Source: Saccostrea echinata
Lineage: Eukaryota
DNA length: 64,000 nucleotides
NCBI RefSeq assembly: GCF_033153115.1
Contig: NW_026889758.1
Span: 22,816,001 to 22,880,000, forward strand
Reading direction: 5' to 3'
This document shows, one piece after another, positions 1-64,000 of the stretch. Below the pieces are notes generated by a model. It was not told the DNA's origin and made no database searches. It saw only the letters and a list, made by a program, of their open reading frames with translations. Position 1 is the first letter of the stretch, and the number at the start of each line of letters is the position of its first letter. A program made the translations under genes and the position numbers.

Positions 1-21
1 ATGAAGTCTTTTGAAAACATA

Positions 22-621
22 TCATATACATCTTTCCCTTTCATCCTTGCAGTCCAATGCTTTTAAAGACCCACTCCAGATTTTCAAAAAATATTCTTCA
101 TCTAGTTGTAATTCTTTTCCGCAGTCAATTTCACCTTTATGTAGACTGGCAGTAAATCCCGTCTGGATCAAAATAAATTTGATGCCCTTACCCTTAAGGA
201 TGCTTTTGATTTTGTCCGTATAGTGGGAGTTAAATAATGTCATATGATCTATGACAAGACAATCTTCAGCTTGAAAATTCTTTGAGAAGGAGGAGAAATT
301 TTCTAAATTCTCATCCCTTTCGTCAATTTCATTAAGATCTACATAATGAATTATCTTGTCTTTTTTACTCCTGCAGTCTAAAACATAATACAAAACTGTA
401 GAAGTTTTTCCTAATCCCTGTATTCCTGTAACACAATTCCAAAGTTTTCTACACTTCTTGTAAATACGATCTATCACTTTGATGAAAACATCATGAAATT
501 TTGTTTTTATAAAGCATCTTCCAGCTTTAAAATCAATTATATTGGCAAAAAGTTTCATCTCCTCATCTTCAGTTACATGTTGTAGAATACTTGTTTCAAA
601 CTCATTCAAATAACATGGAAT
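22..621 (-). CDS. Exon encoding a P-loop NTPase domain of unknown family; may be frameshifted near position 30 or continue beyond the window
   Basis: The 195-aa ORF has a Walker A (VTGIQGLGKTS) and a hydrophobic Walker B-like strand (CLVIDH). A splice acceptor ttttttgtcttcAG precedes it (AG = 623-622). Stop TGA at 24-22, while another frame stays open to the window edge (GKDVYDMFSKDF). Confidence 0.6.
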   Translation of the reverse strand: MPCYLNEFETSILQHVTEDEEMKLFANIIDFKAGRCFIKTKFHDVFIKVIDRIYKKCRKLWNCVTGIQGLGKTSTVLYYVLDCRSKKDKIIHYVDLNEIDERDENLENFSSFSKNFQAEDCLVIDHMTLFNSHYTDKIKSILKGKGIKFILIQTGFTASLHKGEIDCGKELQLDEEYFLKIWSGSLKALDCKDERERCI

Positions 622-1255
622 CTGAAGACAAAAAAAATAGAATATGAGAATATTTTGATTAAGTTCATGCAGTAAACATTGAATTACATGTAGCTGTATT
701 GATGAAATTAATTTGCTAGTGTTAAACTTTGATAAATTTTTATTATGTGAATACCATTTATTAATTGACCATTAATTGTAAAACCAAAGTATGACATTAT
801 TCATATTAGTCATGTCATATTTTGAAAATTTTAGGGGGGGGGGTGCGTCCCCACGCCCCCCTTAAATCCGCCAGTGTGTACTGAGGGTGTTCAAAGATGT
901 TAGAAACCTGTCCCAAGTTGTAACCGCACTATCGATATTATTGCCCATTTTGATTTGATTTGATTTGAACATATTTTATTATGTAGAAACATAAATGGAC
1001 TGGGCAGCAGGCATAGCCTATATAAGCCCTCTCCACAGGTACAAGGTTCATTTAAATTATACATAATACTACATGAAATAGTTACAGGTTCATATAACAA
1101 AATTGATTGGAAATTAAGCAGAAAAAAAGTGGGGGGGGGGGTAGAAAGTTGTAAATGATTACCCGTTTTATGAGAAAAATGAGGTAAAAAAAATAATTAG
1201 TGAGAAATACAGCAAATAAAGATAAATTATATGAAATACAATGAATGTGTATTTG

Positions 1256-1812
1256 AATAATTTAATTTCGTTTGTATTCTAGCCTCTGATTGGTTAATAT
1301 CCAAAAAGGAACACAAATTATTTCTGTATAACCTGGTTTGGTATGGGGACACACCCCCCTGACAACCAGCTGAATCATCTGTATCCATACAATCCTCTCA
1401 TTTCCAGTCCTCGGGATTCATGGAAAATTCCAGATTTAATCAAATGTACCTTTAACTTCAAACAACAATTCGATCTTACCACATGCAAACAAACAACATG
1501 GCTGCTAGGCCTATGTATCAGTTTTTACCTCCCCTCGCTTCCCATCACTTCCGTAACTACGGTTGTATTATTGAGCGGCAAATTTGAACTAATGAAAAGC
1601 AACGAAATTTTAAACCCCTAGTTATTTAATGATTTTAAAATTAAATTATAAGGAATGACTCTAATTCTTGGCCATATTATTCGAGTATAACCTGGTTTGG
1701 GTCAGTTTACGCTGTTTTATAATCCGCTTCGCGGATTATAAAGCGTAAACTGACCCAAACCAGGTTATACTCGAATAATTTGGCCAAGAATTAGAGTCAT
1801 TCCTAAAATAAT
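1256..1812 (+). mobile_element. Non-autonomous Crypton-like hairpin element, family A copy 1
   Basis: No TIR. AATAAT direct repeat at 1256-1261 and 1807-1812. CTGATTGG near the 5' end. Hairpin 1651-1804 with apex GCTTCGC (1726-1732). Near-identical inverted copy at 2326-2876. Confidence 0.7.
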
Positions 1813-2325
1813 AAAATTACATAATTCATATCATCAATGAAACCTCTTAGTTTGTAAAATATATTCATGAACACAATCAAATAATTTAACATTTTTAGCA
1901 TAGGAATATTACTATTACCAAATGACAATAGAGTTAGAGATAGAGGATGTTGCAGGTCTATACTAGATATACAATTCAATCGACATAACATGGACACTCA
2001 AAGAAAAAATGATACACATTTTCAGTATGAGAACCACAGTTTTCACATTTGGAACTTTCACTAATAAAATCTTTCTTTAAATCAGCATTTAAACTACAAG
2101 CATTATTTCTAAATTGACAGTGAATAATATTTTGAGTACGATTACCATGATTAAAAAGCTCATTGGGAGTTCTGTAATAAGCCTTTTTAATAGCATTAGT
2201 GAAAGAAGCTATAGTTGGTAGATTTCTAATATGATATGGTAAGTTATTCCATAATTTAATTGTAGATGGGAAATAACTATTCATATATGATGTGGTTCTA
2301 GCTTGAGGGATAAGAAAAGACCATC

Positions 2326-2876
2326 ATTATTTTAGGAATGACTCTAATTCTTGGCCAAATTATTCGAGTATAACCTGGTTTGGGTCAGTTTACGCTTTAT
2401 AATCCGCGAAGCGGATTATAAACCAGCGTAAACTGACCCAAACCAGGTTATACTCGAATAATTTGGCCAAGAATTAGAGTCATTCCTTATAATTTAATTT
2501 TAAAGTCATTAAATAAATATGGGTGTAAAATTTCGTTGCTTTTTATTACTTCAAATTTGCCGCTCAATAATACAACCGTAGTAACGGAAGTGATGGGAAG
2601 CGAGGGGAGGTAAAAACTGATACATAGGCCTAGCAGCTTGTTTACATGTGGTAAGATCGAATTATTGTTTGAAGTTAAAGGTATATTTATTAAATCTGGA
2701 ATTTTCCATGAATCCCGAGGACTGGAAATGAGAGGATTGTATGCATACAGATGATTCAGCTGGTTGTCAGGGGGGGGGGGTGTCCCCATACCAAACCAGG
2801 TTATACAGAAATAATTTGTGTTCCTTTTTGGATATTAACCAATCAGAGGCTAGAATACAAACAAAATTAAATTATT
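2326..2876 (-). mobile_element. Non-autonomous Crypton-like hairpin element, family A copy 2
   Basis: Reverse complement of 1256-1812. ATTATT at both ends (2326-2331, 2871-2876). Hairpin 2334-2487 with apex GCGAAGC (2406-2412). It splits the LINE ORF between PYSLRN and LIPQARTTSY. Confidence 0.7.
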
Positions 2877-3555
2877 TCTTAATGAATATGGGGTATGGGG
2901 TGGAATACAAGGTCTTAAGAAATCTTGGAGATATTGTGGTGCTGTCCTATACACTATCTTGTAAAATAATATTAATTTATGCACTTTCCTTCTGACAGAT
3001 AATGTATCCCACCCCGGTTCATCATATAAAAGTGTTCTTGATGAATTCACTCTCATTCCTGTAATAATTCTTGCAGCAGTGATTTGAACTTCTTCTAATA
3101 AAGATGATTCCCTTTCATTACAATTATCCCAAACAACATCACCATATTCTAAGACTGGTCTAATGAATGACATATGTATTTTTATTTACGCATTTCGACA
3201 AAGAGAACGTTTTTACATTCGTAAAACATTTAAACGTTTACATGCTTTTTCATATATGATTTGTATATGAGATTGCCCATTTTACTTCGGATGCTCTGTT
3301 TCCATTTACATCAAGGATAAAAAAAAAAAGCAAATATGTACATTTAACTAAATTTGTCAGTATTTAAAATAAAAATATAATTTAGCTTACTTTTCACCCC
3401 ATAAATATACAGGCCTAAAAGGTATTTAATACAGAAGACTGTATATGTAGAAAAACCACTGAAAAAATGACGTCACAATCGCATTCGTTTACAAACAGCG
3501 CGGATTTTCCCGAAAGTGACGGAGTTAGGCAGTGACGGAGTTAGGGTGTTTGGCC

Positions 3556-3896
3556 CACAGGTGCTTGAGGACAGGACCCCGGGCCTGTTCGACTTTTTTC
3601 TCATAAATTATACATGGATGATACATCTGTGATATAATCTCAATATCATCAATTCGGAAAATTGACTTAAACAAACATTTTATAAAAGTTACTACCCTAC
3701 CGTATACACATGTAAGTTGATTTATATAGAGTGAGGTCGATTTTATAAAATGTTTGTTTTAGGTAATTTTTCGAATTGTTGGTATATATGTCACAAATAT
3801 ATCATTTAAAGATAATGTATGAGAAAAAAATCGAAAAGGCCCGGGGTCTATATCGGGGGGGGGGGGGGGGGGGGTTCCTGTCCTCAAGCACCTGTG
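3556..3896. mobile_element. MITE, P-element-like ends
   Basis: TIR CACAGGTGCTTGAGGACAGGA / TCCTGTCCTCAAGCACCTGTG with long internal inverted arms. Flanks GTTTGGCC / GTTTGGCG (8-bp TSD, 1 mismatch). The CANRG start fits the P superfamily. Confidence 0.7.
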
Positions 3897-4403
3897 GTTT
3901 GGCGATATACTAATTTAGTATAACATTACAGTAGGAATATGTCATTCTTGAAACGTGTATAATATCAAAATTTTGTAATATTCTAGTGTATATCAAGCAG
4001 AAAGATTTACAAAAAACTAAAATTAACCAATGTGCGCTTTAAAAAAAAGTTACGAATACAGTTCGAATTTCCTCGACAATACATTATATAGAAAATATAC
4101 ATTATCCTTGACCCAAGCGCCTATGGTTTTGACTGAGTGCTAATTTTGATTTATTTTGCTACTGATTCTTGAGAAATAAAACATATAATCAGAATGTTCT
4201 TAATATCTAGATATATTCGAATAATGTCAACTTTTTAAACTTTATTTTATTTTTTATGTTTATAAATACCAATTCGTATGGAAGCATTATTTGGAATCCA
4301 TGCTATTTTGGCTAAGTGAGCATAAAAATACCATGAATGCTACGTACAAAATTAATTTAATTCGTAGTGTATTTTTCTCTTACCATTTCTCTGGAGCGCC
4401 AAA

Positions 4404-4663
4404 TAATATTATATGATTGAATAATTTCCCTCTTTCTGATTGGCTGAGATCCAACAATGTTAGAAAAATACTACGTTATATTGACCTACACGTGACCTTC
4501 CAGGTCAATATAAGGAATTATTGCAGGTCAATATAATGAATCACGTGACCTTCCAGGTCAATATAAGGAATTATTGCAGGTCAATATAATGAATTATTCC
4601 TGTTCCATTTTTTCATGTTACAATGTGTTCTTGTTGAAATTTCTCGTTAAAACTTTCAATTAA

Positions 4664-4703
<40 letters not shown>

Positions 4704-4895
4704 AGTCTTGTAGGAGTTTGCTATCATTTAATCATATAATAAAACAGTTATTGCTGTTTTTTGAGGTCAATACGATGATTTAGACACCTTCGAAGTACAA
4801 TATTCACCTCGCCCTTCGGGCTCGGTGAATATTGTACTTCTCAGGTGTCTAAATCATCGTATTGACCTCAAAAACCAGCAATAAGTGTCTATTAT
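4404..4895 (+). mobile_element. Crypton-like hairpin element, family B
   Basis: TTCTGATTGGCTG near the 5' end, a 53-bp internal tandem duplication (~4489-4594), a poly-A run, and a terminal hairpin ~4737-4895 with apex CCCTTCGGG (4812-4820). Confidence 0.6.
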
Positions 4896-6848
4896 ACATA
4901 AATTATTGAGGGTACATAAAAACATCATCAATTTCATTATTGTGCACAATAATTGAATTGATGCGTGCATCAAACTAATTGTTGCTCTCATCAATGGAAT
5001 CGATGTGTGCATCAGTTCAGTTCAGTTCAGTTCTTTATTAACTCTGTTATCTTGCACAAATGCCTGGTAGGATACCTCCATTTTTTTGTGAGGAAACCTA
5101 GCTGTAAAAGTAGAAATACTTCAATGACAAATTCTTGAGAAAAATTATATCTTATTGAGGAACTTATTGTCTGACCTTAAGCTCAAGTTTTGCTCACAAA
5201 AATTAATTCAAACCTTGATATGAATGGTTTATTGATCTTTTTATTTCAATTGAAGATATCTTCAATTATTTTACAAAGATTTTGTAAAATCTTTGTGAGT
5301 TAATGTGCGCATCAGTTCTTTTAAAGAGAGCATTGACGGATCCAGAGGGGGGCTTTGAACCACCCTTTATTTTTCAAAATGGAGAGAGAGAGAGGGGGGA
5401 TAAAACAAGTTTTCTGGAAAATATATTTTTATGTTTAATAGCTTTGAATAAAAAACAAAACAAAAATGCAATCTTTCTCCATTCCACTACTCTCCTATTT
5501 ACTTTCATCCGTTTACTTTCTCTAATCCCCACTACACCCCGATGCTTACAATCTTTTTTAAAGATTGCATGGACCCTTCATATTCTGAGGATGTTTCAGA
5601 AAATATTTTAACCGATGAATCTGAATGAACTCCAAATGGTGACAGCATTAATAGATATGTTCTAGTCTTAAGCGAATGCAGATTAGAAAAATGTTGGATT
5701 ATGTTGATCGAACATTAAACTTTTTCTGGTGTAGTTTTTATTGCATTGGATGATGTACATCATATCAAAAATGGTTAGTCTAAGTTCTGTTTTAAAATAT
5801 TCTTGCTTTGGCAATAGCAGCGTTGTATATCTAAATAAGCCATTAAAGGGAGTATGCATAAGAGCATTTTTCTGTGTATGTGAGTCTATGAGTGGGGGGG
5901 GGGGCACCTGAAACCCCCTTCCCTTTGAAAAAATATGTTTACTCGGAGATATAACTAATTAAACAGATGTTTTATCTAAAAGAATTGTTGTGCGCATTAA
6001 TTGAATTGGTGTCTTTAACCTATTCCCAGTTTAAAAAAATCAATATTCAACCTATTTCCATTTGCAAATAACAATAAATTCATTTATAGTCCATTTGTTT
6101 TTATAGCAATTAGGTCAAGTACATGTCACATTAAAATTACCTGTATTTTGTACTCTTTGATACACCTTAAGACCAAAAAAAAAAATACATTAAATAGATT
6201 TAAGAAAAAATATTATTCAATTCACTTAATTTTGTACACTTTCAATATACACTTTAATACAGAAAATAAATTAATTAATTAAATAGATTTAAGAAAAATA
6301 TGAATTATTCGTATTAAATCAATTGTTGATATTATTATATGATTTTCTGAACTAATGCACGCATTAATTGAATCATTGCTTCATTTGAATTATTGCGTTC
6401 ATCAATTCAATCGTTTTTTCATCATTTCATTTGAAGAGAGAATTATTGTGCTTATCAGTTCAGCAAATGAATAAATGATATCAACTATTGCATTAATGCG
6501 CGCAATAATTCAGAAATGAAAATATCATTTATTATTTATTTATGAGATCTTGAATTGTTGAGCGCATCAAATGAATTGATGATATTGATAAATAATAAAA
6601 GACATTTTCCATTATGCTAATTTAGCGGTCCATATACAGTGTATTTCTTCCAAAGACCAAATAAAGCGCTCAATGGATTAAAATGTGTTAGGTCTTCAGC
6701 CCCATAGGAAACAATTTCATTTGAAGAGAGCAAAAAGGGGGGGGGTACAGAAATGCATTCACAATCAAAAAAAAAAAGGGGGGGGGGGCGGGAGACTCAG
6801 ACGTTATTATTGAAGAGGCACACTGTAAATTGACTTTTTTTTCTATTG

Positions 6849-6851
<3 letters not shown>

Positions 6852-6938
<87 letters not shown>
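6852..6938. repeat. (TA)n microsatellite
   Basis: About 43 TA units. Confidence 0.98.
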
Positions 6939-6940
<2 letters not shown>

Positions 6941-7154
6941 TGGTAAAATTTCTACGGGCCTGGTCTTACTCATAGGGCCAAACGAAATGATAGTTTCTAC
7001 AGTATAGAATAAAAAAGATAGTCTTTGGTAGGGAAAGGGATATTGAAAAAATGATAAACCAAATTAGAGGAAGGCACTTTATTCATAGCGCTTTTGCCCT
7101 TGGCTGTTCAGGAGATTTTTGAATTATCCAATAAATGTATACATTGTTAGTTTC

Positions 7155-7995
7155 AACAAGATGTGTTTGTGAAACACTGATCCTTCCGTATGACAACTCC
7201 AGGCAAAGGTTAGATTTCATGTAAGTCGAACTCCAAGGTCAAGGTCAAGAGTTCAAAAGTGTTGATAAAGGTCTTGCCACAAAGAAAACACACATGTGAA
7301 AAGCCTTGGTACCAACTGTTCAGAAAATATGGCCAAGGTTAAAGTTTTTCAAAAACTAGGTCATACTCCAAGGTCAATGTCATAAGGACAAAAAGAAATG
7401 GTATTAAAGGAAAGGTCTTGTCACAAGGAATGCATAAGTGAAATATGAAAGCCTTATCAGCAACCATTCAAAAGTAATAGGCAAGGTTAAAGTTTTTTTT
7501 ATCGAATGTAGGTCAAACACCAAGGTCATGAAGTCATGAGGTAAAATGTTGATACCAAAGAAAGGTATTGTTAGTCCTAGCACCAACCATTCAGAAAATA
7601 TGGCCAAGGTTTAAGTTTTTCGAAGGTAGGTCAAACTCAGAAGTCAAGGTTGAAGGGTCAGAAATGTTAGTACCCGAAGAAAGATCTGGGCACGTTGAGT
7701 ACACATGTAAAATATAAAATAACTAGCTCCAACCGTTGAAAAGTTATGGCCATTGTTAAAGTTTGGTATTTCTTTTGCAAAAGAGGTCAAACTCCAAGGT
7801 TAAGATCAAGAGGTCGCATACATGTATGTTGGTAGCCAAAGAAAGATCTTGTCACAAGGAATACACTTGCGAAATATGAAAGCCCTAGAACCAACCATTC
7901 AAAAGTTATGAAGATTTAAGTTTTCGAGGACAAACAGGTTAACAGACAAACAGATAAAAACTATATACCCCCAAGTCTTCGATCAAGGAGGGAAA
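7155..7995 (-). mobile_element. HINE (non-autonomous Helentron-type element) with ~140-bp tandem units
   Basis: Starts AACAAGATGTGTTTGTGAAACAC, has repeated CAAGGTCAAGGTCA units, a GACA microsatellite and a terminal palindrome remnant. Same family as 18452-19607. Confidence 0.75.
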
Positions 7996-8136
7996 AAAGA
8001 AAAAAAAATTAGGACCAAGAGGCGAAAAGGCTATGGATTAAAATACCATCGTTAACCGATATTATATAATGACAACATAACCGTACATAAGTACAAACAC
8101 CTAGTATGCATATTGTGTTGGCAATTTTATTTGCAG

Positions 8137-9931
8137 AAAATCTTTTCCCTCTGGCCATGCTGCCAGTGTTTGGTATGGAGTGACTTTTCTTGTGGTAAGT
8201 AAAAACCTGTAGGCGATAACAAGTAATGTAAGAAATATGACTGAAATTTATAAACATAAACAATCTTGTTGTCCGTTATCAGATCTACATGCACTTACGC
8301 ATATATCGTCGATGGAAGAGATCACGTGCATTCTGTCCAATAATACAAACTTTGGCAGCAGCTTCCGCTTTGTATGTCGGTGTGAGCCGTATCCAGGACA
8401 ACGCTCATCGTCCAGTAGACATCTTTGCTGGGGCGACAGTGGGAATCATCTTTGCTATAATAACGGTAATTATATACTTAATCTTATTTTGCCTCGAAAA
8501 ACGAGAATTTTGGGTCAAAGACACACAACCAATTGTAGTATTGTATTCCTAATACATAATAATATTATGTTATCTAGTACTGCCTGCTATCCTCCCTACA
8601 ATGAAATGTGATTGATTGATTGTACATGTATGTTGTTTTACGTCCCATTCGAGAATTTTTCACTCATATAGAGACGTCACCATATACCGATGAAGGGCTT
8701 CAAATTTTGACCTTTACTCGGCACTCAGGGCCATTGAGCAGTGAGGGATCTTTATCGTGCCAACGCCTGTCGTGACACGGTGCCTCGGTTTTTAAGGTAA
8801 CGAACAGTGATCATGAATCAACCGTCCATTTAAACAATGCAAATTGTGAGCAAAGCCGACACGGACCCCTGAGAAAGGGGTGGAATCACGACCAGGTGGC
8901 CACACCCGCCGTGTGCCCCTTGTCATGATCGGGCAAACAGAAAAAATCTGTTAGACAATTCAGTTTGAAAATAATGGCTTAATAATTTGTTTGACAGACG
9001 TCGAATTAAAGACCGATTGTATTTGCAAACAAAGTCATTGTATCGACCATAGAATTTGCGAAATATTGACTTTAAACGAGATTGTTTATATCCTTGTATC
9101 ATCAACTTATTTGTCAATAACCCACCTCATTTTAGAAATTGTTCATAGGAACGTGCTCTTGCGTATCGAATCAACTGAGAGATATAAACTCCATTTGCAA
9201 ATGATTAGTGGTGCAGGTGACAATTCCTTTTGCGCACTCTCTATAACATCTGAAACGAAACTGTGGGAAGGGGACCACACTATACCCTATCACAGTGCCA
9301 ACATCATCACTTTTTGCATATTTTAAAGTTACAAAGTAACAGGGCTTTCAAACTAGGTTCGATCAATGGAGTACATGTACTTTTCTTCCAAACTTTCTGA
9401 TTGAAATAAAATCTCAAGTTCTACTTGTACGTTGGCATGGCAACCAATTCAAACTCTACGGGTTTTCACATTATAAAAATGGTCGCAACTTCGGAAATGG
9501 TGTCCATTATTTTTCGTATTTTTTCGTTACTTGCTTTCAATACGTTCAGGTCACATTCAGGCAATAGAGACAATTCCCTCGTGTGCTTGACAGCAATGGC
9601 CGAAATTTCTCTGTAAAGTTTGAGAAATCGTATCCTGTGGTTTGTTTCAAGTTCTATGTATTCAATTAAGAATGGAAAGATAAAACCCTTCATTCTACTG
9701 ATATTTTCATTCAAACAATTTCAAATTTACTTCCTATCGTGATCATCGTCGAAAATGACGTGAAAGCGCTCATCATGTGGAATAATTACAGTAAACTAGT
9801 CCTGGTTTGACTTTTATATATTCCAGATTTACTCATCCTCTGTGTTGTTCACAGAAAAAAGAACATACACTCACTGCGCTGCTGTAAACAGCGAGGAGGA
9901 GAGGCAGTTCACGATGGAGAACGAGACATAA
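8137..9931 (+). CDS. PAP2-family lipid phosphate phosphatase (PLPP-like), last three coding exons
   Basis: Exons 8137-8194 (KSFPSGHAASVWYGVTFLV, C2 motif PSGH), 8283-8465 (…SRIQDNAHRPVDIFAG…, C3 motif SRxxxxxHxxxD) and probably 9827-9931 (IYSS…MENET*). Splice sites are GT/AG with consistent phases. The C1-motif exon was not found in the window. Confidence 0.85.
8612..8792 (-). mobile_element. 5'-truncated tRNA-derived SINE, same family as 56311-56616
   Basis: Reverse-complement match to the 3' half of the full SINE (GATCCCTCACTGCTCAATGGCCCTGAGTGCCGAG) with a (CAAT)n tail. Confidence 0.8.
8800..9205 (-). mobile_element. Penelope-like retroelement RT C-terminal fragment
   Basis: Translation GVYISQLIRYARA…(stop)…TNKLMIQGYKQSRLKSIFRKFYGRYNDFVCKY is typical of Penelope-like RT C-termini. 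Confidence 0.75.
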
Positions 9932-10500
9932 CTCGTGCCTTCTTACGTTGAAGGACAGGCCATCCGAGTCTCTGGGAGATTTTGCAAATTTCGGACAGAC
10001 GAAAAAGTAATAACAGAAGCCTTGAGTGTCTATGTGACAATTTTTAAAAAAAAATTCCCTTGAGAAATATTTTTTTTAGCTTTTAAAGGTAAATTAAGAT
10101 GAAATCTCACGCAAATGTATTCTGCTCAAGCATGTTTCACATTATCCAACTACATGTATAGTAATATGTAAAGTACATGAATCCTTCAGTTCCTTTTACC
10201 TTAATAACTAGAGGGGAAATTTTAGAAAACTTTTATATATTCATGCCTCTACGTTTTGTTTTAATCACTTTACGTGATATTATTATCCTTAGAATTTCTG
10301 GTTAACCAAAACATATGATCGACAGAGGCATGCCATTTCGTAAACCCTTTATGATCAAAGAGCAAAGTTAACGAGACCCACTTTGTATTTATATCAGGTT
10401 TATTAAAAAAGGAATAAAGAAAATAAGGACTCTGTGAAATTTTTTGGCTTTTATATGACCTACAAAATCAAGCATTCTTGTTTGTAGATGAATCCTTAGC

Positions 10501-10549
<49 letters not shown>

Positions 10550-11764
10550 ACGAACATGCAGGCATCGGGGACCTTTGTAGCTTCTTTGATAGCGTGAAGC
10601 AAATCTTTCATGGTCTAGGGGGAACATGGTTCTTTGAGACATTTGATTGATAGAATAATGAAACGTAAATTATTAGGGATATTTGTAATTTTCGGTAGCA
10701 CATTTGCTATTTATGAATCGGATACCTGATATGAGGTACGGCTTTGTTCTTGACCTACGTACAAAAGTCCGGGGAAAGGAGAACCAGTGCATGGCTTTTA
10801 AAAGTGCAATAATTCCAACTCAGTTGAAAATTGAGTAACGAGTGAACTAATTGTGAAATGATAAGAAGTGAACCCATAGCACGATTATTTGAAAATCTTA
10901 TATTTTTGTGAGGAAAATATTTTCGATTACAGATATTTACAATATATCTATTACAAATTCGTTGATGCAAAAGCAATTCATCTCCAGTTTCTATGTATAT
11001 GGAATCTAAACACTATAGATATGTGTATGCCTTTCTTCGTCCTCCCGTGCACCTCCGGTCACGACCTATACAGAACCCTGTCACAAAGTGTCACTGTCTT
11101 TTCACCCCAGCCACCACGTGTAATCATCTCATTTTTACATAATACACAATAGCAGTTTTGCTTGTTTTGGACGGAAATACGATTCTAATTGGCATCATTG
11201 TCGGATGACAGGAAGAATCATTCTCTTTTAACTGACATATTTAAACGTGTTCCAATGTAGTTAACATTTCACCCGTGTGAACATGAAGTTTAAACGGTCA
11301 TAAATACGAACGTAAAGAAAGGTTCTTGTTCATTTTATTGTCAACAATTTAAAAAAAACTATATAAAACATAAATCATTTAAAAAATAACATCACTGTAA
11401 CTGGAAAATCCCATCCTTTTTAAATACAGTCATGAAAAACAACCTTAAGTATTACACAGTATATACTTCATTATATAGTTTAAACGTAGAATCCGGAAGA
11501 TTCCGTGTCAATCTTGGCGGTCCTGCCGCCATTCTTTCTCGAAACGCTCCTGAACAGTTGACGTCACAGGACGGTGGGTGGGAAAATTTCTTCGGGGCAT
11601 TGTTTCTTGTAGAAGCTCGAGAAACACTTTTTCTGCAACAATAAATTGCAAAACCGATCGATTAACGTTCTTGCCAGAGATCTTTATATTCTGTCGCAGC
11701 TCGGTAATAAGGTTACAGTATCTACCGTACCTAGGGTTAACACTGTACATTGGATGTTGAAATT

Positions 11765-14700
11765 TCAACCCCTTTTCTTCCATTTCCTTCGGCGCACGCA
11801 TTGCAATTTACATTCTAACCGTTTTTGGAAATTATTTCCGGGTCGTGGACATCCCTTGATTTTAATACACTTATTTCTCAGAACGTCAAATACCCATCGT
11901 CGTCGGAGTTTTCCGGAACAAACAACGTGCATGTTCTCAACGGGAAATTTACATCTCACATTTCTTGGTCTAAATCGGTTCTTATGCATTTTGCCTGCAA
12001 AGAAGAAAAACACACTCATATACTTTGCAAGTTTTCTATAAATAATTAAATAATTCATACTTAAAGCACACGCGCTAACCGGCGATATTTTAAATTACAG
12101 TTGTATATCTCTCGTAAATGCTAAACCTGCATACAAAATAAATCTTATGAAAGAGAAAAAAAAATTACGTTTTTAATAAGGGAAATGACACACTAATGCA
12201 TGGGAACGTACAAGGTTCTGCGTTCACCATTTTAAGATTATAAATCAAATAAGAACCAATATGGCTAGAATTCTGTTGAAACTTGCAGCAAAAAGTGTTC
12301 CAATACGTTAATAAAACAGGGGAATGATCACGAGAAAAAAGTGGCATCAGTGGGACTATCGGAGAACTGGTACCGTCCTTTCGGTACTATAGATAGCAAG
12401 CAATATTTTTTTTCAGAGCAGATAAATCTTTTCAAGGTAAAAAGCCTTTTTTTCCTTCAGCACTTACATAAAATACACTTGTCTACGAGGTGCGATTAGA
12501 TCTTTAATTTTCTGCTCAAATTTATGTCTCCTTAAACTGTAATAGATGTGCAACTATGTTTCACCCAATAATTAACAACTGGCGATGTGCGGAACAGAGC
12601 TGGTATTTCGATTTTTTTTTTTTAATTATAGAAATATAGATTTACAACAAATTATCGAAACACAGTCCACAGTCTCCGTGGTATTAAAATTCTTTCTTTG
12701 AACCATTTGTAAAGAGGAGAAAATAATCAAAACAATTAATGATAGGTATTGCTTTTGCAGATACTCTTTTATATGGGTATAATGTAAGCATGATTTGGCA
12801 ATTGCAAAATGCGAACAAGAGGAAAATATTGCGTAATATAGAATATGAACGGAGTAAATTTTTGATTTATCTTAACAATTTCTCGCATAATAGAAGAAAA
12901 ATGTCCGAGGTAATTTTGTAAAGTGGGCAGAGATTTAGACGATAAGAGGTTGTCCTTTGTTCATCAACATTCTTGTCCGAACCCCAGGACTGAAACATTT
13001 TGTATTCCTAGTTATTGTATAGTGAAAGCATGTGGGTGTAAGGGGAAAATCAAAGTATACATAGCTCGGCCTTGATACTTGTTTACGATTTAACATTATT
13101 ATCTCGTTTTTCGCTGAGATAACATTTAAGTTTATTTAGAAGGACATTCGATCTTCATCAAGATAGACACTAGCGAAGAAAAACAGCTGGCTGAAGCAGA
13201 AAGATACCCAGCAGTTTAGTCACTTATATAAGTTTGCACCGATTCCACTTCGGGCTCAAACTCACTTTTACTTTTAAAGATGTGATGTATTGCAGGATTG
13301 CATAAAATCCGTTTGGTGCAGGAAAGTGATCAAAGGACGGTTTTCAAAAAATTATAAATGTAAAACAACTGCATGTCACTGTGCAATACAAAGAAATGAT
13401 CAGAAACGAATCCATGATGTGGACAGGAAAGGCGTGCAATTGTACCCTTATGTACAAAAACTTGAATACAAATGCGCACTATCCAACTTAAAAATAGAAA
13501 TTACCCTTATATGGTGTGATGCATGTTTCTTTGCAAGTTCTTCTTTTATCGAAGTTGTTTCCGGGTTTTCTGCAGCCCCAGAATCGAACGCACCTTCCTT
13601 TTGTTGCGTCATACATATAACGTCGCATTCTCTTTGGGCAGTTGAACACATCGAAGGACAAAGGCTGACTGCAAATTGTGTTTGCATTCGTTCGAACGAA
13701 GTTTGCAGTATCAAAGAAAACACCTACATAACCCTGGCTCTTCAGTGGTGAAGTTAAGCCGGTGTCTTTCTGTCGTCTTAAATCTAAAATAATAAATATT
13801 GACAGTAATGTTTAGAACTAATATGGAATCAAGACAGAAGGGGGTGTATGTAAAATAAATACATGTAGATGGATATTAGTAAGTACTGACCATAAATATC
13901 ATAAGGTTAGTTAAATGCATTTTATGTACTGCAATTATTTAAATAGAACTTTGTAATTCAATAATATGACACTAGCCAACAGAATTTTATATGTATATTA
14001 CAAGTACCTTTGTCACATATTGTATCTAATCATTCAATTATCTCGACATAACATTTGTATGAATAAAAGTGCAAAATAATGATTGTCGAAAACATTCTTT
14101 AAATACTGTCAGTTGATCTCGATAGGATTCCAAGGAATATTGCGGTTTTCGAATTTTTGCTTTCATAACAGGATAATTGGAATCAGTAATTCTACTGAAT
14201 GGATAGTGTTGTAAAGTTACCGATCTGAATTAGCCCCACGTGAAGTTCTATATTTATGTAGATAATGTTCCTGTTTGCTATGATTATACAAGACAGGTTG
14301 AAAACATTAGTACATTATTGATGAATAAAGCACGTATGACCTAATTTTGGTCTTCCTTTTTAAACTTTATAGAGATGTATATTGGGTATTTCAGTTTAAA
14401 GGTGTTGATCTTAAAGCAAGATGAGCTTATTATGGCCAAGATTAAAAATAAATATTTAAGAATATTCTATTTTCATACACGTGCTTGTAAATGCAAAAGA
14501 CAATAATAGGTGACTGAAGGCGCCCTAATATTGCCTCTCGTGCGATCAGTCCAACAACACATTACAGAGGGCATACTAAGCAAGTCCTACATTACAGAGG
14601 GCATATTAAGCAAGTCCTACATTACAGAGGGCATACTAAGCAAGTCCTACAATCAGGTAGACATTTTATACTATGGAGAATTTTGATCTTATTATATTTT

Positions 14701-17700
14701 TCATTTGACTGAATAATCACATACCCTTGCAAGAAGCATCGAGTTTGCATGCTCCTCGTTCGCAAGACTTGGAAATAACACACGATGTTCCACCAAAACA
14801 GTATACATTCTGGAATGAGAGAAGCGTTATTTTAATGTTTAGCCGTGCACACTATAAGACTGTGCATTTCATTACCAGAACCTTAACAGAAGGCAGTGCA
14901 GCAATCATTGAGAAACTTTTATGTTTATTTACCACATCTGTTTGCCTCTTTTTTCAAATTTTGCAGATCCATGAATTTAGCGTTAAGTTATTTTGCGGTC
15001 AGAAATATTGGGTAATTCTTTAAAAATTCTTAAGCTTGTCAGAATCATTTATTCCAAATACGATGGCGGTCAGTTTGATCGAAACGCACAAAAAGGACAC
15101 CATCTATTTGTCCTCATCTAAAGACTTAGCCTGATACTTCGGTGGAAATCAAACTCAGCATCGATAATACAAGTATTTATCTCTAAGATGATTAATGAAC
15201 CCATTTTAGAATTAGACAGACACTTCTACTTGAAAGGGGTACTTCAAAAATCATTTAGTTTTTGGATATAAATAGTAACGTGAATGTCAAAAAATGGTTA
15301 CATTGTGTCTCATCCTATAGACTATCACATTTATCACTGAACCATTCTAATAGCTACTTTGAAGAGATTTTCTATTATAGTTGTATGCGTTATGGCCTTG
15401 AGAGGAAGATAATAGACCTATAATTGTCATTTTCCAGCTGCGTAGCGCGGAAGTATTTTTCGCACTAACCGCAGAATGTGTGACACGTTTATTAACGTTT
15501 TGCCACAATCATGAATTTGGGCAGTAAACAATTTTTTTTTCAAAATACCATCGCTTGGCATTTTTATGGAAACTCCACGGAAGGGGGATGACCATAGCAT
15601 AGACACTGTTCATATATTGTGGGTCTTATTTACGCTCTCTACGGATCGGTCTGGCGTTCATTATCACGTAAAAAAGACGTTCTTAGGAATGTAGCCAGGC
15701 GCCAAAAGTCGTGTCGCGCGACTAAATTATGATCATAATCTGGTGTCCACTTTTTTGGTCCCCAAATGACTAGATAGTAAATGATTTAATATAGCAATAA
15801 AAAATGTAATGGTTGCCTATATTGATCAATTCATAATAAAGATCTCAAGTCTGCATTTTTTGCAGTTTTGCTTATTTTGCGTGTGTGCTACAAGTTCCAA
15901 TGTGTTAATCCTAGATCATATGCATGCTGCCCGATTAGAGATAAAGAATATAAAATTATTTCCTTCAAAAGTCTCACAGGTTGAACTGTACGTGGCATTG
16001 ACCTTAGAGATGAGGTAAACAATAACAGAGGCACACAAGGCCAGGGGAGGCCGGCTGAAATATGAGATGTTTGTTTGGAGATTTTTTCGGTCAGGGCACA
16101 AAGCTCCCCATTTGCCATTAATTACAGAGTTTCCAAAACATTTCGTGGGTCATCTGTCCCCAGTGGTCAGCTGCGTCATTTATTCAGAGATAGGGTTTTC
16201 TGCGATTTAACTTTAAAACGTCTAACATAATTTTACTATCAACTGACTTTAAAATTAGCTGTTCGAGTGACACTGCAAAAAGCACTAGTCTTTCTTTTGT
16301 TGTCGACATCTTTTGAGAATTAAGAAATAGTTCAATTCCACATACCAAGGAATACTTCATCCTAATTACTGAATTTTAAAAATAATGTAGAGGGTTATTA
16401 TGGATTTGACTAGAGTTGATCAATATATCCAGTCTATCTTGTCCTTGCATTTGATTGACTGGCTTTTATCATTAGCAAAGTTCAGTCGATGAAACTGAAT
16501 GAAAATCTTATCAGAGAGCCGTGTCTGCTTTTTATTCATGATTGGTCACTTCCTATACATCTCTCCACACTGCAACAATTTTTCTGACTCAGAGTCATTT
16601 GGAAGCCGAGAGGATAAAAAGGAAAACATCGCGGGGGCGACCGAATCTAAAATGAGTAATAATACAAATTCCTCAATTAAAGCCATCGCCGAGGATTTCG
16701 CAAAACGCATCGGAATTCCCAACTTTGTTTTGATACCCTTAATTTAGCGAGTTATTTGTTTAATGTAATTCATTTGAATGAATTCCAACCTATAAATATT
16801 CTCCAGATTCGATCTACGTTTTGTTATTCTAAGCACAGGGATCTATCGTGATTTGGGTGTTACTCATTTAGGGCGAGGGATGATTTGTAACATAAATTCT
16901 TTATGAGCAAAGGTTAAAAAATAACTCGAACAATTAGACAACACCCTGTCACAAAAAGATATTTAAAAGATTGTAGATTGTCGAAGCAATAAACTTAAAC
17001 ATACTCTTAACTAGTATCAAAAACCCGGGTGGGACTTCTATTGGAATGTTCAAGTACTATATATTACATATTTTTCCAGTGATTCAATGCAATTAAAGAA
17101 AATTTCGTAGTATACACAAATTGCTTGAAGCTGCTTTAGATAAACTCGACCGCGCGATTGTGTAATTTTTTTCTTCAATTTTTCTCCACGTGCAAATGTC
17201 AAACCACGGCGCCAGTAGCAATTCTTCTAACCAATAGCACCAATGGAACTCGCCATTGTACATCAAAATAACATAATTTGAGGCTTGTTTAAAATTTACT
17301 GTATCTTAGAAGTCGATGAACCGGTATAGTTGAAAAAACTATACCAATCAATAAACTGTTAAAAAAAAAGCACAAGGATTATCTGTGTCCATTTAATAAG
17401 GTAAAGTTACAGAGAATTAAAGTAAGACAGAACTGCATTTTATTTAAGGATTTCATGTTTTCCATTCGGGATTAATTAGAATCGCAGCTATAATTAACAC
17501 ATTGCAAAATTACATCTGTTGTTCAAGATATGAATATTTCTACAGGTACAAAGAATGGCACTACAAATAGATGAAATAGCCCAACTTACCTGGCAAGGAT
17601 TGTTACATTTACAAATAAAGTTCCCCTCGATATCTGTATCGTATCCGTAATCACACTTCCTATTGCAGGGGGGCCGTGGTCCCTCTATGAGAGGTCTGTG

Positions 17701-17903
17701 GCTTTTCATAGGTCCCCAGATTGAGTCTTCTAAGGGTACAGTAACGACAGACGTCCCTAGGGCTCGAATGACCGCCTGTTATATATAATACCGGTATATA
17801 GTAACACTTATACATTGAACAATTTCTAAACGAGGAAGTGAATATTACTTACCAATGCACAGTTCAGTAGGAGTACAATGCTAAAATCTTTGATACAAAT
17901 CAT
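11765..17903 (-). CDS. Secreted antistasin-like + two BPTI/Kunitz-domain protein (276 aa), 5 coding exons
   Basis: Exons: 17903-17853 (MICIKDFSIVLLLNCAL, signal peptide); 17775-17590 (…CNRKCDYGYDTDIEGNFICKCNNPCQ, antistasin-like); 14809-14725 (NVYCFGGTSCVISKSCERGACKLDASCK); 13783-13505 (…CSQPLSFDVFNCPKRMRRYMYDATKGRCVRFWGCRKPGNNFDKRRTCKETC, Kunitz); 11994-11765 (CKFPVENMHVVCSGKLRRRWVFDVLRNKCIKIKGCPRPGNNFQKRLECKLQC, Kunitz). All junctions GT/AG, phases 0,0,1,1, total 831 nt. Confidence 0.88.
14560..14650. repeat. 30-bp tandem repeat x3 in a Kunitz-gene intron
   Basis: CATTACAGAGGGCATACTAAGCAAGTCCTA repeated three times with one substitution. Confidence 0.9.
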
Positions 17904-17974
17904 TTTATACTTTTGTTTTGGAGACAAAACTACGAACTGAAAAATATTTTTGTGTATTACAGCTGTAGTAATTT

Positions 17975-18115
17975 TTTTCTTATAAATACTAGGCATTAGT
18001 CTTGTGACACCTTGACCGCACAAACCCCGCCTCCTGCAAGAAAACTAATTCATAAAATGCTGGCATCACACAATTTTCTCACATAAGCCACACCCCCTGT
18101 TCTCTGATTGGTCAG
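17975..18115 (-). promoter_or_regulatory. Putative core promoter of the Kunitz gene
   Basis: On the - strand: TATTTATAA ~80 bp upstream of the ATG, a GC box (GGCGGGG, ~18025-18031) and CCAATCAG at ~18103-18110. Confidence 0.45.
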
Positions 18116-18425
18116 ATCAAGTACTGACTCATGATTAATACTGCTTTTCGTTGATTCATAGTAACACGGTAGTAAATAGTGATTTGGATGCTTAGAATAG
18201 ATCGGGAATTTGTAACATTCCTAAGAATGCACAGAAGTTTAACTGCCGACATCTGTAGATAAATTAGTGCGCTGGTAAAGGTAATCAATGCCACAAGGGT
18301 CAGAAATTTACTGCACCCAGATCATACCGCAAATATCTAACGTTAAAGAAAAGTAATTAGTTTTAGTTGCTGTTTTTTCCCCAGTGGGCATCAGATTATG
18401 GGTTTTTTTTTCTGCAGGCAGTATA

Positions 18426-20032
18426 CCGTATATACTCGCATATAAGTCGGATTTTTATGCCCCTGGGTCGAAAGATCCCGGGGGTATATTGTTTTTGTCC
18501 TGTCTGTCTATTTGTCTGTTTGTCTGTCTGTCTGTTGTCAGCTTTAACCTTGCCCATAACTTTTGATTGGTGGAGCTATGACGTTCATATTTCACATGTG
18601 TATTCCTTGTGACAAGACCTTTCTTTGGGTACCTTCATATTTGACCTTTTGACCTTGACCTTGGAGTTTGACCCACTTTTGCAAAATTTTATGAGACTTT
18701 AACCTTGGCCATAACTTCTGAACAGTTGGTGCCTGGGGTTTCAAACTTCACGTGTATTCTTTGTGACTAGGCCTTCCTTTGGATACCAACCACTTTGACC
18801 TTGACCTTGGAGTTTGACCTATTTTGAAAAACTTTAACCTTGGCCATAACATTTGAACAGTTGGTGCTTGGGGTTTCAAACTTCACATTTGTATTCCTTG
18901 TGACAAGACCTTCCTCTGGATATCAACCTCTTTGACCCTTTGACCTTGACCTAGGAGTTTTACCTACTTTTGAGAAACTTTAACCTTGGCAATAACTTTT
19001 GAACAGTTGGAGCTAGGGCTTTCATACTTCACATATGTAATCCTTGTGACAAGACCTTCCCTTGGATACCAACCACTTTGACCTTTTGACTTTGACCTAG
19101 GAGTTTGACCTGCTTTTGAAAAACTTTAACCTTGGCCATAACTTTTGAATGGTTGATGCTAGGACTTTCAAACTTCACATATGTAATCCTTGTGACATTA
19201 CTTTCTTTGGGATACCAACCACTTTGACCCTTTGACCTTGACATAGGAGTTTGACCTACATTTGAAAAACTTTAACCTTGGTCATAACTTTTGAATGTTT
19301 GGTACTAGGGCTTTCATACTTAACATATGTAATCCTTGTGACAGGACCTTCCTATGGATATCAACAACTTTGACCTTGGCTTTGACGTTTTACTTACTTT
19401 TAAAAAACTTTAACCTTCGCCATAACTTTTGAACAGTTGCAGCTAGGGCTTTCAAATTTCACAGGTATATTCCTCGAGACAAGACCTTCCTTTGGGTACC
19501 AACATTTTTTATCTTTTGGCCTGGATTTTGACTTGCATTTGAGAAACTTTAACCTTCGCCATAAGCTGTCATATGGGGGCATCAGTGTTTCACAAACACA
19601 TCTTGTTGGAAGTTAAATTTCGTCTAAAACTCAATGTCTGGCTGACAAGTGAGTCCTAGAAACATCGGCACTTTTTTGAACGACGAAATGTAGTATTTTC
19701 TCAACTCGGACGATTAATCGTAGATTAAAGTCGGGGCATACTTTTAAGATACTTTCATGCAAGAAAGAAACGTCTAAGGTACTACATGCATAAAATACAA
19801 GTGCTCACAGATTTTAATGATTTTATTTTTGTTGCGGCATAAAAGATCAAATATCGATGTAACACCCTAAGACATACTTCGAAATACAGGTAAATAAAAC
19901 TGTATATTGAATCTGGAATTAGCAACCAATTCTGATCAAAAAATTAAAAATATCGTTCCAACTAATAATAGGGTCAATTAATCTGAACAAATATAACCGA
20001 CAGACTTAACCGACTTATATGCAAGCATACGG
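18426..20032. mobile_element. Tc1/mariner (pogo-like) non-autonomous element with a nested HINE
   Basis: TA-CCGTATATACTCGCATATAAGTCGG … CCGACTTATATGCAAGCATACGG-TA imperfect TIRs with TA TSD. Confidence 0.7.
18452..19607 (+). mobile_element. Complete HINE with ~7-8 tandem ~140-bp units
   Basis: 5' TTTTTATGCCCC plus a short inverted repeat, (GTCT)n microsatellite, tandem AACTTTAACCTTGGCCATAAC…TGACCTTGACC units, and 3' GGGGGCATCAGTGTTTCACAAACACATCTTGTT. Inserted in a T-rich site. Confidence 0.85.
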
Positions 20033-22186
20033 TACGTAACTTTTTTATGTTTGTAGATACATACGGAAAGGTGGCCGATATTGAAGAGGATAAAAAAGGT
20101 ACACTTCTAACTAGCTAGGACGATATTTCTCAGTCAACTTAAATCATAGCTTCTTAGTTGTTTGCTTCTATCACTCTTTTAACAAGCTTTTTTTCAAGGT
20201 AAAGTCATTAACCGGCCATTTTTTTCCCCATTTTTATATACATTCATAAACCCCTCATTTATTTGAACTACTTCATTATAGGAGTCATTAACCGAGATTA
20301 CACTGTATCACCTTTTTTACACACTGAGTAAAAAAAGTATTATAAAGTAATTCTTTTTCTTCTTTCAGCAATTGTATATCCTCGAGGAGAGAGACAAAAA
20401 GTGATTAATTCTTGAAAAGATTTTTTAATCCTGATAAGAGACTAATCTGTGAAAGATATGTACATAATTGACTCAATGTCCCCTGCAGTAACTCTCCCAG
20501 TAACTACGTGAACTAGGACAAGGCTACGTGTGCAGTACCGATTGGGACTATTAGAGGGGACCCCCTCAAAGCTTCAGAAAAGAAAGCGGTAGTGGGGGTA
20601 TCCTCACATCAGATAGACTAGGATGTGGAGGAATATTAAGTTATCATGGTATATAATCAGAAGAAACTTTCGGAATAAAGGGAAAACTTTTTCAAGAGAA
20701 AACTTTGCAGAATAAATCTTTGCAACTTTTAACTGCATGGTTTTTTGTGTGAATAAAATGGAATATGACCATGTGTGTCTTAAAAAGTTAACGATGTTGA
20801 TGATGTTGAAGTGTATGTATGTGTTTTTATTTTGAATTATTTACAGAGAGAAAATGTCTCTGAACACACAGTATAAGCAGAATCGATGCATCAGCTGATG
20901 AAATTTTGCGAGAAAATTGACATATTAATTGCGTTGGCGTATGAATACAATAGTATCTTTGTGTCCCATGAGTATCCCTTATGTAACACCAATAATCACA
21001 CTCGGAAATATCAACTCGAGCTGCATGTATTATTCTTCTATATATATAGACGTAATTTGGTGTTCCGAAATTTGACACCAATTAAGTCCATACACGCCCT
21101 ACGAAAAACTGGACCGTTGTATTTCAGCACATCTGGGCTCTAGGCGAAAGTATTCATCTTAATGGACAGGTTCCGAACATTTGAAAAATGCCATAAAGCT
21201 GAATTTGTGCACTTTAAAGATATTTCAAAGGCCATACCCGGTACTACTGATCGACTTTAATTGTGAAATTACAAACAGATATCTGAATCCTTCTACACTA
21301 ACAATTACAGAACTGTTTTTTTTTTTAAGTCTGAAAGTGCTTGAAGCTAAGAAAGGAAGCTAATACATATATTATAGAACTAATAACTGTTAAACGAATA
21401 TATGCTTACACCAAGCACTTCCATTTCCCCAGTGAAGTATAGTTCTCTGAGAAAGAAAGTAAAAGGCTATAACCACTATCGATTTATACATCATTGTTAT
21501 TTTACCCATTCTTTCTAAAAAGAAAAAAAAAATGCAATTTCATTAACAAACACTTTGTTTAATAACGATTCAAATTTAATTGTTTAAAAGTCATTTGTTT
21601 TTTTTTCAGGTAAAATTTACTTGGCATAATGAAATTTTAAAATTTGCCCTCTTACGTTATAAATATAAGTACGGTAAATGATGTTTTATTTAAACTTTAA
21701 GTGTATAACCATTTTTAAGTTGATGATACATTATCAGATCAAACAAGCAAAAATGCAAACTCTTTAAGCACATACAGTAACTGTTTTGTTTCATATTCAA
21801 GATACAAATGGTAACGTAAATACTCTGCACTTAAAACTGTACAAAGTGAAGAAAATGGAAACATTTAGTTTTTATCTGTGAATAATATTACTTCTATTCA
21901 AATTATATAGTTGCAAACAAGTATATTGAGTAAAAATCCCTCACTTTTGTACATCCATTTGCACCTCTGCACATCTGTTCCAGAAAAAAGCAAATGTCAG
22001 TACAAGAAAACAATACAGTGTATATGTATAAATTTCTCTTTTCGACATAATAAAGTTCACGTCAGGTTCCTTTACTGTATCGTTGTCAGAGCCCTTTAAA
22101 ACTAATAATAAGTTTTATTTCAGTTTTAAATTGTTTTTATTGATTACATTCTCTCAAATTGCAATTAATGTGGAACAGAACTGACA

Positions 22187-22767
22187 TTATTAGTCCCCTA
22201 CCGGTGAAACCGGAGGGGACTATAGGTTTCCTCTGCGTGTGTCTGTCTGTCCAGCTGTCCCTCTGTCTGTCTGTCAGTCAGTCACACTTGGTTTTCCGCA
22301 CTTTTTTCCTAAACGCTTGCAGATATTGAGCTGATTTTTGTTATGTGAGTGTATCTTGATGAGTTAATTTGCATTTCATTCCGCTTCATTGATTTTCGAC
22401 GGAATTACGACCTTTTCAATTTTTAAGGGCTGAAAAGCTGAAATTCATGTGAAAGCACATTGGGGTAGTGTAGATTCTAAATTAAAATCACGACCCCCGG
22501 GGGTAGGGCGGGGTCACAATAGGGAATCTAATTTTTACTTTGAAATATATAAAAATCCTTTAAGATCTCCTTTTTCAAGAACCACTGGGCCAGGTATGCT
22601 GAAATTCATGTGGAAGCATTCTGGAGTAGTGAAGATTACAAATTATTAAAATCATGACCCCTGGGGTAGGGCGGGGCCACAATAGGTATTACATTGGGAA
22701 AAGTCTGGTGAAGAACAGCAGGGCCAAAGTTACTCAGGAGAGCGTTGTGGTCCATGGGCCTCTTGTT
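22187..22767 (+). mobile_element. HINE, second family
   Basis: TTATTAGTCCCCTACCGGTGAAACCGGAGGGGACTA hairpin, GTCT microsatellite, 3' end GGTCCATGGGCCTCTTGTT. Confidence 0.75.
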
Positions 22768-23084
22768 TAATTTAGCACGCATATCATGCCACCTTTTGGT
22801 TACAACACGGAAATGTTTAACTTTTCTCAAGCTAAGAGACAATTAAACGAATTTTAACTCTTGATACATATAATCATCAAAAAGGGTAAGTCTCTAGTAT
22901 GGAACCAAAGCCTTCAAGATCAAGGTAGAAATCTGTGAACATTTTGTATAAATCAATGGGCGGAGTCGGGACGACTTAATGACACAGGAATTAAGATCTA
23001 ACGAGCTTTAAAGTTTGACTTTTATGGGGTATGAACACTTTATCAGTACATAAATAGCAATGCAGTGGTTATAAAATATCGATC

Positions 23085-23310
23085 TAATGTGGCGGAGTAA
23101 GAGAATATGATCCTTATACTTACGTCGCAGGTTCGAATCTCAGTGCGGAACGTGGAAACCTGTATAAGTCCCGTGCCGCAGTAGATAGATGCTGGAAATA
23201 GATCGAAATCGAAGTAATCGAAATAGATCCTTCTCTGCTCATTGGCCACAAGTGCCGAGTACGAGTCTAAATTTGCATCCCTCAATAGGCAGTCGGTGGT
23301 GTCCCAAGAA
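23085..23310 (+). mobile_element. Degenerate tRNA-derived SINE
   Basis: B box GGTTCGAATC followed by GTCCCGTG…GATCCTTCTCTGCTCATTGGCC…GTGCCGAG, similar to 56311-56616. Confidence 0.6.
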
Positions 23311-26300
23311 CATGAAGCAAGCAACCGACTTTAGAAGAGTGTATAACTGACAATATTTCTCTTTATAACTAAAAAAAAATTATCTAAATCTGAAGGATGT
23401 ATAATATGAAAACAACCCTGAAAATGGCATACATGGAGACGAAAAAATCTAATCAAATAAGCTAGACTTGACTTTTTTTATATCAAAAAGTTATAACCTT
23501 ATCATATTGCGTCATTTCAGCAAAGCTATAAGTTTATTTCAGTACACAGATGGGAAAATATTTGTTTATTACATATTTGCGTTTTACATATTGGGCTAAA
23601 CTTTTGATGCCTCATGAATGTATTGTTTTTTTTCTATAAATGTTTTTTTCTGAAGATTTACTTATGCAATGTGTAAGAGCTACGGTATTCTGAATTCATG
23701 TGATCTGTCCTATGTATGGAGGAATCAAAGTTTAAATCAATTTTTTTTTTTACAAGATTGGTTTAGGAGTATATAAAATTCATCTAAATGTTTAAAATAC
23801 AGGATTTTTAAGAAGAGTTTTGGAAAAGAAATATACCTTAGTAAACTCCCAGAAGACGTGAGAATTATATTAACAAAATTTAGAACTTGTAACCACAGAC
23901 CTCTAATGACTGGCAAAAAATAAATCTTTGAAATGGTATATTCCTTAAACACGGTATGTTAATATTTACACCCACTGAATTTCTTAAGAAAACCATTGTC
24001 GTTTATCAATCAGTTTACACCGCTAAGCATATCCTTAAGCAGTGGCTGTTCCATCAATGAAAGGGCACAATGACGTACATATCAATAATAAAATGTTTAA
24101 TCTACTCAATCCTACTTTAGATGATTATTTTTACAGATATAAATATAAACAATAAAATGTCTTTCTTTGTTTGTTAGTATGGAAATAAACATTGCAGTTA
24201 TTGCAGGGAAAAAATTACATCAGCCGCTTATACGCATTTTTTCTGCAATAGCTGTAATATTAATTCCCGTACTAACAATCAAAGAAAGCATTCAATTTAA
24301 AGCTTATTGAGACTATACTTTGAGAAGCTGTGGTAATGCATCTTGACCAACCGTTTTAGGGCCTAGTCCCATACAGAGAACACGAATTTCATACTTTTTG
24401 TAGAGGGTTATCAGCTCATTATAATCAAACAGTTTACTTGAGTAAAGTGATGTTATTGTTTTGACCTTGAACCAAGCTATAGTAAGTCTAAGACTGGGCA
24501 TCGCAGGGGAGCACTTCATTTGTTGTGAGCCCTCCATGTCTTATCTCAAGTACCAGTTTTATCACACATTTTTGAGAAAAGTTTTGGACATAAAATATAA
24601 CAAGTCACCCTGTATATTGATTTACACATATCTCAATTTGTTTTAGTTTTTTGTTGACAATTTCTGGGATAAAACATTTTGATAAAAAAAAGAAAACAAA
24701 TGTCACGATTTCCAACCAGGCACAATAAAGCTGAAAAATTCCTACTTAAAAAACACATAATACTGGCTTTAGCAATGGTGCATATAATATTCAGGAAAAA
24801 TGATTAATATGTACTTTTGAAACGTACAAAAGGTATTTCTTGCCATCTAAAAATGCAGCCGATTTCTTTATAAAGTGTATTAAGACAACAGCATTAATGC
24901 ATCTTACATAATTAGTTTCCTGTGAACCGGAATGTGTAAATCCAATATGTAAAGCCAACAGTAAATCAGACAGAAATAAGAGTAAATTCATTAAAAGAAT
25001 ATTAAAACGTTAGTGTTATTTTCGAGTGTTTAGAATATTTATATTTGCATTAGTGTTTCAACCACTTACTTCTAATTATAGCTGATTATCGCACTGCGTA
25101 AAAACTTGTACGGCGCAAGTATATTTGGAATCTTTATGATGCACATCTTTCAGAAATGATTAGCGAAAATGAAATGATTAAAGACTTATGAGATAGAATA
25201 TTTATATAAAAAGAAACCTAATTTTCTACCACACATATCAAATTCATCAATTGAAAGCACGTTCATTCATTTTTCTCGACATTAAAAGGCAAGAAATCTT
25301 CAGCTGTTTTGAATGGGAAGAGGCTCCGGGACCTTTGACCTTGTAATTGAATTTTAAAAAATGTTGACAAACTAGAATGCTGCAGTTGAAAAAGTGCTTA
25401 AGACTTTCTTCAAGCATTAATTGTCTCCTTATCACTTCAAAAAAAAAAAAACCTCTTAAATAGAATTATGGTCAGTGGTCATAACGACTTGTTACTGTGT
25501 TTAAATCTTTATGAAAGGTGATGCTATTTTTCGGGCATAATTAAGTAGTTTCTTGACCATTTTAAAAGATTCCCATGCGACAAATACATGAACAAAAGGT
25601 AGAATAGGCCTGGGGTCTATACTGGGGGTTTGGGAAAGGGAGTTCCTGTCATTAGTGACGAATTCTGGATATTCTTTTATTTTTAAACGGAGCCTTAAAT
25701 TAGGCTCAAAGATTCGGGGGCGTATAATTTTTGGACTGTCCGTCCGTCTTTTTTTCCCAGAAGCAGGCACGTAGCATCGTTTTTCAAAGTTTGGGTGGGG
25801 CAACTAGAAAATAATTGACAAGTAAAAATAATAATAAAAGGGGGTGTCTGAATACCAGAATGATTGGTGTGAACCTTTGCATTGAACTTTAGCCCGACAA
25901 AATTGGTAATTTATCCATCGTTATGACAAGTATCAGCTCCATAGTCTATAACGATAATAGACGTCAAAATATTCATTTAGAAAATATCGTTATATAACTT
26001 TTCTTATCTTTCAAAATAATTTCTAACAACAAAGTTGATTCTTTATGAATTTCTTTATTATTTGAATAATATTAATCTGTAGGCACCCCATTCTCTTAGC
26101 TAAAATCAAACGCATCCGAATTTTTTTTTCTTGTTTTTATACATGTTCTCTCGTCGATTTCACTTCCATCCTCATCGTCGCAAACCACGGCCAAAATGTA
26201 CGATCCTCTCCCATTCTACAGTTCTAGGAGAGAGCGGACTCCGGACCGTGGCTTGAGACGATGTTCCATCCTTTGAGGTATAATATGTGTATAATATGTA

Positions 26301-26523
26301 TGCTGTTTTGGATCTCGTAACCAGCCTCTATAACCAGACAGAGCGCATGCGTGAAATAAATTTCCATCGAGATCGGAAAACAGCAGAGAGGAAATTCGGA
26401 ATATGTATTGGAAACTAGTAATGCGGAATGATACTATAGTCAGATGCAGAAATTTTTGCATGATTCGATCAACTTTTATTTAAGAAAGCAGAAGAATAAA
26501 TGAATCAACTTTACAGTTAGTTT

Positions 26524-26554
<31 letters not shown>

Positions 26555-27004
26555 TCATTCTTATAATTAATTAACTAAGTAACTGATTAATTTATTAAAA
26601 AATATATATTTGTATTTTTTTTAAAAAATTCATTTATAACATTCTTTCCTTCATTTATTAATTATTCCATCCATTAATTAATTATCTATTAATTAATTCA
26701 TTGATTTATTAATTTGTATGCATGTTTGTTTACTTATTTATTATTCTAATAATTAATTGATTAATTCATTAAGAAGTTCATTTATTTGTTTGTTTATTTA
26801 TTTATTATATTCATTCCTTCATTTATCTCGTATTCTATTAATTAATTAATTTATTTATTTATCTATTTATTTATGCATTCATTTATTCGTATTTTTCTTT
26901 ATTTCTTTATTTTTTATTTCTTTATTGATTGATTGATTTTTGCATTTATTTATTGATTTATTTATGCATTTATCATATATTTCTTTTATAAATTAATTAT
27001 TTTT

Positions 27005-29748
27005 ACAGGGTTTGTATACTTATTACCAGGGTCTGTTTATGTATTGCCATAGTTTGTATACCATCACCAGGGTCTATATACTTATCACCAGGGTCTGTAT
27101 ACCTATCACCAGGGTCTGTATACTTATCACCAGGGTCTATGTACCTATCACCAGGGTCTATATACCCATCACCAGGGTCTGTATACCTAGGGGTGCAACG
27201 ATACACTAACTTCACGATACGATACGTATCACGGTATTCAGTTCACGATACGATACGTATCACGATACATGACAAGGTTAAAAAGTCTTTCAAGTTTGTC
27301 ACCTTTTTTTTTAAACTTGACAGGGTTATACAAAATGTTCATATTTTTTGATAATAATTAAAATAACATTTTGTTAACTTGAATTGGATTGTTAGGTAGA
27401 TCTTTGAGTTGTGACAACATTCAAAACCAATAATGAACATTTACAGGAACTACGGGGACCTTTCCTAATAATCTTCCTTTTAAATTGGAATGAAAAAGGA
27501 TGACATTCATTCTTTTATTCCTTTTATTTACGTAGAAACCAGTTGTCATATTTCTCGTGTTAATACGTTTTAGTCAACAAGACAGCGAATTTTCATCGAA
27601 ATACACACCCTGATGAAATATCGTGTATTAATACGTTTAGATCTAAAGGGTTTATCATTTAACACCTATAACTTATAGTCACATTAAGTCCTTCTCCGTG
27701 TTAAATCTGAGGTCTGTAAGATGCTGGAGATGAGTTTAACTGCCGTAAATGCGTTATCGGCGACATTACCATCACCAGGGTATGTATACCTATCACCCGG
27801 GTCTGTATTATCTATCACCAGGGTCTGTATACCCATCACCAGGGTCTGTATATCCATCACCAGGTACTGTATTATCTATCACCAGGAACTGTATATCTAT
27901 CACCAGGGTCTATATACCTATTACCAGGGTCTGTATACCTATCACAAGGGTGTGTATGCCCATCACCAGAGTCAATATACCCATCACCAGGGTCTGTATT
28001 ATCTATCACCAGGGTCTGTATACCCATCACCAGGGTCTGTATACCTATCACCAGGGTCTGTATACCCATCACCAGGGTCTGTATACCTATCACCAGGGTC
28101 TGTATTATCTATCACCAGGGTCTGTATACCTATCACCAGGGTCTGTATACTTATCACCAGGGTCTATGTACCTATCACCAGATTCTATATACCCATCACC
28201 AGGGTCTGTATACCCAACACCAGGGTCTGTATACCCATCACCAGGGTCTATAAACCTATCACCAGGGTCTATATACCAATCACCAGGGTTTGTATACCCA
28301 TCACCAGGGTCTGTATACCTATCACTAGGGTCTGTATACCTATCACCCGAGTCTCTTTACTTATCACCAGGGTCTGTATACCTATCACCAGATTCTGTAT
28401 ACCTATCACCAGCGTCTACATACCCATCACCAGTGTCTGTATTATCTATCACCAGGGTCTGTATACCCATCACCAGGGTCTGTATACCTATCACCAGAGT
28501 CTATATACCAATCACCAGGGTCTATAACCCTATCACCAGGGTCTATATACCCATCACCAGGGTTTGTATACCTTTCACCAGGGTCTGTATACCTATCACC
28601 CGGGTCTCTTTACTTATCACCAAGGTCTGTATACCTATCACCAGATTCTGTATACCTATCACCAGGGTCTCTTGACCCATCATTCGGGTCAGTTTATCTA
28701 TCACCAGGTTCTGTATACCAATCACCAGGGTCTCTTGACCCATTACCAGGGTCAGTTTATCTATCACCAGGTACTGTATACCAATCACCAGGGTCTCTTG
28801 ACCCATCATTCGGGTCAGTTTATCTATCACCAGGTTCTGTATACCAATCACCAGGGTCTCTTGACCCCTTACCAGGTTCAGTTTATCTATCACCAGGTAC
28901 TGTATACCAATCACCAGGGTCTCTTGACCCATCATTCGGGTCAGTTTATCTATCACCAGGTTCTGTATACCAATCACCAGGGTCTCTTGACCCATTACCA
29001 GGGTCAGTTTATCTATCACCAGGTACTGTATACCAATCACCAGGGTCTCTTGACCCATCACTCGGGTCAGTTTATCTATCACCAGGTTCTGTATACCAAT
29101 CACCAGGGTCTCTTGACCCATTACCAGGGTCAGTTTATCTATCACCAGGTACTGTATACCAATCACCAGGGTCTCTTGACCCATCACTCGGGTCAGTTTA
29201 TCTATCACCAGGTTCTGTATACCAATCACCAGGGTCTCTTGACCCATTACCAGGGTCAGTTTATCTATCACCAGGTACTGTATACCAATCACCAGGGTCT
29301 CTTGACCCATCATTCGGGTCAGTTTATCTATCACCAGGTTCTGTATACCAATCACCAGGGTCTCTTGACCCATTACCAGGGTCAGTTTATCTATCACCAG
29401 GTACTGTATACCAATCACCAGGGTCTCTTGACCCATCATTCGGGTCAGTTTATCTATCACCAGGTTCTGTATACCAATCACCAGGGTCTCTTGACCTATT
29501 ACCAGGGTCAGTTTATCTATCACCAGGTACTGTATACCAATCACCAGGGTCTCTTGACCCATCACTCGGGTCAGTTTATCTATCACCAGGTTCTGTATAC
29601 CAATCACCAGGGTCTCTTGACCCATTACCAGGGTCAGTTTATCTATCACCAGGTACTGTATACCAATCACCAGGGTCTCTTGACCCATCACTCGGGTCAG
29701 TTTATCTATCACCAGGTTCTGTATACCAATCACCAGGGTCTATATACC
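27005..29748 (+). repeat. 21-bp minisatellite array, left arm, with a 126-bp higher-order repeat at ~28655-29735
   Basis: Unit ATCACCAGGGTCTGTATACC(C/T) with 22-bp variants (…GTATTATCT). The distal part alternates two 63-bp trimers. Confidence 0.95.
27188..27767 (+). mobile_element. Truncated hAT-like element inserted in the left minisatellite arm
   Basis: Begins TAGGGGTGCAACGATAC with subterminal CGATAC repeats. No right TIR seen. Absent from the right arm. Confidence 0.65.
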
Positions 29749-30196
29749 CTTCATCACGGTTTTGTCTTCCCTCGTGCAGGGTCTAGTTCCCATCTTTTTA
29801 GTAGGGTGACCTTCAACATAGTTTGCATTCTGAAAATGAATCCAATTACTTTTTAGGGTGTCTTCATAAACGTAACATCTTGTGGAGAACGTATGAGTTG
29901 TTTAATGAACTATAATGATTGTATTGTGATTAAGATGCCTTGACTCTAATGTTATATTGATCTTATTTACTTTTTATTTTGTAGTGTAAGCCTGTCAAGG
30001 TGGAAGCAAAGGATATAGAAACTTAACAATGGACAAAGATTTATATTTGTGTGGAACTATCTTTACATTGTAAATGCCAATGTATCCTGATTCCTCTATT
30101 GCATAAATCGAGAGAAATCTAAAAATTCCATTATGTTGTTTACTTGTTCCAGAGAAAATGTGAAGATATACATATCTACATAATTAATCAATAAAG

Positions 30197-32615
30197 TATC
30201 ACCGAGCAGAATTAACCCTTTTTACCAATTTTCTTTTGAACTTTTATTTTGCACTTAAATATGTTTTATCACTTATTTTCATTGAAATTAGTTCTGAATC
30301 TTTATTCATTGTTGGACCATGAAACACCGAATTATTTACTTAATTGCATAGTGACACTCTTTGGACAATTGCTGAGAACTACAAAGGGACAGAATGTTAA
30401 TACAACCACTCATTTCTAATACCTTATAAAAACATTCATGTAATTATTTTATTTATCTTTCTTTCATGTCTATCTTATCAAAACTCCTCACAGATTGTAA
30501 TTTGCTCAGCATATGTCATTTTGTCACTCAATTTGCTAATTGTTGTCAAAGAACTCTTTTATATACCAGTATCTGAATTGTATGTGGCAGTTCGGAGGCC
30601 TGACGCAATACTGGCCACTTCCGTCTGTGTTCCCCGCATGTATTTCTTGAATGTTAAAATTGTTGTCCATCATTAAATTAAATGCTTTTATTAATAAACT
30701 CGGAAACTAAATTACCCGTTACTTTGGATTTATAATATGTGATTTCGGGAAGAGCCCTAGGAATACGGCACTACTTCTTCCGGCCCACAGCGCCACTCGT
30801 TTTACGCCAACATTCCCTCTTACCCGATCAACGACATATAATATTTTTGACCCAAACTACGTGGTCATAAATGGTGGATGAATCCTAAGGGTAAAACAAC
30901 GCCCGGGGCTACTGCATATATTTTGCAGTAGTTTGATCCCGTACCTAAACCAAGCGAGTTTCTCCCACATTACGTGGACTTCTCTGCATGATGATGGACA
31001 ACTACCAATTTCGACCATCTTGGACGTCATGGACCTTTCCCACAACGATTAATGGACAAGTTCTACATCGTTTCACCAAGTGTTTTAGATGTCACAGACC
31101 TGGACACTTCGCCAAGAACTGCAATTTTCGCAGCGCACTAAAATCAAAGTCGAACCAGGTACGTGATCAGCGCAGAATTCAAGAATATTTTGGACAAAAA
31201 GAACTTCTAAAGGAACTTCCGTTTAACAACATTAGAAATTCGGCTTTACGTAATTTTATGGACTTTTCATCTGTTCTTAAACACGAGCTTGCCAAAACAA
31301 AACAAACTGTGAAAGACTCCCGGGACAAACTGTTAGAAATAATTTCAAAACTTCGTAAAACAGAAAATGAATTGAAGTCGACCAAAAATCAAAATTCCGT
31401 GCTTCAAGAGACTTCGCAACAGAAAATCTCGGAACTTCAATCCAAACTGAAAACAAGCACACAAGAAATTAGTTTGCAACGGCAAGTCGGAGACCTGAAG
31501 AGACAACTCGACGCATCCCAACAAGTTATCAAAATGGCTTCGGAGCGGATTCACGACCTAACTCATAAAAATCTTCACCAAGTGGAAATAATTCAAGATC
31601 AGAAAGAGGAAATAACTCATTTAAATTCTCGCAATTCTGCTTTGGAAGATGCCAGGTCTAAGCATTGTCAGGTTATAGATGACCTACGCGAGGATAATCA
31701 TCGGCATATTCGAAAAATAAAACATCAAAAGGAGGAAATTGAAGACTTACATCAAGAAACTTATGATTTAGAACATGCCATAAAACAACATCGTGAAGTT
31801 ATCGATGATTTACGTAATGAACTCTATCCAAATTGCAGAAGACACCACAGATGCAAACAGAACAAAGACCGACGCTACTACCGGTGACCGACCGAGTCCA
31901 TTCCAAACACGAGGACGTGTTTTCCCCGGAGCGGTGGGAAACTATCACCGAGCAGAATTAACCCTTTTTACCAATTTTCTTTTGAACTTTTATTTTGCAC
32001 TTAAATATGTTTTATCACTTATTTTCATTGAAATTAGTTCTGAATCTTTATTCATTGTTGGACCATGAAACACCGAATTATTTACTTAATTGCATAGTGA
32101 CACTCTTTGGACAATTGCTGAGAACTACAAAGGGACAGAATGTTAATACAACCACTCATTTCTAATACCTTATAAAAACATTCATGTAATTATTTTATTT
32201 ATCTTTCTTTCATGTCTATCTTATCAAAACTCCTCACAGATTGTAATTTGCTCAGCATATGTCATTTTGTCACTCAATTTGCTAATTGTTGTCAAAGAAC
32301 TCTTTTATATACCAGTATCTGAATTGTATGTGGCAGTTCGGAGGCCTGACGCAATACTGGCCACTTCCGTCTGTGTTCCCCGCATGTATTTCTTGAATGT
32401 TAAAATTGTTGTCCATCATTAAATTAAATGCTTTTATTAATAAACTCGGAAACTAAATTACCCGTTACTTTGGATTTATAATATGTGATTTCGGGAAGAG
32501 CCCTAGGAATACGGCACTACTTCTTCCGGCCCACAGCGCCACTCGTTTTACGCCAACATTCCCTCTTACCCGATCAACGACATATAATATTTTTGACCCA
32601 AACTACGTGGTCATA
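30197..32615 (+). mobile_element. Young non-autonomous LTR retroelement (2419 bp) with TA…TA LTRs
   Basis: 673-bp direct repeats at 30197-30869 and 31943-32615, identical by eye, with termini TATCACC…GGTCATA. 4-bp TSD AAAG (30193-30196 / 32616-32619). PBS-like TGGTGGATG 2 nt after the 5' LTR. Purine-rich GGAGCGGTGGGAAAC before the 3' LTR. Confidence 0.9.
30988..31887 (+). CDS. LTR-element ORF: CCHC zinc knuckle followed by a long coiled coil (Gag-like/accessory protein)
   Basis: Intact intronless 299-aa ORF that fills most of the 1073-bp internal region. CFRCHRPGHFAKNC = Cx2Cx4Hx4C. Heptad-rich K/E/Q/L region from ~aa 95 to 280. Basic C-terminus. Confidence 0.8.
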   Translation: MMMDNYQFRPSWTSWTFPTTINGQVLHRFTKCFRCHRPGHFAKNCNFRSALKSKSNQVRDQRRIQEYFGQKELLKELPFNNIRNSALRNFMDFSSVLKHELAKTKQTVKDSRDKLLEIISKLRKTENELKSTKNQNSVLQETSQQKISELQSKLKTSTQEISLQRQVGDLKRQLDASQQVIKMASERIHDLTHKNLHQVEIIQDQKEEITHLNSRNSALEDARSKHCQVIDDLREDNHRHIRKIKHQKEEIEDLHQETYDLEHAIKQHREVIDDLRNELYPNCRRHHRCKQNKDRRYYR

Positions 32616-34445
32616 AAAGTGTGAAATGGTAAAAATTATCATAAAAGAAGAGCAACCAACACAAAGTTCAAATTTCTTCTATGTTCATGACAAGAGAACA
32701 GTAGGATAATAGTGCCAAAATTTGTGTTCTACAAAGCCTAGCTGTCATGTTGTCAAGAAGGAGACCCAGTGTATTTTCACTGCACGGAAATGATATGGAA
32801 TGTCTTTAATCGTTTTTTTGTTTTTTGTTTTTTTTTTCTTTTTGGTTGGGATGCAATCGTCTATGGCATATTGTGACTGTCGTGGCGGCTCATCATATTT
32901 AAAATTATTATATATTTTTAAAGTGGGATGTTCTGTTTAAAAGCTTAGGACCAAGGATCGAGTTATGATTTGAAAGTAGATCAAACTTCAATGTCAAGTT
33001 TATGAGGTTAAAAATCAAAGTATATTTGGAAGGTCTTGTTACAGCTATGTTCATGTACAAGAAAATATTAAAGTCCTGTCTCATCAGGTGCAAAGCTTTG
33101 GCCAGGATTAAAAGTTTTGTAAAAAGAAAGTCAAATGCCAAGGTCAAAGATCTTAGGCTATATACATTCCAGTGACTTGTTATAATTTTGTCACGGGTAT
33201 TGCACAGGTCAATTATGAAAACATATATCGCATTCCATACTAAGCTTGGGTCAGGGTTATTTTTTTTTATAAGTATATCAAATTTCACTGACAAGGCCAT
33301 AAGATAAAAAAAATAAATTCAGAAAGATTTTGTAATTCGTAATTCATATGTGGAATATGAGAGTCCGATCTTCTCAAAATTATTATATATTTTTTATTAG
33401 ATGAATATTTCTTGAAATTGATAAACTAAACAAAAAATTATGACCAATGTTCAAATTTTTGTGATGAACAAACACATACACTGTCCCGGCGTATTTGCTT
33501 TAGCAATGGAGAATAATTGAATAAAATTAATTCCATGAAAGATAAAATGATAATTATGATAAAATGTTTTATTTGAAGTAGTGATATGTATATCTTTCCG
33601 AATTAATTTTATTAGCAATACATATATTCAAAGAGTAAGGCGAAGATAGTGTATTAACCCCCCCCCCCCCCCCCTCCATTTATTTTTGTAAACTTTAACA
33701 TATCATGCTGGCAATTTTTTTATGCTTGCTAAAATAAAAACTGATATATGAATAATTTACGGTCTAAAATTATTTCATATAAACACACTGCCCACACGTT
33801 AGGTGCCTGCAAACATCTATGTGCAACAGAGGCAATTTATGTTACTTTTTTGTTTATACATGTATGAGGTAAAAAGTTTTTTTTTTTGTTATAAATACCT
33901 CCTGCATTTACAAGTGAGGTTTGAAATATTAAAATTTTATTTTAAGAAAATGTTCCGAATATTCGACTATCGTTCGAATAATGTTATCGAATAGTCGACT
34001 AAGGAAAATAAATATTTTGACATCCCTAAAAATACACAGTAACAAGATTTCGAATATGAACTTTTCGCATAATTAAATATGAATCACAGGGATTTTTTAA
34101 ATATAATTATGAAGTATACACAATTTCAAAAATAAATCACAAGGTAATCGAATATGAATTACAAAATGGAGTGTGTTTGTTTCTTATCTGAATATATCTT
34201 TGCGATTTCAAATAATTCTCCCATGTATCGTACATTTTTGGGCAATTTCATAGAAAGTCAGTTTTTCTAATCATGTGCAGGCAAACACAATCTGTGATTA
34301 ATGTGTTAACTGTTGATTCTACTTGTTTTATAAACAAAATATTTCATAGAATTTTCCTACTAGATGTACAATTTGCAACCAGTTTAAGTGTTCTCAATTC
34401 TTTAATTTATTGGATAAGATAGATTAATCGAACGCTTTATTCGCA

Positions 34446-34999
34446 TTTTTATGCCCCCGTATCGAAGATTCGGGGGTATGTAGTTTTGCCCTGTCCGTCC
34501 GTCTGTCTGTTTGTCCGCAAAAACTTTAACCTTGCCCATAACTTTTGATTGGTTGGAGCTATGACTTTCATATTTTACATGTGTATTTCTTGTGACAAGA
34601 CCTTTCTCTGGGTACCACCATATTTGACCTTGACCTTGGAGTTTGACCCAGTTTTGCAAAATTTTATCAAACTTTAACCTTGGTCATAACTTTTGAAAGG
34701 TCGGTGCTTTGGCTTTCATATTTCACAGGTATATTTCTTGGGAGAAGGCCTTTCCTTGGGCACCATTAATTTTGACCATTTGACCTTGACCTTGATTTTT
34801 GACATACTTTTGAAAAAAAAATTAACCTTGTCCATATCTATTCAATCGTTGCTACCGGGGCTTTCATATTTCACAGGTTTATTCCTCGGGACAAGACCTT
34901 ACTTTGGGTACCAACATATTTGATTTGCGTTTGAGAAAGTTTAACCTTTGCTATAAGTTGCCATACGGGGGCATCAGTGTTTCACAAACAAATCTTGTT
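34446..34999 (+). mobile_element. HINE, same family as 18452-19607
   Basis: Same 5' (TTTTTATGCCCCCG…CGGGGG) and 3' (GGGGGCATCAGTGTTTCACAAAC…CTTGTT) ends with fewer internal units. Confidence 0.8.
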
Positions 35000-35800
35000 T
35001 TCCGTAACGGTGATTTTTGTACATCAGTATTGGGGGAATTCAAATTCATACTTTAACATAAACTCAGTAGGAAGGAAAATATTTATACAACAAATCAAAT
35101 AATTTGCAATCATAAAATGTTAACTTGTTTTATAAAAGATAAAAAATTGTAATAACAAATTGTTAATCTGAAATTATAATTTGATGAATTGTAAATACAA
35201 ATGAAATAAATAAAATCTGTAGTATTTAGGTGCCTTGAAAATCTATAGTGAGGTCTTTATTATTGGTCGACCTTTCCCTACACCTTGATCTACATGTTTA
35301 GGCCTTGAAATAAATTCCAAGCAACACATTCCAGACAATTATTTAGCCATCCTTCTTTATTTATCATGATAGTTAGACTGACAACACTTTGTTATAAATA
35401 GTGACTTTAACCCACTTCCCCCAATAAAAAATTATGTAATCGATAGGTTATACCTCCTTAAATTTAAATTGAAATTTAAACTTAAATTTTCAGTGCAGGC
35501 GTTCATTAAAAAATATTTTTACAAAGTCGCAAAGTCCAAATGTAGACTTCAAAGCTAAGTATGCATGAAAGTTTGATATGTTTGATGTCAAAGAACATAT
35601 CGTATTAATTTCTCGAACGGTCTATAACATGGTCATTTCAGGCCAAAAATAAATAAACAAATTAGTGAACAAATAAACGTACAAATAAACCTCACTTTAC
35701 AGCAAAGGACTTTCTCTTCTTTAGTGAACAAAATTATCTAAAAACTATAATGGTTATTATCGAATATTTCAATTTAATTTTGTTTGGTATTTCAAATTAA

Positions 35801-36595
35801 AACAAAATGTGTTTGTGAAACACTAATGTCCCTGTATGGCAGCTTTTGACAATGGTTAAAGTTTCTCAAATGCAACTCAAACTCAAATATTAATTAATAG
35901 CTGAAAAATGTTGTTACCCAAAGAAAGGACTCTCAGTGAATATATCTGAGAAATAAGAAATTCCAGGCACTAACCATTCAAAAGGTTTAGCTCAGGTTAA
36001 AGTTTTTTAAATGTGGGTCAAACTGCAAGGTCAAGGTCAAAGGGTCAAATTAAAGGTACCCAGGGTAAGGCTTTGTCATAAGAAATACACATGTAAAACA
36101 TTAAAGAATTAGCACCAACTGTTCAAAATATATGGCCAAGATTAAAGTTTTTCAAAAGTATGTCTTATTCCAAGATAAAGGTCAAAATTTCAAGTATGTC
36201 GGAACCCAAAGAAAGGATTTGTCACAAGGAATACATATGTGGAAAATAATAGCCCTGATACTAATTTCTCAAGGTTAAAATTTTTAAAAGTTGGTAAAAC
36301 TCAAAGGTCAAGATCAATTTTTTTAATATCCGTTCAAAGGTCTTGCTACTATGAATACACATAATAGTATAAAGTATGAAAGCCCTTGCACCAACTGTTG
36401 AAAAGTTATAGCCAAGGTTAAAGTTTGGTAAATTCTTGAAAAAGTGGAAAAAACTCAAAGATCAAGGTCAAAAAAGTCAAATATGTTAGAATCCAAACAA
36501 AGGCCTTATCACAAGGAATGCACATGTGAAATATGAAAGCCATAGGTCCAACCAATCAAAAGTAATGGGCACGTTTTAATGGGACAGACAAACAG
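35801..36595 (-). mobile_element. Degenerate HINE abutting the right minisatellite arm
   Basis: AACAAAATGTGTTTGTGAAACAC start, CAAGGTCAAGGTCA units, ends at GACAGACAAACAG. Confidence 0.7.
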
Positions 36596-36596
36596 G

Positions 36597-39350
36597 TGAT
36601 GGGTATACAGACCCTGGTGATAGATGTACAGCTCTAGTGATAGATAATAGAGACCCTAGTGATAGATAATATAGACCCTGGTGATAAGTATACAGACCCT
36701 TTTAATAGATAATACCTTCCTTGGTAATAGAAATACAGACGCTGGTAATAGATATACGGACCCTGGTAATAGGTCTACAGTCTCTGGTGATAGGTATACA
36801 CACCCTGGTGATGGGTACATACAGACCCTAATGACAGATAATACACACCCTTGACATAGATTTACAGATTTAGACCCTGTTCATAGATACCCAAACCATG
36901 GTGATGAGTATACAGACCCCTTGATGGGTATACAGACCCTGGAGATAGGTATACAGACTCTGGTCATTGGTATGCAGACCCTGGTGATAGGTATATAGAC
37001 CCTGGTGATAGATAATACAGACCCTGGTGATAGGTATACAGACCCTGGTGATGGGTATACAGACCCTGGTGATAGTTATACAGACCCTGGTGCTAGGTAT
37101 ACAGACCCTGGTGATGGGTATACAGACCATGGTGATAGATAATACAGACCCTGGTGATAGTTATACAGACCCTGGTGATAAGTATACAGACCCTGGTGAT
37201 GGGTAAACAGACCCTGGATATAGGTATACAGACTCTGGTCATTGGTATGCAGACCCTGGTGATAGGTATATAGACCCTGGTGATAGATAATACAGACCCT
37301 GGTGATAGGTATACAGACCCTGGTGATGGGTATACAGACCCTGGTGATAGGTATACAGACCCTGGTGATGGGTATACAGACCCTGGTGGTAGATAATACA
37401 GACCCTGGTGATAGTTATACAGACCCTGGTGATAAGTATACAGACCCTGGTGATGGGTATACAGACCCTGGATATAGGTATACAGACTCTGGTCATTGGT
37501 ATGCAGACCCTGGTGATAGGTATATAGACCCTGGTGATAGATAATACAGACCCTGGTGATAGGTATACAGACCCTGGTGATGGGTATACAGACCCTGGTG
37601 ATAGGTATAAAGACCCTGGTGATAGGTATAAGGACACTGGTGATAGGTATATAGACCCTGGTGATAGATAATACAGACCCTGGTGATGGGTATATAGACT
37701 CTGGTGATGGGCATACACACCCTTGTGATAGGTATACAGACCTTGGTGATAGGTATATAGACCCTGGTGATAGATAATACAGACCCTTGGGATAGGTATA
37801 TAGACCCTGGTGATGGGTATACAGACCCTGGTGATAGATAATACAGACCCTGGTGATAGGTATACAGACCCTGGTGATAGATAATACAGACCCTGGTGAT
37901 AGGTATACAGACCCTGGTGATGGGAATACAGCCCCTGTTGATGGGTATACAGACCCTGGTGATGGGTATATAGACCCTGGTGATAGGTATATAGACCCTG
38001 GTGATAGATAAAACGGACCCGGGTGATAGGTATACAGACCCTGGTGATGGGTTTATAGACCCTGGTGATGGGTATACAGACCCTGGTGATGGGTATACGG
38101 ACCCTGGTGATAGGTATACAGAATCTGGTGATAGGAATACAGACCCTGGTGATAAGTAAAGAGACCCGGGTGATAGGTATACAGACCTTGGTGATAGGTA
38201 TACAAACCCTGGTGATGGGTATATAGACCCTGGTGATAGGTTTATAGACCCTGGTGATGGGTATACAGACCCTGGTGATGGGTATACAGACCTTGGTGAT
38301 GGGTATATAGACCCTGGTGATAGGTACATAGACCCTGGTGATAGATAATACAGACCCTGGTGATGGGTATATAGACTCTTGTGATGGGCATACACACCCT
38401 TGTGATAGGTATACAGACCCTGGTGATAGGTATATAGACCCTGGTGATAGATAATACAGACCCTGGTGATAGGTATACAGACCCTGGTGATGGGTAAACA
38501 AACCCTGGTGATAGGTATACAGACCCTGGTGATGGGTATACAGACCCTGGTGATAGATAATACAGACCCTGGTGATGGGTATATAAACTCTGGCGATGGG
38601 CATACACACCCTTGTGATAGGTATACAGACCCTGGTGATAGGTATATAGACCCTGGTGATAGATATACAGTTCCTGGTGATAGATAATACAGTCCCTGGT
38701 GATGGATATACAGATCCTGGTGATGGGTAAACAGACCCTGGTGATAGATAATACAGACCCTGGTGATAGGTATACAGACCCTGGTGATGGGAATACAGCC
38801 CCTGTTGATGGGTATACAGACCCTGGTGATGGGTATATAGACCCTGGTGATAGGTATATAGACCCTGGTGATAGATAAAACGGACCCGGGTGATAGGTAT
38901 ACAGATCCTGGTGATGGGTTTATAGACCCTGGTGATGGGTATACAGACCCTGGTGATGGGTATACGGACCCTGGTGATAGGTATACAGAATCTGGTGATA
39001 GGTATACAGACCCTGGTGATAAGTAAAGAGACCCGGGTGATAGGTATACAGACCTTGGTGATAGGTATACAAACCCTGGTGATGGGTATATAGACCCTGG
39101 TGATAGGTTTATAGACCCTGGTGATGGGTATACAGACCCTGGTGATGGGTATACAGACCCTGGTGATGGGTATATAGACCCTGGTGATAGGTACAAAGAC
39201 CCTGGTGATAAGTATACAGACCCTGGTGATAGGTATACAGACCCTGGTGATAGGTATACAGACCCTGGTGATAGGTTTATAGACCCTGGTGATGGTATAC
39301 AAACTATGGCAATACATAAACAGATCCTGGTAATAAGTATACAAACCCTG
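36597..39350 (-). repeat. 21-bp minisatellite array, right arm, inverted relative to the left
   Basis: Unit GGTGAT(A/G)GGTATACAGACCCT. Contains a block duplication with ~867-bp spacing (marker GAGACCCGGG at 38161 and 39028). Units degenerate toward 36600-36900. Confidence 0.95.
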
Positions 39351-40346
39351 TAAAAATAATTAATTTATAAAAGAAATATATGATAAATGCATAAATAAAT
39401 CAATAAATAAATGCAANNNNNNNNNNNNNNNNNNNNNNNNNNNNNNNNNNNNNNNNNNNNNNNNNNNNNNNNNNNNNNNNNNNNNNNNNNNNNNNNNNNN
39501 NNNNNNNNNNNNNNNNNNNNNNNNNNNNNNNNNNNNNNNNNNNNNNAAGGAATGAATATAATAAATAAATAAACAAACAAATAAATGAACTTCTTAATGA
39601 ATTAATCAATTACTTAATTATTAGAATAATAAATAAATAAACAAACATGCATACAAATTAATAAATCAATGAATTAATTAATAGATAATTAATTAATGGA
39701 TGGAATAATTAATAAATGAAGGAAAGAATGTTATAAATGAATTTAAAAAAAAAAATACAAATATATATATTTTTTTAATAAATTAATCAGTTACTTAGTT
39801 AATNNNNNNNNNNNNNNNNNNNNNNNNNNNNNNNNNNNNNNNNNNNNNNNNNNNNNNNNNNNNNNNNNNNNNNNNNNNNNNNNNNNNNNNNNNNNNNNNN
39901 NNNNNNNNNNNNNNNNNNNNNNNNNNNNNNNNNNNNNNNNNNNNNNNNNNNNNNNNNNNNNNNATTTAATTTTCTGCTTTTTTAAATAAAAGTTGATCGA
40001 ATTATGCAAAAATTTCTGCATCTGACTATAGTATCATTCCGCATTACTAGTTTCTATTATATATTCCGAATTTCCTCTCTGCTGTTTTCCGATCTCGATG
40101 GAAATTTATTTCACGCATGCGCTCTGCCTGGTTATAGAGGCATATTATGTGCTCAGTTACTAATACAATCGAGATCGGTATTCCTATTTAACGATCAAAT
40201 ATGTCTGCGCCCTGTTAGTACTCATGACAAGGTGAAAAGTTAAGAGTTGCTGCTTGCATAATATGCAAGATGTACAACGTAATTTGTGACAATTTCCCTA
40301 TGGAAACTCCAGTGATTGACAAAAATGAAAGAATAGGTTTGTAACT

Positions 40347-42781
40347 ATGCCTTTGTCCGATTACGTCGCATCCTTGGGGGATAACCCTTATTTCGGTGCC
40401 GGGTTTGGGTTATTTGGAGTAGGGTTTGCAGCAACTTTGCTCAGAAAAGGAGCCCAGTTTGGATTTGTTTGGTTTCGAAGAAACTGTATGATTACACTGG
40501 AAATTCCTAACAGAGATAAAAGTTACCACTGGTTACTCAACTGGATCACGACTCACGGCACCCGTACACATCATGTCAGTGTAGAGACAACATTCAAACA
40601 AACAGAAACTGGTCGCATTTACACAAAATTTGATCTCATTCCAAGCCCAGGCATCCATCTTTTCTGGTATAAAAACAACTGGATCCGTGTAGAGAGGACT
40701 GTAGAAAAGGGTGCAGTGTCGTTACAGACTGGTAAACCATACGAAAGTGTTCTTTTAACGGCTCTGGGGATCAATAAAACATTATTTTTGGACATATTGG
40801 AGGATGCCAGGACACTAGCCCTAGTGAGTGAAGAGGGCAAGACAGTGATGTATACACCCATGGGGGCAGACTGGGTTCCCTTTGGATATCCAAGGAGGAA
40901 AAGACCAATAGACTCGGTTATTCTGGATCAAGGAGTGTCTGAGAAACTTTTAACAGACATTAAAGAATTCATTGAAAATCCCAAGTGGTATTTTGATCGT
41001 GGTATTCCATACAGAAGAGGTTATCTCTTATATGGTCCCCCTGGGTGTGGGAAAAGTAGCTACATTACAGCACTGGCAGGTATTCTAAGTAGATGAAAGC
41101 CCTCGCTTCAAATTTTTATAAGATTTTGTTTTTATTTATTTAAAGCCATAATTTTGAAATACATTTTTAAAGAATTTGAAACTCTATTTTCCTAATTATA
41201 AAATCCTTTTTGTTAACCATCCTCCTGACAGATCTAAAAACAGCATGGTAATATTTGAGAAAAAATGTACAGACATGCATTCTCCTGGTTTTACAATGAA
41301 AAAAAAAAAACCAAATGGGTTAATGCATAAAATTAGGGTAACTGTAAACAAACATATTATTTCATGGGCCTAATGAGGTACACATTATGCATAAATCAGA
41401 ATTTTTAAAAGTGCAAAATAACAGCTATATAACAGAATGACTTGAATATATTTTAAAATGCATATGTACATATTCAACATGTTTTATTGTTATACCTTTA
41501 AAAGTTGGTTCCTATATAAATCTATACTTTAAAAAGTCTAACATTTCCAAGTTTTAGTGCAAGTAAAGGGAAGCCAGCACAAGATACAAGTATATGAAAA
41601 AAAAATTAAAGGTATACTGTTGACTGTGTTTTCAGGCAGAATGTCTTTTGTCGACCCCTCGAACCAAACTGTTTGCCTTGGGCCTAACAGCATCAGGCAA
41701 ACAGTTTGGTTCTTGGGTCTGACAAATTGCATGTTGCCCAAAAACAGAGTCAATAAATATATATTATTATAAAATACATGTATCAATCTGAACAGGACAG
41801 TTGGATTACAGTATATGCCTTATGAATCTGAATGACAGAGGAATGTCTGATGATCGTCTAAACCACTTACTCACCACTGCCCCAGAACAAAGTATCATAT
41901 TACTAGAGGATATTGATGCTGCATTCCTCAACAGGGACTTGGCAAAAGAAAGTATGTCAGTGTTGCAAATGTCAGAGGAAAAAAATTAAGTCTCAAATGG
42001 GACTCAGAATTAATCCCTAGTATAAACGCTAGATAGCACACTAATTTCAATATGTAAAAGAGTAGTGTTAATGTATAAAGATATGCTCACATTTCTAAAA
42101 GATTCTGATGGAGACTTGTGGATAAGATAATTTCAGTGATTTGAAATTTAATCATAACATCTGTCTTGGGTATGTTCAGAGATATAAATAATGTTATTTT
42201 TGTCTCAGGTATATTACATATATGTATGTGCACACAAATGTTAAAGTTGAAAATTTTTTATAAGATGGCATTCTTTAAATTTTCAGATCCTACCATGTAC
42301 CAGGGAATGGGCCGTTTGACTCTCAGTGGACTTTTGAATGCTCTAGATGGTGTGGCTTCAGCTGAGGCTCGCATAATATTTATGACAACAAACTACATTG
42401 AAAGGTAATAAATACAGGTTATGAAATGATTCTTTCCTCCAAAAATTACAAACATACATGTATCTTTATGTTTCCATGTTATGTTAGCAAAAAGTCTGAC
42501 ACTTTAAGAGTTTTTTTGTTTGAAGACTTGATGCTGCTCTCATCCGACCAGGACGTGTAGACTTGAAGGAAATGATTGATTATGCTACAGATTATCAATT
42601 AGAAAAAATGTACACAAGATTTTACCCTGAGGAGGGGGAAGAGGGAGGAAAGAAATTCAGTTCTCTTGTGAGACAACATAACAAGCCAGTGTCTGCTGCT
42701 CAGGTACAAGGACTCTTTCTGCAATACAAGGACAACCCGAAAGGAGCCCTGTCCAATATAGAACTCCTCTGGTCATCATGA
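40347..42781 (+). CDS. BCS1L: Mitochondrial chaperone BCS1 (AAA ATPase, complex III assembly), 420 aa
   Basis: Exons 40347-41079, 41796-41951, 42287-42404, 42526-42781 (1263 nt, GT/AG). N-terminal [79 protein letters not shown] at ~42825. Confidence 0.97.
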
Positions 42782-43577
42782 CGGGGACTTTGTGAAATTT
42801 ACTTAATATGTGTTGATTTTAAACAATAAATTTAAAAAAAATATAGAAAGCAGATTGGATATATTTGTTTTTAAAACATATGCTTCAGAGTTACAGTAGA
42901 AATGTGATTTTCTTAATTAACATATTTTAACACATATCTGTAGACTGAAACTGACTTGACCAGATTTACAAAACAAAACAAAAAATCATGAACATCTTGA
43001 TAAGTTTCACTAATAATAGACAAAATTATAAAAGTATTGAAAGTAATTAAAGACTGATCTTACTCTCTCTACTAGCATTTTTATTAAAAAGTTTTAACAT
43101 GCCTTTATATACATGATTTCTTACGTATACAGTACCTCCGAATTTGTTGAAACAGCTTTTCTAGGAAAATTCTCACATCTTAATTAATATTTAATACGCA
43201 TTGAAATACAAACATCAAAGATAAGCATTGGAATGATAAAGCATATACATTAAATAAGGCATGGTGAAGAACCAACATTTTTCTTTTGAAATAACCTGCC
43301 AAGTTTTGGATAAAATACAAGGGACGTAACTAGTTTTTTAAGAATTAAGTCTTTGTATTTACACATTGTATAAATTAGGAAAGAATACATAACATGATCT
43401 TTCATACATTGAATTATTATTCTTTATAACACAGAAAATGATAAACATAGGTAATCAAAGATTACAGAGCTCACCTCAAGCAAGTCAAAGTCCTATGCAG
43501 ACCTAATAATCCAATATTAGTGTGTATCCTTGGATATGATATTTATGCAATTTTAATCCAGGCAGGGCTTGACGTTA

Positions 43578-43755
43578 CTTAAGAAATAATGCCCGGGTCA
43601 GAGGAATTTTTGGGAAATAAACCCCTATAGTCAAGGATTTTGTTGGCAAATAAAAACTGAGCCCGAAGGGTGGGGTTTTTATTTGCCAAAAAAAACTTGA
43701 GACTGAGGGATATATTTTCCAACGATTCCTCCGACGGGGGAATTATTTCTATTCT
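43578..43755. mobile_element. Terminal hairpin of a Crypton-like element, family D (partial)
   Basis: Imperfect ~175-bp hairpin AGAAATAAT…TTGGCAAATAAAAAC…CCCGAAGGG (43662-43670)…GTTTTTATTTGCCAA…ATTATTTCT. Confidence 0.55.
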
Positions 43756-44039
43756 TCTACGGTGATTATTTAAGCTTCTGTATAGAGAAATGCAAAAGCT
43801 AGATTTGGACATCGTCAAAAGTGTCTTTTGACGTCGCAATCGAATACTACTCCTCATTCATTTGTATCTCAAGCATTAGAAAAATTGCCATATAATCCGA
43901 ACCAAAAGTAAATTTTTTCCCACCACTTTACATCACAATCAAAAGATACCTCAATCCTTTTCCTAGTAAACACAATCAAAATTAGAGGAAACCTGACAAA
44001 TGTGACTTATTGGAGAATAATAGCTACAGCATCTCTTTG

Positions 44040-44830
44040 CGATAACCATAGTAGAATTGGAATTAAGACTCATTCTAAAACTTTAAACTGGTCATTCAAC
44101 CAGAAAATGCAGGTCAGATCAAGCATACAAAGCAAGTCTGTTAGTGTGCATCTCTTGATACATCATCCATACAAGTTTGGTTCAGTAAGCCTTAAAGTTA
44201 CTTGGGAATGGACCTGCTCAAAAGACTTACACCTTGTCACTGATTTAGAAAGCATAGGTCAGATCCAGCATGCAAAGAAGTCTGGTGGCATACATCCCTA
44301 GATTTATAATCAATGCAACTTTGCTTTGTGAAGGGCTAAAATTTAAACTGGAACAGAACTGCTCCAAAACCTTTAACTTGGTCACTCATCCAGAAAATGT
44401 AGGTCAAATCCAGCATCCAAAGCAATTCTGGTAGTGTGCACCCCTAAATGCATTATCCATGCAAGTATGGTCTAGATTGGGCTTGAAGTTACACTGGAAT
44501 GAACCTGCTCCAAAAACTTTCATCTGGATAATTGAGTCAAATCTAGCATCCAAAGCGAGTTTGGTAGTGTGCATCCTTAGATGTGTCATTCCTGCAATTT
44601 TGGTCAATATAGGACTTTATATATAATTACTTTGAAATGAAACCTGCTCCAATAACTTTTACCTGTTCCAAAAACATTAGCTGGTCATTCCTTAGCTAAA
44701 TTTGCAGCATCTGAAACCTGACTGGTACAATGAAACACACTAGAAGCATTGCCCATGCATCTCTGATCAATATGAGTTATAGAATTATTTGAAAAGAAAA
44801 CTGCTCCAAAAACTTCAAGCTGGGAAACCT
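44040..44830. repeat. Degenerate tandem repeat of a HINE-associated family, also at ~51930-52680
   Basis: Recurring GGTCAGATCCAGCATC…GCAAGTCTGGTAGTGTGCA…CATCCATGCAAGTTTGG…CCTGCTCCAAAAACTT units. Confidence 0.6.
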
Positions 44831-45359
44831 CCACCAAGGGTATTATATAAGCTCCCCCAACTCCGTTGAGTTGAACTTAAGTTTACATACATATCCCAGA
44901 ATCAAACCAAAGAATAAATACCGGTAAATCCCTCTAGTTATGCCAACAAGGAAAGAAGTACACAAATATAAATTGTTTAATAAAATGTTTATTTTGTAAT
45001 CAAATACAAAACATTTTTTAACAATGACTGACAAGATGATGACAGTTAATACAAAAAGTTCAAAAGATTAAAACAAAGAAATAAAGGGAACACAGATGTG
45101 AAGATTATTTCTGTAAAATAGTACGTGTGTCAGATTGGCCCCACTGTTCAGTGAACTTACAATCTACAGCCTCAGATATTAAGACTGTTATATACTGCTT
45201 AGTACGTGATTCAGTATTTGTAAAGTACATTATGTAGTCATAATCATATCAAGACTTTAATTTACTGGAAGGTAATGTCTACTACTGCTCCAGCCACTGA
45301 ACTTTTTAAGTGAACACCTGCGATAACTAACCTATTTTTGCATTATTTTAAGCTGTAGC

Positions 45360-46911
45360 TCAGCGAGGAGAAGTCTGAACACAGGCATCAACCTTAGGAG
45401 CCTTACTTCTTTTAACTTTGCGTCGAGTTGAAGAAGGTTTTGATATACTGCCTGTGAATGAAAAAGTAGTTGAAATCTCACTAAACACAATCTGAGGAGG
45501 ATGTTGGGTACAAGTTTGTGATTAATTTTGTATGTAAATCATGATAATAAAACTTATCACTAACAAAAACAACATTTAATGACCTACACTGCATAACAGT
45601 GCACATTTCAATATAAAAAATACATATACTTATTAACAAAACTGATTAAAAACACAAGCCTAAAAAATAAAAAAAAAATAAAGAAGAAATGATTCAAATA
45701 TCATTTACAACCATGTTTTTCACTAAAAAAATTTCTTTACAATTAAAACCATATTCCATATCACTAGGTATGCTATAAAATTTAGTCTGAAAAAATAGAT
45801 ATCAAATCAAATTAAGACACAGAACACATCGAAATCCAGGAAGTACCTTTAGCTGGAGATTTCACAGGACTTTTGACCGTCTGAACTTTTGCTGGACTTT
45901 TACGAGGACTCTTTACAGGCTCACCATTAATCGGTGCTTGACTTTGAGGTGCTGAGACTTTCGGTGTGCCTCTACCTCTTGCTGTCTTGGGTGTGCCTTG
46001 TCGGGGCTTGGCAGATGGTTTTGGTGTAGTTTGACGACAGCCTGATGTGGCCACTGCTTTTGGAGTTCCTTTGACTTTTTCCACTGCTGTTTTCTTGGGA
46101 CTGGAAGCTTCTGCAGCTACATCACTTTTCCTCTTAATTCCCTTCTAATAGAAAATTTAAATGCATATGCTTTTGCCTTATAGATGAAAAGTAACAAAAT
46201 ATTTTGTTCAAACTGGCTTCTGAGCACTCCTTTTTTTCCATCTGCCATAAAATTTAGTCCCATGCACTTTCCACATTTTGTTTAAATAAATCAAAATTTT
46301 ATTTAAACTCCAGATACTGTGTGTCATATAAACATTTTTTGAGTAATAATTGGTCTTACCAGTGTTATATTTTCAAAGTCAGCCAAATTACAGTACCTCT
46401 TAATACAATGAAAAAAAAAAACCCGAGTATTTCACAGTTCTGGGCAGAGGTGCCTCAGGGGAAGTAACAATTGAGTTCAGAAATAAACATTGGTATTAAA
46501 TTTGATGGACTTATAAAGATCCCTCTGTTACTGTTTATGTTGTTCAGTAATATGTGAAACATTTCAATATATATACATTTGCTGTGGTTTTCTATCAAGT
46601 CAACTGTGAAATTGATTTGAAAGCCATTTTTGTGTATACTCACACGTAAAAATATACACGGAGAAACCCGTGCTAAAGTGACGTCACATTAAGGCTACAG
46701 AGACGTTAATAAAACTATGACGATATTGAGCAGCGAGAAATTCAAACATTGAGTATATTTTTGGTGCATTTAACATGCAAAATGTAAATATAAGGAATGT
46801 TTTTTTAGTTTAGTGTGAATTATTGGTGTGTAAATCACACAGACTTGCACGTAGGCATACTTTTCATGAAGCGCTAGCACTTCCCCTTTATGCAATAATA
46901 CTTTGTGGCAT

Positions 46912-46942
<31 letters not shown>

Positions 46943-46950
46943 GAAGAAGT

Positions 46951-46993
<43 letters not shown>

Positions 46994-47019
46994 TGGACAC
47001 TGGACAAAATGTGATCAGT

Positions 47020-47056
<37 letters not shown>

Positions 47057-50000
47057 GAAAAGTGAAAATTCCAACCTGTGGAATTAATTCTCTATACAGA
47101 ATAGTGTGACTATGTAAGATGATTTGAATATTACCTTTGATGGAGCACCAGCAATGGGAAGATTGAGCTTCCATTCATCTTTCACTCCTAATTTCTTTAA
47201 TCCATCATGAAACAATGCCCTGTACTTATCATAATCTGGTTTCTCCTCATAACCCAATTTTGACACCAGGGTCAGAAACTTTGATATTTCATCTAAAACA
47301 GAAAGATACCTAAATACTTTATCACAATATTAATAAAAGTATGTTTTGAGCAAATTTAAATTCACTAGTTAGATTTTATATTTTAAAGATCAACATTTAG
47401 AAACACTAGAGAAAGATCTCACTGACTGTACTGTTAACCACCAGAGAATAAAACAAAAATCTTTGAATCTGATCCACCACTGGCATTAAGTCTGAGAAAT
47501 GACATTCTTACTGCAGTGTTGTCTAATACCTTGTGTTTCTCCTTTTCGGAAACAAGCTCTTGTCAGTGAAGGAATGTCTTTCATATACCTACAAAATTAA
47601 TCTGAAAAGTAACAAATCTTACCTAATGTCTTCTTATTTAAAAAAAAATTGGATCTTCATTTTAATTCCATCTTTATAATTGTTAATAATTTAAAATAAG
47701 GTACTGTACATGTTTCATGGCAATATACTTTACAGAGTAAAATAACTTGAAAATTAAAACTAGAAATATGTCCATAGGATATGAATGCCCCACCCAAAGT
47801 ATATTTGTATTGCAACATGGAAATGCACTCTGTCTTACCAATTAGTACTTGTATACAAAGTTTTATTAAAATATCTTGAATGCTTTTTTAGAAACTCAGG
47901 TAACCGCAAAATGAAGAAATTCTGGATGTCAAAGTGAGAAAAAATGACACAGTCGAATTGCTCTTACCAATATGTATCAAAGCATATGAATCTTCAAAAG
48001 TGCTGTTTCAGGTAATGGAAATGTCAAAACATTAGAAAGGTCAGGGTCACAAAATTATGACAGGATCAGAGTTACAATACAGTTTAATATTTCTGATCAA
48101 TATGCATCAATGTTTGAGTTTTTATGAAAAACATATTGGAGTTTCTTCTAAACTGTTCTCAATACAAAATAATGAATAGTGAGGCCACTGAAGGTCACAG
48201 GGAAGGTCAAGTCAGAAAATTTTGACACAGTTGAATAGCTCTTAATAATTTGTATCATTGTATGAAAGAACGAGGCTTTTTGATTGGCATTCGGCAGGAA
48301 TCTGGGTGCACTTGAAAAGTGAAAATTTCATTGATCTGTTACATGAAATTTTAGCATTCTTTTGATGTATCGGGTTCCTGTGAATTAGGAAAGGGAAATA
48401 TTTTCTCAATTTTGTATTTTGATATGCTAAGGAAGAACATGAAAATTGGCTAGATGAGTCATTTGGAACAAAATGTTACATTTTCAAACACCTTTTTCTA
48501 AAAATTTGCTACCTCTGGGTCATCTCTCCATGATTTTGAAATGTTATTTGTGTGCATTTTAATTCAAAGAGACTAACGAACATTTGTCAAAAATGGATCG
48601 AAGACCCATAGACTATAAAAAATTAACTTTTTTCAAAAAAAATTCCAATATGTAAATGCGGTGTTTCATTCTCGCTTTAAAAACTGTAAAGATTGTGTAT
48701 CAGTGCTAGCTCAGTAGTATGAGTTACTCGTCCAGTGCAATGATGAAAAAATATTTTTGGTTCGATCCTCACATGGAGTGTTAATATTTTTTTTAGTATA
48801 AACAATCAATTATTTTCACAGTTTAATTTTATGTACTGATTTATCTTCAAATAGATAAATTCTGGTTCTGTTGCACCGAAAGCGAAAGCAATTCTTCCAA
48901 CCTACTGATACTTTAATATATACATGTACATGTACTTGTAATTGCATTTAATTATACCCTATAGGTGTTTACTATTTATGTGAAGTGTTACTGAGTTTTA
49001 CATGTAGTAATTATTAAGATAAGCGGACTGATATATTAAATTTAACAAAGTATTTCAAACTAAATGTAACATTTTTCCATGTGCGTTACTTTGTAAAGTA
49101 TGTCCAGCTGTGGTCAGCCGACCAAATCGTAGACATTTAAACTATAAATGTTTCGTACGCCTTATTCCTGCAGATCACACACCAAATACACCCATCTTTT
49201 TTGATGAAAACTTCATAAACATGCCTTTGAAACTAAGATACATTGTAAATGCAAAATGAGGAATAGTGGGGTCAAGGTAATCTCTAAGTAAAATACATGT
49301 AAAATACATGTATTTAACCCAAATTTTACCTGCATTTTACATATCAAAATAAGATTATTAGTACCTAATTTTGGAATCAGCAACATAGTCTTTATCCAAT
49401 AAATTATCTTCCCAGGGCAGTTTGCCACAGAGCCACTGTAACATACAGAAGGCTAAAATCTCCATGTCACCTCTACGAGAAGGAGCTGAAAAAAATACAA
49501 GAATTTTGGATGCTAAATAAAGTATACTCTTTGTAAACGAAATTATCTGTAAAAAAAAATACCATTATGCATACAACTTATCATATATTTGAGGAGAAGG
49601 TTGCAAAGAAATCAGATAAGAAAATGGCAGAAATCTGTTACTTTGCAACAAGAGGCCCCAGGGCCTAGAATCACTCTTCTGATAAATAGTGCAACCCTTC
49701 ACTTCTATTCTAAGACTCTTAGTTTTGTAAATAAATAGAAAAAGCCTTGAAATTCCAAAGGTAGGTCATCATGACCTACTTTCAGCTTTAACACTCTGAG
49801 AACCAACTATGCATCAACTGACGAAGTTTGATGATTCTAAGCCTCTTATTATCTGAAATATTCAGATATAGCCATGAAATTCCAACAAAAGGTCCATGGG
49901 CCAGATCGCTCACCTGAGTACTTTGGCTAAGAAAGAATAGAAATTAGTTCATGTATTGAAAAGCTTAAATATAAAAGAGGTCGGGTGAGGGGGGGTTGGG

Positions 50001-50226
50001 GGGTTGGAACAAACTTAAATCTACCTGAGGATGCTTCTAAATTAATATGACTATTAATGGCTTTGCTGTTCTTGAGAAGAATTTTTTTTCTTTGCTTAAC
50101 TAAGATCACCTTTTATGATCTCTCTATACTCCTGATTTGAACAAACTTGAAGCTACACTACCTGAGGATGCTTCCATATAAATATGACCAATCATGGCTT
50201 TGTTGTTCTTGAGAAGTATCACCCAT

Positions 50227-50261
<35 letters not shown>

Positions 50262-50796
50262 GTCATGATTTGAAGAAATCTGAGTCTACACTACCTGAGG
50301 ATGCTTCCAAATATATATGACCAATCATGACTTTCCAGTTCCTGAGAAGAAGATTTTTAAAGGTTTTCCCTATGTATTCCTATGTAAAACTTTCACTGCC
50401 AATTGTAGCCCTGCCCTACCCCCCAGGGGTCATGATTTGAACAAATTTGAATCTACACAACCTGAGGATGCTTCCATATTAATATGACTAATCAAGGCTG
50501 TGCTGTTCTTGAGAAGAAGAATTTTAAAGGTTTTTTCCTTTTTATTCCTATGTAAAACTTTGATCCCCCATTGTGGCCCTGCCTTACCCCCAGGGGTCAT
50601 GATTTGAACAATTTGAATCTACACTATGTAACAAAGGTTTTCTATAAGTTTAAACTTTTTTGGCCCAATTGTTCTTGAGAAGAAGATTTTTAAAAAACAT
50701 ACCACCAAATTTTCACTATTTCTCAATTATCTCCCTTTGAAAGAGGGCATGGCCCATCATTTGAAGAAACTTGAATTCTCTTTACCCAAAGATGCT

Positions 50797-50827
<31 letters not shown>

Positions 50828-53800
50828 AGATCTTGAAAAGAAATCGAAAATGTGAAAAGTTTACAGACAGATGGACGGACGGACAGACAGCTAGACGGAC
50901 TACAGACAAAATGTGATCAGAAAATTCAGCTCAGGTGAGCTAATAAAAGGTCATGCTGACCTACTTTTTGGTTGATATACGAGATTCAAAGATGTATCAA
51001 CTGACAAACTTTGATGATTCTAAGCCTCTTATTATCCTACGGTAAATATTGAGATTTAACTGGAAGTAGGTCACTGTGGCCTACATTTTTAGTTGACACA
51101 GTTGACCTAAGATGCATCAACTGATAAAATTTGATGATTTTAAGCCTCTTATTATCCAAGATATTGTGATAAAAGTGTGAAATATGCCCTGTTCACAGAT
51201 TTGCATTGTGTGAAGTTTTTTTTGTTGAGATCAATCACTGTGCATTATCTTCACCTATTTCACCTACTATATACAGAGTTATTTTCACCCTTTCACATTT
51301 GCAAACAATTTTGCCCCATTTTATATTTGCCCAGAAAGATTTTTGTTTAAGATATAGTACTGTTAACTTTGAATTCACCCTGTTTAAAATTTGCCTACCG
51401 GTTCTTCCGACAAAGGTAAAAGGGGCGAATATAAAACGGGGGCGAAAATTTCCCTGTATATATTTCATTTTCACTATTTGACTAACAGAACCCTGGCCTA
51501 ACTCCAGGCCCGGGGCCATAAAACTTAGACGAGCTCAATTTTGATCTCAGTCTCACTTTTCCATCATTAATTCCTTTGGTAAAAGTGAGACTGAAATGAA
51601 AAGTGAGCTCATCTAAGTTTTATGGCCCCAGGCCCCGGGGCCATAAAACTTAGATGAGCTCACTCTTGATCTCAGTCTCACTTTTCCACTAGTAATTCCT
51701 TTTGTAAAAGTGAGACTGGGATCAAAAATGAGCTTGTCTAAGTTTTATGGCCCCGGAGCCTGAACCAGAAACCTAACCAAGGGGCCAGGAATTTCACAAT
51801 TTTGGAAGAGGCACCCTTACTTATCATAGACAGTCAGACGCCTGACAAAATTTGATTAGAAAAGCTAACTTGAGCCTTCAGTCCAGTAAAAAAACTACAT
51901 CACTGTAGAGGCTGTTTCGAAAACATAAGATTACAAAGCTCACCTTGGCGATTGTTATTTATCTGTTAGGCAAATCTTACACCAATTTTTATTTAGTGTG
52001 CGTGCATCCCAAAACCAATTTGCATGCAAGTATGGTTTTGTTAGGATGTATAGTTACTTAGGAATGTACATGCTCCACAAACTTAACTCATCAGGAAAAA
52101 AGGTAAGTCAGATCTAGCATCTGAGGCAAGTCTGGTAGTGTCTCTACCTAGAAGCATCATCCATGCAAGTTTATTCATAACAAGCCATAGTTGCTTGGGA
52201 ATAGAGCTCCTCCAAGAACTTTGACCTGGTATTTCAAATGGAAAATGTAGGTCAGATCCAGCATCTGAAGAAAGCCTTGTAGTGTCCATTGCTAGATGCA
52301 TCACCAATGCAGGTATGGTCCAGGTAAGCCAGGTAAGGCTTATATTTACTTGGTAATGAACCTACTCTAACTTTGTCTCTCATCAGAAAATGTAGGTCAG
52401 ATCCAGTATCTGAAGCAAGACTAATATTGTCTACCTTAGATGCATCATCTGTGCAAGTTTGGTCCATGCAGTTAGGGCTAATAGTCAATAATCTGGAAAA
52501 GCTAGGTCAGATCCAGCATCTGAAGCAGGTCAGATAGTGTATATTCCTACATTCCTATATGCATCATCCATGCAAGTTTGGTTCAGGTAGGCCTTAGAGT
52601 TACTTGAGAATGGACCTGCTCCAAAAACTTGAACCTGTTCACTAATCCAGAAAATGTAGGTCAGTTTGGTCCAAGATATGTCTTAACTCCCATTTGGAAT
52701 AGTTAGAGATATTCAATTTTGCAAATAATGCCAAAATTAAATCATCACAGAAAATTCTCCTTATTCAGTATGATATCCATGTACATTAGTGAGGAAAAAA
52801 ATATTTGCTAAAACAAATTGCAAGCGATGATTTTAATTTCATATTAAATACCATCATTTGCAACATTATAGATAAAGGATATGGAAATTTCAAATAAGAA
52901 ATGCTTCCAAAACTTGAAAACAACTTTGTTAGACTTGGTTCTTATAATTAAACTGTAAGGACCTACCAACTCCTTTGTGAGCATCAGTGCTGGTAAATTC
53001 AATGGTTCCATCATGAGCCTTCTTTGGATCCTCTTTATATTCTTTGTGGGAACCATCTGGACTATACTTTAGAGCTAAACCGTAGTCCACCAGATATACC
53101 TAATAACAATTGGGACACTATAGATAATGTTCTTACCTTTGAATTATTTAACAAAATTAAACAAATCATAGGAGGGTTTGAAAAATGACATTTTACTCTT
53201 TCATAAAATGCAAATTTTAACAAATAATAATAACCATTACTGAAATAAAAAACATATGATAAAGTTGTCGTTTTTAAATACATGTAAATCTCTGAACCTC
53301 CACTTCATTAGTTTTATACTAATGAGTATTGAGATAAAAAGCAGAAGCTTGAAATTGAAAGAAAAAAAAAACAACATGTATGATTGAAAAAAAAGATCTA
53401 CAGTCAAGTAGTGTAATGAGCTTGGAGGTAGTGGTACTTGTAAAATATCCAATAGATCAACCATAAGTTAAATTATTATACCTCATTATAATTATTCTAT
53501 ACAATGTGTTATCTGATTGGTTCTAGACTATCACGTGACAGGGCCATAAAACTTCATATTTCCCTGACGTCGTCATGCTTTTCATCGTAATCAACCTCTT
53601 CGGAGACCTAGTGCATTTTTCCTCAATAGTTATTGTTTGTTGAACGAAAACTCCCGAGAGTAGTAGACGTCACAATACCCTGGTTCACGTCACAACTTTT
53701 CTAAATTCTTCTTTCAGTAATCTTAAGTTTAAATTGAGAGTTGTGAAAGTTTATGTTTATTTTCAAAGTTTTTGCTTGTTTCAGTATAATAATTTATTGC

Positions 53801-56800
53801 ATGAATGTTCGGGAAACATGAAGATTTATTCAGCCAAGAAATATCATATTCCCCTCAGGCGAAGCCCTCGGGGAATATGATTTTTCTTGGCTGAATAAAT
53901 TTTCATATTTCCCTTACAATGATGCAATAAATGTATAATAAACAATCAAATAAAATTAGCTAGACACACAGGGCTGACTGCTTATAAAAGCTGTCAGCCC
54001 TGCCAAAGATCTACTAGCCCAAGAAAAATTTGTTTTTGTGATTATGTGACTGGGACCAGGTTACCATAGCTTCGGTCCTGAATCTATAGACTGAAGGATT
54101 CTGTTCCTTGGTTTGTTACACTTTGCTACTGATACTCTAGTTGATTTAAGAGAAATTTATAAAAAAAAAAAAAATATGAATTCTTATTATCAAAAATTTT
54201 AATATGTCCAGTTGGGCATTGACTCATGTAAATTTGTTCGCTGGAAGCAAAATTTAACCGGTCAGGCGCAAGGTTATTTCAAACACTGTATGTAAGTAAA
54301 ACAATATACCCCCGGGATCTTTCGATCCAGGGGCATAAAAATGCAGATTCCTGTCATCAAATACATGTATATTGATTGCCTACTGCATGACTCAAATCCA
54401 GATTTCAAAGGACACTTTATATTGTGCCATAATGGAAAGCACAAGTGCTAATTATGCTTTGAAGGCTTCCATTTAAATAACTGGTGCAGGTGATACACAA
54501 GTAGTAAAGTGAGATTTACTCTTATTTTCTTGCTATCAGAATAAATTTAGTCAAGCATACAGCTTTGTCTACCATAGTAAAGCTTACATTACTTAGTGCG
54601 TGGTTATAGTTGTTGGCTGCCAACAATGTTATAGAAAATCTTGATTATGACAAGTAATTGATACAAATATTATTTTTATGGTGAGTTTCTAACACTGCTC
54701 ACATGGCATGAAACTTAAGTTTTCTATTACCTGGTCTGGCTGCTGCTGTTTGTTACTGAAGCCTAGAAGCATATTTGATGCTTTAATGTCAGCATGGACA
54801 TATCCATTCTCATGAAGATACTCCAGGGCATCCACCTGAAATATTATCAGCATTAGATAATGTATATATAAAAACAATGCAAGTCCAGAAAAAAAAAAAT
54901 CTTGTGTATTAAATACATCTTTAATGACATCATTAAAATGGCCTCTATGAAAAGAAAGAAGGAATAAAGTATACCATGAATTTTTTTTTTAACTTATTGC
55001 AAATCAGAAGTTGAGATTGTGATCCCAATTTGATGTTCTGAATTGAAACCTGTTGCCCATACCATTCTTAATCCCAGAGCAAGAACTGTTTCCTTTGAGA
55101 ATTGTTTCCCACAACCTTCAAATATTTTTTGCAAGTCTGTTCCAAAGCGAGGCATGATCATAAAACGAAAGTTTTCTTTATCTCTCTGGTGCATCCCATG
55201 GGCAATGTACTTTGGCACTCCTAGGTATTTTAATTTCTTGCTTTTTACCCAGTTATCAACTAAAAATGAAATATCGCAATTTAAATGCATTTGTCAATCA
55301 TTTTCCTATTTAAAGCTTCAGTCAAATTGTATGAACAATAATCAAGATGAAATTTCAAATATGCATACTCTTTTGAAGAGTCACTGAGCTTCTATGAAAA
55401 ACATTTCAGAAAATGGCAAAGCAAATGAAAAATTTTATCAAATGAATCTGGAAATTAATGGTGTTTATCTTATATTACAATGTACAAACTAACTCATCTC
55501 TGGTCTTGATACCCGTTGGTAAAAATGAAGTTCACAGAACAAAGGACCATTTGAGTGTGGTTCCTGAAATTTAATTGTTTGGAATTAAAATTTCACTTTA
55601 CCAATCACAACTCAAAGTTTTAAGGAACAAAATTCTACTAGAATACTCTACACTATGTGTAGCTACTTAAATTACTTTTTTGTTAAAAAAGTACATGTAG
55701 GTCACTATAGAAATATAATTATACTTAAATATTAACATTTATAGAGACTTTTAAACTTACTATTTTTATAACATGTTCAGCTGTTGAAGTTACTGGAGAG
55801 CCTATGTCCTCTGATGCTGAAATGCAATCAAATTGTTACCAGAGTATTTTGTGAATACTTACACATTAATATTATCTGTAGTTTAGAATTAGAGTGTCTT
55901 TTCTACACTAGTTCGTTACAATATTACAATCAGCCTGCTACCCAGACATATGCGGAGTCCGATGTAATAAAATCCCTAATTAGAGCTATTACTTAAATAA
56001 GATGGTTTCACAATTTTAACCTGAATACATTGCATGTAACTACATATAATGTTGGTTTAAATTGACACAGGAATTCTGGAGAAGGTTGAAAATGCAAAAA
56101 AATTGTGAACAAGAGGCCCATGGGCCACTTTGCTTACCTGAACACTTTGGCTAGGAAAAAGCAGAAATCAATCATATTTGAAAAGTTTAAATATAAAAGT
56201 GGTCCAGGAAAGGGGGAGGAGGGGGTCATGATTTGAACAAACTTGAATCTACACTACCTGAGAATGCTTCCATATTCTATGACTATTCATGGCTTATGTA
56301 GATTGTTCATCGCCCGCATGGCACAGTGGTTAGAGCGTCTGCTCTAGAGTCGTGGAGTAAGGAGTTGATCCTTATCACGGGTTCGAATCCCACCGTGGGA
56401 CGTGGAGACCGGTCCTTTGGTTGAGACCGTATAAACCAGGGTCCCGTGTCACAGTAGGTGCTGGCACGAAAAAGATCCCTCACTGCTCAATGGCCCTGAG
56501 TGCCGAGAATAGGTCAAAATTTATAGCCCTCCACAGGCAAGTGGTGGCATCTCCATATGAGTGAAAAATTCTCGAGAGGGATGTTTAACAACAATCAATC
56601 AAACAAACAAGCAAACATGTAGATTGTGCAAGTTCTTTTTCTATAGGTTTATCTTCTATTCTATTGTAAAACTTTGATCACTTACAGCGGTCTCTCCCTA
56701 CCCCAGGGGTCATGATCTGAACAAACTTGAGTTTACACTACCTGAGGATGCTTCCATATGAATATGACAAATCAAGGCCTTTCTGTTCTAGAGAACAAGA

Positions 56801-58354
56801 TTTCAAAAGATTTTTCCTATGATGTATTCCTATGTAAAACTTTAATCGCCCATTGTGCCCCCACTTACCCCCTGTGGGGTCATGATTTTAACAAACGTGA
56901 TTCTACACTCCCTGAGGATGCTTCCATATAAATATGACCAATCAAGGCTTTGCTGTTCTAAAGAAGAAGATTTTAAAAGATTTTTCCTATGATGTATTCC
57001 TATGTAAAACTTTGATCACCCACTGCCCCCCCCCCCCACCCCCCCACCCCCAGAGGTCATGATTTGAACAGACTTTGACCTACACTAACTGAGGATGGTT
57101 TACGGTTCCATATAAGTTTCAACTTTTTTGGCACAGTGGTTCTAGAGACATTTTTTTTTAAAGATACCATTAATTTTCACTCATTCGTAATCATCTCCCC
57201 TTGGAAGAAAGCATGGCCTTTTCAACTGAACAAACTTGAATCCCTTTTATCCAAGGATACTTTGCAAGTTTAGTTGAAATTGACCCAGTGGTTCTTGAGA
57301 AGAAGTCAAAAATGGGAAAAGTTTACAGACAGATGGACAGACACACAGCTAGACAGACGGCCACCGGACAAATTGTGATCAGAAAAGTACACTTGAACCT
57401 TTACAATGTAGCTCAGGTGAGCTAAAAACAAACAATAATGGAACGATGGACATACTTTGATCAGAAAACATTACTTAGCATTTGCTCAGATGAGCTCGGT
57501 AAATTTTGCTTGATACAAAATGAAATTTACCCAGATAAATAAGACCAAATCCTCCTTTGCCAACTTCATCCCCTAATTTCCACTGTTTCTTCCTGAGATC
57601 TTGCAGGACAGTGCCTCTAGTGAAAGGTGCAGGAAGCTTTGGTCCTTTTGGTGCCCTCGGTTTCCTAGCTTTAATACAATATAAAGAATTCTCTATATTG
57701 AGAAGATGAATTTCCCACAAAATACTTCTTTTTTTTCAATTTAACACAAATTACACATCAATAAAAGATACTCTGAATAGTCTTCATATAAATTTTACAT
57801 GGAAATAATGTGGCTTAAGGACATACGCAACGTAGTTTGAACTTTATTGTCTTTTCCCCTGGAGTTGAAGAGTTCCAATACTTAAAGGAACTGTGTGCTA
57901 CATTTTAATGTATATATATTCTGTTGTACACTTCTTCTTAAAAAATTTTGGATAAACAAAACATCTAGAATATATATTAAGTTATTTAATGTATTTTTCT
58001 TTGAATTATAAAAGAATTTTCATCAACTGATATCTTTTTAAAACCCCTGGTAATGCTTGCTGATTTTTTGTCTATGAACATCTGATGGCACTATAATCTG
58101 AAATTAAGAATATCTTGAAAAATTATCAGTAGGTAAGGTACGTTGCGTATGTCCTTAATTACTAAAATGAAACTTTTCCTAAAATAAAAGAGCAAAATAA
58201 TGTTTTTAAATGGACACTTGAGCAACAAGACACAACAAGATACATTGAAGTGAGAATATTGGATTCTGTTGAACAAATTTCGTTAAAATCTAACAAATTT
58301 TGTAATATCACTAGAATTACCAGGTGCTGCAGTTCCTGCTTTTCCCCTTGGCAT
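45360..58354 (-). CDS. VRK1: Vaccinia-related Ser/Thr kinase VRK1-like (486 aa), 12 coding exons
   Basis: Exons 58354-58321, 57668-57531, 55816-55761, 55563-55494, 55259-55063, 54835-54731, 53099-52967, 49485-49365, 47588-47530, 47292-47135, 46144-45847, 45451-45360 (1461 nt, phases consistent). Motifs [71 protein letters not shown]. Confidence 0.93.
51270..51459. mobile_element. Short Tc1/mariner-like MITE
   Basis: TA-CAGAGTTATTTTCACCC … GGGCGAAAATTTCCCTG-TA imperfect TIRs. Confidence 0.5.
51505..51762. mobile_element. Tandem pair of ~125-bp palindromic MITEs (PIF/Harbinger-like)
   Basis: Two units GGGGCCATAAAACTTAGA…TCTAAGTTTTATGGCCCC separated and flanked by CWG. Confidence 0.7.
53474..53940 (+). 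mobile_element. Crypton-like hairpin element, family C
   Basis: ATCTGATTGG near the 5' end, an internal copy of an arm segment (TTCATATTTCCCT), and a hairpin ~53786-53940 with apex GCGAAGC (53859-53865). Confidence 0.6.
56108..57426 (-). mobile_element. HINE with ~165-bp units, interrupted by a SINE
   Basis: AACAAGAGGCCCATGGGCC start, the same satellite-like units as 49884-50946, GCTCAGGTGAGCTAAAA end. Confidence 0.8.
56311..56616 (+). mobile_element. Full-length tRNA-derived SINE, probably with a Meta domain
   Basis: A box TGGCACAGTGG, B box GGTTCGAATCCC, central TAAACCAGGGTCCCGTG, (CAAT/CAAA)n tail. 14-bp TSD ATGTAGATTGT(T/G)CA at 56296-56309 / 56617-56630. Confidence 0.88.
57819..58154. 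mobile_element. Kolobok-like MITE
   Basis: TTAA-GGACATACGCAACGTA … TACGTTGCGTATGTCC-TTAA: perfect 16-bp TIR with TTAA TSD. Confidence 0.75.
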
Positions 58355-58400
58355 GGTCTCTTCCTATTTCCTGAAATTAGAACATAATTAAGGACCTCTA

Positions 58401-58973
58401 CAGGGTTCGGCACTAACATTAGTTTCAGACTAATACATTTTCATTCTAACTAATAAAATCTGTGGCTTATTAGTCTGAATGGACCAATAAAAATTTCTGG
58501 AAAACAAAATCAATAAATTACCGATGTTCAATTCTCAACAACTTTTACTGGAAAACCTGCTTTCTAGCTTCTTGGCGGGTAATTAGGCAATTCAGAGTCA
58601 ATTTGGCCCTAAATTTTAGAACTGATTGATATGAAATTAAACATTTTAGCGATCATGATTTAGTATGGCTCATAAAGAAAGATGTTGGACATTTTAGATG
58701 TAATGTACGGAGAAAAAAGATCGGGAATACTATTGTACTTTTTGATTGTGAGATTGCAACGAATCTGTGGAATAAAACACTTCAGGTAAATGCTCTGTTT
58801 ACTTCAAAAAAAAATTAAAAAGTACATTGTTATTTTTATTTTTTTAATCAATTGTTATAAAACATTGAAGTTTTCTTTTTTGACTGACTCATAAAATCGT
58901 GTGCGGACTAGTAAAAGTAAAGAAGCACTAGTCAGGATGGACTTAAGCCTAAAATTGATAGTGTCAAACTCTG
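58401..58973. mobile_element. Old hAT5-like non-autonomous element
   Basis: Imperfect TIR CAGGGTTCGGCACTA / TAGTGTCAAACTCTG. Flanks CTCTA / CTCTT. Confidence 0.55.
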
Positions 58974-59802
58974 CTCTTTACACCAGTACAAAATGTTTTT
59001 TGGACACTGAGAAAACTATATTGTATAAAGTGTAAATAAATAGCTTATCTATTTCATTTTCAATATATGGTATTTACCCCTAGGACAAATGTTCAAACAC
59101 AACCAAGAATCATAATCAATGAACAGAAATCATTTACTTCAGTGGAGCAAATACATGCAAATAAAGTATTCAATTTCAATTCATTTATCTTTGTCTTTTA
59201 AAATGTTAAGAATGCTTTAATTGATTATAAATTGAGCAAAACACTGTTGATTTCAATTTATCTGAATTTAGTTCCAAGGGCAGATCACTCTAACTGCAGA
59301 AAAATACCATAGAATCAGAACTCTTTGTTACCAGTGTAGGAGGTTCTTAATCTTCATTTTATAATAGGGGTGTGCAATATTACTAATATATCAGTATATT
59401 TCGGATCACTGCTACATGTTGGACTAATAACAAAACATGAAAATGTCAAGATGGTATGACTGTATTGTATTCATAATTGATAAATAATATCATAATTGGC
59501 GTAATCAGTCCTCAATTATAAAAGAACATACATTAGCAAGCCTCTGCATATTACTTAATAATTCAGAAATGATAGTAAAGTGTAGACTTGAATTTTCTTT
59601 TACAAAAACAATGGTCATTATAAGTTAACCACAAAATAATAAATATCATATAAATTAACTATAACACATTAATAAGCAATTTTGAAGCAATTTAAAGGCC
59701 AGAGTCTAAATCAAAATCATCCTGATAACTTAGGTTAAGTGATGTTCAGAACAGATCATCAAAAACAGATATTACATATACACTTGTATATATATATATA
59801 TC

Positions 59803-60891
59803 CAGGGTTCTCCATGAGCTGTTTTACTGTGTTGCTTCCGACACAGTAAAATTTTTTCCGACACAATAACGATTCAAATTTTACGTATATGACACAGTAA
59901 AAAAAAATTGCGACACAGTAAGATCCGCTCCGCTGAAAACGAAAGTAAAAGCAAAGGGGAGTTACTCTAATCTGTTTACCGTGTCAACGACAAAGTTGTT
60001 TTAACATGAAGCGCTGGTGTTTTATTGCAGGTGATCTCTGGTCATTCATATAGGGGTGTAATTACATAACTGACAACCTATACTTAAGCTCTTCAAAGTA
60101 AGTAGGTGTTAAGTGAACCGTATTTCTCCTCAGATAATGTAGAGACTTGCCAAACTTTTTTGATCGTTAAACATCAAACAAAAAAATTATGTGGAAACAA
60201 GTCAGACATTCTTCTGAGCCATCAAAGCAGTCAAATTTAAATGCATTTCTTATTTTCAAAGACGATAGTGATGATCGAAACTCAAAACGACAGAAACTTG
60301 AAGATCTTCTAGAGAAATCCCTAAGGTTCATGACAAGTTCATTTTAAATCTGGAGAAGAACCTGAGAAACAGATTTCCAGATCTAGGAGTTTTTTCTAAG
60401 CTTTGTCTTGTTATCCCAGCATCAACAGTACAACTGAAGGTTTACATAACTTAGTAGAAATTCCATTTTCTATTTTAATTTTTTCCCATGCATTGCAATC
60501 ATAATTATTTTTTGTAGATTGTGAGAGAGGATTCAGTGCCCTTAAAAAAATTAAAAGTCAGCTTAGAAACAGAAAGATTCTTTACTCTTGGTATCAACTC
60601 AGGGACCTGAACCTGAACATTTTAATTTTGAAGAAGCTGCAGCCATTTGGAAGAGTTCTAGACCAAGTCTTGTGGATGTATAAGAAACCAATTTAAATTA
60701 AATGTTAATATTTGTTATTGAATCTGTGTATTAAAATGTGGAAAATGTTAATATAATGAATTATCTTTTTTCATTCTTATCAATGTATTATAGTATTATA
60801 GAGTATGGTATGATGATCTCATTGAATTGTCGTGAAGGCACTTCGCGCACAGTCTGCAACACAATAAAATTTCAAATGATGGAGAACCCTG
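59803..60891 (+). mobile_element. Internally deleted hAT transposon with 5-bp TSD (hAT5-like)
   Basis: TIR CAGGGTTCTCCAT / ATGGAGAACCCTG. TSD ATATC. Remnant hAT dimerisation domain FPDLGVFSKLCLVIPAST…DCERGFSALKKIKSQLRNR (~60373-60575). Confidence 0.88.
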
Positions 60892-60908
60892 ATATCTGAA
60901 CTATATTC

Positions 60909-62028
60909 CAGGGCTCGACATTAACTTTTTTTTACTACTTGTCCATTCGGACAAGTCACCAAGACATTTACTTGTCCGAACTTCAACTTCACTTGTCTGA
61001 AAAATTTTCAATAAAGATCTAATACTGTTAACTGAAAAACTAAAAATAAAGTACATTACATGTGCATGATGTTATTTTCAAATACAACGAACACATAAAA
61101 CAATATTTTATCTAGACTTTCTGTCCTGACAACATAAATGCTGTCAACATAAAACAGAATCCGAACTCAGTTCCATGCCTTTGCAGTAGTATGCAATTAG
61201 TGAACTTCAATCCCGATCGAGTGTACTCAATTAGGGCGCGTCAATTTACCCAAAAGGACCTAAAAGAACCCAAAATAACCCAAAAGGAACCCAAAAGGAC
61301 TCAAAAGGAACCCAAAAGGACTCAAAATGAATATATTGTGATATACTGAAAATTAATAATTTGAATGAAATAATGAATATTACATTATAAATTTACATAA
61401 AAGTTGGCAAAAACATAAATTGATACTGTTGCAACTTTTCTTTGAGAAATAACATGCCTTATATAACACATCAAACTCTAAATCTGGTTAGATATGCTTT
61501 GTTTTATTTGAGCTGAAAATAACAAAATATTATTATATTTCCCCTTCTATTGTACCATATCTTACTATATGATATATAATGAAGCAATAAGTTTTATTTT
61601 ATGACTTGTTCTAGGCATATGGTATCGGGGGTGGGGGAAGGAGGACCCCCCACCCTAAACACACACTCCCCCCCCAAACTACTGTTTTATTTTCAATAAA
61701 GTATGAAAGTGTTCATTGAATATCCAGATATCCCCTTTACTTCATGTCCTTTTGGGTTGCTTATAATTTACTTCTGGATCCTTTTGGGTAAATCGACGCA
61801 CCGCTCAATTACATAGCGATCTATGTCGGGATCAAAGTTCGGTTTTTATGTACTGTTTCCGTCTTAAAGTACCGGTTAACTTTTAACAGTCGTTCTTTTA
61901 AATACTTAGAGTCTTCTTTACATAAATATGCACTTGTCCTATTGGACAAGTGCCGAGCAATATTCACTTGTCCGTATTTTTTTTTCACTGGTGCCGGACA
62001 AGCGGACAAGCCTTAATGTCGAGCCCTG
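60909..62028. mobile_element. hAT5-like non-autonomous element with a nested MITE
   Basis: TIR CAGGGCTCGACATTAA / TTAATGTCGAGCCCTG. TSD TATTC. Subterminal ACTTGTCC / GGACAAG repeats. Confidence 0.85.
61234..61803. mobile_element. MITE with 8-bp TSD (MULE/Merlin-like, unresolved)
   Basis: TIR GCGTCAATTTACCCAAAAGGA / TCCTTTTGGGTAAATCGACGC. TSD CTCAATTA. Internal ~10-11-bp CCCAAAAGGA repeats. Confidence 0.7.
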
Positions 62029-62116
62029 TATTCCATCATCGAGGAAAACTTGAAGCAAGAAAAAAACCATAAACTGAGAACAGTCAAAGTTTTGATTTTT
62101 AATATCTTGATTTTTG

Positions 62117-62536
62117 CTAGCTGCAGAACTGTAAAGTTACGGTTTTTATATTCTAGTCTTTGACCATAATGCTACAGATCCCGTAATTTAAATAAAGTGC
62201 AATTTACAGCTCAAGATTTTCTAAGCACTTTGGGGATGTTTTTCCCCATTTTGCAGCATTGGTCAATCAACGACCTTTCATCCCCTAATTCTAGACATAT
62301 TCTATAACCAACCTGTATATTTTATACACCTCCTAACTGTTTATAGTCGCCTCTACAGACCAAAAAACCTTACGTCATCCAACAAGAAATTCACTGCAAG
62401 CGAGTTTATTGGTCTGTAAAGACAATGGCATAGAAAATCTTGCGCCGTAAATTGCACGTTATGTACATTATGGGACCTTTAGCATTATGGTCAAAGACTA
62501 AAATATAAAACCATTACGCTACAGTTCTGCAGCTAG
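62117..62536. mobile_element. MITE with ~55-bp TIRs
   Basis: CTAGCTGCAGAACTGTA…TAGTCTTTGACCATAATGCTA matches the inverted TAGCATTATGGTCAAAGACTA…TACAGTTCTGCAGCTAG. Confidence 0.75.
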
Positions 62537-62879
62537 ATTTTTGTTTCATTTATTTGCTTAAAAATTTGTAATTTTGTGTAACATTTAACTTCAAAAATAT
62601 GATGAAATTTTTGTTTGATTATCAAGATTTTCAATAGTTACATCGGTCTGAAATACTGACTTAAGTCTATTCTCAGTTTATGGTCTTGGAGCCAGGTCCC
62701 TAGAAAAACTTTCATTTTCTCAAATGGAAAAAAAACTGTAATTGATGATCTATATTTTGCTGAAAATAATTTTCATTATTTGTTGAATATCATACTCTAT
62801 TGGCAGGAATTGATGATCTCGAATTCAAGTTATCAACATTCTATGGTACGCTGTAAGTAACACCAAGTAAGGAACTTTA

Positions 62880-63035
62880 TGGAAACTTATTTCGTTCCAA
62901 AACAACGAACTCCGGAAGTTCAAAAACTTGCGCCAGTAGATTTTGTAAGCTAATTCTTGATTGGTCAATGAAATTTGAGACACCAATCAGATTCGTTTTC
63001 ACAACATTCGTTTAGCACATGCGCACAATTCAGAT
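62880..63035. promoter_or_regulatory. Putative bidirectional promoter VRK1 / PPP1R37
   Basis: CCGGAAGT (ETS-type, ~62912), opposed CCAAT boxes (GATTGG ~62959, CCAATCAG ~62982), CATGCGCA (NRF1-like, ~63018). Lies between divergent genes. Confidence 0.55.
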
Positions 63036-63143
63036 ATGAAGAAGAGAAGCAGCTGACGATGAAAACGTTAACAGATTAACTCGATAATAACGACAAAATG
63101 CATGAATTGTAGATCAGCATGCCAAATACAGGTTAATTAAAAT

Positions 63144-63420
63144 ATGTCGGACTCAGGTAATAGTGCCTCTGACAACAATGGGGAAAATGAGGAACCCCAA
63201 CAGCTGCCGGATGTTGTTGGAGTTGTGCCCTCCTCTTTTGAAGTTTCTGTTCAGGAAGTAAACAATCAAGATGTGCAAGATGAATCGGAAAACAGAGATT
63301 GCTTAACAGACAACGACAAGTCAGAAGAATCAACACCATGTCAATTCAAACGAAATGTAACATTCCCTGAAGATTCCCTAGTAAAAGGATACTTAGATCC
63401 TCCAGATCCATGGAGAAATG
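63144..63420 (+). CDS. PPP1R37: Protein phosphatase 1 regulatory subunit 37 (LRRC68)-like, first coding exon; the gene continues beyond the window
   Basis: Acidic N-terminus followed by KRNVTFPEDSLVKGYLDPPDPWRN (RVxF PP1-docking motif + DPW, as in PPP1R37 KRVTFP…DPW). Donor G|GTAAAT at 63420/63421. Confidence 0.8.
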
Positions 63421-64000
63421 GTAAATCATTGTTGATTAATTTGTGCTTCTTAGTCTTGCACAACAAGGTCATTAAACTCGTTAATACTACTCCTTTATGA
63501 TAATATGCTTTATTGTCTTTGGAGGTTTGTGTGTCGCTACCTTAAGGCAAGACGACACGTTCCTCAATAATATGTAATTTTTTCGAAGAGTTTGTCATTG
63601 AAGTATTGCTACTTTAACAAGTTTCCTCACAAAAAATTAAGATACCTTAACAAGCATTTTTGCAAGATACCAGAGATGCTATTTACTATAGAATTCTATT
63701 GAAAATCACTAGCTTTGTCAATATTACAAGCAATTGGTGTCCTTATCTACTAAGATATTTTGAAAACAGTTTAAAATTAATAAAAATCACAAGTCAATGA
63801 TAATTATGATTAATTTGTTGTATATTATAAAGAAATACCAAACAGATATTCAAGCAACGTATCATCAGACCTTAATTTGATCTTACCTCTTTTGTAAATT
63901 GAACTACTGTTTCATTTTGTAAGTTATACCTTGGTAATAAATATTTTTTCTTTTAATTAAACTGATTGTTTAGAAAAATAATACCTTTATTGATTATTTA

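What the first reader, a model, noticed from the sequence alone, without database searches (positions are those of the whole stretch)
26324..40141. 13.8-kb foldback-like element with three-part inverted arms built on a 21-bp dyad minisatellite
Seen: each arm has a ~200-bp unique terminus, a ~480-bp strand-asymmetric (TTTA)-rich block and ~2.7 kb of 21-bp repeats pointing inward. The interior of ~6.8 kb holds only other mobile elements, with no transposase. The arms differ by point substitutions and by independent array expansions, which argues against an assembly mirror. Known: Drosophila FB/Galileo and sea-urchin TU elements have modular TIRs with tandem repeats. Inference: this is a giant non-autonomous foldback transposon family that I cannot assign to any superfamily, since no TSD is recognisable (…GTAACCA|GCCTC and GAGGC|ATATT).
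Basis: partly seen in the sequence, partly recalled or inferred. Interest (0 to 1): 0.8.

Follow-up and report, generated by a model that had tools for sequence, protein, structure and literature searches.

The report
Foldback-type DNA transposon family in oyster
This is one worn copy of a real, recently mobile family of about 35 large "foldback" jumping genes that carry no transposase of their own; they duplicate 7 bases where they land and leave tip remnants where they leave, which points to the P-element/Galileo group, a known kind of element.

Summary
The inverted arms are real and are not an assembly mirror. The genome holds 71 copies of the element tip (control 0). At least 28 form convergent pairs 7.7-13.4 kb apart with the same build: tip, A+T-rich block, inward-pointing 21-bp array, central core.

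- **Ends.** The window's right arm has lost its outer 38 bp.
- **Target duplication.** The family does make one, of 7 bp: 6 of 11 pairs exact, 3-4 more once terminal GA variation is allowed, plus 5 excision footprints.
- **Interior.** It is not just other mobile elements. It is a family-specific non-coding core of 4.7-5.0 kb, 96-99.6% alike between close copies. In the window it is interrupted by a 2.4-kb LTR-like insert.

The 21-bp unit is not a dyad.

The superfamily call is inferred, not shown. The 7-bp duplication, footprints keeping 10-23 nt of the tips, and the Galileo-like arms point to the P superfamily (about 0.55). No matching transposase was found.

Earlier notes of this scan describe other foldback families in this genome (Mutator type, 9-bp duplication). 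This is a different family. The N runs could not be tested with reads.

The parts
26275..26323 (+). True outer tip of the left arm: the canonical 38-bp tip GAGGTATAATATGT...GTAACCA with an 11-bp tandem duplication (GTATAATATGT).
   Evidence: The flank upstream of 26324 is conserved in nearly all other termini and similarity ends at GAGG. The 32-bp tip occurs 71 times in the genome, control 0.
26324..26519 (+). It forms an intra-arm inverted repeat: GCTGTTTTGGATCTCG at 26302-26317 pairs with CGAGATCGGAAAACAGC at 26368-26384.
   Evidence: The 40 scored hits are 96-100% identical (100% is the window's own copy). Sequence read. The two repeat copies are the junction of the 115-bp mini-derivative at C54:15574411.
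26520..27005 (+). A+T-rich, strand-asymmetric (TTTA)n-type block of the left arm.
   Evidence: GC 0.13, AT skew -0.32. TRF rows. The same block is present in other copies.
27006..27189 (+). Outer part of the left 21-bp array (8.8 units; consensus CAGGGTCTGTATACCTATCAC).
   Evidence: TRF.
27190..27766 (+). Nested full-length copy of an unrelated 577-bp dispersed repeat that splits the left array.
   Evidence: The 39 other scored matches are 92-99% identical and near full-length; 431 first-look candidates.
27767..29741 (+). Inner part of the left 21-bp array, amplified as a 63-bp (3-unit) higher-order repeat, 31 copies.
   Evidence: TRF. Array-to-array inverted matches of 79-95%.
29742..30197 (.). 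Family core, first piece. Its last 5 bases (AAAGT, 30193-30197) are the target duplication of the nested element.
   Evidence: 98% identical to other copies' cores. Junction read.
30198..32615 (+). Nested 2,418-bp LTR-like element with a 299-aa zinc-knuckle and coiled-coil ORF (30988-31887), flanked by a 5-bp duplication AAAGT. It is not part of the family.
   Evidence: Absent from all other copies. Weak zf-CCHC match below Pfam's cut-off. Ends read.
32616..36594 (.). Family core, remainder. Non-coding. It carries a TTAATTAA scar at 35890-35897 where sister copies hold a 339-bp TTAA-flanked MITE.
   Evidence: 96-98% identical to other cores. No ORF over 85 aa and no Pfam domain at threshold. 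Scar shown.
36595..39350 (-). Right 21-bp array, 130 units, pointing inward.
   Evidence: TRF. Inverted matches to the left array.
39351..39963 (-). A+T-rich block of the right arm, holding both N runs (39417-39546, 39804-39963).
   Evidence: Read. The N-run flanks are collinear with the left arm. Not tested by reads.
39964..40141 (-). Subterminal unique segment of the right arm, ending at canonical position 39. The outer 38-bp tip and the target duplication are missing beyond 40141.
   Evidence: The flank after 40141 is single-copy.

Best explanation
The window holds an old, disabled copy of a young family of non-autonomous cut-and-paste DNA transposons of foldback build. There are about 35 copies of 7.7-13.4 kb when intact.

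BUILD. Each element has two long inverted arms around a non-coding core of 4.7-5.0 kb. An arm consists of a 38-bp tip, about 190 bp of unique subterminal sequence, about 500 bp of A+T-rich (TTTA)n sequence, and 0.5-2.8 kb of a 21-bp minisatellite.

HOW IT WORKS.
- Shown: a transposase supplied in trans pairs the two tips, cuts the element out and inserts it at a 7-bp staggered target cut.
- Shown: excision leaves 10-23 nt of the tips at the donor site between the two copies of the 7-bp duplication.
- Inferred: such remnants are what an unusually long staggered cut of the P-element type (17 nt) would leave. The enzyme is therefore most likely a P-superfamily (THAP9/Galileo-like) transposase.
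- Inferred by analogy with Galileo: the 21-bp units serve as reiterated secondary binding sites.
- Shown in part: arrays grow and shrink independently on each arm, while the unique arm parts are kept alike by arm-to-arm copying.

THE WINDOW COPY can no longer move. It has lost its right tip and has taken up two nested insertions.

CONFIDENCE. About 0.95 that this is a non-autonomous cut-and-paste foldback family with a 7-bp duplication; about 0.55 for the whole statement including the P-superfamily assignment.
For: FAMILY AND PAIRING
- The 32-bp tip occurs 38 times forward and 33 times reverse, control 0. There are 28 convergent pairs 7.7-13.4 kb apart, plus copies with one damaged tip.
- Nine copies read in full share the same order of parts.

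TARGET DUPLICATION
- Of 11 pairs, 6 have an exact 7-bp duplication and no longer match. Three to four more fit once extra or missing GA/GAG at the tip is allowed.

EXCISION FOOTPRINTS (L and R = nucleotides kept from the left and right tip)
- C9:29422897, TSD TCTGTTG, L10-12/R14-16.
- C9:32094985, TSD TTGACTG, L12/R12.
- C27:2118080, TSD CTGTAAG, L17/R0.
- C9:40054205, TSD GCTTATT, L23/R19.
- A 115-bp mini-element at C54:15574411.
- Internal-deletion derivatives break 19-24 nt from the tip.

LINK TO P/GALILEO
- P transposase makes a 17-nt staggered cut, described as unusual among cut-and-paste elements (PMC7776569).
- Galileo has a 7-bp, sometimes 8-bp, duplication and TIRs up to 4.2-4.7 kb with tandem repeats and A+T-rich segments (PMC4168063). 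Galileo's THAP domain binds sites inside the TIR repeats (PMC3688188).
- P-type transposase genes exist in this genome: 33 PF21787 matches, several with intact 800-900-aa frames.

NON-AUTONOMY AND ARMS
- No ORF over 85 aa in the core, no Pfam domain at threshold, no tblastn trace of a P-like transposase.
- The core is evenly 91-97% alike between subfamilies, with no exon-like pattern.
- The 21-bp double unit occurs 182 times, control 0. All 100 listed places lie in family copies, forward on left arms and reverse on right arms.
- Arms within an element are 99.3-99.8% alike in three copies, against 97.1% between elements. Seventeen substitutions are shared by both arms of single copies.
Against: - No transposase gene lies in any copy, and none of the 33 P-like loci lies between a pair of tips.
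- The one intact P-like element I read (904 aa) has neither the GAGGTATAAT tip nor the 21-bp motif. The P assignment therefore rests on indirect marks.
- The tip starts GAGG, unlike the CAT... tips of the P element and zebrafish Pdre2.
- Two remnants keep 19-23 nt, more than 17. That needs a few bases of repair synthesis or a different stagger.
- The 7-bp duplications show no palindromic consensus like Galileo's GTANTAC, although the sample is only about 15.
- That the 21-bp unit binds a protein is untested.
Confidence: 0.55

Rival explanations
1. It is a Foldback/Mutator-type (MULE) non-autonomous element, like Drosophila FB and the other foldback families noted in this genome, and is moved by a Mutator-like transposase.
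For: The foldback build with satellite arms is classic for FB. Earlier notes of this scan report MULE-type foldback families in this genome, one with 21-bp arrays (I did not check them). The GAG start of the tip recalls Mutator tips (from memory only).
Against: The duplication is 7 bp, not the 9 bp reported for those families and for FB. This family's 21-bp unit was found only inside this family among the 100 listed places. Retained tip remnants of 10-23 nt are not a described Mutator mark (from my own knowledge).
Confidence: 0.12
2. It belongs to another or an undescribed cut-and-paste superfamily that also makes 7-bp duplications (Dada-like, an atypical hAT, or new), or its transposase has been lost from this genome.
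For: No autonomous partner was found. The tip sequence resembles no P-type tip that I could compare. Searches for the 186-bp subterminal segment and the 16-32-bp tip found only family copies and their remnants.
Against: In the published classifications I know, 7 bp is otherwise given only for Dada, which targets small-RNA genes, whereas these targets are varied. The tip-retaining footprints fit the P mechanism. Copies up to 99.6% alike suggest a transposase that acted recently.
Confidence: 0.28
3. It is an assembly mirror artefact, or two independent insertions of a smaller one-armed element facing each other.
For: The window copy has two N runs in one arm, its right tip is missing, and its arms share no derived substitution.
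Against: About 33 two-armed copies on many contigs, without N, have the same core between the arms and a 7-bp duplication flanking the whole unit. One-armed tips are rare and mostly belong to truncated copies.
Confidence: 0.02

Closest known systems
Galileo (P superfamily, Drosophila)
   Same: 7-bp target duplication. Very long, internally repetitive TIRs with tandem repeats and A+T-rich segments. Most copies non-autonomous. TIR length variable through repeat expansion. Several subfamilies in one genome (PMC4168063; PMC3688188).
   Different: The host is a bivalve. The repeat unit is 21 bp in arrays up to 2.8 kb, against about 140-bp repeats in Galileo. There is a conserved 4.7-5.0-kb non-coding core instead of transposase remnants. 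The tip sequence is unrelated. No palindromic target consensus was seen. No transposase is linked to the family.
Drosophila P element and its internally deleted derivatives
   Same: Cut-and-paste movement. Donor-site remnants and deletion break points cluster around 17-24 nt from the tips, as expected from a 17-nt staggered cut. Many internally deleted derivatives (PMC7776569).
   Different: The P element has 31-bp TIRs, an 8-bp duplication, a length of 2.9 kb and its own transposase.
Drosophila Foldback (FB) and MULE-type foldback elements, including those noted elsewhere in this genome
   Same: Modular inverted arms built of tandem repeats around a variable centre. Sizes of 8-25 kb.
   Different: Those make 9-bp duplications and belong to the Mutator superfamily (for this genome, unverified; FB from my own knowledge). 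This family makes 7 bp.
Tetris (Drosophila virilis foldback transposon)
   Same: A foldback-type DNA transposon whose arm repeats behave like a nascent satellite (PMC4079207, listed).
   Different: I did not read the details. The host and the repeats differ.

Membership tests
Class II cut-and-paste TIR transposon | Terminal inverted repeats shared by many copies at unrelated loci | tested here: met
   71 tips, control 0; 28 intact convergent pairs.
Class II cut-and-paste TIR transposon | Target-site duplication of fixed length flanking the whole element | tested here: met
   7 bp: 6 of 11 pairs exact, 3-4 more allowing for GA variation at the tip, plus 5 footprints or mini-elements.
Class II cut-and-paste TIR transposon | Evidence of excision | tested here: met
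   Empty donor sites that keep both copies of the 7-bp duplication and 10-23 nt of the tips.
Class II cut-and-paste TIR transposon | Own transposase (autonomy) | tested here: not met
   No ORF over 85 aa or Pfam domain in the core; no copy holds a P-like domain. The family is non-autonomous.
Foldback-like structural class | Long inverted arms made largely of tandem repeats | tested here: met
   Arms of 1.3-3.6 kb with 21-bp arrays.
P superfamily (P, 1360, Galileo) | 7-8-bp target duplication | tested here: met
   7 bp, with one case of 8; Galileo is 7 bp, rarely 8.
P superfamily (P, 1360, Galileo) | Mobilised by a THAP plus RNase-H-like transposase with a GTP-binding insertion domain that shares the element's ends | tested here: inconclusive
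   P-like genes exist in the genome, but none lies inside a copy. The single family read has different ends.
P superfamily (P, 1360, Galileo) | Long (17-nt) staggered donor cleavage | tested here: inconclusive
   Indirect only: footprints of L10-12/R14-16, L12/R12 and L17/R0, and deletion break points at 19-24 nt. One remnant of L23/R19 exceeds 17.
Mutator / Foldback (MULE) | 8-11-bp (typically 9-bp) target duplication | tested here: not met
   7 bp throughout.
Dada | 6-7-bp duplication with insertion into small-RNA genes | tested here: not met
   Target sequences are varied and non-repetitive. No tRNA or Rfam family lies at the window site. The definition of Dada is from my own knowledge.

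The most novel reading that the evidence does not exclude
The family is moved by a transposase that is not of the P type: either an undescribed cut-and-paste superfamily with a 7-bp duplication and a long staggered cut, or a host-resident gene. In that case the strictly conserved 5-kb non-coding core would be kept because it is needed in cis or has a function of its own, not as a passenger.
Probability: 0.15. Interest if true: 0.65.

Novelty: new member of a known kind. Interest (0 to 1): 0.35.

Why it matters
If the P/Galileo assignment holds, this would be a Galileo-style foldback element in a mollusc. I found no report of one in the papers I searched. It would also come with natural footprints that record how the enzyme cuts.

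It shows that 10-kb elements with no gene of their own can still spread recently, with copies up to 99.6% alike. Its arms also offer a clean case of a minisatellite growing inside a transposon.

For genome annotation, about 35 loci of 8-14 kb can now be labelled correctly, with true ends and a 7-bp duplication. The window copy sits about 70-85 bp upstream of where transcript-like contigs of a BCS1-like gene begin, so it may affect that promoter.

None of this changes what is known about how transposons work.

Tried and rejected
- **P-like partner.** I looked for the family tip or the 21-bp motif in the best intact P-like transposase element (C51:6931447, 904 aa, and its relative on C3). There is none, and no TIR within 8 kb.
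- **Transposase remnant in the core.** tblastn of that transposase against nine copies found nothing better than E = 3.6.
- **Core ORFs.** Against Pfam, only sub-threshold noise.
- **RNA genes.** Rfam and tRNA scans of 24-42 kb found nothing.
- **Reads.** The four public runs are small contig sets that cover only the BCS1-like gene from about 40213 onward. They say nothing about the element or the N runs.
- **Empty paralogous site for the window copy.** The left flank ends in an abundant 90-bp repeat and the right flank is single-copy, so no empty site was found.
- **Wider survey of copies and P-like loci.** Later fetches were kept small.
- **'Deletion' in the window core.** I first read the missing 339 bp as a deletion. 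It is a TTAA-flanked MITE present in most subfamily-A copies, absent from subfamily B, and represented in the window by TTAATTAA.
- **'Nine shared derived states'.** My first count of states shared by the window's two arms was made up of gap columns and non-homologous tip columns. Counting substitutions only, it is 0 shared and 11 private.
- **Look-up of earlier findings by sequence.** Blank, which means nothing here.
Full report
WHAT IS IN THE WINDOW

- Composition flips sign between 26.5-30 kb and 36.5-40 kb.
- More than a thousand inverted matches link 27.8-29.7 kb with 36.6-39.3 kb.
- Tandem Repeats Finder reports a 21-bp unit (CAGGGTCTGTATACCTATCAC) at 27006-27189 and 27767-29741 on one strand, and at 36595-39350 on the other.
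- Reading both ends shows collinear unique segments and A+T-rich blocks.

THE FAMILY

The window is G000:C9:22816001-22880000 of a 923-Mb eukaryotic assembly. Earlier notes of this scan call it the rock oyster Saccostrea echinata; I did not verify that.

- The 186-bp subterminal segment gives 40 scored hits, 96-100% identical (the window's own copy is the 100% one). Most fall in +/- pairs about 8-13.6 kb apart.
- The 32-bp tip occurs 38 times forward and 33 times reverse, against 0 for the reversed control.
- From those coordinates I count 28 convergent pairs with both tips intact, 7,729-13,405 bp long, and at least five more two-armed copies with one damaged tip. The window's copy is one of these.

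It also rules out an assembly mirror, because the other copies read contain no N.

TRUE ENDS AND TARGET DUPLICATION

Similarity stops at GAGG; the exception, L017, keeps only the inner part of the tip.
- The window's left end is therefore 26275. It carries an 11-bp tandem duplication of GTATAATATGT.
- The window's right arm simply lacks those 38 bases.

With the true ends, 6 of 11 pairs have an exact 7-bp duplication that is not extendable to 8. Three more fit when one or two extra GA dinucleotides at a tip are allowed. One fits when a missing GAG is allowed, and one has a single mismatch.

EXCISION FOOTPRINTS

A 16-mer search for the tip found extra sites outside full copies. Read out, they are remnants flanked by the 7-bp duplication. 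L and R give the nucleotides kept from the left and right tip.

| Site | Duplication | Kept |
|---|---|---|
| C9:29422897 | TCTGTTG | L10-12 / R14-16 |
| C9:32094985 | TTGACTG | L12 / R12 |
| C27:2118080 | CTGTAAG | L17 / R0 |
| C9:40054205 (same locus also on C24) | GCTTATT | L23 / R19 |
| C54:15574411 (115-bp mini-element) | (A)TGCTATG | L24 / R91 |

Three deletion derivatives break 19, 22 and 24 nt from the tip. A few other 16-mer hits are ambiguous or chance; one is an exon-intron junction. The control for the 16-mer with one mismatch is high (115 against 192 observed), so I count only the sites that have a duplication.

THE INTERIOR

Between the arrays every copy has the same sequence.
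- It is 4.7-5.0 kb long and 96-99.6% identical within the main subfamily.
- It is 88-91% identical by BLAST to a second subfamily, whose tips read GCTTTTTTGG and whose core is 3.9 kb.
- A genome search with the core returns it whole only in family copies. Two stretches of it form an inverted pair of a very abundant repeat, with 12,904 first-look candidates.
- It has no ORF above 85 aa, no Pfam domain at threshold and no trace of a P-like transposase.
- Conservation between subfamilies is flat, at 91-97% per 200 columns.

The family is therefore non-autonomous and its centre is non-coding, but the centre is the family's own.

In the window the core is interrupted at 30198-32615 by a 2,418-bp LTR-like element with a 5-bp duplication AAAGT. 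That element is the subject of another note, s1-817802.

At 35890-35897 the window reads TTAATTAA. Four sister copies carry a 339-bp MITE with 15-bp TIRs between two TTAA at that spot, and subfamily B has a single TTAA. The MITE seems to have been excised from the window copy.

The left array is split by a full-length copy of an unrelated 577-bp dispersed repeat.

THE ARMS

- Arrays differ widely between the two arms of one element, for example 37 against 131 units in C25. They also differ in higher-order period in the window: 63 against 127 bp.
- The consensus double unit occurs 182 times in the genome, control 0. All 100 listed places are inside family copies, forward on left arms and reverse on right arms.
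- The unit is not a dyad. Its longest inverted arm is 3 nt, as in shuffled units, and three units fold no better than shuffles.
- The non-array parts of the two arms of one element are 99.3-99.8% alike in three copies, against a mean of 97.1% between elements.
- Seventeen substitutions are shared by both arms of single copies. That requires copying from arm to arm at some stage.
- The window's arms share no derived substitution and differ at 11 positions of about 560 comparable ones. Together with its lost tip and nested inserts, this marks it as an old copy.

SUPERFAMILY

Shown: cut-and-paste movement, a 7-bp duplication, and tip-retaining donor sites.

Inferred: P superfamily.
- Among published superfamilies, 7 bp is characteristic of Galileo and 1360 in the P group; the P element itself makes 8 bp. 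Galileo shares the long, repeat-filled, A+T-rich arms.
- Galileo's THAP domain binds sites inside those repeats.
- The P transposase cuts 17 nt inside the element. The review calls this unusual among cut-and-paste enzymes.
- From my own knowledge of P-element repair studies, such a cut leaves part of each tip at the donor site. Remnants of up to 17 nt per side after end joining, and deletion break points just beyond 17 nt after interrupted repair synthesis, are what I see here, apart from one L23/R19 remnant.

Against:
- None of the 33 P-like RNase-H matches lies within a copy.
- The intact P-like element I read has other ends.
- The GAGG tip is unlike the P or Pdre2 tips.

I put the P assignment at about 0.55, another or unknown superfamily at about 0.28, Mutator/FB at about 0.12, and artefact at 0.02 or less.

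N RUNS AND READS

Both N runs lie in the (TTTA)n-type block of the right arm. The 25 bases on either side of each run match the left arm in order and orientation, with 0-3 mismatches. The left arm has 68 and 120 letters where the right arm has 160 and 130 N.

I did not fill the N runs. I shifted the start and the second call ran. The four runs found are small contig sets that cover only 40213-41000, which is the neighbouring gene. Continuity across the N runs therefore remains untested by reads.

CONTEXT

- The right break of the element (40141) lies about 70-85 bp upstream of where those transcript-like contigs begin.
- It lies 206 bp upstream of the ATG at 40347 of a BCS1-like gene (PF08740, E = 1.5e-41).
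- The left tip lies 11 bp after an abundant 90-bp repeat at 26173-26263.

VERDICT

This is a real and well-defined new family of a known kind. The superfamily call is reasoned but not proven. Earlier notes of this scan describe other foldback families in this genome of the Mutator type; this one differs from them in its duplication length, and its 21-bp unit turned up only in its own copies among the places listed.

Noticed in passing
window 35890-35897; L033 core about 5720-6060: Sister copies carry a 339-bp MITE with 15-bp TIRs (GGACATACGCAACGT) between two TTAA. Subfamily B has a single TTAA, and the window copy has TTAATTAA. This looks like an excision that kept both target copies, unlike the seamless excision of piggyBac.
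   Followed up: partly
L015, L028, L029, L045, L059, L026 (family tips): The outermost bases of the tip vary between copies: extra GA, GAGA or GAG before GAGG, or GAG missing, while the 7-bp duplication stays intact. This suggests slippage or untemplated addition at the cut ends.
   Followed up: partly
G000:C25:19209391 (+) and C25:19258348 (-): Two tips sharing the same private variant (…GGATCTCA) face each other 49 kb apart. This could be a copy with very large inserts, a macro-element, or a rearrangement between two copies. Not read.
   Followed up: no
window 40213-41078: A BCS1-like gene (BCS1_N domain) starts right beside the broken right end of the element. Transcript-like contigs begin at 40213-40228, about 70-85 bp from the element.
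   Followed up: partly
window 27190-27766: A full-length copy of a 577-bp dispersed repeat (431 first-look candidates; the other 39 scored matches 92-99% identical and near full-length) without obvious TIRs. Its class was not determined.
   Followed up: partly
window 26173-26263: An abundant repeat of about 90 bp (688 first-look candidates) ends 11 bp before the left tip of the foldback element.
   Followed up: no
window 30198-32615: A nested LTR-like element with a 5-bp duplication AAAGT, direct repeats near both ends (for example 30505-30560 and 32250-32306) and a 299-aa ORF with one weak CCHC knuckle and a coiled coil. It is the subject of note s1-817802.
   Followed up: partly
L043 / L044 (G000:C51:6927500-6935500, C3:4571000-4579000): A P-like transposase family with an intact 904-aa frame in one copy. 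The two copies are 96.5% alike over 3.9 kb, similarity runs on past the fetched 8 kb on one side, and no TIR lies within reach. Its ends are unknown.
   Followed up: partly
L049 (G000:C73:1336180-1336611): A 54-bp satellite whose unit contains a 16-mer identical to the family tip (ATACATATTATACCTC). Whether this is chance or derivation was not examined.
   Followed up: no
L033 core positions about 2281-2777 and 4021-4701 (of L033:2020-6720): The family core contains an inverted pair, about 70% alike, of a very abundant genomic repeat. The window's 148-bp tandem repeat at 34519-34923 may belong to it, but I did not map it onto those core positions.
   Followed up: no
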